Source of the DNA: Candidatus Heimdallarchaeota archaeon
Lineage (GTDB): Archaea; Asgardarchaeota; Heimdallarchaeia; JABLTI01
DNA: 64,000 nt
Reading direction: 5' to 3'
NCBI GenBank assembly: GCA_018238155.1
Contig: JABCTZ010000003.1
Span: 96,001 to 160,000 of the forward strand
Made by a program: the position numbers and the translations under genes
Shown: piece after piece, positions 1 through 64,000 of the stretch
Position numbering within the stretch: the stretch's first letter is position 1
How the letters are laid out: each line of letters starts with the position of its first letter
The notes under the pieces: model-generated
What the model was told of the DNA's origin: nothing
Database searches by the model: none
What the model saw: the letters and a program-made list of their open reading frames with translations, nothing else

Positions 1-346
1 TATCATCATCATCTTCTTTCAACAATAAGGGTAGGATCTCTTCAGACTTTATTTGACCACCTAAGAATCGCAATCCACCTGCAGCATTTCTTCTTGTCTC
101 GAGATCATTGTCTGTCTTTATTATTTCAAGCAAAGTTGGAAGAATGCCTTTTCCTCCTAAAAGCGAAAGAGACATAACAACCGCTCTTCTAACCTCAACA
201 ATCGTTTCATCTTTAAGGAGAGCTAATAAAAGAGGAACAGCCGATTTTGTCATATTTCTACCAAGCGCTTCAACTGCTGCTCGTCGCTTGTTGGGGTCAG
301 AATCTTTAAGCAAATCAATATTCTTAGCAACATTAAAACTTGGCAT
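1..346 (-). CDS. HEAT/PBS-lyase repeat protein (3' end runs off window)
   Basis: Manual translation from ATG 346: MPSFNVAKNIDLLKDSDPNKRRAAVEALG...EVRRAVVMSL...DLETRRNAAGGL; repeated HEAT_2-type motifs. Not in the ORF track because it is truncated. Confidence 0.8.
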   Translation of the reverse strand, partial: MPSFNVAKNIDLLKDSDPNKRRAAVEALGRNMTKSAVPLLLALLKDETIVEVRRAVVMSLSLLGGKGILPTLLEIIKTDNDLETRRNAAGGLRFLGGQIKSEEILPLLLKEDDDD

Positions 347-535
347 AATAATCATCTGCTAAAATAAAATATACTACACTTTTTTAGTTTATCCTTTGTG
401 ATGCATAATTTAATTCTCTTTTTTAGTCACTGATGATTATTTGGATAAGGAAATCTGCGAAACAAAACTAAACTAACTGCTTTTTTTCTGCCATAATAAC
501 TAATTCAGTTAATCAATAGTTAAGATATATTAAAC

Positions 536-817
536 TTAAGGAAACAGAGGAGGAAAGTCACCCGGTAAATTACCAAACATCTTTACCATAAACACTATTA
601 TGAATATAACAACAACAATAGAAAGAATAAAAAATAATATTTTAAAAATAGTTGAGGTTTTATTACACTCAGGACAAAGCCATCCTCCTCCTCCACCATC
701 TCTACTACTTCGATGAAAAGCATGATCTTTACAAATATCCTTTTTACATCTCACACAGATCATCCTACTTTCATTTTCACAAAATTCACATCTATGATTC
801 GACATTGTAAAATCCAA
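536..817 (-). CDS. Small Zn-finger (B-box-like) membrane protein
   Basis: CxxC...CxxC...CxxH...CxxC followed by one hydrophobic helix. Confidence 0.6.
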   Translation of the reverse strand: MDFTMSNHRCEFCENESRMICVRCKKDICKDHAFHRSSRDGGGGGWLCPECNKTSTIFKILFFILSIVVVIFIIVFMVKMFGNLPGDFPPLFP

Positions 818-954
818 TTAATAATTAATATCGATGATATTTAAAGATAATTAATTTTAAATCCATATTTCATTATTCAAAAAAATGATTAAAGCATAAT
901 TGAAAAAAAATTGTTCTGAAGCAATCTTCAAGATATTTCTAATTATAATATATT

Positions 955-1629
955 CTATGACATAGTAACACATCTTTCAAAAGTAATAATTAATAGTGGT
1001 TGACCAACATTATTACAGATTATCTTGCGTTCGATAGATGTGTGTATCGTAGAAAGAAAATCTCGTCGTTCTAATTCATCTAATTTATGTGTAATAAAGT
1101 AATACCCATCATCAAGTAAACCTGTGTTGTTGATAATTTGTATTTTATCATTAATCAGAGATGGAATATTTGCAATACAATAATATCTGTCATCTGTAGA
1201 ATTGTAATAAGATAGAATCATACTGGAAATAGATAGTTCAGTTGTATTGAATTGAGTCAAGTTATTATTACTAAAAGCACTAAGAGATGCTGAATAGCTT
1301 AGCTCAAACTCTCTAAGTATTCTTCTCACTTTTGTATCTGCTTCTAATAACATCTCAGATATATTGCGTACAATATCATGACCACTTTTAAATTCAACAT
1401 ATGAATAATAACTTGAAGTAGTGCTAATCTTTTCTAAATCATGGATAATTGATTTTTCTTGTACTGTATCATAATTGTAGCTTATATCAATGCTAGGTGG
1501 AGCAGTACTAAAGTACAATCCCAATGGAATACTAACTGTAGGTACCAATATAATTAGAATAGCCAAAACAATGCCCACATATTTGAGTGGGTGCACTTTT
1601 CTTGTCATAATTACTTCTATGACAATCAT
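955..1629 (-). CDS. Hypothetical membrane-anchored/secreted protein
   Basis: 224 aa ORF with an N-terminal hydrophobic helix. Confidence 0.55.
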   Translation of the reverse strand: MIVIEVIMTRKVHPLKYVGIVLAILIILVPTVSIPLGLYFSTAPPSIDISYNYDTVQEKSIIHDLEKISTTSSYYSYVEFKSGHDIVRNISEMLLEADTKVRRILREFELSYSASLSAFSNNNLTQFNTTELSISSMILSYYNSTDDRYYCIANIPSLINDKIQIINNTGLLDDGYYFITHKLDELERRDFLSTIHTSIERKIICNNVGQPLLIITFERCVTMS

Positions 1630-2012
1630 ATTTAAAAGGTAATTTAATTAAGGAAATAGAGGATTACTAGGAAAATTATTCGTGGTTTATACATTTTCAT
1701 TATGAAAAAGAGAAAAGTAAACTCATTTTTACTACTAACGTTTTTGTTGATGGAAATCAAATAATAACTAAAAAAAAGACGGCAAGAATTTGGCACAGAT
1801 AACTGGCTATTCAACATTAGATTGGGAATTTTCGGAAAAAAAACAGGTGACTTCACATTTACAGAAGTAAAACGGGTAAAAGTTTTCGGAGAATTTGGTG
1901 TGGAACTGACATTCATACCTGATCTTGAACATAAATGGAAGAAGGAACTTGTTTGGAGTGCAGGAAGCGATTTACTAGAGAAATAATAGAAACAATTTAC
2001 AAATCAAATATC

Positions 2013-3110
2013 CTATTGCCTTCTTTTATTTTTTAATTCTCGTCTCATAAGCAATAAATCCGTAAACGCTTCTAATCTGGTTTGAAACCCAGCCTCTCCA
2101 GTATGTTCATCCAAAACAAGAGATAAAACCGGCATATCATGTTCTCGACTAACTTGTGGAAAGATACTCCTTGTAATAATCTCTGGCATGCAAGTGAACG
2201 GATAAAGATGGATAATTCCATCCCAGCCTTGTTTTTTATAATTAACAGCATCGCCAAGATTCTGTTGAGTTTCACCACCAACAGTGTGGGGGACATAGGT
2301 CTTTCCCGCACAAATAGCTTTTTCATGATCCATTTTAGCAAAAGGATTTACCTTGTGAGGAAGATCAATAAACTGTCTTAATGAAATAGGTGTTTTGGCT
2401 ATTACTCCAAGATTATTCAAGCTCTTGAAAATATCTAAATTTAAAGAGGGTTCCAAAACAACGTAAATCTCTCCATTAACAATAATTTTCAAAGGCTCTA
2501 AGGTTTTATCAACTTCAACGTTCTCAGAAAACATTTTTGTTATCGTTTTACCTAGCATTCTCAATTTAAACATTCTATCAGTAGCAACTATTTTTTGGAA
2601 TGCTTGTTTAGCAATGCGTTCAGAATCTCCTGTTTCAATTTCGATTGCTCGATATTTACATAAAAGCCTGTCAACTAAATCTGTTAGTCGATTTGTTACC
2701 CACCCATATTGAAAAGCTCTAATTGTTTGGAGGTAGTTTAAACCAACACTAACTTTCTTTGCTTGTCTGATAATATCCAAAGGGCTTTCATAATCAAATT
2801 TAATAAATTTAAAGTCATAACCCAAATCTTCAAGAATAAATTTTTGTGCTTGCCAATAAAACCGAAATCTACAATAACCGCATCCAGCACTCATACCCAA
2901 TTCTGTTGCTCCTCTCTCCAATCCTTCGATAAATGTTCCTAAAGTCATTTTGAAAGGTGTACAAACAAATTCAGGTGAATATCTAGCACCAATTTGAAGA
3001 GTATTCTTACTGGGTTTATTTGGCATGAGAATATCAGTTCGTCCTAACTCACTAAATATTCTTTGAAAGACATATCTAAGGGACCCGAAGGACGGGAATG
3101 TTAACGGCAT
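2013..3110 (-). CDS. 2-hydroxyacyl-CoA dehydratase/activase-related protein
   Basis: SPEFVCTPFK, CGYCRF, PFTCMPE and LDEHTGEAGFQTRLEAF motifs. Confidence 0.8.
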   Translation of the reverse strand: MPLTFPSFGSLRYVFQRIFSELGRTDILMPNKPSKNTLQIGARYSPEFVCTPFKMTLGTFIEGLERGATELGMSAGCGYCRFRFYWQAQKFILEDLGYDFKFIKFDYESPLDIIRQAKKVSVGLNYLQTIRAFQYGWVTNRLTDLVDRLLCKYRAIEIETGDSERIAKQAFQKIVATDRMFKLRMLGKTITKMFSENVEVDKTLEPLKIIVNGEIYVVLEPSLNLDIFKSLNNLGVIAKTPISLRQFIDLPHKVNPFAKMDHEKAICAGKTYVPHTVGGETQQNLGDAVNYKKQGWDGIIHLYPFTCMPEIITRSIFPQVSREHDMPVLSLVLDEHTGEAGFQTRLEAFTDLLLMRRELKNKRRQ

Positions 3111-4101
3111 TTATTTCTTTCCTCCTCTGAAGCATGTCAATAAATGCTTCTAATCTTGTTTTTAATCCTGCTTCTGCAGTCAAATCATCTAAAACAAGCT
3201 GTAATATTTGGATATTGGGCATTCGTTTAGAAAACCTCATAGCCAAATCTCCGACTAAAGAATCAGGACCACAACCAAAAACCATTAAATGAATTATTCC
3301 ATCAACTGACTCTTTCTCAAGAAAATACATTATTGATCCAAGAATTTCTCGCTCAAAATCGAAATAGAGTCTATTCTCTAAGATAGATAATTGTTGATTA
3401 ATAATCGATCTTGGTATCTGTTCAGAAGTAATGACATTAACTCCAAAATTCTTAAGCTTCTTTCTGATATCTAACGAACAGAACTCATCATTAATTACAT
3501 ATGAATGTCCTATTAATGCAATTTTTAGAGGTTTTTCGCCGGGAATTTTTTCCGGTTTAGCATTAAGATGAAAATCATCCCTTGCTTCCCACTCAGTCAA
3601 TGTATCCAAATTAATAATCAAATCTTCATAATGTTGTTTATAGACCTTTATTGCTTTTCTGAAAGCTGTAATGAGTCTGAAAGGATTTTTAGTAAAGATT
3701 AAACCAACCTTGAGTGCTTTGAGAAAGAAAGTTATTTTATTATCTCGACCCTTGGCTATGTTATAATGAGGCATGATAATCGTAGGAAGATCAGGAAACA
3801 TAGAACGTAAAACATCAGCCAAGCCAATAAATTTAGGACAACCCATATCGGTTTTATGTTTGCTCCCAAAACGAGGGATAAAGAGAAAATCAACATCATC
3901 CTTTAGTTCTAAAACATGACCAAAGAAGATTTTAGTTGAATAACAATCCTCGTCAGGTGCAATTGCAATTGCCTTTTCCCTTATCTGTTTATTAGTTAAA
4001 GGTGAAACTACAACTTCAGCTCCTAATTGCTTGAAGAAAGTATCCCACATAGGGAAAAATTTGTAGTAAATCAGTGCACGGGGTATACCCACTCGTTTCA
4101 T
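3076..4101 (-). CDS. Acyl-CoA dehydratase activase-related protein (DUF2229-like)
   Basis: MKRVGIPRAL, CPKFIGL, FGCGPDS, EAGLKTRLEAF; overlaps the downstream partner gene. Confidence 0.8.
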   Translation of the reverse strand: MKRVGIPRALIYYKFFPMWDTFFKQLGAEVVVSPLTNKQIREKAIAIAPDEDCYSTKIFFGHVLELKDDVDFLFIPRFGSKHKTDMGCPKFIGLADVLRSMFPDLPTIIMPHYNIAKGRDNKITFFLKALKVGLIFTKNPFRLITAFRKAIKVYKQHYEDLIINLDTLTEWEARDDFHLNAKPEKIPGEKPLKIALIGHSYVINDEFCSLDIRKKLKNFGVNVITSEQIPRSIINQQLSILENRLYFDFEREILGSIMYFLEKESVDGIIHLMVFGCGPDSLVGDLAMRFSKRMPNIQILQLVLDDLTAEAGLKTRLEAFIDMLQRRKEINAVNIPVLRVP

Positions 4102-4390
4102 TGGTATTAATCCTCTTACGGTTTTTTCAAATTATTCTTTAAAATAATGTGCCACATAATTTCAATGGAGTTAAAAAAGGTATTTTATATAATCAAATTC
4201 TTACTAGTACTTGTCATGAGATTTCAAATTAGTTATCCTATAATTAAATCGAAATCAGAAAAAATTTTGTTTTAGTGGAGCAAATGAAGTGCATTATGAA
4301 GTAGCTTTACAATATTCAAACGGTTCAATAGTTGATTTTTTTTATGAATAATTAGGATAGAGAACACTTGGTTAAAAAAAGGGTGAGAAA

Positions 4391-4940
4391 TTGAGCAGAG
4401 AAAGTGAAAGGGAAAAATATCTTGAAACAATTCAACCTTTCATTGGTAAATTTCTAAAATTGTTGCTACAACAGATAATTGGAATGAATCTAAATTTATT
4501 CTCGATTTACTTCAAGAATTAGAGAAAGAGCACCAAGATTTTATTACTCCATTTCTATTTTTATAGAACTCTTACTGTCAATAATTCTGGGGCTGAATTT
4601 TGAACAAGAGGTGTTTCAGATACTCTCAGTTGAAGGATTTGACATAGCACAAAATCTAGTTATTTGTTATAATAATCGCAGAATGGAATTAGATATGATA
4701 GTTTTTCAAGATGAAGAATTGATGGTCATAAGTTGTAGAAATGCTGTAAATGTAAATTGCCTTAGTAGCTTTAAATCAGATATCAAGCAAAAAGCACATA
4801 AGATAGAATATCGAATGCGATTGCTAAATGCAGCTTCTGCTCGACTGTATATCAAAGTGACCAAAGAGAATTATGATCAATTAGTTGAATTCGAAGGAAC
4901 TTGGGTAAATTCGGTAGAAATAATATTTATTGTTATTTAA
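4391..4940 (+). pseudogene. Frameshifted PD-(D/E)xK nuclease-like gene
   Basis: Removing one T from the run near 4598-4601 (GGG GCT GAA TTT t GAA CAA GAG GTG) gives GAEFEQEVFQIL joined to ELDMIV...LMVISCRN; further breaks upstream. Confidence 0.5.
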
Positions 4941-5012
4941 ATTAATTTCTTTATATTTAATAGGATAGAAAAAAGATTTAAATAATTAATATTCTCTGCA
5001 TACATAAGCATA

Positions 5013-5152
5013 GGGCCGTTAGCTCAGCTTGGTAGAGCAATAGGCTCATAAGGCTTGCACTTGCGAGTTCCTGCCTGATGATACCTATTGGTCACTGGTT
5101 CAAGGGATACAAATTGCGATTTGTATCTGAACAAATCCTGTACGGCCCACCA
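5013..5152 (+). tRNA. tRNA with CAU anticodon (probably Ile2, else elongator Met), two introns: 5051-5082 (37/38) and 5104-5134 (58/59)
   Basis: Acceptor GGGCCGT/ACGGCCC, D-stem GCTC/GAGC, anticodon stem ATAGG/CCTAT with loop CT-CAT-AA, T-loop TTCAA|AT, encoded CCA. The second intron has BHB helix GTTC/GAAC with AA|G and AA|A bulges and hairpin GATACAAAT-tgcg-ATTTGTATC. The GGGCC start resembles archaeal tRNA-Ile. Confidence 0.9.
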
Positions 5153-5233
5153 TTTTCTTCTTGTTTTGATACAAAATCTGTGTTCTATTTTCATTACTGG
5201 TCGTGTGAGATTGATGGTTGTGTTCCCTTTTTC

Positions 5234-5262
5234 CGCGAATTCAAATCGCGCTGGGCCCACCA
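5234..5262 (+). repeat. tRNA 3'-end fragment, type B (different tRNA)
   Basis: TTCAAAT-CGCGC-TGGGCCC-A-CCA. Confidence 0.8.
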
Positions 5263-5284
5263 AATTCTTACTTTTTATTTTATA

Positions 5285-6361
5285 TCAAGATGTTTCTTTA
5301 ATCCCATCTTTACCGTTTTTATACTTCTTTTCTTCAATGGTAATTTGTTTTTCGAGTTTATTCATTTGTTCAATTGCTAAATTTATATTATCAACTAAAA
5401 CTAATCCATTTGTAAGACACTCTTCAGCACACCATTTCCCTGCAATTATTAAGTAAGGTTTCATAAATTCGGTGATTTTCTTAATCTTTTGGATGTAATT
5501 GTTGATTTGTTTCTTAATTGCATTAAAGATTAATTCTCTACTTTTGTCCCAAATTAATAATGATACAAAAACAATACCTAGGATTATTTTCCATTCATTT
5601 GGTAATGCAGAAACAAAATCATAACCTTTCTTTAGAATATTGACAATTTTATCAATAAACGATATAATAAAAACTAATAATCCCCCAATTATTAATGCTC
5701 CCAATTCAAATGTTAAAATTCCTAATAAGGGGATACTTGTAGCAAGTATTACAAAAGAAGCTGATCCTTGTTGGTAAATACTAACTATTTCACAAGATTC
5801 CTTTGTACCTTTCCATGATTTTACACCATCAAGATCGAGCATATCCTTATCTGTTGTTATTATCGCATGTTTTCCTAATTTCAAGAAAAGAGCTACATAC
5901 TCTACATCTTCTTTATCTCTTTCAGCTATCATAGCTTCTGCTTTTTGATAAGCTACGTCATCATCTAAATTTTGATATGTGATCTTGGTTAAAAATTTGG
6001 AAGCTATAACTTCAATTTCTTTGGTATCTTTATTACAATATTCAGCGATACTTTCAATGTGTTTGTTAATCTCATTTTTTATTTTATCAGGTGCTACACC
6101 TAAAACAAATGGTGATTCAAGTAATTCCAATAGAAACGAATGATTATATTTTACATAGGCTCTAATATGCTTATTTAAAATGCTTGCATCGATAATGATT
6201 TGCAATGATATGTTTTGACCCATTTCCAAAATATTGTCTTCAAAAAAACCTTTGATTTGTTCCATAATACTTAGATCTATGTGTTTTACTATTTCCTTAA
6301 TTATCTCTTTTCTATTGTCAAATTTCTTTCTAATTCGTTCCCAATCCTTTTCGTTAAACAT
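5285..6361 (-). CDS. PIN-domain protein with C-terminal transmembrane helices
   Basis: IIIDASIL, DKEDVEYVAL and IITTDKD acidic PIN motifs; 2-3 hydrophobic segments after the domain. Confidence 0.7.
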   Translation of the reverse strand: MFNEKDWERIRKKFDNRKEIIKEIVKHIDLSIMEQIKGFFEDNILEMGQNISLQIIIDASILNKHIRAYVKYNHSFLLELLESPFVLGVAPDKIKNEINKHIESIAEYCNKDTKEIEVIASKFLTKITYQNLDDDVAYQKAEAMIAERDKEDVEYVALFLKLGKHAIITTDKDMLDLDGVKSWKGTKESCEIVSIYQQGSASFVILATSIPLLGILTFELGALIIGGLLVFIISFIDKIVNILKKGYDFVSALPNEWKIILGIVFVSLLIWDKSRELIFNAIKKQINNYIQKIKKITEFMKPYLIIAGKWCAEECLTNGLVLVDNINLAIEQMNKLEKQITIEEKKYKNGKDGIKETS

Positions 6362-6444
6362 TTTATCTCAAATCCTTTCCCAGTTTTTCTACACATTTCT
6401 AGCATAAAAAACCTTTCGAGATATTACATTCCATAAAATAAGTG

Positions 6445-6478
6445 TTGGTCACTGGTTCAAATCCTGTACAGCCCACCA
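6445..6478 (+). repeat. tRNA(CAU) 3'-end fragment, type A, intron-less
   Basis: TTGGTCACTGGTTCAAATCCTGTACAGCCCACCA, 33/34 identical to the spliced tRNA. Confidence 0.95.
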
Positions 6479-6497
6479 CTTCATATTTATGAAGAAA

Positions 6498-6746
6498 CTA
6501 AATATCTGAAATTATTTCTTTAATTTCTGCATGAGAGGGAATTCCCTCAAACTTTATTTCACCATCTACAACAATAGATGGTACTGCTTTAATGTTATAC
6601 TTCTTTGCTAATACAACAGCATCAGCTGATTGATTTAAATTATATTCAATGACCTGACATTTTTCACATATTGCTTCTTTTAGTTGTCTTAATGCTGTTT
6701 GGCAAAGAGAACAACCCGCTGTGAATATCTCAAATTTATGACCCAT
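6498..6746 (-). CDS. Glutaredoxin/thioredoxin-like protein
   Basis: CSLC active site, AVPSIVVDG motif. Confidence 0.85.
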   Translation of the reverse strand: MGHKFEIFTAGCSLCQTALRQLKEAICEKCQVIEYNLNQSADAVVLAKKYNIKAVPSIVVDGEIKFEGIPSHAEIKEIISDI

Positions 6747-6847
6747 TAGTGAAAGTCTCCATTATGCTTGGTTACTAAAAGTAACTAAGTTTACATAAGT
6801 ATTTAAATTGGTGGTTTCCAAGTAGAAACAAAGTATTCAGATGGAAA

Positions 6848-7225
6848 GTGATTCCGATTAAAGAGGAAAAAATAATTTGTCCATTATGCAATATTATGAA
6901 TATTGTTAGTAAAAAATGGTCTTTACTTATAGTTAATACAATAGGCAATACTGCAACAATTAGGTTTAGTGAAATAAAGAGAAATCTGCGAACGATAAAT
7001 TCCAAAGTTTTATCTGATAGATTAAAAGAGCTCGTACAAGCAGAGATCATAAACAGGAAATCAAAAGACTCAGTACCACCACATGTTGAATACTCTTTAA
7101 CTGATAAAGGAAAATCATTACGCAAAGCAATAATGCCACTTCTTGATTGGTTTTATTCCTACAATGAGAAAGGAAGAATAACCCCATGCGATATAGCATA
7201 TCAGATTGAAAGGGTTGAGAAATGA
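6848..7225 (+). CDS. HxlR-family winged-helix regulator
   Basis: CP...KKWSLLIV...RFSEIKR...LSDRLKEL...PPHVEYSLTDKG. Confidence 0.9.
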   Translation: MIPIKEEKIICPLCNIMNIVSKKWSLLIVNTIGNTATIRFSEIKRNLRTINSKVLSDRLKELVQAEIINRKSKDSVPPHVEYSLTDKGKSLRKAIMPLLDWFYSYNEKGRITPCDIAYQIERVEK

Positions 7226-7375
7226 AATCACTATCCCTACCCGACGAAAAAAGTATATCATATTTTGGCATGTTGATTTTTCCTAGTAATCATTGAGCAT
7301 TAAATTTCAAAACATTAATAGTATCTTTGTAGATAAAGTCGACTTCATAACTGATCGATTTAAGTAACAATTCTG

Positions 7376-7409
7376 TTGATCACTGCTTCAAATTCTGTAC
7401 GGTCCACCA
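7376..7409 (+). repeat. tRNA(CAU) 3'-end fragment, type A, intron-less
   Basis: TTGATCACTGCTTCAAATTCTGTACGGTCCACCA, 30/34 identical to the spliced tRNA. Confidence 0.9.
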
Positions 7410-7421
7410 GTTTTTTCCTTT

Positions 7422-8048
7422 CTAGGTTTTTTGCACAATGTAATCTATTGTGATACTTTGGCATTGTTTCTCATTGTGAACGTAACCAAAGCTTGTTATT
7501 CCTTTGTGAAGTAGTTTTAATCCAGTAAAGAGTTCATCCGCTTCATCAATGTTATAAAAGGAATGAAAAGTATCTTCAAATCCATATTTACCTGCTTTTG
7601 AGATATCTAGCATTTCATTATCGCCAATATCTTTTCCCTCTTTTATGAAAGCTGAATCAGTTGATTGAAAATTAATGTACAGTAAACCACCTTTCTTTAG
7701 CACTCGAAGCATTTCTTTGACCGCTTTTTTAGTACCTGCTTTCGTAAGATGCTCAATCGTGTTATAAGAATATGCGAAACTAAATGACTCATCTTCATAT
7801 GACAATTCTCGTATATCTGCTTTAATTATTTTATAATCAAGGTTATTTTCTTCTGCATATTTTTGTGCTCTCTCTCTCTGAGTATCAGAAATTTCCACTC
7901 CGTGTGCTTCATACCCTCGTTCACCAAAGACTGTTATTTTAGGCTCGGATCCACCAGCACCACAATCCAAAATCCTTTTTTCAAAATCACTTTTTTCTGT
8001 GAATTCCAAAAATCTCTCTATTTCTTGTGGGATAGTAAAAGTAACCAT
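7422..8048 (-). CDS. Class I SAM-dependent methyltransferase
   Basis: ILDCGAGG motif I, GVEIS, ADIREL, RVLKKGG. Confidence 0.9.
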   Translation of the reverse strand: MVTFTIPQEIERFLEFTEKSDFEKRILDCGAGGSEPKITVFGERGYEAHGVEISDTQRERAQKYAEENNLDYKIIKADIRELSYEDESFSFAYSYNTIEHLTKAGTKKAVKEMLRVLKKGGLLYINFQSTDSAFIKEGKDIGDNEMLDISKAGKYGFEDTFHSFYNIDEADELFTGLKLLHKGITSFGYVHNEKQCQSITIDYIVQKT

Positions 8049-8098
8049 AATCCATTATTTAGACTGGTAAATTATTAAATATTTTACAACTCTTGAAA

Positions 8099-8126
8099 AC
8101 TGGTTCAAATCCTGTACGACCCACCA
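8099..8126 (+). repeat. tRNA(CAU) 3'-end fragment, type A, intron-less
   Basis: ACTGGTTCAAATCCTGTACGACCCACCA, 27/28 identical to the spliced tRNA. Confidence 0.93.
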
Positions 8127-8283
8127 CTTCTTCTATTAATACCGACAAAGATAATCACGTTACAAAAAAAGCAACCGATTTTTTTATATAAAACCTTGAA
8201 ATAGGAAGTTTGTGAATAGTAGCAACTAATTTTTCTCTCTATAATACTGATTATTACAATTCAAACTTCAGAATGCTCTCTGA

Positions 8284-8508
8284 TTACTTAGCTAATTTGA
8301 AAAACTCTTCTTTTGATAATTTGGAATCGTTGATGATTTTTAACAGTAGGCCTTTTCCTAATGTTTCTCCTTTGTGATCTGGAACTACAATTAATCTGCC
8401 GTCTGGGTGTTTTAAAATTACATGACTTCCTTTTCTTCGAGTAACCACAAAACCGATTTTTGTTAAAGTTTTAATAACTTTTGTTGCTGTTAGAGGTTTC
8501 AGTTTCAT
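8284..8508 (-). CDS. hicA: HicA-family toxin (mRNA interferase)
   Basis: GFVVTRRKGSHVILKH...VVPDH...LGKGLLLKI. Confidence 0.92.
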   Translation of the reverse strand: MKLKPLTATKVIKTLTKIGFVVTRRKGSHVILKHPDGRLIVVPDHKGETLGKGLLLKIINDSKLSKEEFFKLAK

Positions 8509-8810
8509 TCAATTGGAACCTCTATGAATTGAATGCCTACAAAATCCTTTTGTAAATTTCTTTTGAATTCAGAATCAACAGTTTCCAAATAAAGATCTAC
8601 TGCTTCTTCCATTCTTTGAATTAATTGATTTAGTGATTTTGCTTGTGTATAACAACCTGGCAGTTCTGGTGCAGAAGCAATAAAATAGCCATCTTGATCT
8701 TTTTCGATTAGAATGGTGATTTTCTTCATATCTGTTGTCATTTCTTTTTTGCTCCTTGATACTATTACCCAAATATAATATATAAATAAGATTATTTCTT
8801 TAGCTAACAT
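8505..8810 (-). CDS. hicB: HicB-family antitoxin (likely start ATG 8729)
   Basis: IEKDQDGYFIASAPELPGCYTQAKS...EAVDLYLE; 4-bp overlap with hicA. Confidence 0.9.
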   Translation of the reverse strand: MLAKEIILFIYYIWVIVSRSKKEMTTDMKKITILIEKDQDGYFIASAPELPGCYTQAKSLNQLIQRMEEAVDLYLETVDSEFKRNLQKDFVGIQFIEVPIE

Positions 8811-8993
8811 TTTTTATCTATTTATGCCTATCTTTACCTAAATGACTTTCAAATTTTTTATGTAGGGTATTTAGAAGAAGTTGGACACTCCTTTCAATCT
8901 TGTTAGCAAATAAAACTGACACTTTCTTTTTCAGATAATGCTGCAAGAGAACTCCCGTCACTTGAGCGCGTGAAGTTTAGTGTTGTTTTCCCT

Positions 8994-9023
8994 TTGGTCA
9001 CTGGTTCAAATCCTGTACACCCA
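8994..9023 (+). repeat. tRNA(CAU) 3'-end fragment, type A, intron-less, acceptor strand shortened
   Basis: TTGGTCACTGGTTCAAATCCTGTAC (25/25 identical) then ACCCA. Confidence 0.9.
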
Positions 9024-9254
9024 TGAAATTCTCTCTTGAAAGAGCTATTTTCGAATAATAATTGGTAAAGCTATATGAGCTATAGTTTTATAAAGGATGG
9101 ATAAAAGTCTTCTATTGTATACATTTAATGAAACATTGAGTTAGGAATGAATAAATTTTTGGTAATTAGTAACTTTCAAGTTTGAATTCTCAAATCTTAT
9201 CTTTTAATTTCTTTGCAATATTTAATGTATAACAAAATAACAAGTGAATCAAAA

Positions 9255-9407
9255 ATGATTAACGGCTATAACCGCGAACCAAGAGAAATGCACAAAGTTA
9301 CTTGTGCCGAATGTGGAATTGAGACTGAAGTACCCTTCAAACCTGATGGCGAACGACCTGTTTACTGTCGCGACTGCTACCAAAAGCGCAAACCAAGTAG
9401 ATATTAG
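9255..9407 (+). CDS. CxxC-x17-CxxC zinc-binding domain protein
   Basis: REMHKVTCAECG..TEVPFKPDGERPVYCRDCY. Confidence 0.9.
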   Translation: MINGYNREPREMHKVTCAECGIETEVPFKPDGERPVYCRDCYQKRKPSRY

Positions 9408-9505
9408 AATTAACTAATCTACGAATCATTCCTAGTTGAATTATAATTCATTTTATATTTCAAACTAGTTTTTTTTTATTATTAGCTTTAATTTAATACA
9501 AGGTT

Positions 9506-9533
9506 GACTGCTCAAATCGTACTGGGCAAGCCA
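9506..9533 (+). repeat. Degenerate tRNA 3'-end fragment, type B
   Basis: cTCAAAT-CGtaC-TGGGCaa-g-CCA versus TTCAAAT-CGCGC-TGGGCCC-A-CCA. Confidence 0.6.
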
Positions 9534-9556
9534 GTTTACTTTTGATTCTCCAAAAG

Positions 9557-17591: not shown

Positions 17592-20333
17592 ATGGTGAAA
17601 CTTCTTTCATACCCGAAATATGCACTGAAATCAATCCGTGCAAAGAAATTCAGGTTCTTCCTTGGAATACTAGCGCTAGCTATTGCAATCGGAATGTTTG
17701 GTGTTTCTAATGTTATTGTAGATGCAATATCTTTGTCATATCTTCCTAGGATTTCAGAACAAACCGGTCAAGTTGATATTCGCGTGGAAAATTACAATAT
17801 AACCGATATTCCGCCAATTTATGATTATGAATCTTTAATTGATGAGATAAACACCATTTCAAAAGTTGCTGGGGCAGCTCCTCGTTATGAATTGCCTGGT
17901 GCTCGCTTTCAAGGAAAGAATAAGAATTTTACCGTGACTTTTTTAGGAATTAATCCTACTCAAGAGAAAGCAATAGGTTTTGGTGACCTTGAATTATCTT
18001 CTGCAGCAGATCTAGGTATCCTTCCTGTTAATCATTGTTGGGTACGTGAGGAAATTGCTCAAGCCTTAGAATTAGAAATTGGTTCACAATATACAATTGA
18101 AATCAGCTTTACCAAGATAAATATTACATTGGATGCTACTTTTGTAAACAAAGGTATGCTCCCTTCTGATAAAGAAAACATGGTTCTGGTTAATATTGAA
18201 ACATTGGAGCCTTTTGTTGGTGGTCCTGGAATTGCTACTGAAATAGTTGCTCAATTTGCTAATCGAGATGAAATCTATGACATCAATAAACCTGATGAAA
18301 CTATCGCCAAAGCAAAAGAGATTGGTGTACTTGTTCAAGACACAATTGGAACAGGTTATCAAGTATATTTACCAATTGCTAGTGCCTTGGAAAATAGAGG
18401 AACAGGATTAGTTTTTCTCCGGATTTTGTTTAATTCCCTTTCAGCTTTAAGTTTGATTGTAAGTGGTTTTCTGATTTTCTCTCTAATGACTGTTAGTGTT
18501 GAAGAAAAGACTCGAGAATTTGCTTTGTATAGAACCATTGGCGCAAAACGAAGACAAATCTTCATCTTGGTTCTTTTTGAAGCAAGTTTTACTTGTTTAA
18601 CGGGATCTGTTATTGGTATTGGTTTTAGCTATTTGCTTGCTTATTTTGTGAAGTTGTTCCTTCAAAGCAGTGACATCGATATTTCCTTCACTCTCTCACC
18701 AATAATGGTACTATATTCTGTACTTCTGGGCATTGGAGTGGCGATACTTGCTTCTCTCTTTCCTGCTTTACGAGCAATGAGAAAGAGTATTATTAGTGGT
18801 TTAAATCCTTTGAAAGCTGATGCACCTGATTTAAAGCTTGTAAGAGATCGAGGTCCTAACAAAACATTGTTTTTAGTAGGTTTTTCAATATCAGTTGCTT
18901 CAGGGCTAATATTTTTATTGATTCCAATCATGACTATTTCTTCTTCAGATACTTTATTTTTCACTATCCTCTTAATGTTGTTCTTTGGCTTTGGTTTTGG
19001 CCTTTCTTTAATTATCGTTGGGGTTATTGAACCCGTAGTTGAAAATTTCTTTTTATTTATCATCAAACCTATTTTCAAAAAGACGAACAAAATCGTTCAT
19101 ATGTTTCTAAAACGAAATCGAAGAAGAAATGCGATAACTGCAATGATGTTTATCATTTCCTTTGGAACAACTATGGTCATTTCAACTACTTTTCTAGTTC
19201 AGGACCAAGGCTTAATTGAGAACATCGGTTCACTAACCGGGTCAGATATCACTCTATTTGATTCTACCTATGATATTAATGGTTCTGAAATAATGGATAC
19301 AATTGTTGAAGAATTCGATGATGTGATTTCAGGTTCATTTAGCACTCTGCCCATTAGCTCTGTTTTGACTGGTTTATGGAGTGTTGCTGGTGATCAGATA
19401 TTCTTTGAATCGTATGGTGTTAGTGTACTAGGTGTGCCGTCTAATTTTATTGAACCACTTTATGATGATTTGATAGTTTATTCAGAAGGAACAGATGCAA
19501 TGTTTGAGGATTTGCAAGAGAATAATACTGTAATAATTAGTACTGCTTTAGCAAAAGAATTAGAACTAGGCATAGGCGATACACTACGACTCAAACTATT
19601 AACTCTAAACCCTGTATTGATTGAATTAGGATATACTCATGATGTATTTCTAGACATTGTTGGAGTAGCATCAAAAATACCTGGGATGACGGGTATTCAT
19701 GAACAAGAACGCTTTGCCTCACGCTCAACTATTCTTATTGGCGAAGATACTTGGTCGTATTTAACCGATTTAGATTTCCAAGATAGTGCCTATAGGATCT
19801 TCTTAGAAACTTCTTCACCAGAGGTAGCTGAAACTGTGGGTCAAGAATTACGAAGAAGATATGAAAGTAATGCTTTGTACGTGCTTATCGAAAAGGAATT
19901 AGTTGACAGAATTGCAGAAGATAATCAAACAAGAGTAATTCTGGTAAATGTTATGATGGTATTTACAATTGTAATTGCTCTATTTGGTGTCTTTGCTTCA
20001 ACATATAGTAATGTTGCTGAATCCCATAAAACCATTGGAATCCTCAAAGCAATTGGCTTGAAAAATCGAGATGTCGATGGAATATTCGTCCTGGAATCAA
20101 CAATTCTTACTGTAAGCTCTTGCGTGTTAGGAGGACTAATGGGATACTTCCTTGGATATTATCTTTACCTTATCGATGCTATAGAACATGAATGGAAAAT
20201 CCCTCTGGTCACTCCACCTTTGATAAGCATTCTTTCTCTTGTTTTTGCTATGTTATTAGCTGGACTTGGAGCATTTATAGCTACTCGAGTCATTTCAAGA
20301 AAATCTGCTAGTGAATTAATTAGAGTAGAGTAG
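17592..20333 (+). CDS. FtsX/MacB-like ABC permease (two repeats)
   Basis: SVEEKTREFALYRTIGA and IGILKAIG motifs, large extracellular loops, adjacent to the ATPase. Confidence 0.9.
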   Translation: MVKLLSYPKYALKSIRAKKFRFFLGILALAIAIGMFGVSNVIVDAISLSYLPRISEQTGQVDIRVENYNITDIPPIYDYESLIDEINTISKVAGAAPRYELPGARFQGKNKNFTVTFLGINPTQEKAIGFGDLELSSAADLGILPVNHCWVREEIAQALELEIGSQYTIEISFTKINITLDATFVNKGMLPSDKENMVLVNIETLEPFVGGPGIATEIVAQFANRDEIYDINKPDETIAKAKEIGVLVQDTIGTGYQVYLPIASALENRGTGLVFLRILFNSLSALSLIVSGFLIFSLMTVSVEEKTREFALYRTIGAKRRQIFILVLFEASFTCLTGSVIGIGFSYLLAYFVKLFLQSSDIDISFTLSPIMVLYSVLLGIGVAILASLFPALRAMRKSIISGLNPLKADAPDLKLVRDRGPNKTLFLVGFSISVASGLIFLLIPIMTISSSDTLFFTILLMLFFGFGFGLSLIIVGVIEPVVENFFLFIIKPIFKKTNKIVHMFLKRNRRRNAITAMMFIISFGTTMVISTTFLVQDQGLIENIGSLTGSDITLFDSTYDINGSEIMDTIVEEFDDVISGSFSTLPISSVLTGLWSVAGDQIFFESYGVSVLGVPSNFIEPLYDDLIVYSEGTDAMFEDLQENNTVIISTALAKELELGIGDTLRLKLLTLNPVLIELGYTHDVFLDIVGVASKIPGMTGIHEQERFASRSTILIGEDTWSYLTDLDFQDSAYRIFLETSSPEVAETVGQELRRRYESNALYVLIEKELVDRIAEDNQTRVILVNVMMVFTIVIALFGVFASTYSNVAESHKTIGILKAIGLKNRDVDGIFVLESTILTVSSCVLGGLMGYFLGYYLYLIDAIEHEWKIPLVTPPLISILSLVFAMLLAGLGAFIATRVISRKSASELIRVE

Positions 20334-20409
20334 GGGAATTCTTTTCTATTTTCTACTGTTTTTTCCCCTATTTCACGAACTCTTAAATAATCTCAAAATT
20401 AATGTTGAA

Positions 20410-21003
20410 ATGAATAAGTACAAGGTATGCTTAATTATGCGATTCCATAAGAAATTAGTTGGGAAAAAATGTTATCTCTCTTCCATTAGCTTGGATGATG
20501 CAGAAAAATGGACTGAATGGTTTAATGATTTAGAAGTTACTATACCACTTGGTGATGAAGCTTATTTACCAACTTCTGTTGACAATCAAAAAGCAACAAT
20601 TGCTGAATTACTAAAAAACAATTCTTATTTCTTCAATATTGTTGTCCTAAAATCAGATGAGCTTATTGGTCGAGTGGGCTTATTTCAGGTTAATAAAACA
20701 GATCGCTGTGCTATGTTTGGTATTGTAATCGGAGAAAAAAATTATTGGAATAAGGGTTATGGACAAGACGCCACTAAATTAATGGTAGATTACGGATTTA
20801 ATCTATTGAATCTACATAATATAATGCTTGGAGTTTTTGCTTACAATATACGCGCCACTAAATGCTACGAAAAAGTCGGTTTTAAAGAAATCGGAAGACG
20901 CCGACAAGCAAGAATCATTGGTGGTAAGAAGTATGATGTAATATTAATGGACATTCTTGCAGATGAATTTACCTCGGTCTATGTTAAAAAGTTGATTGAA
21001 TAA
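20410..21003 (+). CDS. GNAT N-acetyltransferase (RimJ/RimL type)
   Basis: YWNKGYG, YNIRATKCYEKVGF. Confidence 0.9.
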   Translation: MNKYKVCLIMRFHKKLVGKKCYLSSISLDDAEKWTEWFNDLEVTIPLGDEAYLPTSVDNQKATIAELLKNNSYFFNIVVLKSDELIGRVGLFQVNKTDRCAMFGIVIGEKNYWNKGYGQDATKLMVDYGFNLLNLHNIMLGVFAYNIRATKCYEKVGFKEIGRRRQARIIGGKKYDVILMDILADEFTSVYVKKLIE

Positions 21004-21179
21004 TCATTATTGTTTTTAGTAGAAATAAGTCATAGCTTATTCTCTTTCTTTGCCAAATTAATTTATTGATTCACTCTATTATGACATTCGAATGGAATTC
21101 GATTCTCATTTTAATGTTCTTACCTTCTTAAAAAAATGAGCTATATCGTTTCACTATCATTCAACTGAACGTGGTTAGT

Positions 21180-21640
21180 ATGTACAAAAAAACAATTTGA
21201 CTATTATGCTAATTATTTTTGGATGTGGTCTTTTTTTCTTTAGTAATTCTTACAGAGGGAACACAGCTCAAGCAGTTAATCTAAATACTGTTTCAAAACA
21301 GATGATCAATGAATGAGAAATATCAAATCATCTTAACTTTTCCACTTTTTTTGGAGGAAGTAGTGATGATATTGGTCAAAAGATAGCTGTTACCTCTACT
21401 GGAAATATTGTTGTTTCTGGTTATACTACCTCTGGAAACTTTCCAGTAGCTGATGCTTATCAAGACACAAATGCAGGAAGCTATGATATGTATATTACCA
21501 TGTTCAATCTAAATCTAACCCGTCCACCTGAAACACCAAGCACTTCAACAGGTTCTTCAATGATTTTTATTGCACCACTTATAATACCTTTAGTTCTATT
21601 CTTTGGATTTCTATATAATCATCAAAAGAGTCGAAAATAA
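21180..21640 (+). pseudogene. Degraded SBBP beta-propeller-repeat surface protein
   Basis: Signal-peptide-like start with a frameshift in an A-run, an in-frame TGA, one repeat (FSTFFGGSSDDIGQKIAVTSTGNIVVSGYTTSGNFP) and a C-terminal anchor helix. Confidence 0.65.
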
Positions 21641-21791
21641 TCTTTTTTTGAGGTAGAACTATCTACCTCTTCCTTTTCTTTTCTAACCATTAATTTACAA
21701 CTAGCTCTTTTTTCAAACTTAAAATTAATGCTTATAGTTAATAAATAAATAAAAAAATTAAAAAGAAAAATGCTTTTCCAAAAAACCAAAT

Positions 21792-23045
21792 TTAACCTGA
21801 TTTTTTAGAAATTCTTTCTTTTCGTTTTTCTGCTTTAGCAAATCTTTTCTCTTCTTTTTCTTTGCTTCTCTCTTCCAAATATTTTTTATGTTCCTTTGGA
21901 TTGACTATGTATTTTTCACCACTAATTAATCCTATTAACCAGCTTAGGAATGCTAAGAGCAATATCCCATTTGCAAACCCTATTATGAGGAGTACTATTG
22001 GGTAAACAAGCGCTTCATTAACTATTTCATTTCCATCTATTGCATTGGCGATAACTAAAGTTATCACAGTAGCAATGATCCAAAATGTTACAATTGTACT
22101 ATAGAGAACAACTCTGTAGAAGAATCGCTTTTGATAATGTATGAGTTTGTCATTCCCAAAGGTAAACTTGGAAATTCCTTTTTGAAATGTATGATAGACA
22201 TTTTTCATCCATCCCCAAACAATCTTTGGAAAAGTAAAAATTGAAATAAAGAATGCTTTTACTTTCTTCATAAATTTCCCTGCGAAATCTACTTCGCTAA
22301 ATATGACCGCTAAAATGACTATTCCAACACCCAATACAATTAGTATTACTAATGGAACCCAAAAGCTGTCTCCAGAGAAGAAAAAGGTAAAAGCAGCTGC
22401 AATCCCTTTCCCGATGTTCACTAAGATAAATTCCCAGATTACTGTAACAAAAATTGCGTTAAGAATAGCGACAAAGAGTGCCCAGGCAATACTCCATTCG
22501 AAATTAACAAAGAAATTTCTAAATGATAACCAAACTTCGTCCATGAAATCAAATGAAATGAATATTGCAATTACTGCTCCTAATGTTCCCGCAATAAAAT
22601 AAAACATTGGAAGTGATCTTAAGAATCCTACTTCATTGATATATCCTTCTGGTATTGTATCACCATCTTCTATTTCAAATAAAGTACGATCTAAATCTTC
22701 CTTATCGTTTCTAGATAGAAATTTGAATGTATCTCTGATTTTCCAATAAGCGTAAATATATGGAAACATGATGATTTTTATTATTATCCAGAAGAAAAGA
22801 CCTATGCCACGTAAAATTCTCAAAGGATGATAAAATTTCTTTTCTTTGATTTTTTCCTTTCTTTCTCTACGTTTTTGTGCTCGTCCTTGTTGTCGTTTCG
22901 TTCTTTTTTGAGCTCCAGTAAGTTCTTCTGTATCTTTGTTTTTCTCTTCTTTTTGCTCTTTTTTGGCTTTAACTTTCGTTTCTTCCTTCTCCGTCTCATC
23001 ATTTGTCATAATTATTATCTCCTGAGATTTTACAAAAAATATCAA
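21792..23045 (-). CDS. Multi-pass membrane protein with Lys/Glu-rich termini
   Basis: About 6 hydrophobic segments and charged ends. Confidence 0.65.
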   Translation of the reverse strand: MIFFVKSQEIIIMTNDETEKEETKVKAKKEQKEEKNKDTEELTGAQKRTKRQQGRAQKRRERKEKIKEKKFYHPLRILRGIGLFFWIIIKIIMFPYIYAYWKIRDTFKFLSRNDKEDLDRTLFEIEDGDTIPEGYINEVGFLRSLPMFYFIAGTLGAVIAIFISFDFMDEVWLSFRNFFVNFEWSIAWALFVAILNAIFVTVIWEFILVNIGKGIAAAFTFFFSGDSFWVPLVILIVLGVGIVILAVIFSEVDFAGKFMKKVKAFFISIFTFPKIVWGWMKNVYHTFQKGISKFTFGNDKLIHYQKRFFYRVVLYSTIVTFWIIATVITLVIANAIDGNEIVNEALVYPIVLLIIGFANGILLLAFLSWLIGLISGEKYIVNPKEHKKYLEERSKEKEEKRFAKAEKRKERISKKSG

Positions 23046-23473
23046 TTTTTTACGTACAAATTTGCTATTTTTATAGTTGAATTAAAGTTCAAAAAGGTTA
23101 TGTGTTTGATTAGCATAATTTTGTTTTTTTTAAAATCGAGATGAATAGTAATAACCAAATCTCAAAATAATTTTCTTGGAACAATCTTGTATTACACTTT
23201 TTATTCTTGCTTTAGCACTCTTTGTAGACACACTTCTCAATTGTCCTATACTCTGAGCAATCATTTGTTTTTAAAATAGTTCTACATCGTAGTAGCCTTT
23301 CTCGAATTGTTGGTTTTAGTAACGGCAAAAATAATTTCAGCTCTAAGAGGACCAGAAATTCATTTATGTTTCTCTAGCAGTTATGGGTTTTCTTGTTGAA
23401 GAAACGTATTCCCATAATACTAAATAAATAACTAAATATACACCTGACTAAAATCTTTCACAAGGTTAGTACA

Positions 23474-24535
23474 TTGCCTTACAAATCAGAGATATTAATT
23501 ACAAAGAAACAAGTTGATTCCATATTTCTCTCCCGCTTTCCACAAGAAAAAATAGTTGCTATTCAAGAGCTTTCTCAATCATTCATCAATCCTGTTTATA
23601 GTGTTACTCTGAATAATTCACAAGATTATATTTTGAAAATTAATAACCCTCATTGGCCAACCAAACAGAGAAGAGAACTATTTGCTATGGAATTAGCAAG
23701 AAAGAAAACTACTATTCCAATCCCTAAAATTTACCTGTCAAGCTTTGATAAATTATTAATTCCATTTAATTATATGATTCAAGAAAAGCTGCCTGGTAAT
23801 GAATTGAGGGCAAATATTAGCTCACATCTTCACTCTGAGAAAGAATTACTGACCATTATCGAAAAGCTAGGCGCTTATCTAGGAGAATTACATTCAATCA
23901 AATTTGATCTCTTTGGTGACTTCACTCATTTTGATTCTGAAATTATTTCACAAGAAGGATCAAGAAGAGATCTGTTTTGGAATAATCAATTCTCAGATTG
24001 GCGTTCTTGTTTCAAAGCTTTCTGTTATGATAATTTGAATTGGGTGGATACTTCTAGCTTTCCACAATATAGACGAAAAATAATTTCTAAAATTGATTAT
24101 TATTCAAAGAAAGTACACAATGCTGAATCAGCTTGCTTTATTCACTCAGACATTCAACCTTCAAATATATTGATTGATGTAAACAAAATTACCGGTATTA
24201 TTGATTTTGAATGGTCTTTTGCCGGATCTGCTAGTTTTGAGTTTGCTTTGGTGTTAGCCGGAATATGTTTCCGTTCATTTCCTTCTCTAGAACAAAGTTC
24301 GTTCTTGTCTTCTTTTTCCGGATCAAAAACAGGTGATATCAAGAAATACTTTACTAGAGGTTATCGTACTACATCCAAAGAGTCACTATATGAAGAACCT
24401 GAAGATTTAACAAATTTCATTTGGCTTCTATTTATGCTTGGTTCTTGGGATTGGTCTGTAAAATCATCGACAACTGATGAAGTTCATGAACTTGAAAAGA
24501 GCATTCATAAATTGTTTAAACAACTAATTGAATAA
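23474..24535 (+). CDS. Aminoglycoside phosphotransferase/choline kinase family protein
   Basis: YILKI, HSDIQPSNIL, GIIDFEW. Confidence 0.85.
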   Translation: MPYKSEILITKKQVDSIFLSRFPQEKIVAIQELSQSFINPVYSVTLNNSQDYILKINNPHWPTKQRRELFAMELARKKTTIPIPKIYLSSFDKLLIPFNYMIQEKLPGNELRANISSHLHSEKELLTIIEKLGAYLGELHSIKFDLFGDFTHFDSEIISQEGSRRDLFWNNQFSDWRSCFKAFCYDNLNWVDTSSFPQYRRKIISKIDYYSKKVHNAESACFIHSDIQPSNILIDVNKITGIIDFEWSFAGSASFEFALVLAGICFRSFPSLEQSSFLSSFSGSKTGDIKKYFTRGYRTTSKESLYEEPEDLTNFIWLLFMLGSWDWSVKSSTTDEVHELEKSIHKLFKQLIE

Positions 24536-24636
24536 TCTATTTTTTTAACATAACAAATAATTTTATATTCTCTACTATTGATGGGCTATATTGGGGGGTT
24601 ATAAATCCCCAATAACTATGCGAAGGATAAGTAAAA

Positions 24637-25896
24637 ATGCACCAAAGACAAATGAAAATTTTTTTGATTATTGTATCAGTACTAATTCTCCCTTTGAATA
24701 ATTCTAAGTTAACTCATACTAACAACATTTCTGGTTGCTCTAATTCTCCCATGTTTCAACAAATAATAATTAATGCTGACGGAACTCAAGAGCTAATTAT
24801 TTATACTCATGATAGTTTTTTAGCGTGGGGTTTGGATCCCGAGACGACACTAAATACCGCTTTTTATGATTGGGGTGTTGCTAACGACGTTACAATAAAC
24901 CTTAAACTATTTAGTGGAATGGTTGATGCTCTTAACAATCTTATTATTGAGAAAGATGCTCCGGTAGCTGATGTTGTTATTGGTTTGGATTCAATAATGA
25001 TCAATCGAGCTAAAGAAGCTGAAGTTTTAATGCCTTATACGGATGCTAATTTAGAGAATATTACAACTTCACTTATTACTGCTCTTGATTCGGAAAAATA
25101 TCTACTACCAATTGATTATGGATTAATCGCTTTTGTTTTTGATACTGAATTTATTACTGCAGCAAATTATCCTGAAATAACCGATTTAACTTTTGATCAT
25201 CTCCTATCAACTTTTGGCAAAGATTTTGTCGTTCAAGATCCAACTTTAAGCGCAACTGGCATAAACTTCCTTCTCTATCAAATTCTCTTTTATGAAGAAA
25301 TATTGGGTCTAGATTGGAAGAGTTGGTGGGAGGCAGCAAAAGGATCAGTAACTATTAGTCGAAGCTGGACTGATTCTTGGGGTCGTGTTTTTGATACCAA
25401 GGAAGATCACATGATGGTTTCTTATGGAACAGACCCTGCTTATAATGCTCATATATGGGGCATTTTCGAACAAAATGCTGCAATAATTAGTAAAGATTCC
25501 ACAAAATATAGTTGGATGCAAATTGAAGGGATAGGATTAGTTAATGGTGCAACAAATGTTACTTTAGCGAAATCCTATATTGATTTTGCTCTAAGTCCAG
25601 ATATGCAAAATCTTATCGCTCAAAATAATTGGATGTTTCCGGCTAATACCGAAGTTGTATTACCTTCTAGCTATGCTTATGCTATTACAGCTGAAAACGT
25701 CACTATTTTGAATGATCTTGTTACATCGGATTACATTGGTGCTAATTATCAAATATGGTTGAATGAATGGGAACAATTAGTATTCGATACTGGTTTCTGG
25801 TGGCTTTGGGTACTAATACCTGCTGTTGTCGTATTTATTGCAATAGTTACTACTGTTGTATTATTCACTCGTAACAAGAAATTAGATATTGAATGA
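24637..25896 (+). CDS. thiB: Thiamine ABC transporter substrate-binding protein with C-terminal anchor
   Basis: IYTHDSF, ADVVIGLD, DYGLIAFVFD, QDPTLSATG, VSYGTDPAY, QIEG, NWMFP. Confidence 0.8.
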   Translation: MHQRQMKIFLIIVSVLILPLNNSKLTHTNNISGCSNSPMFQQIIINADGTQELIIYTHDSFLAWGLDPETTLNTAFYDWGVANDVTINLKLFSGMVDALNNLIIEKDAPVADVVIGLDSIMINRAKEAEVLMPYTDANLENITTSLITALDSEKYLLPIDYGLIAFVFDTEFITAANYPEITDLTFDHLLSTFGKDFVVQDPTLSATGINFLLYQILFYEEILGLDWKSWWEAAKGSVTISRSWTDSWGRVFDTKEDHMMVSYGTDPAYNAHIWGIFEQNAAIISKDSTKYSWMQIEGIGLVNGATNVTLAKSYIDFALSPDMQNLIAQNNWMFPANTEVVLPSSYAYAITAENVTILNDLVTSDYIGANYQIWLNEWEQLVFDTGFWWLWVLIPAVVVFIAIVTTVVLFTRNKKLDIE

Positions 25897-25926
25897 AAAG
25901 AAAATGAAAGACAATCTTTCATTTAC

Positions 25927-26751
25927 TTATTTTTTCCCTGCACGGTTAATTTTTTTCCTTAATATTGGTCTTAATACGGCGTATCTTGCTTTCAATTGAA
26001 AATAGCGAACTTTTGAAAATGGTTTAACACAATGAAGACAAGAATCCATTATGCTCTCGAGATCTAATCCTTGTGGTTTTATCTCCTGATTTATGACTCC
26101 TTTGAATCCGATTCCTTTTAAAAAAAACAAAAAATCATTAAAGGGCATTTCTCCAAGACCAAGGGGGAGATGTGAATCGTCTTCTTTTGTGCCATCTTGT
26201 AGGTGTACGTAAACAATTTCTTTTACTAATTCTTTCGGTACATCTAACCAGTTTTTCCAATCAGTCAAGTATCGATGAGCAGCATCAATTGTATGCCCTG
26301 CCAATTTCTTCCCTAAAATATCTTTAGCTTTGAAATAGAAATCCATGAATTCATTATCAGGTTGCCAAGGGATGTTCTCTAAGACAATTGGTGTGTTTAT
26401 TCTTTGCAAACGTTCTATTAATAAATCAAAATTAGAATCTGGTGATTCAGGTGGATGCGAAAGAGTAAATAACATATTCATTTCTTTGTGATGTTCATTT
26501 ACAAAATCAATTACATTCTCTGCTTTCATTGCATTCTCTTTTTTTGAGGAACCTAAATCATATCCTTCTACTCCAAAAATGGGTAAATGAAAAGTTGTTG
26601 TTAACTTGCCTAAATTATTAATAACTCCAGCAATATCTGGAATAATCCTTTCATTTACTTCAACATGATCTAATTTTATTGCATGTGCAAATGGAATCAA
26701 ATCACCCGCAGTTATTCCCTCATAAGGTTCTATGGTTATTCCTATTTTCAT
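25927..26751 (-). CDS. Sugar-phosphate isomerase/epimerase, paralog of 15833-16696
   Basis: Shared TTTFHLPIF, TPIVLEN, HLPLGLGEMPFN, LHCxKPFSK. Confidence 0.8.
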   Translation of the reverse strand: MKIGITIEPYEGITAGDLIPFAHAIKLDHVEVNERIIPDIAGVINNLGKLTTTFHLPIFGVEGYDLGSSKKENAMKAENVIDFVNEHHKEMNMLFTLSHPPESPDSNFDLLIERLQRINTPIVLENIPWQPDNEFMDFYFKAKDILGKKLAGHTIDAAHRYLTDWKNWLDVPKELVKEIVYVHLQDGTKEDDSHLPLGLGEMPFNDFLFFLKGIGFKGVINQEIKPQGLDLESIMDSCLHCVKPFSKVRYFQLKARYAVLRPILRKKINRAGKK

Positions 26752-26822
26752 AATGAATTAAATCTGAATACTAAAAATAAAAGAGTTTTCGGTCAGCTTT
26801 ATACTGACCTTTTGTTAGATTA

Positions 26823-27503
26823 TTACAGTTTGATATATTTCTGAAGTTCGTTATGAATTTCTTTACAACGCTTATCTTCTGTTGCTGATTGATTAGCAAC
26901 AAAATTCAGAACATTACGAATTTTCTCTTCAGGAATATTTCCCTTAATGCTTTTAGCTATTTTTACATAAATACTATGTCGTCGAGAAGCCAATTCATTT
27001 GCTAGTTTTTGTGCTTCAATCAATTCTTTTTCTGAAAGGTTAAGCATAAAACCTTTATTTACAAAATACATCAGAGGTTCTATTACAAGACCTTCCTCTC
27101 TTTCAATCTCATCGATTGTACTTGCTAATACAAAAGCAGGTGCTGTTCGCTCATAATAAGTGATAGAAGTTCTCTTTTTCTTTTCTTCTTTTGCAATCCG
27201 AACAAAACCGTTTTCTAAAAGAAGATCCAAGTGATGATAGCATTTTGGTGCTGATACTCCCAGTTTTCTAGCAATTTCCGGAACAGTTATTTCTTTTCGA
27301 ATTGTTCCATCTTCGTTTTCAATCCCTTCACGCATTGTTCGTAAAATCTTACGTCTCATCGGATCTACAAGGATTTTGATTTTTTCTGGATCAGAAACAA
27401 CTTTAACTATATTCTCAGATATTTCGTCAACACTTTTGTTGGGGACCATTAATACTATTCCATCCTTTTTAATGTAAAATGTTTTTATTTTTTCTACTAC
27501 CAC
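26823..27503 (-). CDS. ArsR-like HTH regulator
   Basis: LVDPMRRKIL...TVPEIARKLG...YHHLDLL...GFV. Confidence 0.8.
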   Translation of the reverse strand: MVVEKIKTFYIKKDGIVLMVPNKSVDEISENIVKVVSDPEKIKILVDPMRRKILRTMREGIENEDGTIRKEITVPEIARKLGVSAPKCYHHLDLLLENGFVRIAKEEKKKRTSITYYERTAPAFVLASTIDEIEREEGLVIEPLMYFVNKGFMLNLSEKELIEAQKLANELASRRHSIYVKIAKSIKGNIPEEKIRNVLNFVANQSATEDKRCKEIHNELQKYIKL

Positions 27504-27620
27504 TTTCAGAGATGATGTTTCGCTATTATATATCTTGCTTTAGTAATTAATTTTGATTATTGCTTTAAAATGGTTTAACATTTAATATAATTTAAACGTT
27601 TTTTTCCATTCTGTTCATTT

Positions 27621-28634
27621 TTATCGTTTTTTAAGGTGCTTTACAATGATTTCAACTTTTTCATCAGGAACATTGATAGGTATTACACATCCTGGTGCGA
27701 TTATCAATCTTCGTCCATTTACAGAATCAATTACTTTTTGAATTGTATTTCTTAATTCCTCATCTGTTGAATTGAGCAAAAAGGTTTGTTCTTCTATTCC
27801 ACCCATTAATACACCATCAAATTTGGTGAATGCATTCTGAATTCTGGGTGTTGTTAATTGATCGTGCCAATTCAATGCTTCTGCCGGATAATTTTGTGCT
27901 ATGAGATCAAACATAATGTTGTTTCCATGAATGTGAATCATGTTGAATTTTGATTTGTTCTTGATTGCTTCTAGTATTTTTAAATCGTTTTTCATACCAA
28001 ATTCTTTGTACTGTTCTTCTGTTAAGAAATCATATGTTGCTTCTTGCGTTGCAATGAACATACCAATGGCTCCTTTCTCAACTGAAATTTGGGAGAATTC
28101 AATCATAGCCTTAGTAATAATTTTTAACCCTTCTTTTAAGGCAGAAGGGTTTTCCAACATTGTTTTCTTTACTAATTCTCTATTTTCCGCCAATTTTCCG
28201 GCAATCATTAGTGGATTGAATATTGTTTCAACAAAAGGAGTATCGTCCTTCAACCCTTCTCGAATTAAATCTAACGTTTTTAATTGTTCTCCAAACATAC
28301 CATCATTAACATCAAGCTCTTCTAAAGTTGCCCAATCATCCATAGTTTTTATTCTATAGCTTGTACAAAATGCAGAACCAGATACTTTCTTTTCATCAAA
28401 ATCTATTTCACATCCCCAATCCATGACGCAGTATCTTCCATTTGGACTAACTTTCATAATGATTGAATTGAATTTTTCATTGTATGCTAGTTGTTTTTTT
28501 GCTAATCTATCTGCATACAAATCATCTATTGGGAAATGCCTCCAAACGGCAAGCGGAGTTGTTTCTAATTCTTCTCCATTAATAACATCATTTAGCAATT
28601 CTCTCTTAGATTTCTTCATTGGTTTCTCTCTCAA
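27621..28634 (-). CDS. Uroporphyrinogen decarboxylase (URO-D/CIMS) family protein
   Basis: WRHFP, ETIFNP, IHIHG, LNWHD, IIAPGCVIP. Confidence 0.8.
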   Translation of the reverse strand: MREKPMKKSKRELLNDVINGEELETTPLAVWRHFPIDDLYADRLAKKQLAYNEKFNSIIMKVSPNGRYCVMDWGCEIDFDEKKVSGSAFCTSYRIKTMDDWATLEELDVNDGMFGEQLKTLDLIREGLKDDTPFVETIFNPLMIAGKLAENRELVKKTMLENPSALKEGLKIITKAMIEFSQISVEKGAIGMFIATQEATYDFLTEEQYKEFGMKNDLKILEAIKNKSKFNMIHIHGNNIMFDLIAQNYPAEALNWHDQLTTPRIQNAFTKFDGVLMGGIEEQTFLLNSTDEELRNTIQKVIDSVNGRRLIIAPGCVIPINVPDEKVEIIVKHLKKR

Positions 28635-28646
28635 AATAAAGCTCTT

Positions 28647-29117
28647 TTATTGGATTTCTACTTGAATCTTTTTTGCATTTCCTTTTTCTGCAATAATAGT
28701 GTATTTTCCTTTCTTAAGGTCTATTACTTCAATAGCTGAATTAAATGGTTTCAGTGCTTGTCCTGCCATTGTTCCTGCTTTCTTTGCTCCGATAACTGAA
28801 ACGATGATTTTATTTTCTTGGACGTTTGCATAGCTTCCATCAAGTTTGTATCCTAAATCAGAGAAATTCCCATTAACTGAAATTTTCAATACTTCCCCTC
28901 TTTTTATTGAACTTGGTGCAGATATCTTATCTATCCACGCTGATTTTTTCGTAAAAGTGTCATTTTTCTTTTCTGGAGTTTTTACGGATTTACCTTTACC
29001 ACTTCTGGGAATTGGTTGTGATTGTTGGTCGTTTGATTGCTTCTTCTCTTTTTTTGAAAACCATTTCTTAATAAAGGACATCTTTTTTTTCACCTTGTTG
29101 TTGTATCTACGATTCAA
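28647..29117 (-). CDS. Hypothetical protein (Ig-like C-terminal domain?)
   Basis: ORF with a basic disordered N-terminus and a beta-rich C-terminus. Confidence 0.5.
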   Translation of the reverse strand: MNRRYNNKVKKKMSFIKKWFSKKEKKQSNDQQSQPIPRSGKGKSVKTPEKKNDTFTKKSAWIDKISAPSSIKRGEVLKISVNGNFSDLGYKLDGSYANVQENKIIVSVIGAKKAGTMAGQALKPFNSAIEVIDLKKGKYTIIAEKGNAKKIQVEIQ

Positions 29118-29239
29118 TTATTGTGATTCAAATTTAAGGTTTCTCTTGCAATAAAATACTTCATTTCTGATTGAATTAGAGATAATAATTTACACAAAAC
29201 TTTAATTTAGATAATTTTCCTCAATTCATAGGCAGATAT

Positions 29240-30922
29240 TTGCTCTTAGGTTTGATACGAATGCCAGTCATAGATATCCCACTCGCAAAACTCAACAAAC
29301 TACTTGGTAAAGTCCTCACAGTAGATGAGATTGAAGAATACTCACTACAATTGGGTACCAAAATTGATGATAAACGTGAAGATAGTATTAAAATTGAATA
29401 CGATCCAAATAGACCCGATTTTTGCAGCATTCCCGGTTTTGCTCGAGCACTTAAAGGTATTATTGGAATAGAAAATGGCTTGCCTAAATACCTGTTGAAA
29501 GACAGTGGCATTATTGTTAAAGTTGAGAAATCTGTTGAAAAAATACGCCCAATAATTAAATGTGCTGTAGTACGGGGTGTTGATTTAGATGCAGATGATA
29601 TTGCTAATTTAATGCAAACACAGGAAACTCTTCATTGGGTTATCGGTAGAGATCGCAAGAAAGTTAGTATTGGCATTCATGATATGAAAGAATTAGTTTC
29701 TCCATACAAATACTATGGTGTTAAAGCTGATAGTCATCCATTTGTTCCTCTTGGTGAGGACGAGGAAATGACTCCTCAACAAATATGTAAGGATCATCCT
29801 AAAGGGTCAAAGTATGCCCATCTAGTTCAACTTGATGGTATTGTTCCTTTTCTAGTGGATAATAATGAAGGTGTTTTATCGTTCCCTCCAATAATAAATG
29901 GCATTTTAACACTTGTTACAGAAAAAACAAAAGATATCTTCATTGATGCTACAGGCACGGATGACCGTGCTGTAACAGATGCTCTTGAAATTCTAACCTC
30001 TTCCTTTGCTGAAAATGGTTATCAGGTTGAAACAGTAACAATGGAAACCTCTGATGGAAAGAAAGTTATCACACCAACCTTTGCAGCACCCATAAAACAA
30101 CTGCACCCAAAATACGTTACTGATATTCTGGGTCTAGAATTTACTCAAGATGAACTCATAAAATATCTTTTAAAAGCTAGATATGGTATTGATAAGTCGG
30201 CAAAAGAAGGGAAAACTATTCCAGTTAAAGTTCCTTCCTATAGAGTTGATGTTCTCCATGAGGTCGATCTTATTGAAGATATTGCTATAGCTTATGGTTA
30301 TCATCTTATGGAACCCGAAATCGATGATATTGTTTCATTCGGTTCTCAACATCCTGTATTCAGAATGCAAAATAAATCCAGAGAAATCCTAGTTGGATTG
30401 GGGTTCATTGAAATGGTTAGCTATACACTCGTTTCTAGAAACTGGCATTATTCAAAAATGCTCACTGAAGGAAATCCAATCGAGTTATTAAATCCTGTAA
30501 GCAGTGAATTCAATATTTTCCGTGATAGTATAGTTCCTAGTTTAATCAATATTCTACAAAAAAACAAACCCTACTCTCTTCCACAGAAGATATTCGAAGT
30601 AGGGGACATTTCAAGAAGAGATGATTCTCTAGAAACTAAAGCTTCTCGAGAGATTTTCTTAAGTGGTGCAATTATTCATCCTAAGATGAATTTTGTTGAA
30701 ATTAAATCAAATGTAGAAGCAATCCTAAAAGCTCTTGGAGTTAAAAAATACAAGCTTCAAAGTGCATCTCATCCAAGTTTCTTCGATGGTAGATGCGCAA
30801 AGATAATGGTCAAAAGCTCAAAGATTGGCATTTTTGGCGAAATTAATCCTAAAGTTCTAACAAACTTTGAACTTGAAAACCCTGTAGGCGCATTCGAAAT
30901 CGAAATAGAGAAACTCTTCTAA
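29240..30922 (+). CDS. pheT: Phenylalanyl-tRNA synthetase beta subunit (likely start ATG 29261)
   Basis: PNRPDF, GRDRKKVSIGIHD, SFPPIIN, YRVDVLHEVDLIEDIAIAYG. Confidence 0.96.
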   Translation: MLLGLIRMPVIDIPLAKLNKLLGKVLTVDEIEEYSLQLGTKIDDKREDSIKIEYDPNRPDFCSIPGFARALKGIIGIENGLPKYLLKDSGIIVKVEKSVEKIRPIIKCAVVRGVDLDADDIANLMQTQETLHWVIGRDRKKVSIGIHDMKELVSPYKYYGVKADSHPFVPLGEDEEMTPQQICKDHPKGSKYAHLVQLDGIVPFLVDNNEGVLSFPPIINGILTLVTEKTKDIFIDATGTDDRAVTDALEILTSSFAENGYQVETVTMETSDGKKVITPTFAAPIKQLHPKYVTDILGLEFTQDELIKYLLKARYGIDKSAKEGKTIPVKVPSYRVDVLHEVDLIEDIAIAYGYHLMEPEIDDIVSFGSQHPVFRMQNKSREILVGLGFIEMVSYTLVSRNWHYSKMLTEGNPIELLNPVSSEFNIFRDSIVPSLINILQKNKPYSLPQKIFEVGDISRRDDSLETKASREIFLSGAIIHPKMNFVEIKSNVEAILKALGVKKYKLQSASHPSFFDGRCAKIMVKSSKIGIFGEINPKVLTNFELENPVGAFEIEIEKLF

Positions 30923-30956
30923 ATAAAAATATTTTTTGAAAGCTAAAAACCTGCTT

Positions 30957-32483
30957 TCAAAATATTATTGGTGTGTTTCTTAGTCTATCAATATTGGTAC
31001 TATAGACTTCTCTAATATCATCAAGATCAAGCTTTAACATTACCAAACGATCTAAACCTTGCCCCCAAGCAAGGACTTTTTCTTTTACTCCAAATGGCAA
31101 TGTAACTTCGGGTCTAAATATTCCCGAACCTCCCATTTCAAACCATGTTTTGAATTTATCTACATAAATTAGTGTTGACATTGACGGTTCTGTGTACGGA
31201 TAAAATGATGGTGTTAATCGTATTTTTTTGAAACCCATTTTTCCATAGAAAGTTTTAATCGTACCCATCAAATTTCTTAGTGTTACATTCTTATCAACGA
31301 TGATCCCTTCAAATTGCATAAATTCAGCTAAATGTTTGAAATCGATTGCTTCATTTCGATATGTTCTGTCAATTGAAAAAACTTTTTCAGGAGGAGTCCA
31401 TTCTTTGTAAGCTTTTGATAGATGTCTTACAGTAGTTGCTGTTGTGTGTGTTCGCAAGACTAAACGTTCAGCTTCTGTTAAAGACCATTTGTATCCCCAA
31501 CCTTTACTTTTTGTTTTCCAACCATTTTCGTGTGTTTCAGCTACCTTTTTTACAATTTCTTTTGGAGGTAAATCTGCTTTATTTGGTTGGTTTAGTTTAA
31601 AAGTATCATGCATTTCTCTGGCTGGATGATCTTGAGGTTGAAATAAAGCATCAAAGTTCCAAAATTCGGATTCTACAATCGGTCCTCGAATTTCATGAAA
31701 ACCCATTTCAAAAAAGATTTCTCGCATCTCATTTACTACTTCAATTACAGGATGTCTTCTTCCAAAATAAGTGACTGGTACTTTTTCTGTAGGGTCATAT
31801 GCTTTGAATTTCTTTTTACTCCAACTCCCAGTTATGATCATTTTAGGAGTTAATGTTGTTTCCAATTTGTCTTGGATTTTCAACCCTTTTTTCAATACTT
31901 GTTGTCCATCACTGGTCAATTTAGCAATGCGTATTCTCTTTTCATTTATAATCAGAATCTTTCTTTTACTGAGATTTTTAATACTTTCTTGCACTTTTGG
32001 ATCCTTTAGCTGTTTTTGAATTTCATTATTATTTATTGAAACTAGGATTTGTTCATCTAAATCTTCAGTCATTTCCTTTGCTTCTACGAAAGTTTTCTTA
32101 CCTTCTTTTGAGAATTCCACCCAATTTTTACGACGCAACCATCCAATGGCTATATTAACTAATAATGGATCTAAACCGGATTTTTCTTTGAAATCGTCCA
32201 ATAATATTTTTCTTTTCATTTTCTGTAACGCAACAAATACTTGTTTTTCTGGCAAACCTATTTTCAAATAACTCTTTCCCTCTTTAGTCAAGTCTATTTC
32301 TTGCTCTGTTTTCTCTATACTATCAAGTAATCCCATTTCGGAAAGTTCGAGTATAATTTTCGCAATAACTACTTGATCTAGTTTTGTAGCCTTCACTAGT
32401 TTTGGTTGCGAAATTTCTTTCTCATTTTGTATAAACTTTAGTATTTTTGCTTGATTTGCTGTTACAGAAGTGGTTGCTGGCAT
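30957..32483 (-). CDS. pheS: Phenylalanyl-tRNA synthetase alpha subunit (archaeal/eukaryotic type)
   Basis: FWNFDALFQPQDHPAREMHDTF, LRTHTT, PYTEPS, GSGIFRPEV. Confidence 0.97.
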   Translation of the reverse strand: MPATTSVTANQAKILKFIQNEKEISQPKLVKATKLDQVVIAKIILELSEMGLLDSIEKTEQEIDLTKEGKSYLKIGLPEKQVFVALQKMKRKILLDDFKEKSGLDPLLVNIAIGWLRRKNWVEFSKEGKKTFVEAKEMTEDLDEQILVSINNNEIQKQLKDPKVQESIKNLSKRKILIINEKRIRIAKLTSDGQQVLKKGLKIQDKLETTLTPKMIITGSWSKKKFKAYDPTEKVPVTYFGRRHPVIEVVNEMREIFFEMGFHEIRGPIVESEFWNFDALFQPQDHPAREMHDTFKLNQPNKADLPPKEIVKKVAETHENGWKTKSKGWGYKWSLTEAERLVLRTHTTATTVRHLSKAYKEWTPPEKVFSIDRTYRNEAIDFKHLAEFMQFEGIIVDKNVTLRNLMGTIKTFYGKMGFKKIRLTPSFYPYTEPSMSTLIYVDKFKTWFEMGGSGIFRPEVTLPFGVKEKVLAWGQGLDRLVMLKLDLDDIREVYSTNIDRLRNTPIIF

Positions 32484-32620
32484 AAGCTCTACCTCATATT
32501 CCTAACAATTTTCAAGTTCAATAATTGAAAAATCTTTCCATGGAAATAATTCATTTTGGAGTATATCATTAAATTTAAGAAAACGTTTTATTTCAATCAG
32601 ATTTACATAGAATAGAATCC

Positions 32621-33163
32621 TTGGTGAATGATTTGGTCGTAATAACAATCTCTGGTCCTCATGGTGCAGGAAAAAGCACTTATGCAAAAGCTATCGCTAA
32701 AGCTCTTAATCTCAAGTATGTTTCTTCTGGCGAAATCTTTAGAAGTTTAGCAAAAGAAAATAGTTGTGATCTTGAGATTTTTTCCAAGAAATGTGAGAAG
32801 GATAAATCTATTGATAATAGAATTGATCAAATAACCATTGATGAGGCTAAAAAAGGTAATGTTGTTTTAGAAGGTCAATTAGCATCTTGGATGGCCAAAG
32901 ATTTTTCTGATTTCAATATCTATGTTACTGCATCTCTTGATGTTCGAGTAAAGCGTATTGCAGGTCGAGATAAAACCGATTTTAACAAAGCCAAAAGAGA
33001 AACTATTGCACGAACTAGGAGTGCTATTCAACGGTTCAAACGAATGTATAAAATTGATACCGAAAATAAAGATATTTATGATATAATTCTCAGCTCAGAT
33101 CGTTTATCTAAACAAAAATGCATGAATATTCTTATTGCTGCATGCAAAGAGTTCGTCGAATGA
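32621..33163 (+). CDS. cmk: Cytidylate kinase (archaeal)
   Basis: ITISGPHGAGKST, VVLEGQLA; next to rpl14e/cbf5. Confidence 0.9.
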   Translation: MVNDLVVITISGPHGAGKSTYAKAIAKALNLKYVSSGEIFRSLAKENSCDLEIFSKKCEKDKSIDNRIDQITIDEAKKGNVVLEGQLASWMAKDFSDFNIYVTASLDVRVKRIAGRDKTDFNKAKRETIARTRSAIQRFKRMYKIDTENKDIYDIILSSDRLSKQKCMNILIAACKEFVE

Positions 33164-33317
33164 TTTTTTTTGGATTTCGTTTTGAAGGGAAAAGTTAAAA
33201 ACCATTTGCAATTGTTTTTGTTTTAACTCAGAATAGATGCTTATTTAGGCTTCCTCGCAAGGTGACGCGGGGACCAGGTTTGAAGCAAAATAAATCTGTG
33301 AAAGGAGTTAACAAACT

Positions 33318-33593
33318 ATGATTGAAATTGGTCGAATAGTAATTAAAACAGCAGGTCGAGAAGCTTTGAAGAAAGCAGTTGTTGTTGATATAATTGATAA
33401 AAATTATATTTTAATTACGGGACCTCCTAGCCTGAGTGGTCTCAAGAGAAGACGAGTAAATATCAGTCATCTTGAACCAACCAAGAAGAAGGTAGAAATA
33501 ACCCGTAAGGCAACTGATGCCGACGTACTTGCCGCAGCAAAAGCTGCTGGTCTTGATGCTTTTATCAAAGAACGTCTCAAGCTTAATGTATAG
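33318..33593 (+). CDS. rpl14e: 50S ribosomal protein L14e
   Basis: IEIGRIVIKTAGREA...VVVDIID...TGP...RRRVNISHLEPT. Confidence 0.95.
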   Translation: MIEIGRIVIKTAGREALKKAVVVDIIDKNYILITGPPSLSGLKRRRVNISHLEPTKKKVEITRKATDADVLAAAKAAGLDAFIKERLKLNV

Positions 33594-33770
33594 TAAATTG
33601 AAGAGGTTTGATTTTTAATCTTTTTTTAAGAAAATTAATCAAACATTTCTTTCCTTTTCTTGAATCAAGAAGGAAAGCTTTTATTTTTCTTCTATTCAAA
33701 GGGAATTGTTTTTAGTGAAATAGGATAGATAGATATATCGAATAATTACATCCATTGGTGTTGGAAAGCT

Positions 33771-34784
33771 ATGTCATCACAGTCTCGAATCTTACCATCA
33801 GAAAAAAAGCGAAAACTATTAGTCAAAACAGATGATTTTGAAATAACTAATCATGGTTTGATTCCTGAAGAACGAGATGTTAAGGAGCTTATTCGGTTGG
33901 GGGTTATCAATGTTGACAAACACCCAAATCCGACTAGTCAAGAGATTGTTGCTACGGTAAAAAGGATTTTTAATTTGCGAAAAGCAGGGCACTCTGGAAC
34001 ACTTGACCCTTCTGTAACGGGCATTCTTCCTATTGCTTTGGAAGATGCAACAAAAATCACCGATGCACTCCTTCCTTCTGGAAAAGAATATGTTTGTATA
34101 ATGCATCTTCATAGTCTGGTGAAGAAGGGTGACCTACGAGAAATAATCACTCAATTCCATGGAGAGATCTATCAAAAGCCACCCGTTAAATCTTCTGTGA
34201 AAAGAGTTCTAAGAACAAGAAAAATCTATTATATCGACCTCTTGGAAGTAGATGGTCAAGATGTTTTATTCCAAGTAGGTTGTGAAAAAGGCACTTACAT
34301 TCGGAAACTTTGTCATGATATTGGTTTGACTTTAGGTACTGGTGCACACATGAAAGAATTGCGCCGAACAAAAACAGGTCCATTCAGAGAAGATGAAACA
34401 TTAGCCTCATTAACTCGAGTTTTTGATGCTTATGAGGTTTGGAAAGAATCTGGTGATGAAGAGGAACTTCGTCAAGTTGTTTTACCAATGGAACGTGGTT
34501 TAACTCATTTGCCAAAAATAGTCATTCGTGATAACGCAATTGGTGCTATCTGTCATGGTGCAAGTTTGGCTATGCCAGGAGTAATTAAAGTCGATGATAT
34601 TATTGAGAAGGATTCTCTCATTCTTTTAGAAAGCCTGAAAGGAGAAGCAATAGCATTAGCCAAAGCTATTGAAAGCTCTAAGACTATCTTAACAGAAAAT
34701 CATGGTTTAGCCGCCAAAACATCTCGAGTATTAATGGATCGCGATGTTTATCCGAAAGATTGGAAGGAATCGGTCAAAAAATGA
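33771..34784 (+). CDS. cbf5: H/ACA RNA-guided pseudouridine synthase Cbf5
   Basis: KAGHSGTLDP, IYQKPP..SSVKR, GTYIRKLCHD, PUA domain. Confidence 0.96.
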   Translation: MSSQSRILPSEKKRKLLVKTDDFEITNHGLIPEERDVKELIRLGVINVDKHPNPTSQEIVATVKRIFNLRKAGHSGTLDPSVTGILPIALEDATKITDALLPSGKEYVCIMHLHSLVKKGDLREIITQFHGEIYQKPPVKSSVKRVLRTRKIYYIDLLEVDGQDVLFQVGCEKGTYIRKLCHDIGLTLGTGAHMKELRRTKTGPFREDETLASLTRVFDAYEVWKESGDEEELRQVVLPMERGLTHLPKIVIRDNAIGAICHGASLAMPGVIKVDDIIEKDSLILLESLKGEAIALAKAIESSKTILTENHGLAAKTSRVLMDRDVYPKDWKESVKK

Positions 34785-35404
34785 CCCCCCATTATTTCTC
34801 AGAAAAACCATCCACAACTGGAAAAACTATTCAAATACATTCTCATCAATTAGGTAATCGCTTAGCTTTTAAAAGTCAATCTGGAATTTTTGGTTGGAAG
34901 AAAGTAGATACAGGTAGCGAACTTTTATTAAATACTTTAATTCTGCCATCAAAATCCGGTTTGACTATTTTGGACCTTGGTTGCGGGTATGGATTTTTGG
35001 GTATTGCATTAGCAAAAGCATATCCACAAAATAATTTTATTTTAACAGATATTAACAAGTTAGCTGTGAGATTAACTAAAGAAAATTGTAAAACAAATAA
35101 TGTTCTTCAAAACACTAGAGTGTGTCAAGGGAATTTATATGAACCCATTAAAAATGACCTCTTTGATATTATCATAACAAATCCACCTTTGATGGCTGGT
35201 AAAGCAATATTGAAGGAAATTATTGCCAATTCAGTCAATTACTTGAATGAACAAGGATCAATACAACTTGTTGTTCCAAAGAAGAAAGGGTTAGTCTCAA
35301 TGCAAAAGATGTTAGTAAGTGTTTATGGAACATATCAAATTCTAGCAAAAGAATCGGGTTTTTGGATATTGAAATCCGAGAAAACAAAAGTTCAAATGAA
35401 TTAA
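34760..35404 (+). CDS. RsmC-like small methyltransferase (likely start 34781)
   Basis: HYFSEKP, VDTGSELL, LDLGCGYG, TNPP. Confidence 0.88.
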   Translation: MEGIGQKMTPHYFSEKPSTTGKTIQIHSHQLGNRLAFKSQSGIFGWKKVDTGSELLLNTLILPSKSGLTILDLGCGYGFLGIALAKAYPQNNFILTDINKLAVRLTKENCKTNNVLQNTRVCQGNLYEPIKNDLFDIIITNPPLMAGKAILKEIIANSVNYLNEQGSIQLVVPKKKGLVSMQKMLVSVYGTYQILAKESGFWILKSEKTKVQMN

Positions 35405-35468
35405 GAATTTTATTTCTAATGGAAAAGCTAAAAAAGAGGTAAAAATCTTTAAACATAATTGAAAAATA

Positions 35469-35587
35469 GCCGAGGTGGCCTAGCCTGGTAGGGCGATTGC
35501 CTGGAATTTTTTTCCAAGTAATGAGCAATATACCGGTAAGCAATTGTGTGAAAGCACGCGCGAGTTCGAATCTCGTCCTCGGCACCA
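35469..35587 (+). tRNA. tRNA-Ser(GGA) with canonical intron 35507-35538
   Basis: Acceptor GCCGAGG/CCTCGGC, anticodon stem ATTGC/GCAAT, long variable arm, GCGAG-TTCGAAT-CTCGT, CCA; BHB helix CTGG/CCGG. Confidence 0.9.
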
Positions 35588-35682
35588 ATCCTTTCTCAAT
35601 GCTATCACATTTAATATGGATACTTTCCGCCAACTCTATTCTTTGCTTTTTTAATGCCAATTTAGGTCTTTTTAAATAAAAA

Positions 35683-36039
35683 TTGGAATATATTATTGAG
35701 AACTATGAGTTGACAATTATGGCTGAAAGTGCTAATAGTAATACTACTAATAATACTGCTAAAGGGTTTAGAAATAACTATGGAACGAAGATTTGTGATA
35801 TCATTCACTTCTATAATAAACAACGTTCTAATAGCTTACAAGTATTTGTGGAGGATCCTTATCTAAAAAATGGTCAATGGCCAACCAGTGGGTCTATTCG
35901 TCTTGTTCTAACCAAATTTGGTGAACCAAATCAAATTAACGCAATTAAACTGACTTTTGCTGAAGCAACTGAGCTTATCTTTCGATTACAAAGTGGTCTA
36001 CAAGCATCCTTTAGTAAAGAAGCTGCTCTTAGAAAATAA
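35683..36039 (+). CDS. Hypothetical protein
   Basis: 118 aa ORF followed by a T-rich terminator-like tract. Confidence 0.6.
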   Translation: MEYIIENYELTIMAESANSNTTNNTAKGFRNNYGTKICDIIHFYNKQRSNSLQVFVEDPYLKNGQWPTSGSIRLVLTKFGEPNQINAIKLTFAEATELIFRLQSGLQASFSKEAALRK

Positions 36040-36202
36040 GTTTAAACATTCCTTTTTCTTTTTAGAGAGTTTGTTTTACTTTCAATACCTCTTTTTTTGC
36101 TGATTTCTCTCTTTTTTTGCCTTTCATTAATGGATAAAGTCGAATAATTCAAATAATTAAGTTGTTAGCATTAATTAGAATAATTGTAAGGAATTAACAA
36201 TC

Positions 36203-37066
36203 TTGAGAAATTCAAACGGTGGAGTAATCTGGCTAATTTTATCTGGAGCAGCAGTGGGTTTTGCATTGTCCCTTATTCTTGCTTCTATGTTATTTTTGCA
36301 GTATTTGATCCCTGTCTTCATTCTCTTAGTAATCAGTGGTTTTATCTGTGCTAGAGTAATTGGAAGGAGTGGTGGAGAATTTTCCGAAGACACAAAAAGC
36401 TATGCTCTAATTTTAGAGGGCATAATTTTCGGAATAACCTTTGATTTGATGCGCTACAGATATGATTGGATGATTAATATCTTCAAATTTATTGCCATTG
36501 GAACTTTTTTCATTCTATTTGCAATAGTTTACAAGCGGAATTTAGAGGAGTATACAAATAATCATCCTGATGATGGACCATATATGGCAATAATGCGTCC
36601 CTCAATTCTTTATATATTGGTTGGTTGTAATTTTGCTCTTGCAGTCAATTGCATTGTTGAAGCTTTTATGGGGTCTGCGTATTTCTTTGTTTTGTTACCT
36701 TTAATGGTACTTTTTGGCGTATTATTGATGTTTTTCTCAAAAGCAGATTTCGATTTGTTGAGTACGGATTCTGGCGTTTGGAATCAGCTTTTTGCAGGAA
36801 TGATGTTGGGTTTTGCTTATGATTTAGCCCTCTTCAGAGTTCTCTTATGGCAAGATATTATCAAGTTATTCATTGTTTGTATGATGTTCACAATAACTGC
36901 TTTATTTATTCGAATGAAGAAACCAACAAAGATGGGTATAGGTGGTATTTCTCTTGAATCCACTAAATCTAAGAAGAAAAAATCTTCGTCTGGTGTTGAA
37001 ATCTCTTTCGCTGAGAAAAAACCTCGCAGAAAGTCTACAAAATCTACAAGCAAGAAGAGGAGATAA
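36203..37066 (+). CDS. Multi-pass membrane protein with basic tail
   Basis: About 8 TM segments with an apparent internal duplication (GITFDL / GFAYDL). Confidence 0.65.
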   Translation: MRNSNGGVIWLILSGAAVGFALSLILASMLFLQYLIPVFILLVISGFICARVIGRSGGEFSEDTKSYALILEGIIFGITFDLMRYRYDWMINIFKFIAIGTFFILFAIVYKRNLEEYTNNHPDDGPYMAIMRPSILYILVGCNFALAVNCIVEAFMGSAYFFVLLPLMVLFGVLLMFFSKADFDLLSTDSGVWNQLFAGMMLGFAYDLALFRVLLWQDIIKLFIVCMMFTITALFIRMKKPTKMGIGGISLESTKSKKKKSSSGVEISFAEKKPRRKSTKSTSKKRR

Positions 37067-37072
37067 TTTCTA

Positions 37073-38470
37073 ATGCAAAGAAACAGTTTTAAGTTTTTTA
37101 TTCTCTTTACCATTTTCTTGGTTCCATTTCTCTTTGCTCCTCTTACAGCTGGCTTTACTCAAGCTGCCCCTGTTGACGAGTACCCTAAATTTGGCTTTAG
37201 CTACATCAATGGTATAGTTGGTGCCACTGAATTAGAGGAGCCTGGTTATCAAAAAGCGGTTGATATTGGTGCCACTATCGAACATCGAGAATTTAGTTGG
37301 TCCTATCTTGATTCTTCTATTGAAAGTGTATATGAATGGAAAAAATTATACCTCAACAAATTTCCAGAAATGAATGCATCTATTGCACTTGGTGTTATCA
37401 GTAGTAATTACAGTGTTCTCACTTCAAAATTTAATTTTACAAGATATACAACTGTGCCTACGCCTGAATCAAATATTACTCGATTAAATGATCCATTAGT
37501 CATTATCTCTCTCAAAAATATCACTGATACTATTCTTGGAGATGTCGGTGGTTTTAGTTATATTAGCTTTGGAAATGAAGTCAATGGTTTTTTTGAGACC
37601 TATTTTAATTACCAAACTAAGTTAATGACCAATACAGTCATGCTCGATGATTATGTTAATCTTACTGAGCAAATGTATTCTTATGTTAAAATAAAATATC
37701 CTTCAGTCAAAGTAATGATGAGTTTCCGAAATCAAATTACTTCAGATCCAATTAATATTGCTGCTATAATTGCTCGCTTTAACAACTCTTGTGATATATA
37801 CTCTATGACAGCCAGAATATTCACAAATGATTTTGGTTTTCTTGACATCCTCTCAGAGAATGAAATTATAGCTCGCTTCAAGAATTTCATTGATTTAACG
37901 GGTTCTAAGAAATTTGCTGTAACAAATACATTTACCATTTCTGATAGTAGTGCAGGTGGTTCTGAACTATACCAAGCCAATTTCGTTCGATCACTGTTTA
38001 AACTAGCACGTGATTATTCTGATAAAATGGAGTTTCTATGTTGGTATCATATTTTTGATTTGCCTCGTGGTTATCTTGGAATGATTTTTAATCCATTCCT
38101 TGAAGCTCAACGTTCTCTTGGTTTATTGACAGAATTTGGTGATTATAAGATGTCTTATTTCGCTTGGATTGAAGAAATGCGAGCTCTTGGTCGATTGCCA
38201 AATTATTATACTCCTTGGAAGATTGCACTTTATTCAATAACCTTAACTGCAATTGGCGGATTTTTGGTCTTTGCCTATGTTATGGAAGGCATTGATTTCT
38301 ATAAGAAACAACAACAAAAAGAAACACCCCCTGATGAAATTGATTTTATACAAAAACCTAAGGAACCTTCCAAAAAGAAGAAACGCAAATCAAAGGGATC
38401 TATTGTTTTTGATAAAAGATACTCCTATGATGACAAAGAAGAATCAGTAACAGCTGAAGAAGAGAAGTAA
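37073..38470 (+). CDS. Secreted, membrane-anchored glycoside-hydrolase-like (clan A barrel) protein
   Basis: Signal peptide, ISFGNEVN motif, C-terminal TM and charged tail. Confidence 0.5.
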   Translation: MQRNSFKFFILFTIFLVPFLFAPLTAGFTQAAPVDEYPKFGFSYINGIVGATELEEPGYQKAVDIGATIEHREFSWSYLDSSIESVYEWKKLYLNKFPEMNASIALGVISSNYSVLTSKFNFTRYTTVPTPESNITRLNDPLVIISLKNITDTILGDVGGFSYISFGNEVNGFFETYFNYQTKLMTNTVMLDDYVNLTEQMYSYVKIKYPSVKVMMSFRNQITSDPINIAAIIARFNNSCDIYSMTARIFTNDFGFLDILSENEIIARFKNFIDLTGSKKFAVTNTFTISDSSAGGSELYQANFVRSLFKLARDYSDKMEFLCWYHIFDLPRGYLGMIFNPFLEAQRSLGLLTEFGDYKMSYFAWIEEMRALGRLPNYYTPWKIALYSITLTAIGGFLVFAYVMEGIDFYKKQQQKETPPDEIDFIQKPKEPSKKKKRKSKGSIVFDKRYSYDDKEESVTAEEEK

Positions 38471-38694
38471 TTTTTCCTCTTCCTCAAATCTTTTTTTTGT
38501 TGGAAAAACAGACTGATAATTGGATAGGCATTGTTTGGATCAAAATAAGTAATGAATTTCGATACGATTTGTTCATTGAATAATCCATTCCAAATTTAAG
38601 CAAGCGTTCTTTTATTTTGCTCCCAGAGATAGATTAAATGGTTCTGCAACTTTAAATTTAGGATGATTCGTTACTAAGGAAAAAAGAAAAGATA

Positions 38695-39420
38695 TTATCT
38701 TCCACCTAAACCTGGGAAGTAATACTTTTTACCTTCAGCGTAGCTTGCATCTACACGTGCTATACCTGTATCTCGCATTGCTTCTAATGCACGTTCACTT
38801 CTTTCTTGATTCCAACCAGTTTTCATGATTAGTTCTTCAATCGAAATCCAACCTTTTCTAGTTGAAAGAGTCAAAACTTCTTCTTGATCCTCAGAAAGAT
38901 TTGCTGGAATAAATTCGACTAATTTTACTCCGCCTTTTAATTCTCTTACTTCTGGGATAACTTTCGCATCAGAGAGTTTACCGATTGATATTACAACATC
39001 TTTAACGGGGATTATTTTTCCAGGACGTCCTTTATTTACGAGGATAACCACTTCTCCTAATGTCATTAATCCTCCCGTATATTCTTGAACTTCTTTTGCT
39101 TTTTCGAGAATCTCAATACCAAGGCGCTCAAAGAAATCGCCTCCGCCTATCTTATCCCAGAAAGTAGCACTTTCTTTCCATTCATAAACTCCAAGTTCAT
39201 CTGGTAATCCTAATTCTTGTCTTAGTTCCACCAATTTTTTGTATGAATCTTCATTACCCGTAATATCTTTTTTCCATTTCTTCTCAAATCTCTTAAGACG
39301 GCTCTGAAGTTCACGAATGTTTTCGAGCATGATTTCTAAATCTTTAATCATTATTTCTGCTTCTTTTGCTTTGAAAGCTGATTTTATTCTGATCTTTTTT
39401 TCTATTTCTCTTAAACCCAT
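38695..39420 (-). CDS. vps22: ESCRT-II subunit Vps22/EAP30-like
   Basis: GDFFERLGIEILE...TGGLMTL, LSEDQEEVL, WNQERSERALEAM..TGIARVD, YYFPG resemble the Snf8 winged-helix pattern. Confidence 0.85.
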   Translation of the reverse strand: MGLREIEKKIRIKSAFKAKEAEIMIKDLEIMLENIRELQSRLKRFEKKWKKDITGNEDSYKKLVELRQELGLPDELGVYEWKESATFWDKIGGGDFFERLGIEILEKAKEVQEYTGGLMTLGEVVILVNKGRPGKIIPVKDVVISIGKLSDAKVIPEVRELKGGVKLVEFIPANLSEDQEEVLTLSTRKGWISIEELIMKTGWNQERSERALEAMRDTGIARVDASYAEGKKYYFPGLGGR

Positions 39421-39579
39421 GATGTTTCATTCCTTGGTATATAGTTTAGCTTTGGATATTTAATCATTATAACCTTTCTATTTATGAGAATCTTAAGTAT
39501 TAATTGACAAATAAAACTTTAAACGTTCTCTTATTAGAAGATTAATGTAAATGTAAGTTTAATTGGTTTTGATGTAGTA

Positions 39580-40905
39580 ATGAACTCGATAAATGGAACT
39601 AAAGTTGCTTTACGCGAAGAAGTTATTTCAATATTGATGCAATTTGAAAATTCTTCACATACTTTGCGACAAATTATTCGGCAACATCTTAGTAAAAATT
39701 CATTTCCATTTCCTATTGCAGCAAGAATTCAAACATTATCTTTAGGAGTGGTGCAATATAAGAATACTATCGATTTTATTCTCAATCGGAGTCGTTTTCA
39801 TTTATCATTAAAGGAAATCCCCAAAATAGATCTACTTCGTCTTCGCTTAGCACTTTTCGAAGGTCGTTGGCAAAAACGTTCTATTAGAAAACTCGAACTT
39901 TTTTTGAAAGAAAAAAAATACCTCAAAATCCTTACAAAAGCTATTAATTTAGATCTCGTTTCTGCAATTAAATCAATGAAACGTGAAGAACAAAATAGCG
40001 TTCTCTATTCACATCCAACTTTTCTTGTCCACACTCTCACTGAAAAATTAGGTGAAACTGAAACAATTTCTCTAATGAAGAAGAATAATAGTTCACCTAC
40101 ATCATATCTTCGTATAAATCAATTAATTACCAATCAAAAAGAAGTTCTCTCTTCTTTAAGAGAAAAGAAAGTGATTTTAGAGCAGGATCAAGCTTTTCCA
40201 TTTCTTTATGTTATCAAAGACGGCATGAAAACATTGATTGATACAGATGCTTTCAAAAATGGTGAGATATTCATTCAAGATAAGGCAAGTATTTTGGCTG
40301 TTAAAACACTTGATCCTCAACCTGGTGATTTCATTTGGGATGCCTGTGCAGCACCTGGCATGAAAACACATTTAATCTGGGAGTTTATGGAAGGCAAAGG
40401 CACTCTAATTGCAAGTGATATACATTATCAACGATTGCTAGGTGCACAACAACGCTTTCAAAGTTATGGTATTGATCAAGTTGAATGGATTCATACTGAT
40501 GCTGCAAAAGCTTCTATTCCTAATGCAAAGAAAATCCTCATAGATGCTCCTTGTACTTCTACCGGCATTCTTCAAAGTTATCCTTCATATAAATGGCGTT
40601 TAAATAAAAAATGGCTCTTTTCTATTATGACTATTCAAAATAAAATTTTAGATGGTATTATTTCTAAATATTTAGATAAACCAGGTACTGAGATTCTCTA
40701 TTCTACATGTTCAATTTTACCTCATGAGGGTGAAAATCAAATTGATTCTGTTTTAGATCGCTATAATGTTGAACTTATGAAAGGACCGAATTTTGGTCAA
40801 GCTGGCTATCCAAATTTCAAATGTTCTAAAGAAGTTCGAAGATTATTCCCACATACTGATAATACAAATGGTTTTTTCATTGCTCATTTAAAAATTAGTG
40901 AATAA
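39580..40905 (+). CDS. RsmB/Nop2 family RNA m5C methyltransferase
   Basis: IQDKAS, DACAAPGMKT, LIDAPCTSTG, YSTCS, GFFIA. Confidence 0.92.
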   Translation: MNSINGTKVALREEVISILMQFENSSHTLRQIIRQHLSKNSFPFPIAARIQTLSLGVVQYKNTIDFILNRSRFHLSLKEIPKIDLLRLRLALFEGRWQKRSIRKLELFLKEKKYLKILTKAINLDLVSAIKSMKREEQNSVLYSHPTFLVHTLTEKLGETETISLMKKNNSSPTSYLRINQLITNQKEVLSSLREKKVILEQDQAFPFLYVIKDGMKTLIDTDAFKNGEIFIQDKASILAVKTLDPQPGDFIWDACAAPGMKTHLIWEFMEGKGTLIASDIHYQRLLGAQQRFQSYGIDQVEWIHTDAAKASIPNAKKILIDAPCTSTGILQSYPSYKWRLNKKWLFSIMTIQNKILDGIISKYLDKPGTEILYSTCSILPHEGENQIDSVLDRYNVELMKGPNFGQAGYPNFKCSKEVRRLFPHTDNTNGFFIAHLKISE

Positions 40906-40944
40906 AAAAGAAATGAATGAAGAAAAGATATTGAATGATCTTTT

Positions 40945-41247
40945 CTAAATCGGAGGTTGCTTGTAATATTTTTTCAACCATTGGTAGATTTTCTCACGAA
41001 GTTTTTTCTCATCCCTATTTTCAAGGGGGAGAGCCTTTTTTTCTATGTAAGTATTAAAGAGGTTTTTTAACACCCCTCGAATTTGACTTGATAATTGATG
41101 TCTCTTTCCAAAAGTCTTTTCTGATTCGATCAAAGCATTATTTAGTTCTTCCAGAACAAAATCGGAATCTAAGGAAATCTCAAGATAGTTTAATATTTCT
41201 CGAAAGTGCTTGTATAGATTTCTATAGGCTACCGGATTTCCACGCAT
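40945..41247 (-). CDS. Small helical hypothetical protein downstream of vps28
   Basis: 100 aa ORF co-oriented with the ESCRT-I genes. Confidence 0.55.
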   Translation of the reverse strand: MRGNPVAYRNLYKHFREILNYLEISLDSDFVLEELNNALIESEKTFGKRHQLSSQIRGVLKNLFNTYIEKKALPLENRDEKKLREKIYQWLKKYYKQPPI

Positions 41248-41314
41248 GATACTTCATTTCTCCTAATTGTTCTGATTTTCTAAAAAGATGGGTAAGGTCA
41301 TTTGCCTTGATTTT

Positions 41315-41953
41315 CTAATCACCTCGAAGTGATCTTCTGAAACTATTCAACCATCTTACAGCTTCAAATTCTAATCGCTTGATTAGACCATCTTCAAGCA
41401 CCTCATCAGGTGGCTTTGTTTCTAACATTTGTTTCCAGTTGATGATTTCTTTAACAACATCTGATTCTGGACCAAAACCTGGATAAGCTTTCAAAATATC
41501 TTCCATATCATCGAGATTTGGAACTATAAGTTCAATCCGAGCTACACTTCTTAAGCGAAGTAAATCGATTAATTCGATTGCTCCTGCTACGAAATCAGCT
41601 GTTTTTGCCGGAAGATTTTTCATCTGTTGGAAGGGCATTGCCACAGTCTCAACATTATCTCCTATTGGAATTGGGGCAACTCCTTCTGCAAATCGAAGTT
41701 TTTCTGCACCAAAGGGATATTTCTGTACAATTGATTCTCTATCAAGGAACCCATCAAGATTGAAACCTAATTTTTGCAGTCGAAAGCGTGCTTTAAATGC
41801 ATCTCTAATTAAAGAGCGTAGTTGCCGTCGATACATTCCTGGATCGAGTATCCCATCTGCAAAACTTTGGCTTATATTATCAATAGTTGCTATACATGAG
41901 AACAGCTCTGCTTCAAGTTCTATTTGGGATTTGTTTTTTGACGAATAAGACAT
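41315..41953 (-). CDS. vps28: ESCRT-I subunit Vps28-like
   Basis: AELFSCIATIDNISQSFADG...Y...LRSLI and ADFVAGAIELIDLLRL patterns. Confidence 0.85.
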   Translation of the reverse strand: MSYSSKNKSQIELEAELFSCIATIDNISQSFADGILDPGMYRRQLRSLIRDAFKARFRLQKLGFNLDGFLDRESIVQKYPFGAEKLRFAEGVAPIPIGDNVETVAMPFQQMKNLPAKTADFVAGAIELIDLLRLRSVARIELIVPNLDDMEDILKAYPGFGPESDVVKEIINWKQMLETKPPDEVLEDGLIKRLEFEAVRWLNSFRRSLRGD

Positions 41954-41966
41954 TTTAATTTACCTC

Positions 41967-42719
41967 TTATGATTGCTCCAAATTTTTACTGGTTAAATAC
42001 ATCTCTTTTGTATATCTTCTATAGAGTTTAGCGAAATCTACAGGACTTATTTCTCCATCTTTGAATTTTTCATCAAGTGTTGACAACAAGTCTGCTAGAG
42101 CTACACTTTGTGCTTGTAATAATATCTTCTCACTCTGTTTTTTATCAGAAGGTAATAATACATCGAGATTTTCAATTTTTGAAATCTTCTCATCTGAACC
42201 TTTTACCACTTCTGCACGAAGTTTTCGTATTTCATCATCTTTCTTACGAATCTTTTTCTGAAGTTCAGATATTGTTTCATTGATATCCTCAACTTTTTTC
42301 TGGCTTGGTGTAGCTACTGTTTCCCAAGTTTGTACTGATGCTTTTTGCCTGGTAACTTTTCCAGAAGTAGTTTTTGGTGGTACTTTCTCGAACAGCCTCT
42401 CTAATGCTTTTATTACTTGGTACACATGTTTATCCGGTTTCCATTCATGAGTTATTTGTAGTAACACATTACCATCTTTTTCGACATTTGGATGAATAAT
42501 GCTCTTATCTTGAAGAATCACGCGTGGAGGGTATAATGGAAATTTTAAGGGAACTAGTACTTCAACAGGAATTTTGACTTTTCCTTCTGGAGTATCTATT
42601 TCAATATTCCCTTGCCATTTATTCAAACCCTCTCCAATTGGGGCAAAACCTTTAGCATAATTAAACATGAGTTGCATTTCTCGGGCCAATGCTAATTCAT
42701 TAATTTGATTTTTCGACAA
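41967..42719 (-). CDS. vps23: ESCRT-I Vps23/TSG101-like (UEV + coiled coil + steadiness box)
   Basis: UBC fold FPLYPP...HPNVEKDGNVLL lacking the catalytic Cys; C-terminal FKDGEISPVDFAKLYR. Confidence 0.85.
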   Translation of the reverse strand: MSKNQINELALAREMQLMFNYAKGFAPIGEGLNKWQGNIEIDTPEGKVKIPVEVLVPLKFPLYPPRVILQDKSIIHPNVEKDGNVLLQITHEWKPDKHVYQVIKALERLFEKVPPKTTSGKVTRQKASVQTWETVATPSQKKVEDINETISELQKKIRKKDDEIRKLRAEVVKGSDEKISKIENLDVLLPSDKKQSEKILLQAQSVALADLLSTLDEKFKDGEISPVDFAKLYRRYTKEMYLTSKNLEQS

Positions 42720-43017
42720 GGTATTCGATTTCTCCTATATAGGTATCTTAGACAATCTACCATTTAAACATTAACGAATAACATATTAATTAATCTAAAG
42801 TATGTGGCAGAACTTTTTTATCATATTTTTACTGATAAATTACTATTTAAACTATATAAAAGGATAAAAATTGCTTTTCCGAAATTTGCACAATTATTAT
42901 AAACAATTCTTGTGAAATGGAATTGTTTAACACATTTGTTCTACAAATTCGCGGTAAGTTACCGATACTGTTAAACCTATTCGAAAAGCAATAAAGTTTA
43001 GTATCGTAAATTTAAAA

Positions 43018-44118
43018 GTGATCAATATGAGTGAATTTTCATTCGGAGACCGCTTAAAACAGAAACTCGGTCTTTACAAACCCCCAACAGAGGAAAAAAT
43101 AGAAGCGGTTGAAATTCCTACCGATCCAGAAGTTTTAGTTGCTATTAGAAATTTAAAGAAACACTTCATGGTAGCCGGTGGAGGATTAATTTTTAACAGA
43201 ATACCTATTTTTCTAAAGGCAGTAGATGGTATTTCTTTTAATGTTAGAAAAGGAGAAACCGTTGGTGTTGTAGGTGAATCCGGTTGCGGAAAATCAACTG
43301 CTGCAAGAGCAATTTTACAATTATTAGAACCAACTTCAGGTCATGTTTTCTTTAGAACTGAAGATGGTGAAATGATCGATCTAGTTGGACTTGATAAGAA
43401 CGAACTTAGAGAAATGAGACGACAAATGCAAATTGTGTTCCAAGATCCCTCAGCTTCACTTAATCCAAGAATGACCGCATTTGATATTATTGCTGAACCT
43501 TTAATTATTCACAAAGTAGCTGACGGTGACGAATTAAAAATTCGAACAATTGAGCTTATGGAAAAAGTAGGTTTAATGATTCACCATGCTTTTAGGTTTC
43601 CTCACGAATTTTCCGGCGGACAAAAACAACGTGTTGGAATTGCTCGTGCTTTAGCATTAAATCCAAGTTTTGTTATTCTTGATGAACCAGTATCTGCTCT
43701 TGATGTTTCTGTAAGAGCTGCTGTTCTTATGCTGTTAAGAAACCTACAACGAGAATTTGACTTAGCTTACATTTTCATTGCACACGATTTGTCAGTAATT
43801 AGAATGATTTCTGATTATGTCTGTGTAATGTATCTTGGAAGACTAGTAGAAATTGGCTCTGTAACAGATGTTTTTGAAGATATGAGGCACCCATATACTC
43901 GTGCTCTTATTTCTGCAATTCCAATTCCTGACCCAACAGTTAAACCTGAAAGAATTTTCCTTGAAGGCGATCCTCCCTCTCCCGTTGCTCCACCCCCCGG
44001 ATGTAATTTCCATCCACGGTGTCCAATTGCAACTTCTATTTGTACACAAGAGGAACCACCAAGAATACAAGTTTCAGAGACTCACTTTGTTGAGTGTCAT
44101 CATGTTACTACTAAGTAA
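43018..44118 (+). CDS. Oligopeptide/dipeptide ABC ATPase (OppF/DppF)
   Basis: GESGCGKST, FSGGQKQR, HPYTRAL, GCNFHPRCP. Confidence 0.93.
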   Translation: MINMSEFSFGDRLKQKLGLYKPPTEEKIEAVEIPTDPEVLVAIRNLKKHFMVAGGGLIFNRIPIFLKAVDGISFNVRKGETVGVVGESGCGKSTAARAILQLLEPTSGHVFFRTEDGEMIDLVGLDKNELREMRRQMQIVFQDPSASLNPRMTAFDIIAEPLIIHKVADGDELKIRTIELMEKVGLMIHHAFRFPHEFSGGQKQRVGIARALALNPSFVILDEPVSALDVSVRAAVLMLLRNLQREFDLAYIFIAHDLSVIRMISDYVCVMYLGRLVEIGSVTDVFEDMRHPYTRALISAIPIPDPTVKPERIFLEGDPPSPVAPPPGCNFHPRCPIATSICTQEEPPRIQVSETHFVECHHVTTK

Positions 44119-44188
44119 GCAAGGAATGAAATAGAGATGGTCCACATCTCTTTTTAACTTCTTTTCTATTTCATTTTCTATTCAAGAA

Positions 44189-45574
44189 TTAGCTTGTGAT
44201 TTGCATTATATTCATTATTTTTTCTTTTTGTTTCATACTATAAATAGCAAACAGAATGACCAATGCAATTGCGAATGCTATACTAGCGAATATGAATGAC
44301 CAAGGGTATCCACCAAAAACGGTTAATGATTTCACAGTTTCTTTGTTTAACAGTAAAATGCCTTGAACCAATGTTGCTAATGATTTTACTGCAGTGCTAA
44401 AGACAAAGAATATTCCCATGAAACTTGCTTCTCGTCCTTTTGGGACAATATCTGCCGGCAAAGCAATTTGAAGTGTACTAATTAATATGTTACTTAATCC
44501 TCCAATTATTACGATAAAATAAATCGCGCTGAAATTCTTCATCAGTGCCAGTAACAAACAGAAAATACCATAGCTTAAACTTGCAACAATACTAGCTCTA
44601 GTTTTCCCGATTCTATTTACAAACCAGATAACAGGTATAAGAAATACTGCAATAAAGACACCCATTAGAATATTACTTGCAAAAGAGGCGGTAATTTCTA
44701 GAACATCGAAACGTTTTACTAATGAAACTACAAGCCCCGTCTCAACTAAATGTGAACCAAACCCCCAAAAAGTATTAACTATTAATAATAGAGCCCATGG
44801 TAACCCTCCATATTTCCAGATAATTTTTGGTATTCTTCTAATATCACTTAGTTTAACATCACTAGGTTCTTTTGGATTCTCTCGAGGTAAAAGAATACTT
44901 GTTAAAATACCTCCTATTGCTAAAGCTAAACCAGTAATTATCCAAATAATCCATGAAAAACCATTATCTATTAGCATTGAAAAAATAATTATCGCAATTG
45001 CTGCCCCTGTAGCACTAAATATTATTACAACTACACTTGCAAAAGTTCTTTCTTTCTTTTTGAAAAGATCTGAAATCAGTGAAAACCAAGCAGGATAAGC
45101 TCCACCCAATAACAAGTGAGCAATAGTGAAGATAATTGCCAACAAAATGAAGATCATTGTTAAGTTATTTACAACCTGTGTTATTAGTGGAATTAATATG
45201 AAAAATGCTCCTGCACCTACACTTCCAAGAAAAATTGTTGGTATTCTCTGTCCAAACTTTGAACGAATTTTGTCACTGATAATTCCTCCGAAAATTGCCC
45301 CAATACATAATGCCATCAATGAAATTGAAAAGAGTACAGATATTACAATAGAACTTTTAAATCCCACATCTTCTAAGATTTCAATAAAATGTACATATTC
45401 TGCTGTCGTAACAAAATTATAACCGAAACTGAATACTCCAACAGCAAAAAGAAATTTGACAAGTTTTTTTGTTACTACTAATTTCTCAATTTTCTCTTCT
45501 TGTATCTGGTAATCTTCTTGTGTTTCAGCATTTCCTTCATTCATTGAGGTGTTCAAACCTTTACCATTGTCCAC
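44189..45574 (-). CDS. MFS transporter
   Basis: GIISDKIRSKFGQR motif A, about 12 TM. Confidence 0.85.
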   Translation of the reverse strand: MDNGKGLNTSMNEGNAETQEDYQIQEEKIEKLVVTKKLVKFLFAVGVFSFGYNFVTTAEYVHFIEILEDVGFKSSIVISVLFSISLMALCIGAIFGGIISDKIRSKFGQRIPTIFLGSVGAGAFFILIPLITQVVNNLTMIFILLAIIFTIAHLLLGGAYPAWFSLISDLFKKKERTFASVVVIIFSATGAAIAIIIFSMLIDNGFSWIIWIITGLALAIGGILTSILLPRENPKEPSDVKLSDIRRIPKIIWKYGGLPWALLLIVNTFWGFGSHLVETGLVVSLVKRFDVLEITASFASNILMGVFIAVFLIPVIWFVNRIGKTRASIVASLSYGIFCLLLALMKNFSAIYFIVIIGGLSNILISTLQIALPADIVPKGREASFMGIFFVFSTAVKSLATLVQGILLLNKETVKSLTVFGGYPWSFIFASIAFAIALVILFAIYSMKQKEKIMNIMQITS

Positions 45575-45716
45575 CAGTTCTCTGGAAAATTTTTCTTATA
45601 AACATAACATTTTTGTCTATGGATGAATGAACAAATCAATAAAATATACTACAACAAAAAGATAATTAAAGGTTAATTTTCTTAAGAAGTAAAAAGAAAA
45701 AATAATCAATTTTGTT

Positions 45717-46184
45717 GTGTTAATCATGGCACCTATATCTTTAAATTTAAATTCCTGGGAATGGTGGCTCATAATTGTTATATCAATTTTGCTTCTGACT
45801 TTGACGTTATATCTTAGTATGAGGTTTGTCACTGGTCGTAAGAAATTAACATTCGGATATTTCCTTAGAATATTCCTTATTTCAATTGTTCTTCTAATTG
45901 GTCTTGTTGCAGTTGCAGAAGCTATTGCTCAAGTATTAAATTTAGGATACCATTTTGCACCAATGTTTTACATATTGATGACAATGGGTTTCATTCTAAT
46001 AATAAGATACTTCCTAACAAATTCTACTGTTATACCATACCATGAAGGATCATCAGATAAATATTGGCAATGGTCAATGTGGGTAACTTTGATATCCATA
46101 ATATTATTGTTCATAATTGCTTTCCTTGTTGAACTTATATCTGGTTTAATTATAGATCCGCCCTTGACTCTAATCACTTTCTAA
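45717..46184 (+). CDS. 4-TM membrane protein
   Basis: Four hydrophobic helices. Confidence 0.6.
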   Translation: MLIMAPISLNLNSWEWWLIIVISILLLTLTLYLSMRFVTGRKKLTFGYFLRIFLISIVLLIGLVAVAEAIAQVLNLGYHFAPMFYILMTMGFILIIRYFLTNSTVIPYHEGSSDKYWQWSMWVTLISIILLFIIAFLVELISGLIIDPPLTLITF

Positions 46185-46328
46185 GAAATTAACATAAAAA
46201 AGGGATTTCCCTTTTTTCTATTCTTTTTTTCAAACAATTTTTTTATATCTAATTGAGAAATAACTTTTAGACTATACAAAACGATTAAAAGTCTTGAAAA
46301 TGTAATTAAAATTGGAAGGTAATTAAAT

Positions 46329-46748
46329 TTGAGCGACACAGATAACAATCCAAATACTATTTTAGATGCTACATTATTGGTTTTGGATTCAGGTGAATTA
46401 CTTTGGTCCCCGAATCGTGGGCACCAGGATAAATGGGAAGGAGATGTTTTATTCTCAGGATTAATGGTTGCATTAAATCAGATGTTTTCATCAATATATG
46501 GTGACAACATTTTTACCATCCAAAGCAAAAATCAAATGTCAATTATTGTTATGTATTCCAATCCTGATAATAATTGGCATCTTGTTGCTCGAAGTAGCTA
46601 TACAGAAAAAACAGCTATTTATGATTTGGTTGAAGAATTAGGTGAAACTCTTTCAATAGGCTTAGGAGACACTCTTTCTCAAGATTCAGCAAATTTGGAT
46701 ATGATTGATTATGTTATTGATAATGTTATCAGTTCCTTTTCGGGATGA
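46329..46748 (+). CDS. Longin-like domain protein
   Basis: beta-beta (LLVLDSGELLW), helix LFSGLMVALNQM, three strands, helix; typical longin topology. Confidence 0.55.
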   Translation: MSDTDNNPNTILDATLLVLDSGELLWSPNRGHQDKWEGDVLFSGLMVALNQMFSSIYGDNIFTIQSKNQMSIIVMYSNPDNNWHLVARSSYTEKTAIYDLVEELGETLSIGLGDTLSQDSANLDMIDYVIDNVISSFSG

Positions 46749-46904
46749 GTGAAATTTAATTCCAATCCTTTAGTTACCATCCAGAAATCATTTTTCTATT
46801 TTGGTTTTGCCATAGTGATAACCAAATGATTTTAAACTCAATTCAAATAATAATACTAAACACGGTGAAATTCTCAATTGTAGTGTTTCTATTCTAACAA
46901 TTGA

Positions 46905-47558
46905 ATGTTAAACTGGAGGTCTATGAAAATGTCGGAAGATCAACCACCAAAAACACCTGAAGTAGAAATGGAAGAACCAGTAAAAGAAGAAGACTCTGCT
47001 GAATTAAAACAAAAAATTTCAGAACTTGAAAGAACCTTAGCTGATAAAGATTCAGAATTAACAAAGAAAGAGGCAGAAATTTCTCCACTTGCAGACAAAG
47101 TAAAGAAATTTGAAGATGAAGCTGCAAGTAAGGACGAGAAAATTTCTAAATTTAATGATGAACTCAAGGATCTTAAATCTGTAGATGCGGAAAATAAAGA
47201 AAAAGTCAAAGGTTTAGAACATCGATTATCCCAAAAAGAACTCGAAATTACTCGCTTAGAGGGATCTGTTGAAGATTTAAGCATTGCAAAGAAGAAAATT
47301 GAAGATCTTCAAAAAGAATATAAAAAACTTGAAGAGGAAATGAGATCACTTACTAAACTCTTTGAAAATGAACCCCGATATACAATTCTCAAGGATCTTG
47401 ATGAATTCGGTGAAATGCGTATGAATCAAGTTGCTATGAAAGCGGGAGTTGCTCCTGTCCAAGCTAAAAAATGGCTTGAAGAGCTTGAGCGCGCCGGTTT
47501 AGTTGAAATTCATGATGAAGGTCGAGACAGTAATCCTCTCGTATCTAAAAAGAAATAA
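46905..47558 (+). CDS. Coiled-coil protein with C-terminal winged helix
   Basis: Long heptad region followed by ILKDL...VAMKAG...WLEELERAGLVEI. Confidence 0.65.
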   Translation: MLNWRSMKMSEDQPPKTPEVEMEEPVKEEDSAELKQKISELERTLADKDSELTKKEAEISPLADKVKKFEDEAASKDEKISKFNDELKDLKSVDAENKEKVKGLEHRLSQKELEITRLEGSVEDLSIAKKKIEDLQKEYKKLEEEMRSLTKLFENEPRYTILKDLDEFGEMRMNQVAMKAGVAPVQAKKWLEELERAGLVEIHDEGRDSNPLVSKKK

Positions 47559-47763
47559 TCTAAACTAGAATTTGTTCCTAGTTGATTTCTTTTTTTAAAT
47601 TTTTTTAACTTTAAAATAGCTTTTTCTGATGTCATTCAATTTTCTTTGAACGTTAAATAATCAGATAAAAGCAATTATTAAGTAGTAATCTTATAATAAT
47701 CTGTTATTAGCATTTAGCAAATCAAATTTGAAAGATTAAAATTTGGAGGCAATTCTTTCTTAG

Positions 47764-50094
47764 ATGACCCCCTTACTTATTTCAAGGAAAAAAGTGATTG
47801 CTATCACATCAATTATTATTATCTTCCTTACTGGGCAAGTTATTGGAACCTCCATAAATCAATGTGATTCTCTTTATCATGATGATTATAATGTCTCAGA
47901 TGAGGATTTAATCAATCAAATTAAATTTGCTACAACCTCACTAACTTCACTTTATAATGAAAAGGAAGGTCTTTTTGTCTGGAATGTGCAGGATCCATAT
48001 AATCTTTCTCAATTTGGTGATTTAAGCGATTTAACAAATGGTGGGGAAGGTTTTGAAGTCTTAGATGGCGAATTGTGGCTTAATGGCTTAGCACAAGATG
48101 TATCGTTACAGTATCTATTATTGAAGAATTATGTTTCAACCTCATTACAGTTTATTGGAACAATAGATGAACATCGAGAGTTCAATCGCGAATGGATTTT
48201 CATGACATATGAAATTATTCATTCTTTGTATTATAATGTAGCCAATAGTGATTTCTTATTGAGCGTTTTAAATGCTTTATCTGTTAATGATGACACATTT
48301 GGAGAATATTGGAATGTATTAATTCGTACAAAATATAATTCTTTTATCCAAGAAGAAATTTCTTTATTATGTGATACACTTGTTTTAGGCTCAAAGATTC
48401 TTCGAGCAGCTGAATTTATGCCTTACTTTAATTTCTACGAAAAATCAATTCTTCTTGTTTTATCTAATCAGATAAGTAACTGGTGGAAAGCTATCAATAG
48501 ATATACTCTATATGATCCTGATTTTGCTATTGCAGGTATAGGTTTATCCAAAATTCACAGTAAATATCAAAAGTGGATTGATTGGCGGGCATTCAAAGAA
48601 TTAGCTACAAATGGTAGTTTTACAACTACAGATATTTTTACTTCTGAACATGAAGACTTACAAAGGCTTATCTTTACTTCTCCACAAATTGCTAATATTT
48701 ATCTCGAACAAATCGAAAAAGCAAATGCAAAACAGTCATATGGTTGGGATGATAATCGACATCATTATGCTGAAATATCTGATTCCTTGGCTAAAGGAAT
48801 TTACAATGAAATAATAAATTCCTATTATGAACATATTTTCTACGTTCGTGATCATGTAATTTATGTCTTTAATCCTCAATACAATGATAGTTGGACTCCA
48901 TTACCTGATAGATTTCAAGGATATTCATATTATTCGGGAGAATATTTCATTGATTCTCAAGGTTCAGAAAATGATTTTTATGCCTATCGTAATGATAACT
49001 CTCCATTAAAAATCACTGGCACACGAACTTATCAAGGTGCAGGTGATATTAGAGGTCTAATGGATGTTTATACATTACTTTCTCATTCCTTTACTAATGA
49101 TGACTACTTACAAGATTTTGAAAAGAAATCTTTCGAAATATTGATACAAATAGTAAATGCTCAAAGAAGTGATCATGCATTTGTTTTCAGCCCATATTTT
49201 GGTTCTGCACTAGATGAAAGCGTGGTTCTTAATCCTTTGATAAATGATGCTCAAATCATCAATCCAAACGTTTTACCTGAAGGTATTGACCAGTTTACTG
49301 GTACAATGTCTGTAATGGAATTTTTACTTGAAGCACAATCTGATTTGACTATTTTCGGCACAGAAGAAATGAATTATTTAAATGATAAATTACAAAGTAC
49401 AATTCTATCCATTACAGAATTATTTGAGTTAATGACTCATAAATCAACCATGGGTATCCCCAAACAAACAATTCTTGGAAATTCTAATCCACAAGAGCAT
49501 GAAACTCACTATTATAGTGCAGAAAACATTCTCGTTAAGATCAACTTTTTTGATTCATTAACAAATGAAATCTTATTACCTGACTGGCTTGAAAATTATA
49601 ATACTTATACATTCCTTGGTACTTCTTTCATTTATCAATGGGATTATCTAACTCTACTTAAAGATGCCTTCCTAAATTTGAAGGATCCTGCTATTGTTAC
49701 TCCATTATTTGACTCACTAGTTCTCTTCAGTGAAGATTTCTTACAAGATGAACAGTATCAACTTCTTTCAATTTGTGAAGCAAAAGATGCAATTGCACGA
49801 ACACTCTTTACTGAAGCACTAGTAGATAGTAGTATAATTTTGAGTGACCAAACCGGCATTTATGGCAATGCAATTCCTTACAAATATCGGTCTGAGGTTT
49901 CTCCTGTGACCAATGTTTTTGCAGCTGAAACACCACAACGTGTATCTGCCTTGATTTTATCAATCCTACCTTCCCTTGCTGATATCACAGAAGTTATTTC
50001 AAATCCAATCAATCAAATAGTTATTTTTGGTTTTGCTTGTGGTGTAATAATGACGATTGTAGTTATCTATATTCGACGACCAAAGCACCAGTAA
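47764..50094 (+). CDS. Large secreted/surface hypothetical protein
   Basis: Signal peptide, acidic/aromatic body, C-terminal TM with RR tail. Confidence 0.65.
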   Translation: MTPLLISRKKVIAITSIIIIFLTGQVIGTSINQCDSLYHDDYNVSDEDLINQIKFATTSLTSLYNEKEGLFVWNVQDPYNLSQFGDLSDLTNGGEGFEVLDGELWLNGLAQDVSLQYLLLKNYVSTSLQFIGTIDEHREFNREWIFMTYEIIHSLYYNVANSDFLLSVLNALSVNDDTFGEYWNVLIRTKYNSFIQEEISLLCDTLVLGSKILRAAEFMPYFNFYEKSILLVLSNQISNWWKAINRYTLYDPDFAIAGIGLSKIHSKYQKWIDWRAFKELATNGSFTTTDIFTSEHEDLQRLIFTSPQIANIYLEQIEKANAKQSYGWDDNRHHYAEISDSLAKGIYNEIINSYYEHIFYVRDHVIYVFNPQYNDSWTPLPDRFQGYSYYSGEYFIDSQGSENDFYAYRNDNSPLKITGTRTYQGAGDIRGLMDVYTLLSHSFTNDDYLQDFEKKSFEILIQIVNAQRSDHAFVFSPYFGSALDESVVLNPLINDAQIINPNVLPEGIDQFTGTMSVMEFLLEAQSDLTIFGTEEMNYLNDKLQSTILSITELFELMTHKSTMGIPKQTILGNSNPQEHETHYYSAENILVKINFFDSLTNEILLPDWLENYNTYTFLGTSFIYQWDYLTLLKDAFLNLKDPAIVTPLFDSLVLFSEDFLQDEQYQLLSICEAKDAIARTLFTEALVDSSIILSDQTGIYGNAIPYKYRSEVSPVTNVFAAETPQRVSALILSILPSLADITEVISNPINQIVIFGFACGVIMTIVVIYIRRPKHQ

Positions 50095-50225
50095 AATGAC
50101 ATAATTGAAAGTAAAAAACCCTTTTCATTATTAATTTCCATAATAACATCTGACCTAAAATTTATAAACAATATAAACCTTATTAGTTTAATAGTGTCCA
50201 CTTAACATGTTAGGAGCAAAGTCAA

Positions 50226-50756
50226 TTGCAGTCATTTCAAAATGAAATAAATAGTTTTCTGAAAAATATCACCGAAGCTCGTAAATCTTCTTCAATTGAT
50301 TTACTAAGATTAGATGATACTACATTGGCGGTTGTTGGATTACAATCAATTAAAATCTTAACTGATACTCAAAAAGAGATGGTTGAATTATTGTTAGATA
50401 ATCCAAGATCAGGAGCACAACTTGCTAAATTGACTAAGAAGACTCCCCAATTTATTTCAAAAATAATGAAGACTCTAATCAAATACCAGCTTGTAGATCA
50501 TATTCCAGCACCCTTTGGTCCTTCAAAATTCTATACCTTGAAAGCAAATATTCTTGGTACAGAGAAAATTGGAGTGATGAAAGGTAAAACAATCCCCTCT
50601 GAGCTTGAAGAAGAAATTGAACGCAGGGGAGTATTTGGAAATTTAATGTCACTATCATTTCATGAAATATTAAACATGATCAGGGAACTTGACGAAAGCG
50701 AAAAACAAAAAGTCCTCGACTATATTATAGAATATACTCAAGTCGTGGAGGATTAA
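50226..50756 (+). CDS. Winged-helix transcription regulator
   Basis: LTDTQKEMVELL...SGAQLAK...ISKIMKTL...LV. Confidence 0.7.
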   Translation: MQSFQNEINSFLKNITEARKSSSIDLLRLDDTTLAVVGLQSIKILTDTQKEMVELLLDNPRSGAQLAKLTKKTPQFISKIMKTLIKYQLVDHIPAPFGPSKFYTLKANILGTEKIGVMKGKTIPSELEEEIERRGVFGNLMSLSFHEILNMIRELDESEKQKVLDYIIEYTQVVED

Positions 50757-50810
50757 TCGCTGAACGACAAACGACCTACATCGGCCAAAAAACCAGTCTT
50801 CACAAAAATT

Positions 50811-51545
50811 GTGAAGGAATCACTAAAATCGATCATCTTAAGCGGCGAGAGCCAACTGGATAAGTTCGTTTCTCACCGCGTCCTATATTTTCTTGGTTTT
50901 CTAACTGGTTGGGATCCTAGAATTTTTTCCATAGAATTGTTGCCAATAAGTTACTTTTTAATTTGGTCAATTGTTCTTTTTGCTCTGAATGAAATTTATT
51001 TTGCTCTGATTTTTCTAATTTCAGGGTTTTTAATATTCATCTATTTTATCTTACTTCATACTGTTATCTCATCTTGGGATAGAATTAGACGTTGGCTTAT
51101 TCGTAAGGCTCGAAAACGAGGGGGAGTAAAAAATTTGACTCTAGAAGACATCAAATTTTTATTGATATACACGCGAAAAGTATTTGGTGTAAAAACTGAA
51201 GTCGCTTCCCAAAACGGAAAACCATTTTCTGAAGAAAATCTTCGTAAATTGTTACAGCATCACAAATATTGGCAAAAAATATTAACTGTATTAGTTATTT
51301 TTGTTCTTTTTATTTTGACTGGTTTGGGGATTTATGGTGTTGTCATAGAAGCAAATATCTTGAATTGGTTGAAGGATTGGTGGTATTTTATACCTGCACT
51401 TTTTTCAATTATTCTTATAGGCATTATTGGATTGGTAATTTCAAAGTCTAAAATTAGAGCTACAATAAATAACATCCCGACAGATAAATTCGATGAGGTT
51501 CTAAGAATTTTGAACGACTTTGAAGTTTTTGGTGGAAAGAAATAA
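50811..51545 (+). CDS. Membrane protein
   Basis: About 4 TM helices. Confidence 0.6.
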   Translation: MKESLKSIILSGESQLDKFVSHRVLYFLGFLTGWDPRIFSIELLPISYFLIWSIVLFALNEIYFALIFLISGFLIFIYFILLHTVISSWDRIRRWLIRKARKRGGVKNLTLEDIKFLLIYTRKVFGVKTEVASQNGKPFSEENLRKLLQHHKYWQKILTVLVIFVLFILTGLGIYGVVIEANILNWLKDWWYFIPALFSIILIGIIGLVISKSKIRATINNIPTDKFDEVLRILNDFEVFGGKK

Positions 51546-51562
51546 AAAAAAGAACGTTCAAG

Positions 51563-52012
51563 TTATTCTTTCTTCTTTTTCCATTCAACCATATCTTCTA
51601 TTGTTACAAAACCTTTTTTTTGAGTTAATTCGGACAAAACCAAATTCACTCTTGCTCTATCTATATTTTCGAAAAAATTTTTACTCTTTGGTTCTGAATA
51701 GAATTCAAATAAAGGTAATATTGCTCTTTCATCACCAAATTTTCCCAGAGCAATGGCTGCATTTCTTCTTGTTTCAACATCAGAATCCGTTTCAATTGCC
51801 TTGTTCAAAGCTTCAATTGCATCTTCATTTTCAATTCTCCCCAATGCTACTGCAGCACGTCTTCTAACACTGCTTTCAGAATCGTTTAATAAAACATGTT
51901 CAAGATGTTGTATTGCACTTGCATCTTGAGCTAATGCTAGATTATCAACCGCTTTCTCTCGTACTGTTTTCTTCCTGCTCTTAAGATCTGCCAGATTTTT
52001 TTTCAAAACCAT
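51563..52012 (-). CDS. HEAT repeat protein
   Basis: VREKAVDNL, VRRRAAVALG, TRRNAAIALG. Confidence 0.85.
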   Translation of the reverse strand: MVLKKNLADLKSRKKTVREKAVDNLALAQDASAIQHLEHVLLNDSESSVRRRAAVALGRIENEDAIEALNKAIETDSDVETRRNAAIALGKFGDERAILPLFEFYSEPKSKNFFENIDRARVNLVLSELTQKKGFVTIEDMVEWKKKKE

Positions 52013-52037
52013 AATTTTGACTTCCTATTAAATATGA

Positions 52038-52787
52038 TTAAATAGGATCCCCATGTAGTTTTTTCTGTTCTAATTGATGAAGCCAATCAGTAATTATTTG
52101 TAATAATTCATGTGGATTATTAATAATATGATCTGCATCCAAATCATCAATTACAGAGAAACCCCAAGATACTCCTACCGTTTTCAAGTTATTTATTTTT
52201 CCCAGATAAATATCAAATTGCGTATCTCCAATGAACACTCCGTTTGTAATTTGTTTATCTTCTAGAAAAATTTTAAAGCTCTTTTCTTTATTTTTGTGAT
52301 CCGTAATTACTGTCTCAAAAACATTTGGAATGCCAAATTGGGTCAGTATTTTTTCTCGCTTTTCTGGAGAATTAAGTTCAGTGTCGTGTGTTACAATAGC
52401 CATTTTAACCTTAGCTATTTTTTGTATTTTTATTAGAACTTCTGGAATACCCTCAAAAGCCTTAGCATTTTTCCGAAATTCCTCTAGACGAACCTTATCG
52501 AATCTTTTCCGTCCTCCTAAAATGAATTTTAAAGGGTTCATTTTATATTTTAATAATATCTTAATTTTACTTGATTTTGGAAAATCATTGTACAAGTATT
52601 TAACTTGCTGAGGGGGAAAATCTCTCCCCAAGTATTTTGAATAAGTATTTGATAATGCATTAATTGTATCTATTAGTGTCCCTGAATAATCAAAAAAAAT
52701 CCAAGGAGTATCATTTACACTTGTGTTCTGGTTTTTTGTAATTGATTCATTTAATTTCTTAGTTTTTACTTTTTCTTTAACAGACAA
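52038..52787 (-). CDS. HAD-superfamily hydrolase
   Basis: FFDYSGTLID (variant motif I), FIGDTQFD, GVSWG. Confidence 0.8.
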   Translation of the reverse strand: MSVKEKVKTKKLNESITKNQNTSVNDTPWIFFDYSGTLIDTINALSNTYSKYLGRDFPPQQVKYLYNDFPKSSKIKILLKYKMNPLKFILGGRKRFDKVRLEEFRKNAKAFEGIPEVLIKIQKIAKVKMAIVTHDTELNSPEKREKILTQFGIPNVFETVITDHKNKEKSFKIFLEDKQITNGVFIGDTQFDIYLGKINNLKTVGVSWGFSVIDDLDADHIINNPHELLQIITDWLHQLEQKKLHGDPI

Positions 52788-52859
52788 ATTGTTTCACCAT
52801 TCGTTATGCTATTTCAATAGATAAAATCAGCTTCGTTATATTTCAAATAAAGTTTCGCT

Positions 52860-54296
52860 TTGTGTAATTATATCTATATATTTGGTAATTTTTTCTACTT
52901 ACTTTTGGTAGTTTATAAAGAAAACAACCCGTGGGATAATTTGAGAATAAAGAAGAGTGTGAATACTTTGGTTATTAAGAAAAATGAAGACACAGATATT
53001 GAGCAATTTATTGCTAAAAATGCCAAAAAATACGGCATCCCAAAAGTAGCACTAAAAGCTTTGAAGGGTTTCGGGATTTTTGATGCACGAGTACTTAGTG
53101 TACTGACCGAAACAGAAATTGGTGAGATTCCTGATGTTAGTGAGAAAACTGCTTTAGCATTGGTACGAGCAGCAGATGATAGTTTTAGAGGACCACTTTT
53201 TCAGAAAGCATCAGAGCAATCTGAAAGATTCCTCAACAAACGAAAACATTTCACTACGGGTTCAGAAGTTTTCGATGAACTCTTAGGTGGAAATGGTATG
53301 CCTACAAGCGCTATAATTGAAATTAATGGTGAGTATCGTACTGGAAAAACTCAAACATGCCTTACTTGTGCAGTTACTGCTCAGCTTCCAGAAGACAAGG
53401 GAGGTCTAGGAAGACCAGTTATCTATATTGATACAGAGAATTCATTTCAAGCTGAACATCTCCTTGGTATTGGCAAAAGGTTTGGTTTTGAACCTGACGA
53501 ATTATTAGATAATATTTTTGTTGTCCAAGCAGAACAATTACGCTATCTTGATCAAGCTATTGATAGATTACCTGGTTATGTTCAAGCCTTGGATCCCGGA
53601 TTAATAATTATTGATTCACTTATGGCTCCTTTTAGAAATGAGTTCCATCAATTAAATCTCCTCGCAGTACGACAGAAGAAAATTGGGAAACTCATTGGTT
53701 TACTGAAGAGAATAGCTATTGCCTTTAATACAACCGTTATTTTCACCAATCAAGTTATGGCGAATATTGGCTTTTCTGGAAAATTCGTTCCTGTAAAAGC
53801 TACTGGTGGTCATGTTATTGCTCATGCTTCTGATATTAGAATTTTCATGAAGAAACTTAAAGGTAATTTACGAAGGGCAAAAATCGATGATTGTGCTTGG
53901 TTGCCTGCAGAGGAAGCGGAATTTTTCATTACAAATGCCGGAATATCTGATGAGGAAACCATTTCATTAGATGGATCTAAGAAAAAAGCTGCTGTAAATA
54001 AGGATCTTGAACCGGAATTAAAGGTAGAAGCTCCACTACTTGCGGGAATAAAAGAAGTTACTGAACAAAAGAAAGCACAAGCTAAAGCAAAGAAAAAGGA
54101 GAAAACAGTTGATAAAGAAGCAGCTCTCAAAGAGGATCTAAAAGAAAAGCAGAAAGAAGAAATCTTAGAGCACCCTCTATCTGATCTAGCTGATAACATG
54201 AAGGAGCTTGAGGAAATTGAAACACAATCAGAAGAAAAGATAAAACCAAAGACCAAATCTCCCTCAACAGCAAAAAAGTCAAAAGTACCTGCATAG
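52860..54296 (+). CDS. radA: RadA/Rad51-family recombinase with long charged C-terminal tail
   Basis: FQKA (FxxA), GEYRTGKT, YIDTENSF, IIIDS, TNQV, GGHVIAHAS; the true start is probably downstream of 52860. Confidence 0.85.
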   Translation: MCNYIYIFGNFFYLLLVVYKENNPWDNLRIKKSVNTLVIKKNEDTDIEQFIAKNAKKYGIPKVALKALKGFGIFDARVLSVLTETEIGEIPDVSEKTALALVRAADDSFRGPLFQKASEQSERFLNKRKHFTTGSEVFDELLGGNGMPTSAIIEINGEYRTGKTQTCLTCAVTAQLPEDKGGLGRPVIYIDTENSFQAEHLLGIGKRFGFEPDELLDNIFVVQAEQLRYLDQAIDRLPGYVQALDPGLIIIDSLMAPFRNEFHQLNLLAVRQKKIGKLIGLLKRIAIAFNTTVIFTNQVMANIGFSGKFVPVKATGGHVIAHASDIRIFMKKLKGNLRRAKIDDCAWLPAEEAEFFITNAGISDEETISLDGSKKKAAVNKDLEPELKVEAPLLAGIKEVTEQKKAQAKAKKKEKTVDKEAALKEDLKEKQKEEILEHPLSDLADNMKELEEIETQSEEKIKPKTKSPSTAKKSKVPA

Positions 54297-54358
54297 AAAA
54301 ACTTGAGGAAATAAAACAAAATCAATCTTCAACCAATGAAATCTCTCGAGAGTTACCT

Positions 54359-55672
54359 ATGATAACCGGCGATAAGAAAAAGAACTACTCTGATGGATCT
54401 CTTGGTTCTATGCGAAACGTTATCTTAATTTCATTTGGAGCTTTCATTTGGTCAATCTATCTTTCCATCCAAGGGCAATTTCTGAATGATTACATTGCTG
54501 ATATGGGTGCTTATTCTCCATTAAAAATTTCTTTAATGGTAAGCTTAGTTGCAATAACAGGTGCATTTGCTAGCATAATTTTTGGCGCAATTAGTGATAA
54601 CCTTAGAACAAAAATAGGAAGAAGAAAACCATTTATAATTATTGGAGGAGTTTTTTCTGCTTTATTTTTCTTTCTCGTACCTTTTCAAAATGCCGTAGCA
54701 ACGATTATTGCAATTAATGTTGTAATGAGTTTATTCAATAATGCTGCTTTTGTTTGTAACAATTCATTTATACCTGACACTACATCAAAGAGAAAACTTG
54801 GTAAAGTAAATTCTTTCGCGGCTTTGGGTACGTCAATTGGAATGGTTGTCGGTTTTGCTTTAATGATGATAAATTCAGCCAACACTCTTTTCTTTGTTTC
54901 TGGTACGATATGTTCTGTTGGTTTTCTAATTGTTGGTTTATTTATTCAAGAACCAACTAATCTATCAAAACCAAAGAAATGGCATTCATCCATCAAAGAA
55001 ACATTCCAGCTTAAAAGTTTGAAAAATGAAAAAGGCTTTTTCAATTTCTTGATAGGTCACTTTCTATTACATACCGGAATTAACGTTTACATTCCCTTCC
55101 TTCTTATTTTTTTAACACAAAAAAATAATCCTTCAAGTGGAGAGCTTGTAGGATTAGGCTTATCTATTGAACAAGGTGAAGTTCTTGTTGTATTTGCAGT
55201 ATTGACTGCTGTTTCACTACTAGCAACAATTCCTATTGGTGTTTTTTCTGATCGGATAGATACAAGTCTATTTCTATTTATCTCCAGGATAGTTTTTGCA
55301 ATTGTTACAATGTTACTGGCTTTGACACCTTTTATTCACAAACTCAGCCCTATGATTGTTGGAATTTTATTCATAATTCCCTATGGTATCGCAAATACAG
55401 CTGATATAATTTCTAGAGGAGCATTAATGCATAAATTAGTCCCTAAAGAGAAGAGAGGACAATTTTTGGGCTTAACAGTTTTCATTAAAATTTCTGCTCA
55501 AATTCCAGGTGTAATCATTGGTGGTTTATTAGCTCATTTTTTACAAGGAGGATATCAACTTGCATTTGTTTTTGGAGGATTTATCGTTCTTCTATCGTTA
55601 CCTTTTATTTCATTTACAAAATTAAGAACTTCGATAATTCAAGGAACAACAGAAAAACCTCTCTCTAGCTAG
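54359..55672 (+). CDS. MFS transporter
   Basis: GAISDNLRTKIGRRKPF, about 12 TM. Confidence 0.88.
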   Translation: MITGDKKKNYSDGSLGSMRNVILISFGAFIWSIYLSIQGQFLNDYIADMGAYSPLKISLMVSLVAITGAFASIIFGAISDNLRTKIGRRKPFIIIGGVFSALFFFLVPFQNAVATIIAINVVMSLFNNAAFVCNNSFIPDTTSKRKLGKVNSFAALGTSIGMVVGFALMMINSANTLFFVSGTICSVGFLIVGLFIQEPTNLSKPKKWHSSIKETFQLKSLKNEKGFFNFLIGHFLLHTGINVYIPFLLIFLTQKNNPSSGELVGLGLSIEQGEVLVVFAVLTAVSLLATIPIGVFSDRIDTSLFLFISRIVFAIVTMLLALTPFIHKLSPMIVGILFIIPYGIANTADIISRGALMHKLVPKEKRGQFLGLTVFIKISAQIPGVIIGGLLAHFLQGGYQLAFVFGGFIVLLSLPFISFTKLRTSIIQGTTEKPLSS

Positions 55673-55682
55673 GCTAATTATT

Positions 55683-57962
55683 TTAAAAAGAGAGTTTGAA
55701 TACTTCTGTCAGTATTTTATCTAGTGCTAATAAACTATCAGCTATTCTCTTTAATCCAAGATATTCTGCTAAAGGTGTCAAACCTGATACAAGTGATTTT
55801 GCATTAGCTTCAATTCTCAGTAAATCCCCTTCATATATTTGATGTTTATTCACTACATCAATAATTTCTTTACCCAATATCACGTGCTCATAAATTGGTC
55901 TTTTGAAATTATCATTTGGAATAAAAAAATCTCCTTCAGTAGAATGTTGTGTAAGTTTAAGAATCTCATACAACATTACAGTTAAATTGGTATTCTTTTG
56001 TGAGAGATCATACATTAACCAATCTTTCAGGTATTCAAATCTCTTTACTGAAATTCCCATCTCAGAGCAAATACTTCCTTTTGTTGTAGTTTGGAATTTT
56101 CCATTATAAGATTCTTTAATATAACCTCGATATTTTAATGAATGTAAGATAGAGAAATCTCTATTCAAAATTTCTTTGATTGTAGTTTTTGATTGTTCTT
56201 TTAATACTACCATTCGATGCTTGCAGAATATTTTCTTTGAATCACAAGAACATGATAGTATTCCATTTGTGAATGAAACAGTAAAACTATTTTTTCCATT
56301 ATCTATCTTAAACAATTGCGTGTTTTGATTGGAAAATTCACTTGCTATAACTAGTTTTTCAATTGGAAAAATTTCCTCTAAAATGCACAAAATTTCATTT
56401 GTAATTTTAGTATTTCGTTTCAAAATCAATTTATAATATTCCTCAGAAACACTATTCAAATTTGTAGATGTATTGTGTTTATTTTTTAAAACTAACCTTT
56501 GGTTTTGAGAATAATCGAAAAAGCTTTCTTGGATTAGTTTTACTAATTCAATAAAATCTGGTTTACGACTATAAATTAAGGAAAGAATCATTCTTTCGAA
56601 TTCTTCTTTACTATTGATTCTACTGCTAATACGATCAAATTGTGGAGGAATTTTGTTTAAATTAGTAAGATAGTGCCTCTCCATTTGCCAGTATCTTTCT
56701 CGAATAGTTCTCTCTTCCCTTCTATCCAGAGCTAATATTGTACTTTTTCCATAGTGATCAAAATTAGGTCTACCAGCTCTTCCTGCAATTTGATGGAAAA
56801 CATTTCTAGAAAGCCATTCATTGTTCCATCTTTTAGTATCGAGAATAATAACTTCACGTGCAGGGAGATTTACACCTGCTCCAAGTGTTTCAGTACAAAA
56901 CAAGACATGAATAAATCCCAAGCGAAATAATTCTTCAACTGCTTTTTGTGCAATGCGACTTAATCCCGCATGATGAAATGCAGTTCCTTTTTCCACTAGA
57001 TCATAAATTAGTGCATTCCCTAAAGAGTCGCGATGTAAAGGAATGCTGTCTAAAAAACTAAGTACTCTTCCTACATTGAAATTACCACTTCCATTAAGGC
57101 ATTTCTCAATGTAATTTGAATATTCAAAAGCTAATTCCTCTGCTTTTGATCTTGTTCCACAGAAAACCAATATTTGAGATCCAAATGGAATATTATTTTG
57201 AATTATCTCTTTCACTCTTTTTTCAGGTCGAAATGTCGGTATTATATCAAAATCAAGAGGTATTAATCGTTTTGAACTGCTTATAAGTGTGGCATTTAAC
57301 CAAGATGCAATATCACTAGGGTTTGCTGCAGTTGCTGAGAGTAAAATTAATCTTGTTTTTCCCTTCAAGGCAATGAGTATTGTTTCCAGAGTTGCTCCAC
57401 GTTGAGTATCACCAATTAGATGAAACTCATCTACGATCACATTCTTTATTTTACCGAGTAAACTTGGTAAACGTCCAATAATAGTTCTAAATCGCTCATA
57501 AGTAGAGATTAAGATATGACATTTTCTAATTTCCTCTTCATTAAAATCCACTTCCGACATAGACATATGAACTTTGATACCGAATTTTTTATACATTTTA
57601 GCTAAATAGTTTGCTTTTTCTTCTGCTAATGCACGTAAAGGAACTAGAAAAATTGTTTTTGCATCGAATGTCATTTCTTCTCTAAGTTTTCTTTTTTCAA
57701 TTTTTGTGAGATTTTCTTTCTGTAATGAGTCGAATTTCTTGTCCAATTCTTCTTCCCTATCGAGTAATTCTACTATAGTAATTAATTCTGCAATCAATGT
57801 TTTTCCAGACCCACTCGGAGAAACGATTACAAGGTTTTCTTCTCCAAAAATGTGCGGATAAGCCTTTCTTTGTATATCTGTGAACTTTCTTATTCCGCCT
57901 TGTATGAGGATTTCTTGTAATTCCTTAGGAAGTTGTTTTAGGTAATTTTCTGTAACAACCAT
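55683..57962 (-). CDS. Ski2-like (Hel308/Hjm-type) helicase with SWIM zinc finger
   Basis: SPSGSGKT, DEFH, LSAT, FHHAGL, TETLGAGVNLPA, QIAGRAGR; CSC-x6-CKH. Confidence 0.85.
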   Translation of the reverse strand: MVVTENYLKQLPKELQEILIQGGIRKFTDIQRKAYPHIFGEENLVIVSPSGSGKTLIAELITIVELLDREEELDKKFDSLQKENLTKIEKRKLREEMTFDAKTIFLVPLRALAEEKANYLAKMYKKFGIKVHMSMSEVDFNEEEIRKCHILISTYERFRTIIGRLPSLLGKIKNVIVDEFHLIGDTQRGATLETILIALKGKTRLILLSATAANPSDIASWLNATLISSSKRLIPLDFDIIPTFRPEKRVKEIIQNNIPFGSQILVFCGTRSKAEELAFEYSNYIEKCLNGSGNFNVGRVLSFLDSIPLHRDSLGNALIYDLVEKGTAFHHAGLSRIAQKAVEELFRLGFIHVLFCTETLGAGVNLPAREVIILDTKRWNNEWLSRNVFHQIAGRAGRPNFDHYGKSTILALDRREERTIRERYWQMERHYLTNLNKIPPQFDRISSRINSKEEFERMILSLIYSRKPDFIELVKLIQESFFDYSQNQRLVLKNKHNTSTNLNSVSEEYYKLILKRNTKITNEILCILEEIFPIEKLVIASEFSNQNTQLFKIDNGKNSFTVSFTNGILSCSCDSKKIFCKHRMVVLKEQSKTTIKEILNRDFSILHSLKYRGYIKESYNGKFQTTTKGSICSEMGISVKRFEYLKDWLMYDLSQKNTNLTVMLYEILKLTQHSTEGDFFIPNDNFKRPIYEHVILGKEIIDVVNKHQIYEGDLLRIEANAKSLVSGLTPLAEYLGLKRIADSLLALDKILTEVFKLSF

Positions 57963-58041
57963 TTTCTTTCCTCCACTTTTGATTCTTGTTTGACTATTTA
58001 CAATGGTTTAGCCTGATAGGGTTAGTTTTGCAGCAATTTTT

Positions 58042-58332
58042 TTATTTGGGAATTATGTCTAATTTTTTTTCTGGATTATAGTATGTATTAACTGCAAAAT
58101 TGAAGATGCCTCTCTCTAATAACTCATCTGTAATGATTTCTTCTAAAGTGAGTAAATTATAACATTGCTCTCGAGTGATACAAGACTCACATTTAATATG
58201 ATCAAAGTAAGGGCAGCTATCATTATGGAATCGAATATTCTTCCATTCAATCATTAGCATTAAATTAGGTAAATTGTGTATTCTATGTTTCAGTTTATTG
58301 ATTCCCCAGTAATTCATTTCATCAATTTTCAT
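58042..58332 (-). CDS. Small Cys-containing hypothetical protein
   Basis: CPYF...CESC...C. Confidence 0.5.
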   Translation of the reverse strand: MKIDEMNYWGINKLKHRIHNLPNLMLMIEWKNIRFHNDSCPYFDHIKCESCITREQCYNLLTLEEIITDELLERGIFNFAVNTYYNPEKKLDIIPK

Positions 58333-58598
58333 GAGTCTCGTTCACCAGTTTAAGTAGATGATAAGCTACTATCATTATTTCATTACGTTTCTTCTTCAAA
58401 GAATCATCAGTGAATTTTACTTAAAAAGAACTCAATAGTAGATTTGTAAGATAAAAAACTCATACTACATATAGCTTAATATTCTAATTCTATTAGATAT
58501 AGAAATTTTAGATTTCTATTCAAATATTTTATATTAATGTGTACCATTAAGAATATTAAGTGGAAGTTACTAATCAAAACTGTGTGACGTGAATAATT

Positions 58599-59042
58599 AT
58601 GTCCCTTACAATAAAATCTCAAATTGATGCAATAATGGTCAAACCGGCAATGGTTGACGAGAATGACTCTATGAGTATAATTGCTAAAGTTCTGTTACAA
58701 ACGAATAAAGGTTGTGTCTTTGTAACCAGTATTGGTGAAGTAGTGGGAATCATCACTGAAAGAGATATTCTAAGATTGTTATTGAAAGAAGGGTGTATGC
58801 TCTCCGAAGAAATTGAAGCCCAAGATTTTATGGTCAAACCCGTTATTTCAATACCAAAAACTGCTACTTTAGCAGAAGCAGATGATTTAATGGCACAAAC
58901 CAATGTCAATAGATTAGCAGTTGTTGAAAAGGAAGGCTCATTAGTTGTTGTTGGTTTCCTTGATTCTGAAATGTTGAATGTTTCTCTAAAAACGGCAGTA
59001 TTAAAAACCTATAAGAAAAGGCAAAAATATATCCAAAAATAG
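58599..59042 (+). CDS. CBS-domain protein
   Basis: VGIITERDIL; tandem CBS pair. Confidence 0.9.
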   Translation: MSLTIKSQIDAIMVKPAMVDENDSMSIIAKVLLQTNKGCVFVTSIGEVVGIITERDILRLLLKEGCMLSEEIEAQDFMVKPVISIPKTATLAEADDLMAQTNVNRLAVVEKEGSLVVVGFLDSEMLNVSLKTAVLKTYKKRQKYIQK

Positions 59043-59045
59043 TGA

Positions 59046-59990
59046 TTAGGCACTCTTTTCATTTTTCTTTTTCTTCTTATCTTTAGGATAGTCTCTCAAA
59101 AAGTATGAACAATTATCTGTAAATTGACAGAATTTACACATCCAATTCTGCGGACAATCAGAGGGCTTTCTTTCTCCTTTCCAATATCCAAGCGCCCACT
59201 CCATATCTACTTCAAAACTTTCTTGGTGATACAAGCTTCGATCATTACAAACTTCTGACCGATCTTCTTGATGAAGATAAATAGCGTGTAATTCAAATGA
59301 TTGCTCCGGAAGATTTCTTAGCATTTCAAATACTTTTGTTAAAAGCTCATGTGGAGGTATGGCTACGAATAGATTGACTTGTTCTTCTGGGAGTTGTTTA
59401 AGTAATTCTTCCGATGGAATTAATTCATCAGGCATATCAAAATAGCCTTTAAACATCTCAGCATTAAACTTGCCTGTTTTCAAATCATTCAGTAAGTGCC
59501 AATACACTTGCATTTGAATTCTATTTCTTCTTTTTTGTTCATATGTGGGTGTTCTTCGAGATTTTCGCGTTTTGTAATCTGTAATTACAACAAGTTTATT
59601 TCCTTCCTTATCAGTTTCAATTTCTAATTGATCAATTATTCCCAAGCATGGTATACCATTTATTTTACCAATAACAGGTAGCTCTCTAGTCACTTGTAAT
59701 TTACTAAATGCTACTAATTTTGAGTACATTTGTAGAATATATACGATGATGCTATCTTCATTTGTTGTTACTTCAACCTCAATAATTGGTCCTAGTTCTT
59801 CTTCAAGGCTTCGATGAATTTCTGAACCTTTGATCATTTCAGGTGTTGGTTCCATCCCTAATTGTAACCTTAAATGTAGCTGCATCTCACACCAAAACTG
59901 ATCTGCTATTTTGCTTGCTGATATATGATGAACCTGACCTTGGAAAAAATCCTCCTCACTTTCTGCTAAACCATTGTTTCGTTCACTCAT
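59046..59990 (-). CDS. Exonuclease V (Exo5)-like PD-(D/E)xK Fe-S nuclease
   Basis: WCEMQ, GSEIHRSLE, RELPVIG, GIIDQL, DYKTR, QMQVY, C-terminal CKFCQFTDNC. Confidence 0.75.
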   Translation of the reverse strand: MSERNNGLAESEEDFFQGQVHHISASKIADQFWCEMQLHLRLQLGMEPTPEMIKGSEIHRSLEEELGPIIEVEVTTNEDSIIVYILQMYSKLVAFSKLQVTRELPVIGKINGIPCLGIIDQLEIETDKEGNKLVVITDYKTRKSRRTPTYEQKRRNRIQMQVYWHLLNDLKTGKFNAEMFKGYFDMPDELIPSEELLKQLPEEQVNLFVAIPPHELLTKVFEMLRNLPEQSFELHAIYLHQEDRSEVCNDRSLYHQESFEVDMEWALGYWKGERKPSDCPQNWMCKFCQFTDNCSYFLRDYPKDKKKKKNEKSA

Positions 59991-60088
59991 ATTTGAAAAT
60001 AGAGACAGAAGTTGATTTTAATCTTACTGTTAATGAAAAAAATGGTTTGTGGGGTTTTTATTTATCATTTTGAATGAATCTATAGGCG

Positions 60089-60382
60089 ATGTCTGTGATT
60101 GTTGCAAAAGATAGGTTGGGAACGTTGGACTCGAGTGATTTTTTAGATAGTTTGGAAAACATTCCAAATCATTTTGCAACAATTTTTAGTAATGCTGTTG
60201 CTTTTTTAATTGCTGTTTGTTTTGCACTTGGAGTTATTCTTGCTATTATTGGCGCAATAAAATGGGCCACAGGTTGGGATGAACGTACAGGTAAGAAAAC
60301 AATAGTAAAAGGAATCGTACTTATTGCTCTTTCGTTAATCTCTGGAAGTTTAGGTATTGGAATAGTTACACTTACAGGATAA
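60089..60382 (+). CDS. Small 2-TM protein (TrbC/VirB2 pilin-like)
   Basis: Two hydrophobic helices joined by a KWATGWDERTGKK loop. Confidence 0.45.
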   Translation: MSVIVAKDRLGTLDSSDFLDSLENIPNHFATIFSNAVAFLIAVCFALGVILAIIGAIKWATGWDERTGKKTIVKGIVLIALSLISGSLGIGIVTLTG

Positions 60383-60491
60383 TAGACATAAGTAAAGTTT
60401 CCACACCATTCTTTTTGTAATAACTTTAAAAGTAATTATGTTATCTGTTATCTATATGAAATATAGAAATTATTTCTAGGAGATAAAAAAA

Positions 60492-61796
60492 ATGCAAATT
60501 GAGTTATCAAGAAAGTGGTTTTTAGTTGTTGTGGGATTAGCAGATTGGCGAACAAAAGCACAAGGATTACCTCATCAAGAGTATAAGGAATTACAGAAAG
60601 TAATTGATAATTATATTTCTCGAATAAATAAGGATTGTAGAAAAAAAGGTGGTTTAGTTACTAGTCTCTTCTGGTCACAGGAAAACCTCTCACCAACATT
60701 TTTATTAGAAGCAACTCAAACCAATGAGAATTTCTTGAAGGAGATGCGTGTTAAATTAAGCAATGTTACTGAAACAATTTATGCTAACCTCTCAAATGAT
60801 GAGCGGAATTCAACATTAGGTAAAAATATACAAGCAATTTCACCACAAGGACGTATACTCATCCTTGATTGTACTATTCCCGAAAGCAGTGATTTTATTC
60901 CTGATGATGATCATGTTTTATCCGCCTTTAGTGATGCATTTAACTCTGAATTTGTTACTATAAAACGAGCCGAACATGATTTTCAAGGCAGGAAAGAATG
61001 GTTAGCTGCAATGGATGCTCTCTTAACTCGAAATCTAATACGAGAAGTTGGTCCCGTTAAGAAAATAAAAGAAGCAAAAACTGTGGAAGGAAAGCGTTTA
61101 TATGAACGAAAGACACCTGGTGATTTTGAAAAAATAACTCGTATTTTACACGGAGCAGTCCCTTTCAGGTCTAGCTTATTTGATCTCAAACCACATTCTC
61201 AATCATCATTTGATTCAAGAGAAACTCTGGGACATATAGTGATTCACTACCTTGCTACTGGTGGTGACTTTCCAATAAAACTCAATTGGCGATCAAATAC
61301 TCATGAACGATTAGGACGAAGAACCGAAGAATTACAGCTGGTAGAATTTGAAGGAGTCGAATGGAAAGATTTAGACAAATTACTCTTAATTTCAAGAGAA
61401 ATTGCTTATGAGAATGTAGAGAAAACGATTTCTGATGTTGGAGGAATTAAATTCGATTCTCTTTGGACAGAGCAAGATTCGTCATCCAATATCTTTTTCC
61501 TCTCCAAATTCTCATTCACCGAAGATATTCTAAAAAATCTCAAGGAATTTATTATTTTAGACTCTCGAAAGCAATTAGAAGGACATATCGGTCCAAGTAC
61601 AGCTGCATTATTTGATGTTTGGCGTAGAGCGGGATTACATTTTAATATGATTATTTTTGAAATACGAGGTTTAGATCTTGAAGAAGATAAAAAATTAGTT
61701 GCTTGGATACAACAACTTAAAGAGAAAGCACCCCCAGGTCCAAATTATAATGCTGAAAAAGAAGTTTTAGAAGCGCGACACTATCGTCCATATTAG
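60492..61796 (+). CDS. Hypothetical protein
   Basis: 434 aa ORF with GGAG SD-like site; no motif recognised. Confidence 0.65.
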   Translation: MQIELSRKWFLVVVGLADWRTKAQGLPHQEYKELQKVIDNYISRINKDCRKKGGLVTSLFWSQENLSPTFLLEATQTNENFLKEMRVKLSNVTETIYANLSNDERNSTLGKNIQAISPQGRILILDCTIPESSDFIPDDDHVLSAFSDAFNSEFVTIKRAEHDFQGRKEWLAAMDALLTRNLIREVGPVKKIKEAKTVEGKRLYERKTPGDFEKITRILHGAVPFRSSLFDLKPHSQSSFDSRETLGHIVIHYLATGGDFPIKLNWRSNTHERLGRRTEELQLVEFEGVEWKDLDKLLLISREIAYENVEKTISDVGGIKFDSLWTEQDSSSNIFFLSKFSFTEDILKNLKEFIILDSRKQLEGHIGPSTAALFDVWRRAGLHFNMIIFEIRGLDLEEDKKLVAWIQQLKEKAPPGPNYNAEKEVLEARHYRPY

Positions 61797-61893
61797 GTGA
61801 TGTGGATTTTTTTTCCACAGAACTCTCTTTTTTTGTGCTTACTTTTTTGATTTTCGTCGATTTAAAAAGCATTTTTCATCATAGACTATTGAT

Positions 61894-62160
61894 GTGATGG
61901 AAATGATGAACCCAACCCAATTTCAAAAAAGAAAGCTTATACGGGAAGTTTGGGGAGAAAGTTGTTTAGAGTGTGATTTTACTAAGATACCTAATCTTCA
62001 TCTATACAGTTTGAAAAAAGAAGATGTTGCAGTTTTATCTTGCCCGTCTTGTGATTTCACTATTGTTGTTGTAGAAATTGAAACACTATACAAATCAAAT
62101 CTTAAAAAACACATAAACGAAGATAATAATGAAATTATTACAACTCATAGTGCAATATAA
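61894..62160 (+). CDS. Small Zn-ribbon protein
   Basis: CLEC...CPSC. Confidence 0.55.
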   Translation: MMEMMNPTQFQKRKLIREVWGESCLECDFTKIPNLHLYSLKKEDVAVLSCPSCDFTIVVVEIETLYKSNLKKHINEDNNEIITTHSAI

Positions 62161-62378
62161 TATTATCATTGATGCTCATGGAGACACTATCAAATCCTTG
62201 ATACACTGACAATCTTCAATCCATAAGAGAACTAAACTAAACTTTAGCTTGTTCAAGCGAGGCCTCGCAGAACTCGAAGTATCTATAAAACTGACATAAA
62301 ATTGTTCATAAACAAAGTATTTAATATACGAACATCCTCATAAATCATAGATTAAACGTGAAATTATGGTGATCTAAT

Positions 62379-62951
62379 TTGGGTAAAGTTATTGTGATAA
62401 TTTTTGCAGCTGTTTCATTGATTATTCTACCAATGTCATTCTACTATATAGGCGATACATCCATTGATCCACCAGATTATACCATCGAAATTCAAGGCAA
62501 TTTTTATGATACAAATATAGGTGATTTCTTTGGAGATCCCGGATTTTCCTTCTTAAAATTTTCGCCTTCTGGAAGTGTTATTTTTACACCCGACGCTTGG
62601 AATGCTGCGTTTACTGGTGAAGCAGTTTTCGGCATGGCCGCAGGGACATTTATGATGATTCTCTGGTATGTTGGTGTAGGTATGGCTTTAGTAGGAATAG
62701 TTGTAGCATTCTTTAAACCTAAAATATCTGGTATATTCTTTTTACTTGCAGCACTTGCATACGGATTTCAAGGAATTGTTTGGTACATAGGAATGACTGC
62801 CGAGTTTGTGAGCAGCCCGGAGGTAAAAGTATTCCCAATACCCTTGGGAGCACTATTCTTCGTAGTAACTGCTATTATTGCTTTTACAACGAAAAAGAAA
62901 GAAGCATATTACTACTCTCCTGGTTATTCATATGGCTATGGAAGACGGTAA
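62379..62951 (+). CDS. 4-TM membrane protein with Tyr/Gly tail
   Basis: One TM, an extracellular loop, three TMs, tail YYYSPGYSYGYGRR. Confidence 0.65.
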   Translation: MGKVIVIIFAAVSLIILPMSFYYIGDTSIDPPDYTIEIQGNFYDTNIGDFFGDPGFSFLKFSPSGSVIFTPDAWNAAFTGEAVFGMAAGTFMMILWYVGVGMALVGIVVAFFKPKISGIFFLLAALAYGFQGIVWYIGMTAEFVSSPEVKVFPIPLGALFFVVTAIIAFTTKKKEAYYYSPGYSYGYGRR

Positions 62952-63090
62952 TAAAAACAATTGAAAAAATGGGGTTCTCCCATTTTCTTATCTCTCTTTT
63001 TAAATTCACTTTTAAACCTTTATTTTCAAGGTAATAATTTTATTAAAATGTGTTAGGTGAATTGGAACCTACCCAATCACAAGAAAACAA

Positions 63091-63741
63091 ATGAGTGATT
63101 ACAATTTGATGGACCCAAACGATGAGTCTATTGTTTATTGGCGAAAAAAAAGTTTCTACTTAAATATCACAAATCGCTGTACAAATAACTGTGTTTTTTG
63201 TGTAAGAAATTATAAAACCGCTGTGTTTGGTTTTAACTTGAAATTAACAAGAGAACCAACAGAACAAGAAATTATTAATGAACTAAGAAAATATTTGACA
63301 AATGCATTCGAAGAAGTAGTTTTTACGGGTTATGGAGAACCTCTCGAACGTTTGGATGCTGTTTGTAATATTTCAAGAGAAATAAAGAGACTATTTCCTG
63401 AAATAATTGTAAGGCTAGATACTAATGGATTGGGGCAGCTAATTAATCCCGATATTGATGTTATTATGGAATTAAAACTAGCAGGAATAAATCAAGTTTC
63501 AATCAGTTTAAACGCAAGTAATGCAGAGCAATATAATAAAATATGCCGATCAAAATTTGGCAAACAATCCTTTGAAGCAATACAGGATTTTGCTAAAGCG
63601 GCTAAGTATATTTTCAAAACTAATTACACAATAGTTGCTATACCTCAAATTGATATTCAAGCTTGTCAGAACATAGCCAAAGAACAAGAAATTTTCTTGA
63701 AAATTCGACAATACTCTGGTCCAGATTTAGTCATTGAATGA
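63091..63741 (+). CDS. TatD-associated-type radical SAM protein
   Basis: YLNITNRCTNNCVFCVR, EVVFTGYGEP, RLDTNG. Confidence 0.88.
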   Translation: MSDYNLMDPNDESIVYWRKKSFYLNITNRCTNNCVFCVRNYKTAVFGFNLKLTREPTEQEIINELRKYLTNAFEEVVFTGYGEPLERLDAVCNISREIKRLFPEIIVRLDTNGLGQLINPDIDVIMELKLAGINQVSISLNASNAEQYNKICRSKFGKQSFEAIQDFAKAAKYIFKTNYTIVAIPQIDIQACQNIAKEQEIFLKIRQYSGPDLVIE

Positions 63742-63856
63742 AATACTGACAATACTTTCGGTGAACTCTTACTATAATTAGTGCTTTTTAAGCAAAAAAA
63801 TTATAGTATTGTAATGAGAACAATGGTTCTTTATGATGAAAGGAAAGGTAAAGGTA

Positions 63857-64000
63857 ATGGCTTGTGCAAAAACGGAGAATTACATCCAAAATGGTATAAT
63901 TGCATTAGAACAAAGGGATTTAGCAATTGCGACAGAAAATTTTTCTAAAGCCCTGATAGAAGAAAATAGTAGTGAACCTGAATATTGGTGTTTATTAGCT
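63857..64000 (+). CDS. TPR protein (partial, runs off window)
   Basis: MACAKTENYIQNGIIALEQRDLAIATENFSKALIEE...EYWCLLA. Confidence 0.55.
   Translation, partial: MACAKTENYIQNGIIALEQRDLAIATENFSKALIEENSSEPEYWCLLA

Follow-up and report, generated by a model that had tools for sequence, protein, structure and literature searches.

A tRNA(CAT) gene of a Heimdallarchaeota archaeon with a predicted T-loop intron that is absent from four downstream copies of the gene's 3′ part

For the Thermoproteales, Fujishima et al. reportedly described tRNA introns at non-canonical positions and their transposition in 2010. The genome analysed here resembles that system in its short bulge-helix-bulge introns at many positions, including the T-arm, in the sequence similarity of introns at different sites, and putatively in an EndA type of broad specificity. 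In contrast, it represents a separate AT-rich lineage, and only three T-arm introns were found.

The ideas that elements act as vectors of tRNA introns and that introns protect tRNA genes are both already published. Intron delivery by an element was inferred for the tRNA-Thr(GGU) locus of Caldiarchaeum subterraneum (Sugahara 2012, PMC3293823), while the hypothesis that tRNA introns and split genes guard against integration is attributed there to Randau and Söll (2008). Elements of Thaumarchaeota also integrate into intron-bearing tRNA genes (PMC6563490). That introns arise or persist through element targeting, and that elements carry introns, are ideas with very few natural examples. The locus described here offers what appears to be a dated series, in which a lineage-specific T63 was followed by four intron-free att copies and then by an intron. 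Adjoining the gene is an att copy that itself bears a T-arm intron, and within the genus three tRNA genes vary in whether they carry a T-arm intron. Comparative and population genomics could therefore test both ideas, and the locus adds a clean case to a type of tRNA-gene evolution that is already known.

The window, that is, the whole stretch of DNA that was analysed, comprises 64,000 nucleotides of contig JABCTZ010000003.1. The tRNA gene and the array downstream of it consist of the following features, given in window coordinates:

5013-5152, + strand: tRNA(CAT) gene, elongator type (Met or Ile2), CCA encoded, two introns; Rfam and ARAGORN
5052-5083, + strand: canonical anticodon-loop intron of 32 nt at 37/38, equivalently 38/39; ARAGORN call after removal of the T-loop insert
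5104-5134, + strand: predicted T-loop intron of 31 nt at position 58/59, relaxed bulge-helix-bulge fold
5153-5198, + strand: T-rich spacer/trailer of 46 nt between the tRNA(CAT) gene and the first att copy; read directly
5199-5262, + strand: type B att copy B1, the 3′ part of a second tRNA(CAT) paralogue, split at 53/54 by a 32-nt intron (5208-5239)
5285-6361, - strand: gene for a PIN_2-domain protein (cassette; Pfam E 1.7e-10), protein 80% identical to the G008 copy
6445-6478, + strand: type A copy 1, positions 43-76, intron-free, T63, one substitution (G68A)
6498-7225, both strands: cassette with a thioredoxin-like gene (-) and an HxlR regulator gene (+); Pfam
7376-7409, + strand: type A copy 2, four substitutions
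7422-8048, - strand: SAM methyltransferase gene (cassette), 95% DNA identity to the G004 and G008 copies
8093-8126, + strand: type A copy 3, with a cassette end in place of the left arm; G69A
8284-8810, - strand: HicA/HicB toxin-antitoxin pair (cassette); Pfam
8994-9018, + strand: type A copy 4, acceptor part (3′ end) decayed
9029-9501, + strand: cassette with a treble-clef zinc-finger gene (9255-9407), recurring in G003, G004, G005 and G008
9502-9534, + strand: decayed type B copy
11467-11497, + strand: last att copy identified, of type B, its acceptor part decayed

Rfam matched a tRNA at 5013-5149 with 42.3 bits. With default settings, ARAGORN reported no tRNA in the window and so missed the gene. 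When the 31 nt at 5104-5134 were taken out, a 77-nt tRNA-Met(CAT) cloverleaf was called; removal of the canonical intron alone resulted in no call. A further ARAGORN run, with long introns allowed, wrongly joined the 5′ half of the gene to type A copy 1 across 1378 nt, and this call was rejected. With both inserts removed, a perfect cloverleaf was obtained, its stems intact except for a T51-T63 mismatch in the T-stem. Homologues of the canonical intron were present in G007, G010 and the metagenome contig Ga0114923 and absent from G005 and G008.

As CAA recurs at both edges of the T-loop insert, the sequence alone is compatible with any site between 55/56 and 58/59. The predicted fold of the insert sets it at 58/59, with a 4-bp helix (GUUC/GAAC), a 3-nt bulge (AAG) and then a 10-bp hairpin. 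At both sites, cleavage is predicted to follow the second base of the bulge, and removal of the intron recreates the T-loop TTCAAAT. The 3′ bulge sits within a larger unpaired stretch, and the bulge-helix-bulge motif is therefore relaxed. By the identical helix-bulge rule, 53/54 is the exact site of the 31-nt inserts in tRNA-Cys(GCA) and tRNA-Lys(TTT); together with the 58/59 insert, these were the only T-arm introns found in the genome, all of about 31 nt. The helix of the Cys intron covaries across species (exon CGTG with intron CACG, exon CGCG with intron CGCG). Furthermore, the genome holds two tRNA_int_endo (EndA-family) genes, compatible with an alpha-beta enzyme, and an (alpha-beta)2 EndA with an L1 loop has been reported for the TACK and Asgard groups (PMC5829648). 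Judging from gene sequence and fold, the 5104-5134 insert is predicted to be a real archaeal splicing-endonuclease intron.

We then compared this intron with others. The 12-mer AAATTGCGATTT, of which there are four copies genome-wide, is common to the 58/59 intron and the canonical intron of tRNA-Val(GAC). Alignment of these two introns gave a z of 4.8 (0/1000 shuffles), and alignment with the canonical intron of the same gene a z of 3.9. The hairpin is unique in the genome, which ruled out a repetitive palindromic element, and it had no match in viral contigs. A search of 83 genomes of the class turned up no second copy of the intron, only weak matches; the three that were inspected all lay outside tRNA genes. 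With its resemblance to the Val(GAC) canonical intron and the folding rule that it shares with the Lys and Cys introns, the 58/59 intron looks home-grown.

The mismatch in the T-stem casts some doubt on full function of the tRNA(CAT) gene. It also fits the view that the insert is unspliced and the gene a dead relic, as does the absence from the assembly of the second tRNA(CAT) paralogue represented by type B, which means that the tRNA set is incomplete anyway. However, all other stems are intact, a TATA-like box upstream of the gene, TTTAAATA, is kept in the closest relative, and the insert matches the conserved 53/54 introns of Cys and Lys in length and helix-bulge rule. In addition, the gene at 5013-5152 is the sole elongator-type CAT gene in the 4.08-Mb assembly. 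A dead relic is improbable on these grounds.

Seven or more short cassettes make up the array downstream of the gene. As expected of att repeats, the 3′ part of the tRNA recurs in direct repeats downstream of the intact gene, and these bound foreign DNA. Movement between species is indicated by the methyltransferase cassette, whose DNA is 95% identical between species at a locus where the flanks are only 66-73% identical. Like tandem integrase-less elements at tRNA genes and integron arrays, the locus has att copies that separate small defence-like cargo moving between species. Unlike in these systems, the att is a tRNA 3′ part and not attC, and no integrase or IntI was found in or beside the array. 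Among the larger ORFs of the 1-20 kb region that were scanned, Pfam detected no recombinase, and the arrays of relatives had none either, so that the integrase carried by tRNA-targeting integrative elements was not found here; the only two Phage_integrase matches genome-wide were both on other contigs. An integron was rejected on the same two points, there being no tyrosine recombinase beside the array and the repeats being tRNA 3′ parts. Exact-protein look-ups with the PIN and methyltransferase cassettes returned no other contigs.

The type A copies span tRNA positions 43-76, and none of the four contains the insert. A junction-spanning, intron-free 19-mer, ACTGGTTCAAATCCTGTAC, occurred four times, exactly at 6451, 8099 and 9000 and with two mismatches at 7382; shuffles predict 0.01 matches. 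All four copies keep T63, and hence the T51-T63 mismatch of the gene. The sequence-only reading, which had described a T-loop intron in the gene and four repeats that match the spliced form with the T-T mismatch retained, was thus confirmed by the sequence itself, Rfam, ARAGORN and the 19-mer scan. Elsewhere in the assembly (4.08 Mb, 90.7% complete) we found neither an intron-less copy nor a second gene of this tRNA.

Since the copies are intron-free and end in CCA, they could have been reverse-transcribed from mature spliced tRNA, as the sequence-only reading had suggested as one option. This option did not hold up and is very improbable. CCA is already encoded in the tRNA genes of this genome, and the copies, beginning at position 43, extend into T-rich trailers that are conserved together with the cassettes. 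Moreover, the type B copy retains an intron, relatives without the 58/59 intron have the same kind of copies, and the genome had no match to RVT_1 (a single profile, searched in the 90.7% complete assembly). The lack of an RVT_1 match also counts against gain of the intron after the copies, as regards the route by which it was gained.

To place the intron in time, we turned to the orthologous genes of four congeners (G005, G007, G008 and G010) and of the closest metagenome contig (Ga0114923_10026366). G001 and G009 were left out, as the G001 contig stops 225 nt short of the expected site and G009 lacks this flank. In none of the five orthologues is the 58/59 insert present, and each has G63; the closest orthologous locus is 81% identical over the flank. 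T63 was seen only in the tRNA(CAT) gene and its four copies, and a search of public genome contigs with ACTGGTTCAAATCCTGTAC yielded no other archaeal record but only unrelated bacterial tRNAs, while viral contigs gave no match. As T63 is lineage-specific, the copies document an allele with T63 that predates the intron. The 58/59 intron appears to be young and lineage-specific, although there is a single intron-bearing gene and no intron-less allele with T63 was seen as a live gene. Of the earlier options, gain of the intron after the insertions is supported by the five intron-less orthologues and by copies that have T63 and no intron.

An opposite order would require that the intron is old and that the copies are intron-free att sites of incoming elements, which crossed over 3′ of the T-loop so that the T-arm of the gene was never exchanged. 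One cassette comparison supports such a crossover: the methyltransferase cassette has an A-type att in G010 and a B-type att in G004 with the same trailer, placing the switch inside GGCCCACCA. Against an old intron stand the five intron-less orthologues and the host-specific T63 of the copies; in G005, likewise, the copy bears the host-specific stem ATTGG/CCGAT. The T-arm of the copies therefore derives from the host gene, and we give an old intron little chance. Comparison of one cassette across its different contexts did not yield one crossover point; junctions were placed variously at positions 42-48, in the T-loop and in GGCCCACCA.

The best explanation as a whole, in which we place moderate confidence, is that the copies arose at the DNA level before the intron and that the intron was gained later. 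The type A repeats would be DNA copies of the 3′ part of the gene (43-76), situated between mobile cassettes that recombined into the locus. Their source, or the template for their homogenisation, would have been an allele already T63 but still intron-free, and they would be fossils of the pre-intron gene, not copies of a spliced RNA. The intron would have arrived after them. Its likeliest route is duplication of a resident intron, because it resembles the canonical introns of Val(GAC) and of the same gene. It would be a member of a group of T-arm introns, 31 nt long, that appear in and disappear from tRNA genes of the genus. The anatomy of the locus, the lack of the intron in the orthologues, the common T63, the movement of the cassettes and the resemblance among introns are direct observations; the order of events and gain in place are inferred.

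Alternatively, the intron may have been delivered by recombination: an att copy with the 58/59 intron, borne by a cassette or element, would have recombined with the gene 5′ of the T-loop, replacing the 3′ part of the gene and displacing an intron-free one. This corresponds to the published Caldiarchaeum model of the element as an intron vector (PMC3293823; reviewed in PMC8371274). The type B copy at 5199-5262 shows that an att can hold a T-arm intron. Its insert shares homology with the intron at 53/54 in tRNA-Lys(TTT) at C11, and a decayed counterpart of the copy adjoins the PIN cassette in G008, so that the intron-bearing copy stays linked to this cassette in two species with different left neighbours. 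An origin of the type B copy's left arm from tRNA-His was rejected, as this arm represents the 3′ end of an intron at 53/54 resembling the one in tRNA-Lys(TTT). Furthermore, in most sets of the same cassette the left att is linked to trailer and body, and shared sequence breaks at positions 42-48, which is 5′ of the 58/59 intron. However, the gene and the next att copy are only 46 nt apart and no delivering cassette is visible, the part brought in must also have borne the lineage-specific T63, the 83 genomes of the class and the viral contigs hold no second copy of the intron, and the intron resembles resident introns of the same genome. Delivery is possible but rather unlikely. From the earlier proposal that the newest cassette had brought an intron-bearing 3′ end, the existence of att copies with introns was borne out, whereas the newest cassette itself and a further copy of the intron were not found.

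The locus has in common with that of Caldiarchaeum a recent gain, within a lineage or between closely related ones. The Caldiarchaeum intron is located at 24/25, with a 5′ fragment as the repeat and a recombinase gene in the insert; here, a T-loop intron is combined with 3′-part repeats and an array of short cassettes with no recombinase encoded nearby. Gain in place is slightly favoured here over a delivery of the Caldiarchaeum kind, and cassettes could carry introns between genes.

In line with the protection hypothesis, the intron lies within the 34-nt stretch that is repeated as att. In contrast to it, an att copy with a T-arm intron is still found in two contexts. Because this intron-bearing type B copy travels with its cassette in two species, T-arm introns do not obviously seem to stop recombination, and the earlier suggestion that the intron now blocks the att site appears weakened. 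A broader idea, unlikely in our view, is that in this genus the T-arm, inside the att stretch, has been hit repeatedly by 31-nt introns (Met at 58/59, Cys and Lys at 53/54, and one att copy), which would have spread between tRNA genes on cassette-borne att copies and been kept as a shield of essential tRNA genes against damaging recombination; the present locus would then be a shield fitted after the array was built. For the Cys gene, none of the seven genomes with the T-arm intron has a fragment, and two of the four in which this intron was not seen do (G003, whose Cys gene lacks it, and G010, where only a Cys fragment was found), counts that are too small for a test.

One other contig carries the upstream gene but stops before the tRNA. 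The 46-nt spacer that follows the tRNA(CAT) gene holds GATACAAAATCTG, which resembles the arms of the T-loop intron hairpin.

Introns of ~31 nt occur in many tRNA genes of the source genome (4.08 Mb in 46 contigs, 32.8% G+C, 90.7% complete). Rfam matched a tRNA at 5013-5149, and a default ARAGORN run on the window called none. Direct reading of this tRNA(CAT) gene (5013-5152) resolved two inserts, listed here with att copies that lie 3′ of the gene:

5052-5083, canonical anticodon-loop intron
5104-5134, 31-nt insert within the T-loop
5199-5262, type B att copy (3′ part from a second tRNA(CAT) paralogue) adjoining the gene: normal left arm, 32-nt insert, T-loop and acceptor part
9502-9534, further att copy
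11467-11497, further att copy

When 5104-5134 was deleted, ARAGORN returned a 77-nt cloverleaf, tRNA-Met(CAT), whose CCA is encoded; if the insert was left in, it called no tRNA. In the predicted fold of the pre-tRNA (whole precursor z -3.4), GUUC at positions 53-56 pairs with GAAC close to the 3′ end of the insert, leaving a 3-nt bulge AAG and a 10-bp hairpin, and a cut after the second bulge base at both sides of the insert would fall exactly at 58/59. The sequence-only reading had described a T-loop insert in the gene, missing from four downstream copies that keep the gene's T-T mismatch, and this was confirmed. The insert-free copies, called type A (6445-6478, 7376-7409, 8093-8126 and 8994-9018), span tRNA positions 43-76, their junction 19-mer is found four times 3′ of the gene where 0.01 occurrences would be expected, and T63, which creates the T51-T63 mismatch, is present in the gene and in all four; no further copies of positions 43-76 were found elsewhere in the source genome. 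The T-loop intron hairpin (GATACAAA...ATCTG) is matched at both its ends by GATACAAAATCTG in the 46-nt spacer 3′ of the gene (5153-5198), and the probability of the 8-mer alone landing in this spacer by chance is ~0.003. For the second tRNA of the window (35469-35584; Rfam 48.9 bits), ARAGORN gave the type Tyr(ata) and an odd intron; a non-canonical intron and a wrongly assigned type are probable here.

A genome scan for split T-loops revealed two cases besides tRNA(CAT), both outside the window on other contigs of the source assembly:

G000:C11:52868-53007 (-), tRNA-Lys(TTT), D-loop intron and 31-nt insert at 53/54
G000:C39:112824-112958 (+), tRNA-Cys(GCA), canonical intron and 31-nt insert at 53/54

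As they stand, both genes were missed by ARAGORN and the Rfam screen, and ARAGORN finds them upon deletion of the 53/54 insert. Among genomes of the genus, seven have the Cys intron and three lack it; for the Lys intron the numbers are four and four. The Cys helix covaries among species (exon CGTG/intron CACG, exon CGCG/intron CGCG), which supports the view that the 53/54 introns are truly spliced by the same rule. The two EndA-family genes of the source genome would fit the broad-specificity EndA type reported for TACK and Asgard groups (PMC5829648). This tRNA-Lys(TTT) and the type B tRNA(CAT) of congener G003 (G003:C72, about 2590-2700) share the position of their D-loop introns, and both introns end in GGCAA.

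The T-loop insert was absent from the orthologous genes of four congeners (G005, G007, G008 and G010) and from the closest locus found, metagenome contig Ga0114923_10026366, whose anticodon stem is the same and which is 81% identical over 558 nt. G63 or a compensated stem is found in all five insert-free orthologues, T63 being confined to the tRNA(CAT) gene of the source genome and its four copies, and other archaeal genome records contained no exact junction 19-mer. From these comparisons the simplest order would be T63, then the copies, then the intron. Of the earlier proposal that the intron was gained after the copies and would now block the att site, the timing is supported by the five orthologues without insert and by a T63 common to gene and copies only. 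For phenomena that had been described and hypothesised before, the locus adds a new example that is unusually well dated.

The T-loop intron shares the 12-mer AAATTGCGATTT, of which only four copies exist in 8.2 Mb (both strands), with the canonical intron of tRNA-Val(GAC). Global alignment of these two introns gave z 4.8 (0/1000 shuffles), and alignment with the canonical intron of the same gene z 3.9, while 15 other introns scored at background. Searches of 83 genomes of the class and of viral contigs yielded no other copy of the intron. The idea that its hairpin is a repeat element was rejected because it occurs only once in the genome. Together these results suggest that the intron is home-grown, a duplicate of one already resident. 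A live rival, which we consider possible but rather unlikely, is that an intron-bearing 3′ end was delivered by recombination with the newest cassette. Recombination sites were judged by comparing one cassette across several contexts. In most cassette sets att, trailer and body remain joined, and the stretch in common breaks off at positions 42-48 (context NYTG|GTC), the 58/59 intron lying 10-16 nt 3′ of this commonest break and splitting the 9-nt block G53-C61 common to all att types. Other switches fall inside GGCCCACCA (methyltransferase units of G010 versus G004) and at the T-loop; the comparison therefore yields no single crossover point.

The type B copy at 5199-5262 decided against the third option, that the copies arose by reverse transcription of spliced tRNA. 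Its 32-nt insert sits at 53/54 and is homologous to the Lys 53/54 intron. Since this copy keeps its intron, the att copies are DNA copies of the source's state, whatever that was, and an origin from spliced RNA is ruled out; furthermore, no reverse transcriptase gene was found in the source genome with the RVT_1 profile. A decayed counterpart in G008 likewise lies directly before the PIN unit (5285-6361 (-) in the window), whose left neighbours and following att copies differ between the two genomes. An intron-bearing att and this unit thus occur together in two contexts, so a T-arm intron did not prevent the unit's placement. As proposed for Caldiarchaeum (PMC3293823; PMC8371274), cassette-borne att copies could likewise carry introns between genes, with 5199-5262 a possible natural vector. 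The case is of moderate interest alone, and of higher interest if genus-wide T-arm intron turnover proves tied to cassette arrays.

The units between the copies carry genes for PIN_2, for a thioredoxin-like protein together with an HxlR regulator, for a SAM methyltransferase and for a HicAB pair; after them come a treble-clef zinc-finger unit and two further genes. Of the larger ORFs scanned within 20 kb none encodes a recombinase, and the only two Phage_integrase matches in the source genome are on other contigs. The second tRNA(CAT) paralogue is intact, with a D-loop intron, in G003; no intact version was found in the source assembly. Mixed type A and type B arrays lie 3′ of the orthologous tRNA gene in G008, G010 and Ga0114923_10026366, and in G004 and G005 att copies of these types, single or in arrays, lie on contigs without the gene itself. 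The DNA of the methyltransferase unit is 95% identical to the G004 and G008 copies, whereas the flank upstream of tRNA(CAT) is just 66-73% identical to G005 and G008; the cassette units are therefore mobile.

Units of window 5013-11500 and of loci L045, L047, L051 and L057 are common to several species, between which their DNA identity reaches 95%, and have no integrase in cis. Their cargo is largely defence-like: PIN_2, HicAB, SMODS, Schlafen/AlbA_2 and a WD40-Roc-PNP protein, the last with a weak, sub-threshold TIR_2 match. At locus L048 (G008:C192, about 22080-22140), unrelated sequence takes the place of the 3′ half after a type B tRNA(CAT) 5′ half that has its canonical intron; this gene may be split or disrupted. 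Near a contig end, G000:C13:175536-179150 holds three copies of another tRNA 3′ part with small cassettes and no parent gene found nearby. More arrays were seen at Ala, Pro and Leu tRNA genes. Beyond the array, 12250-13038 (-) encodes a triosephosphate isomerase homologue matched by the Pfam TIM model only over profile positions 55-244.
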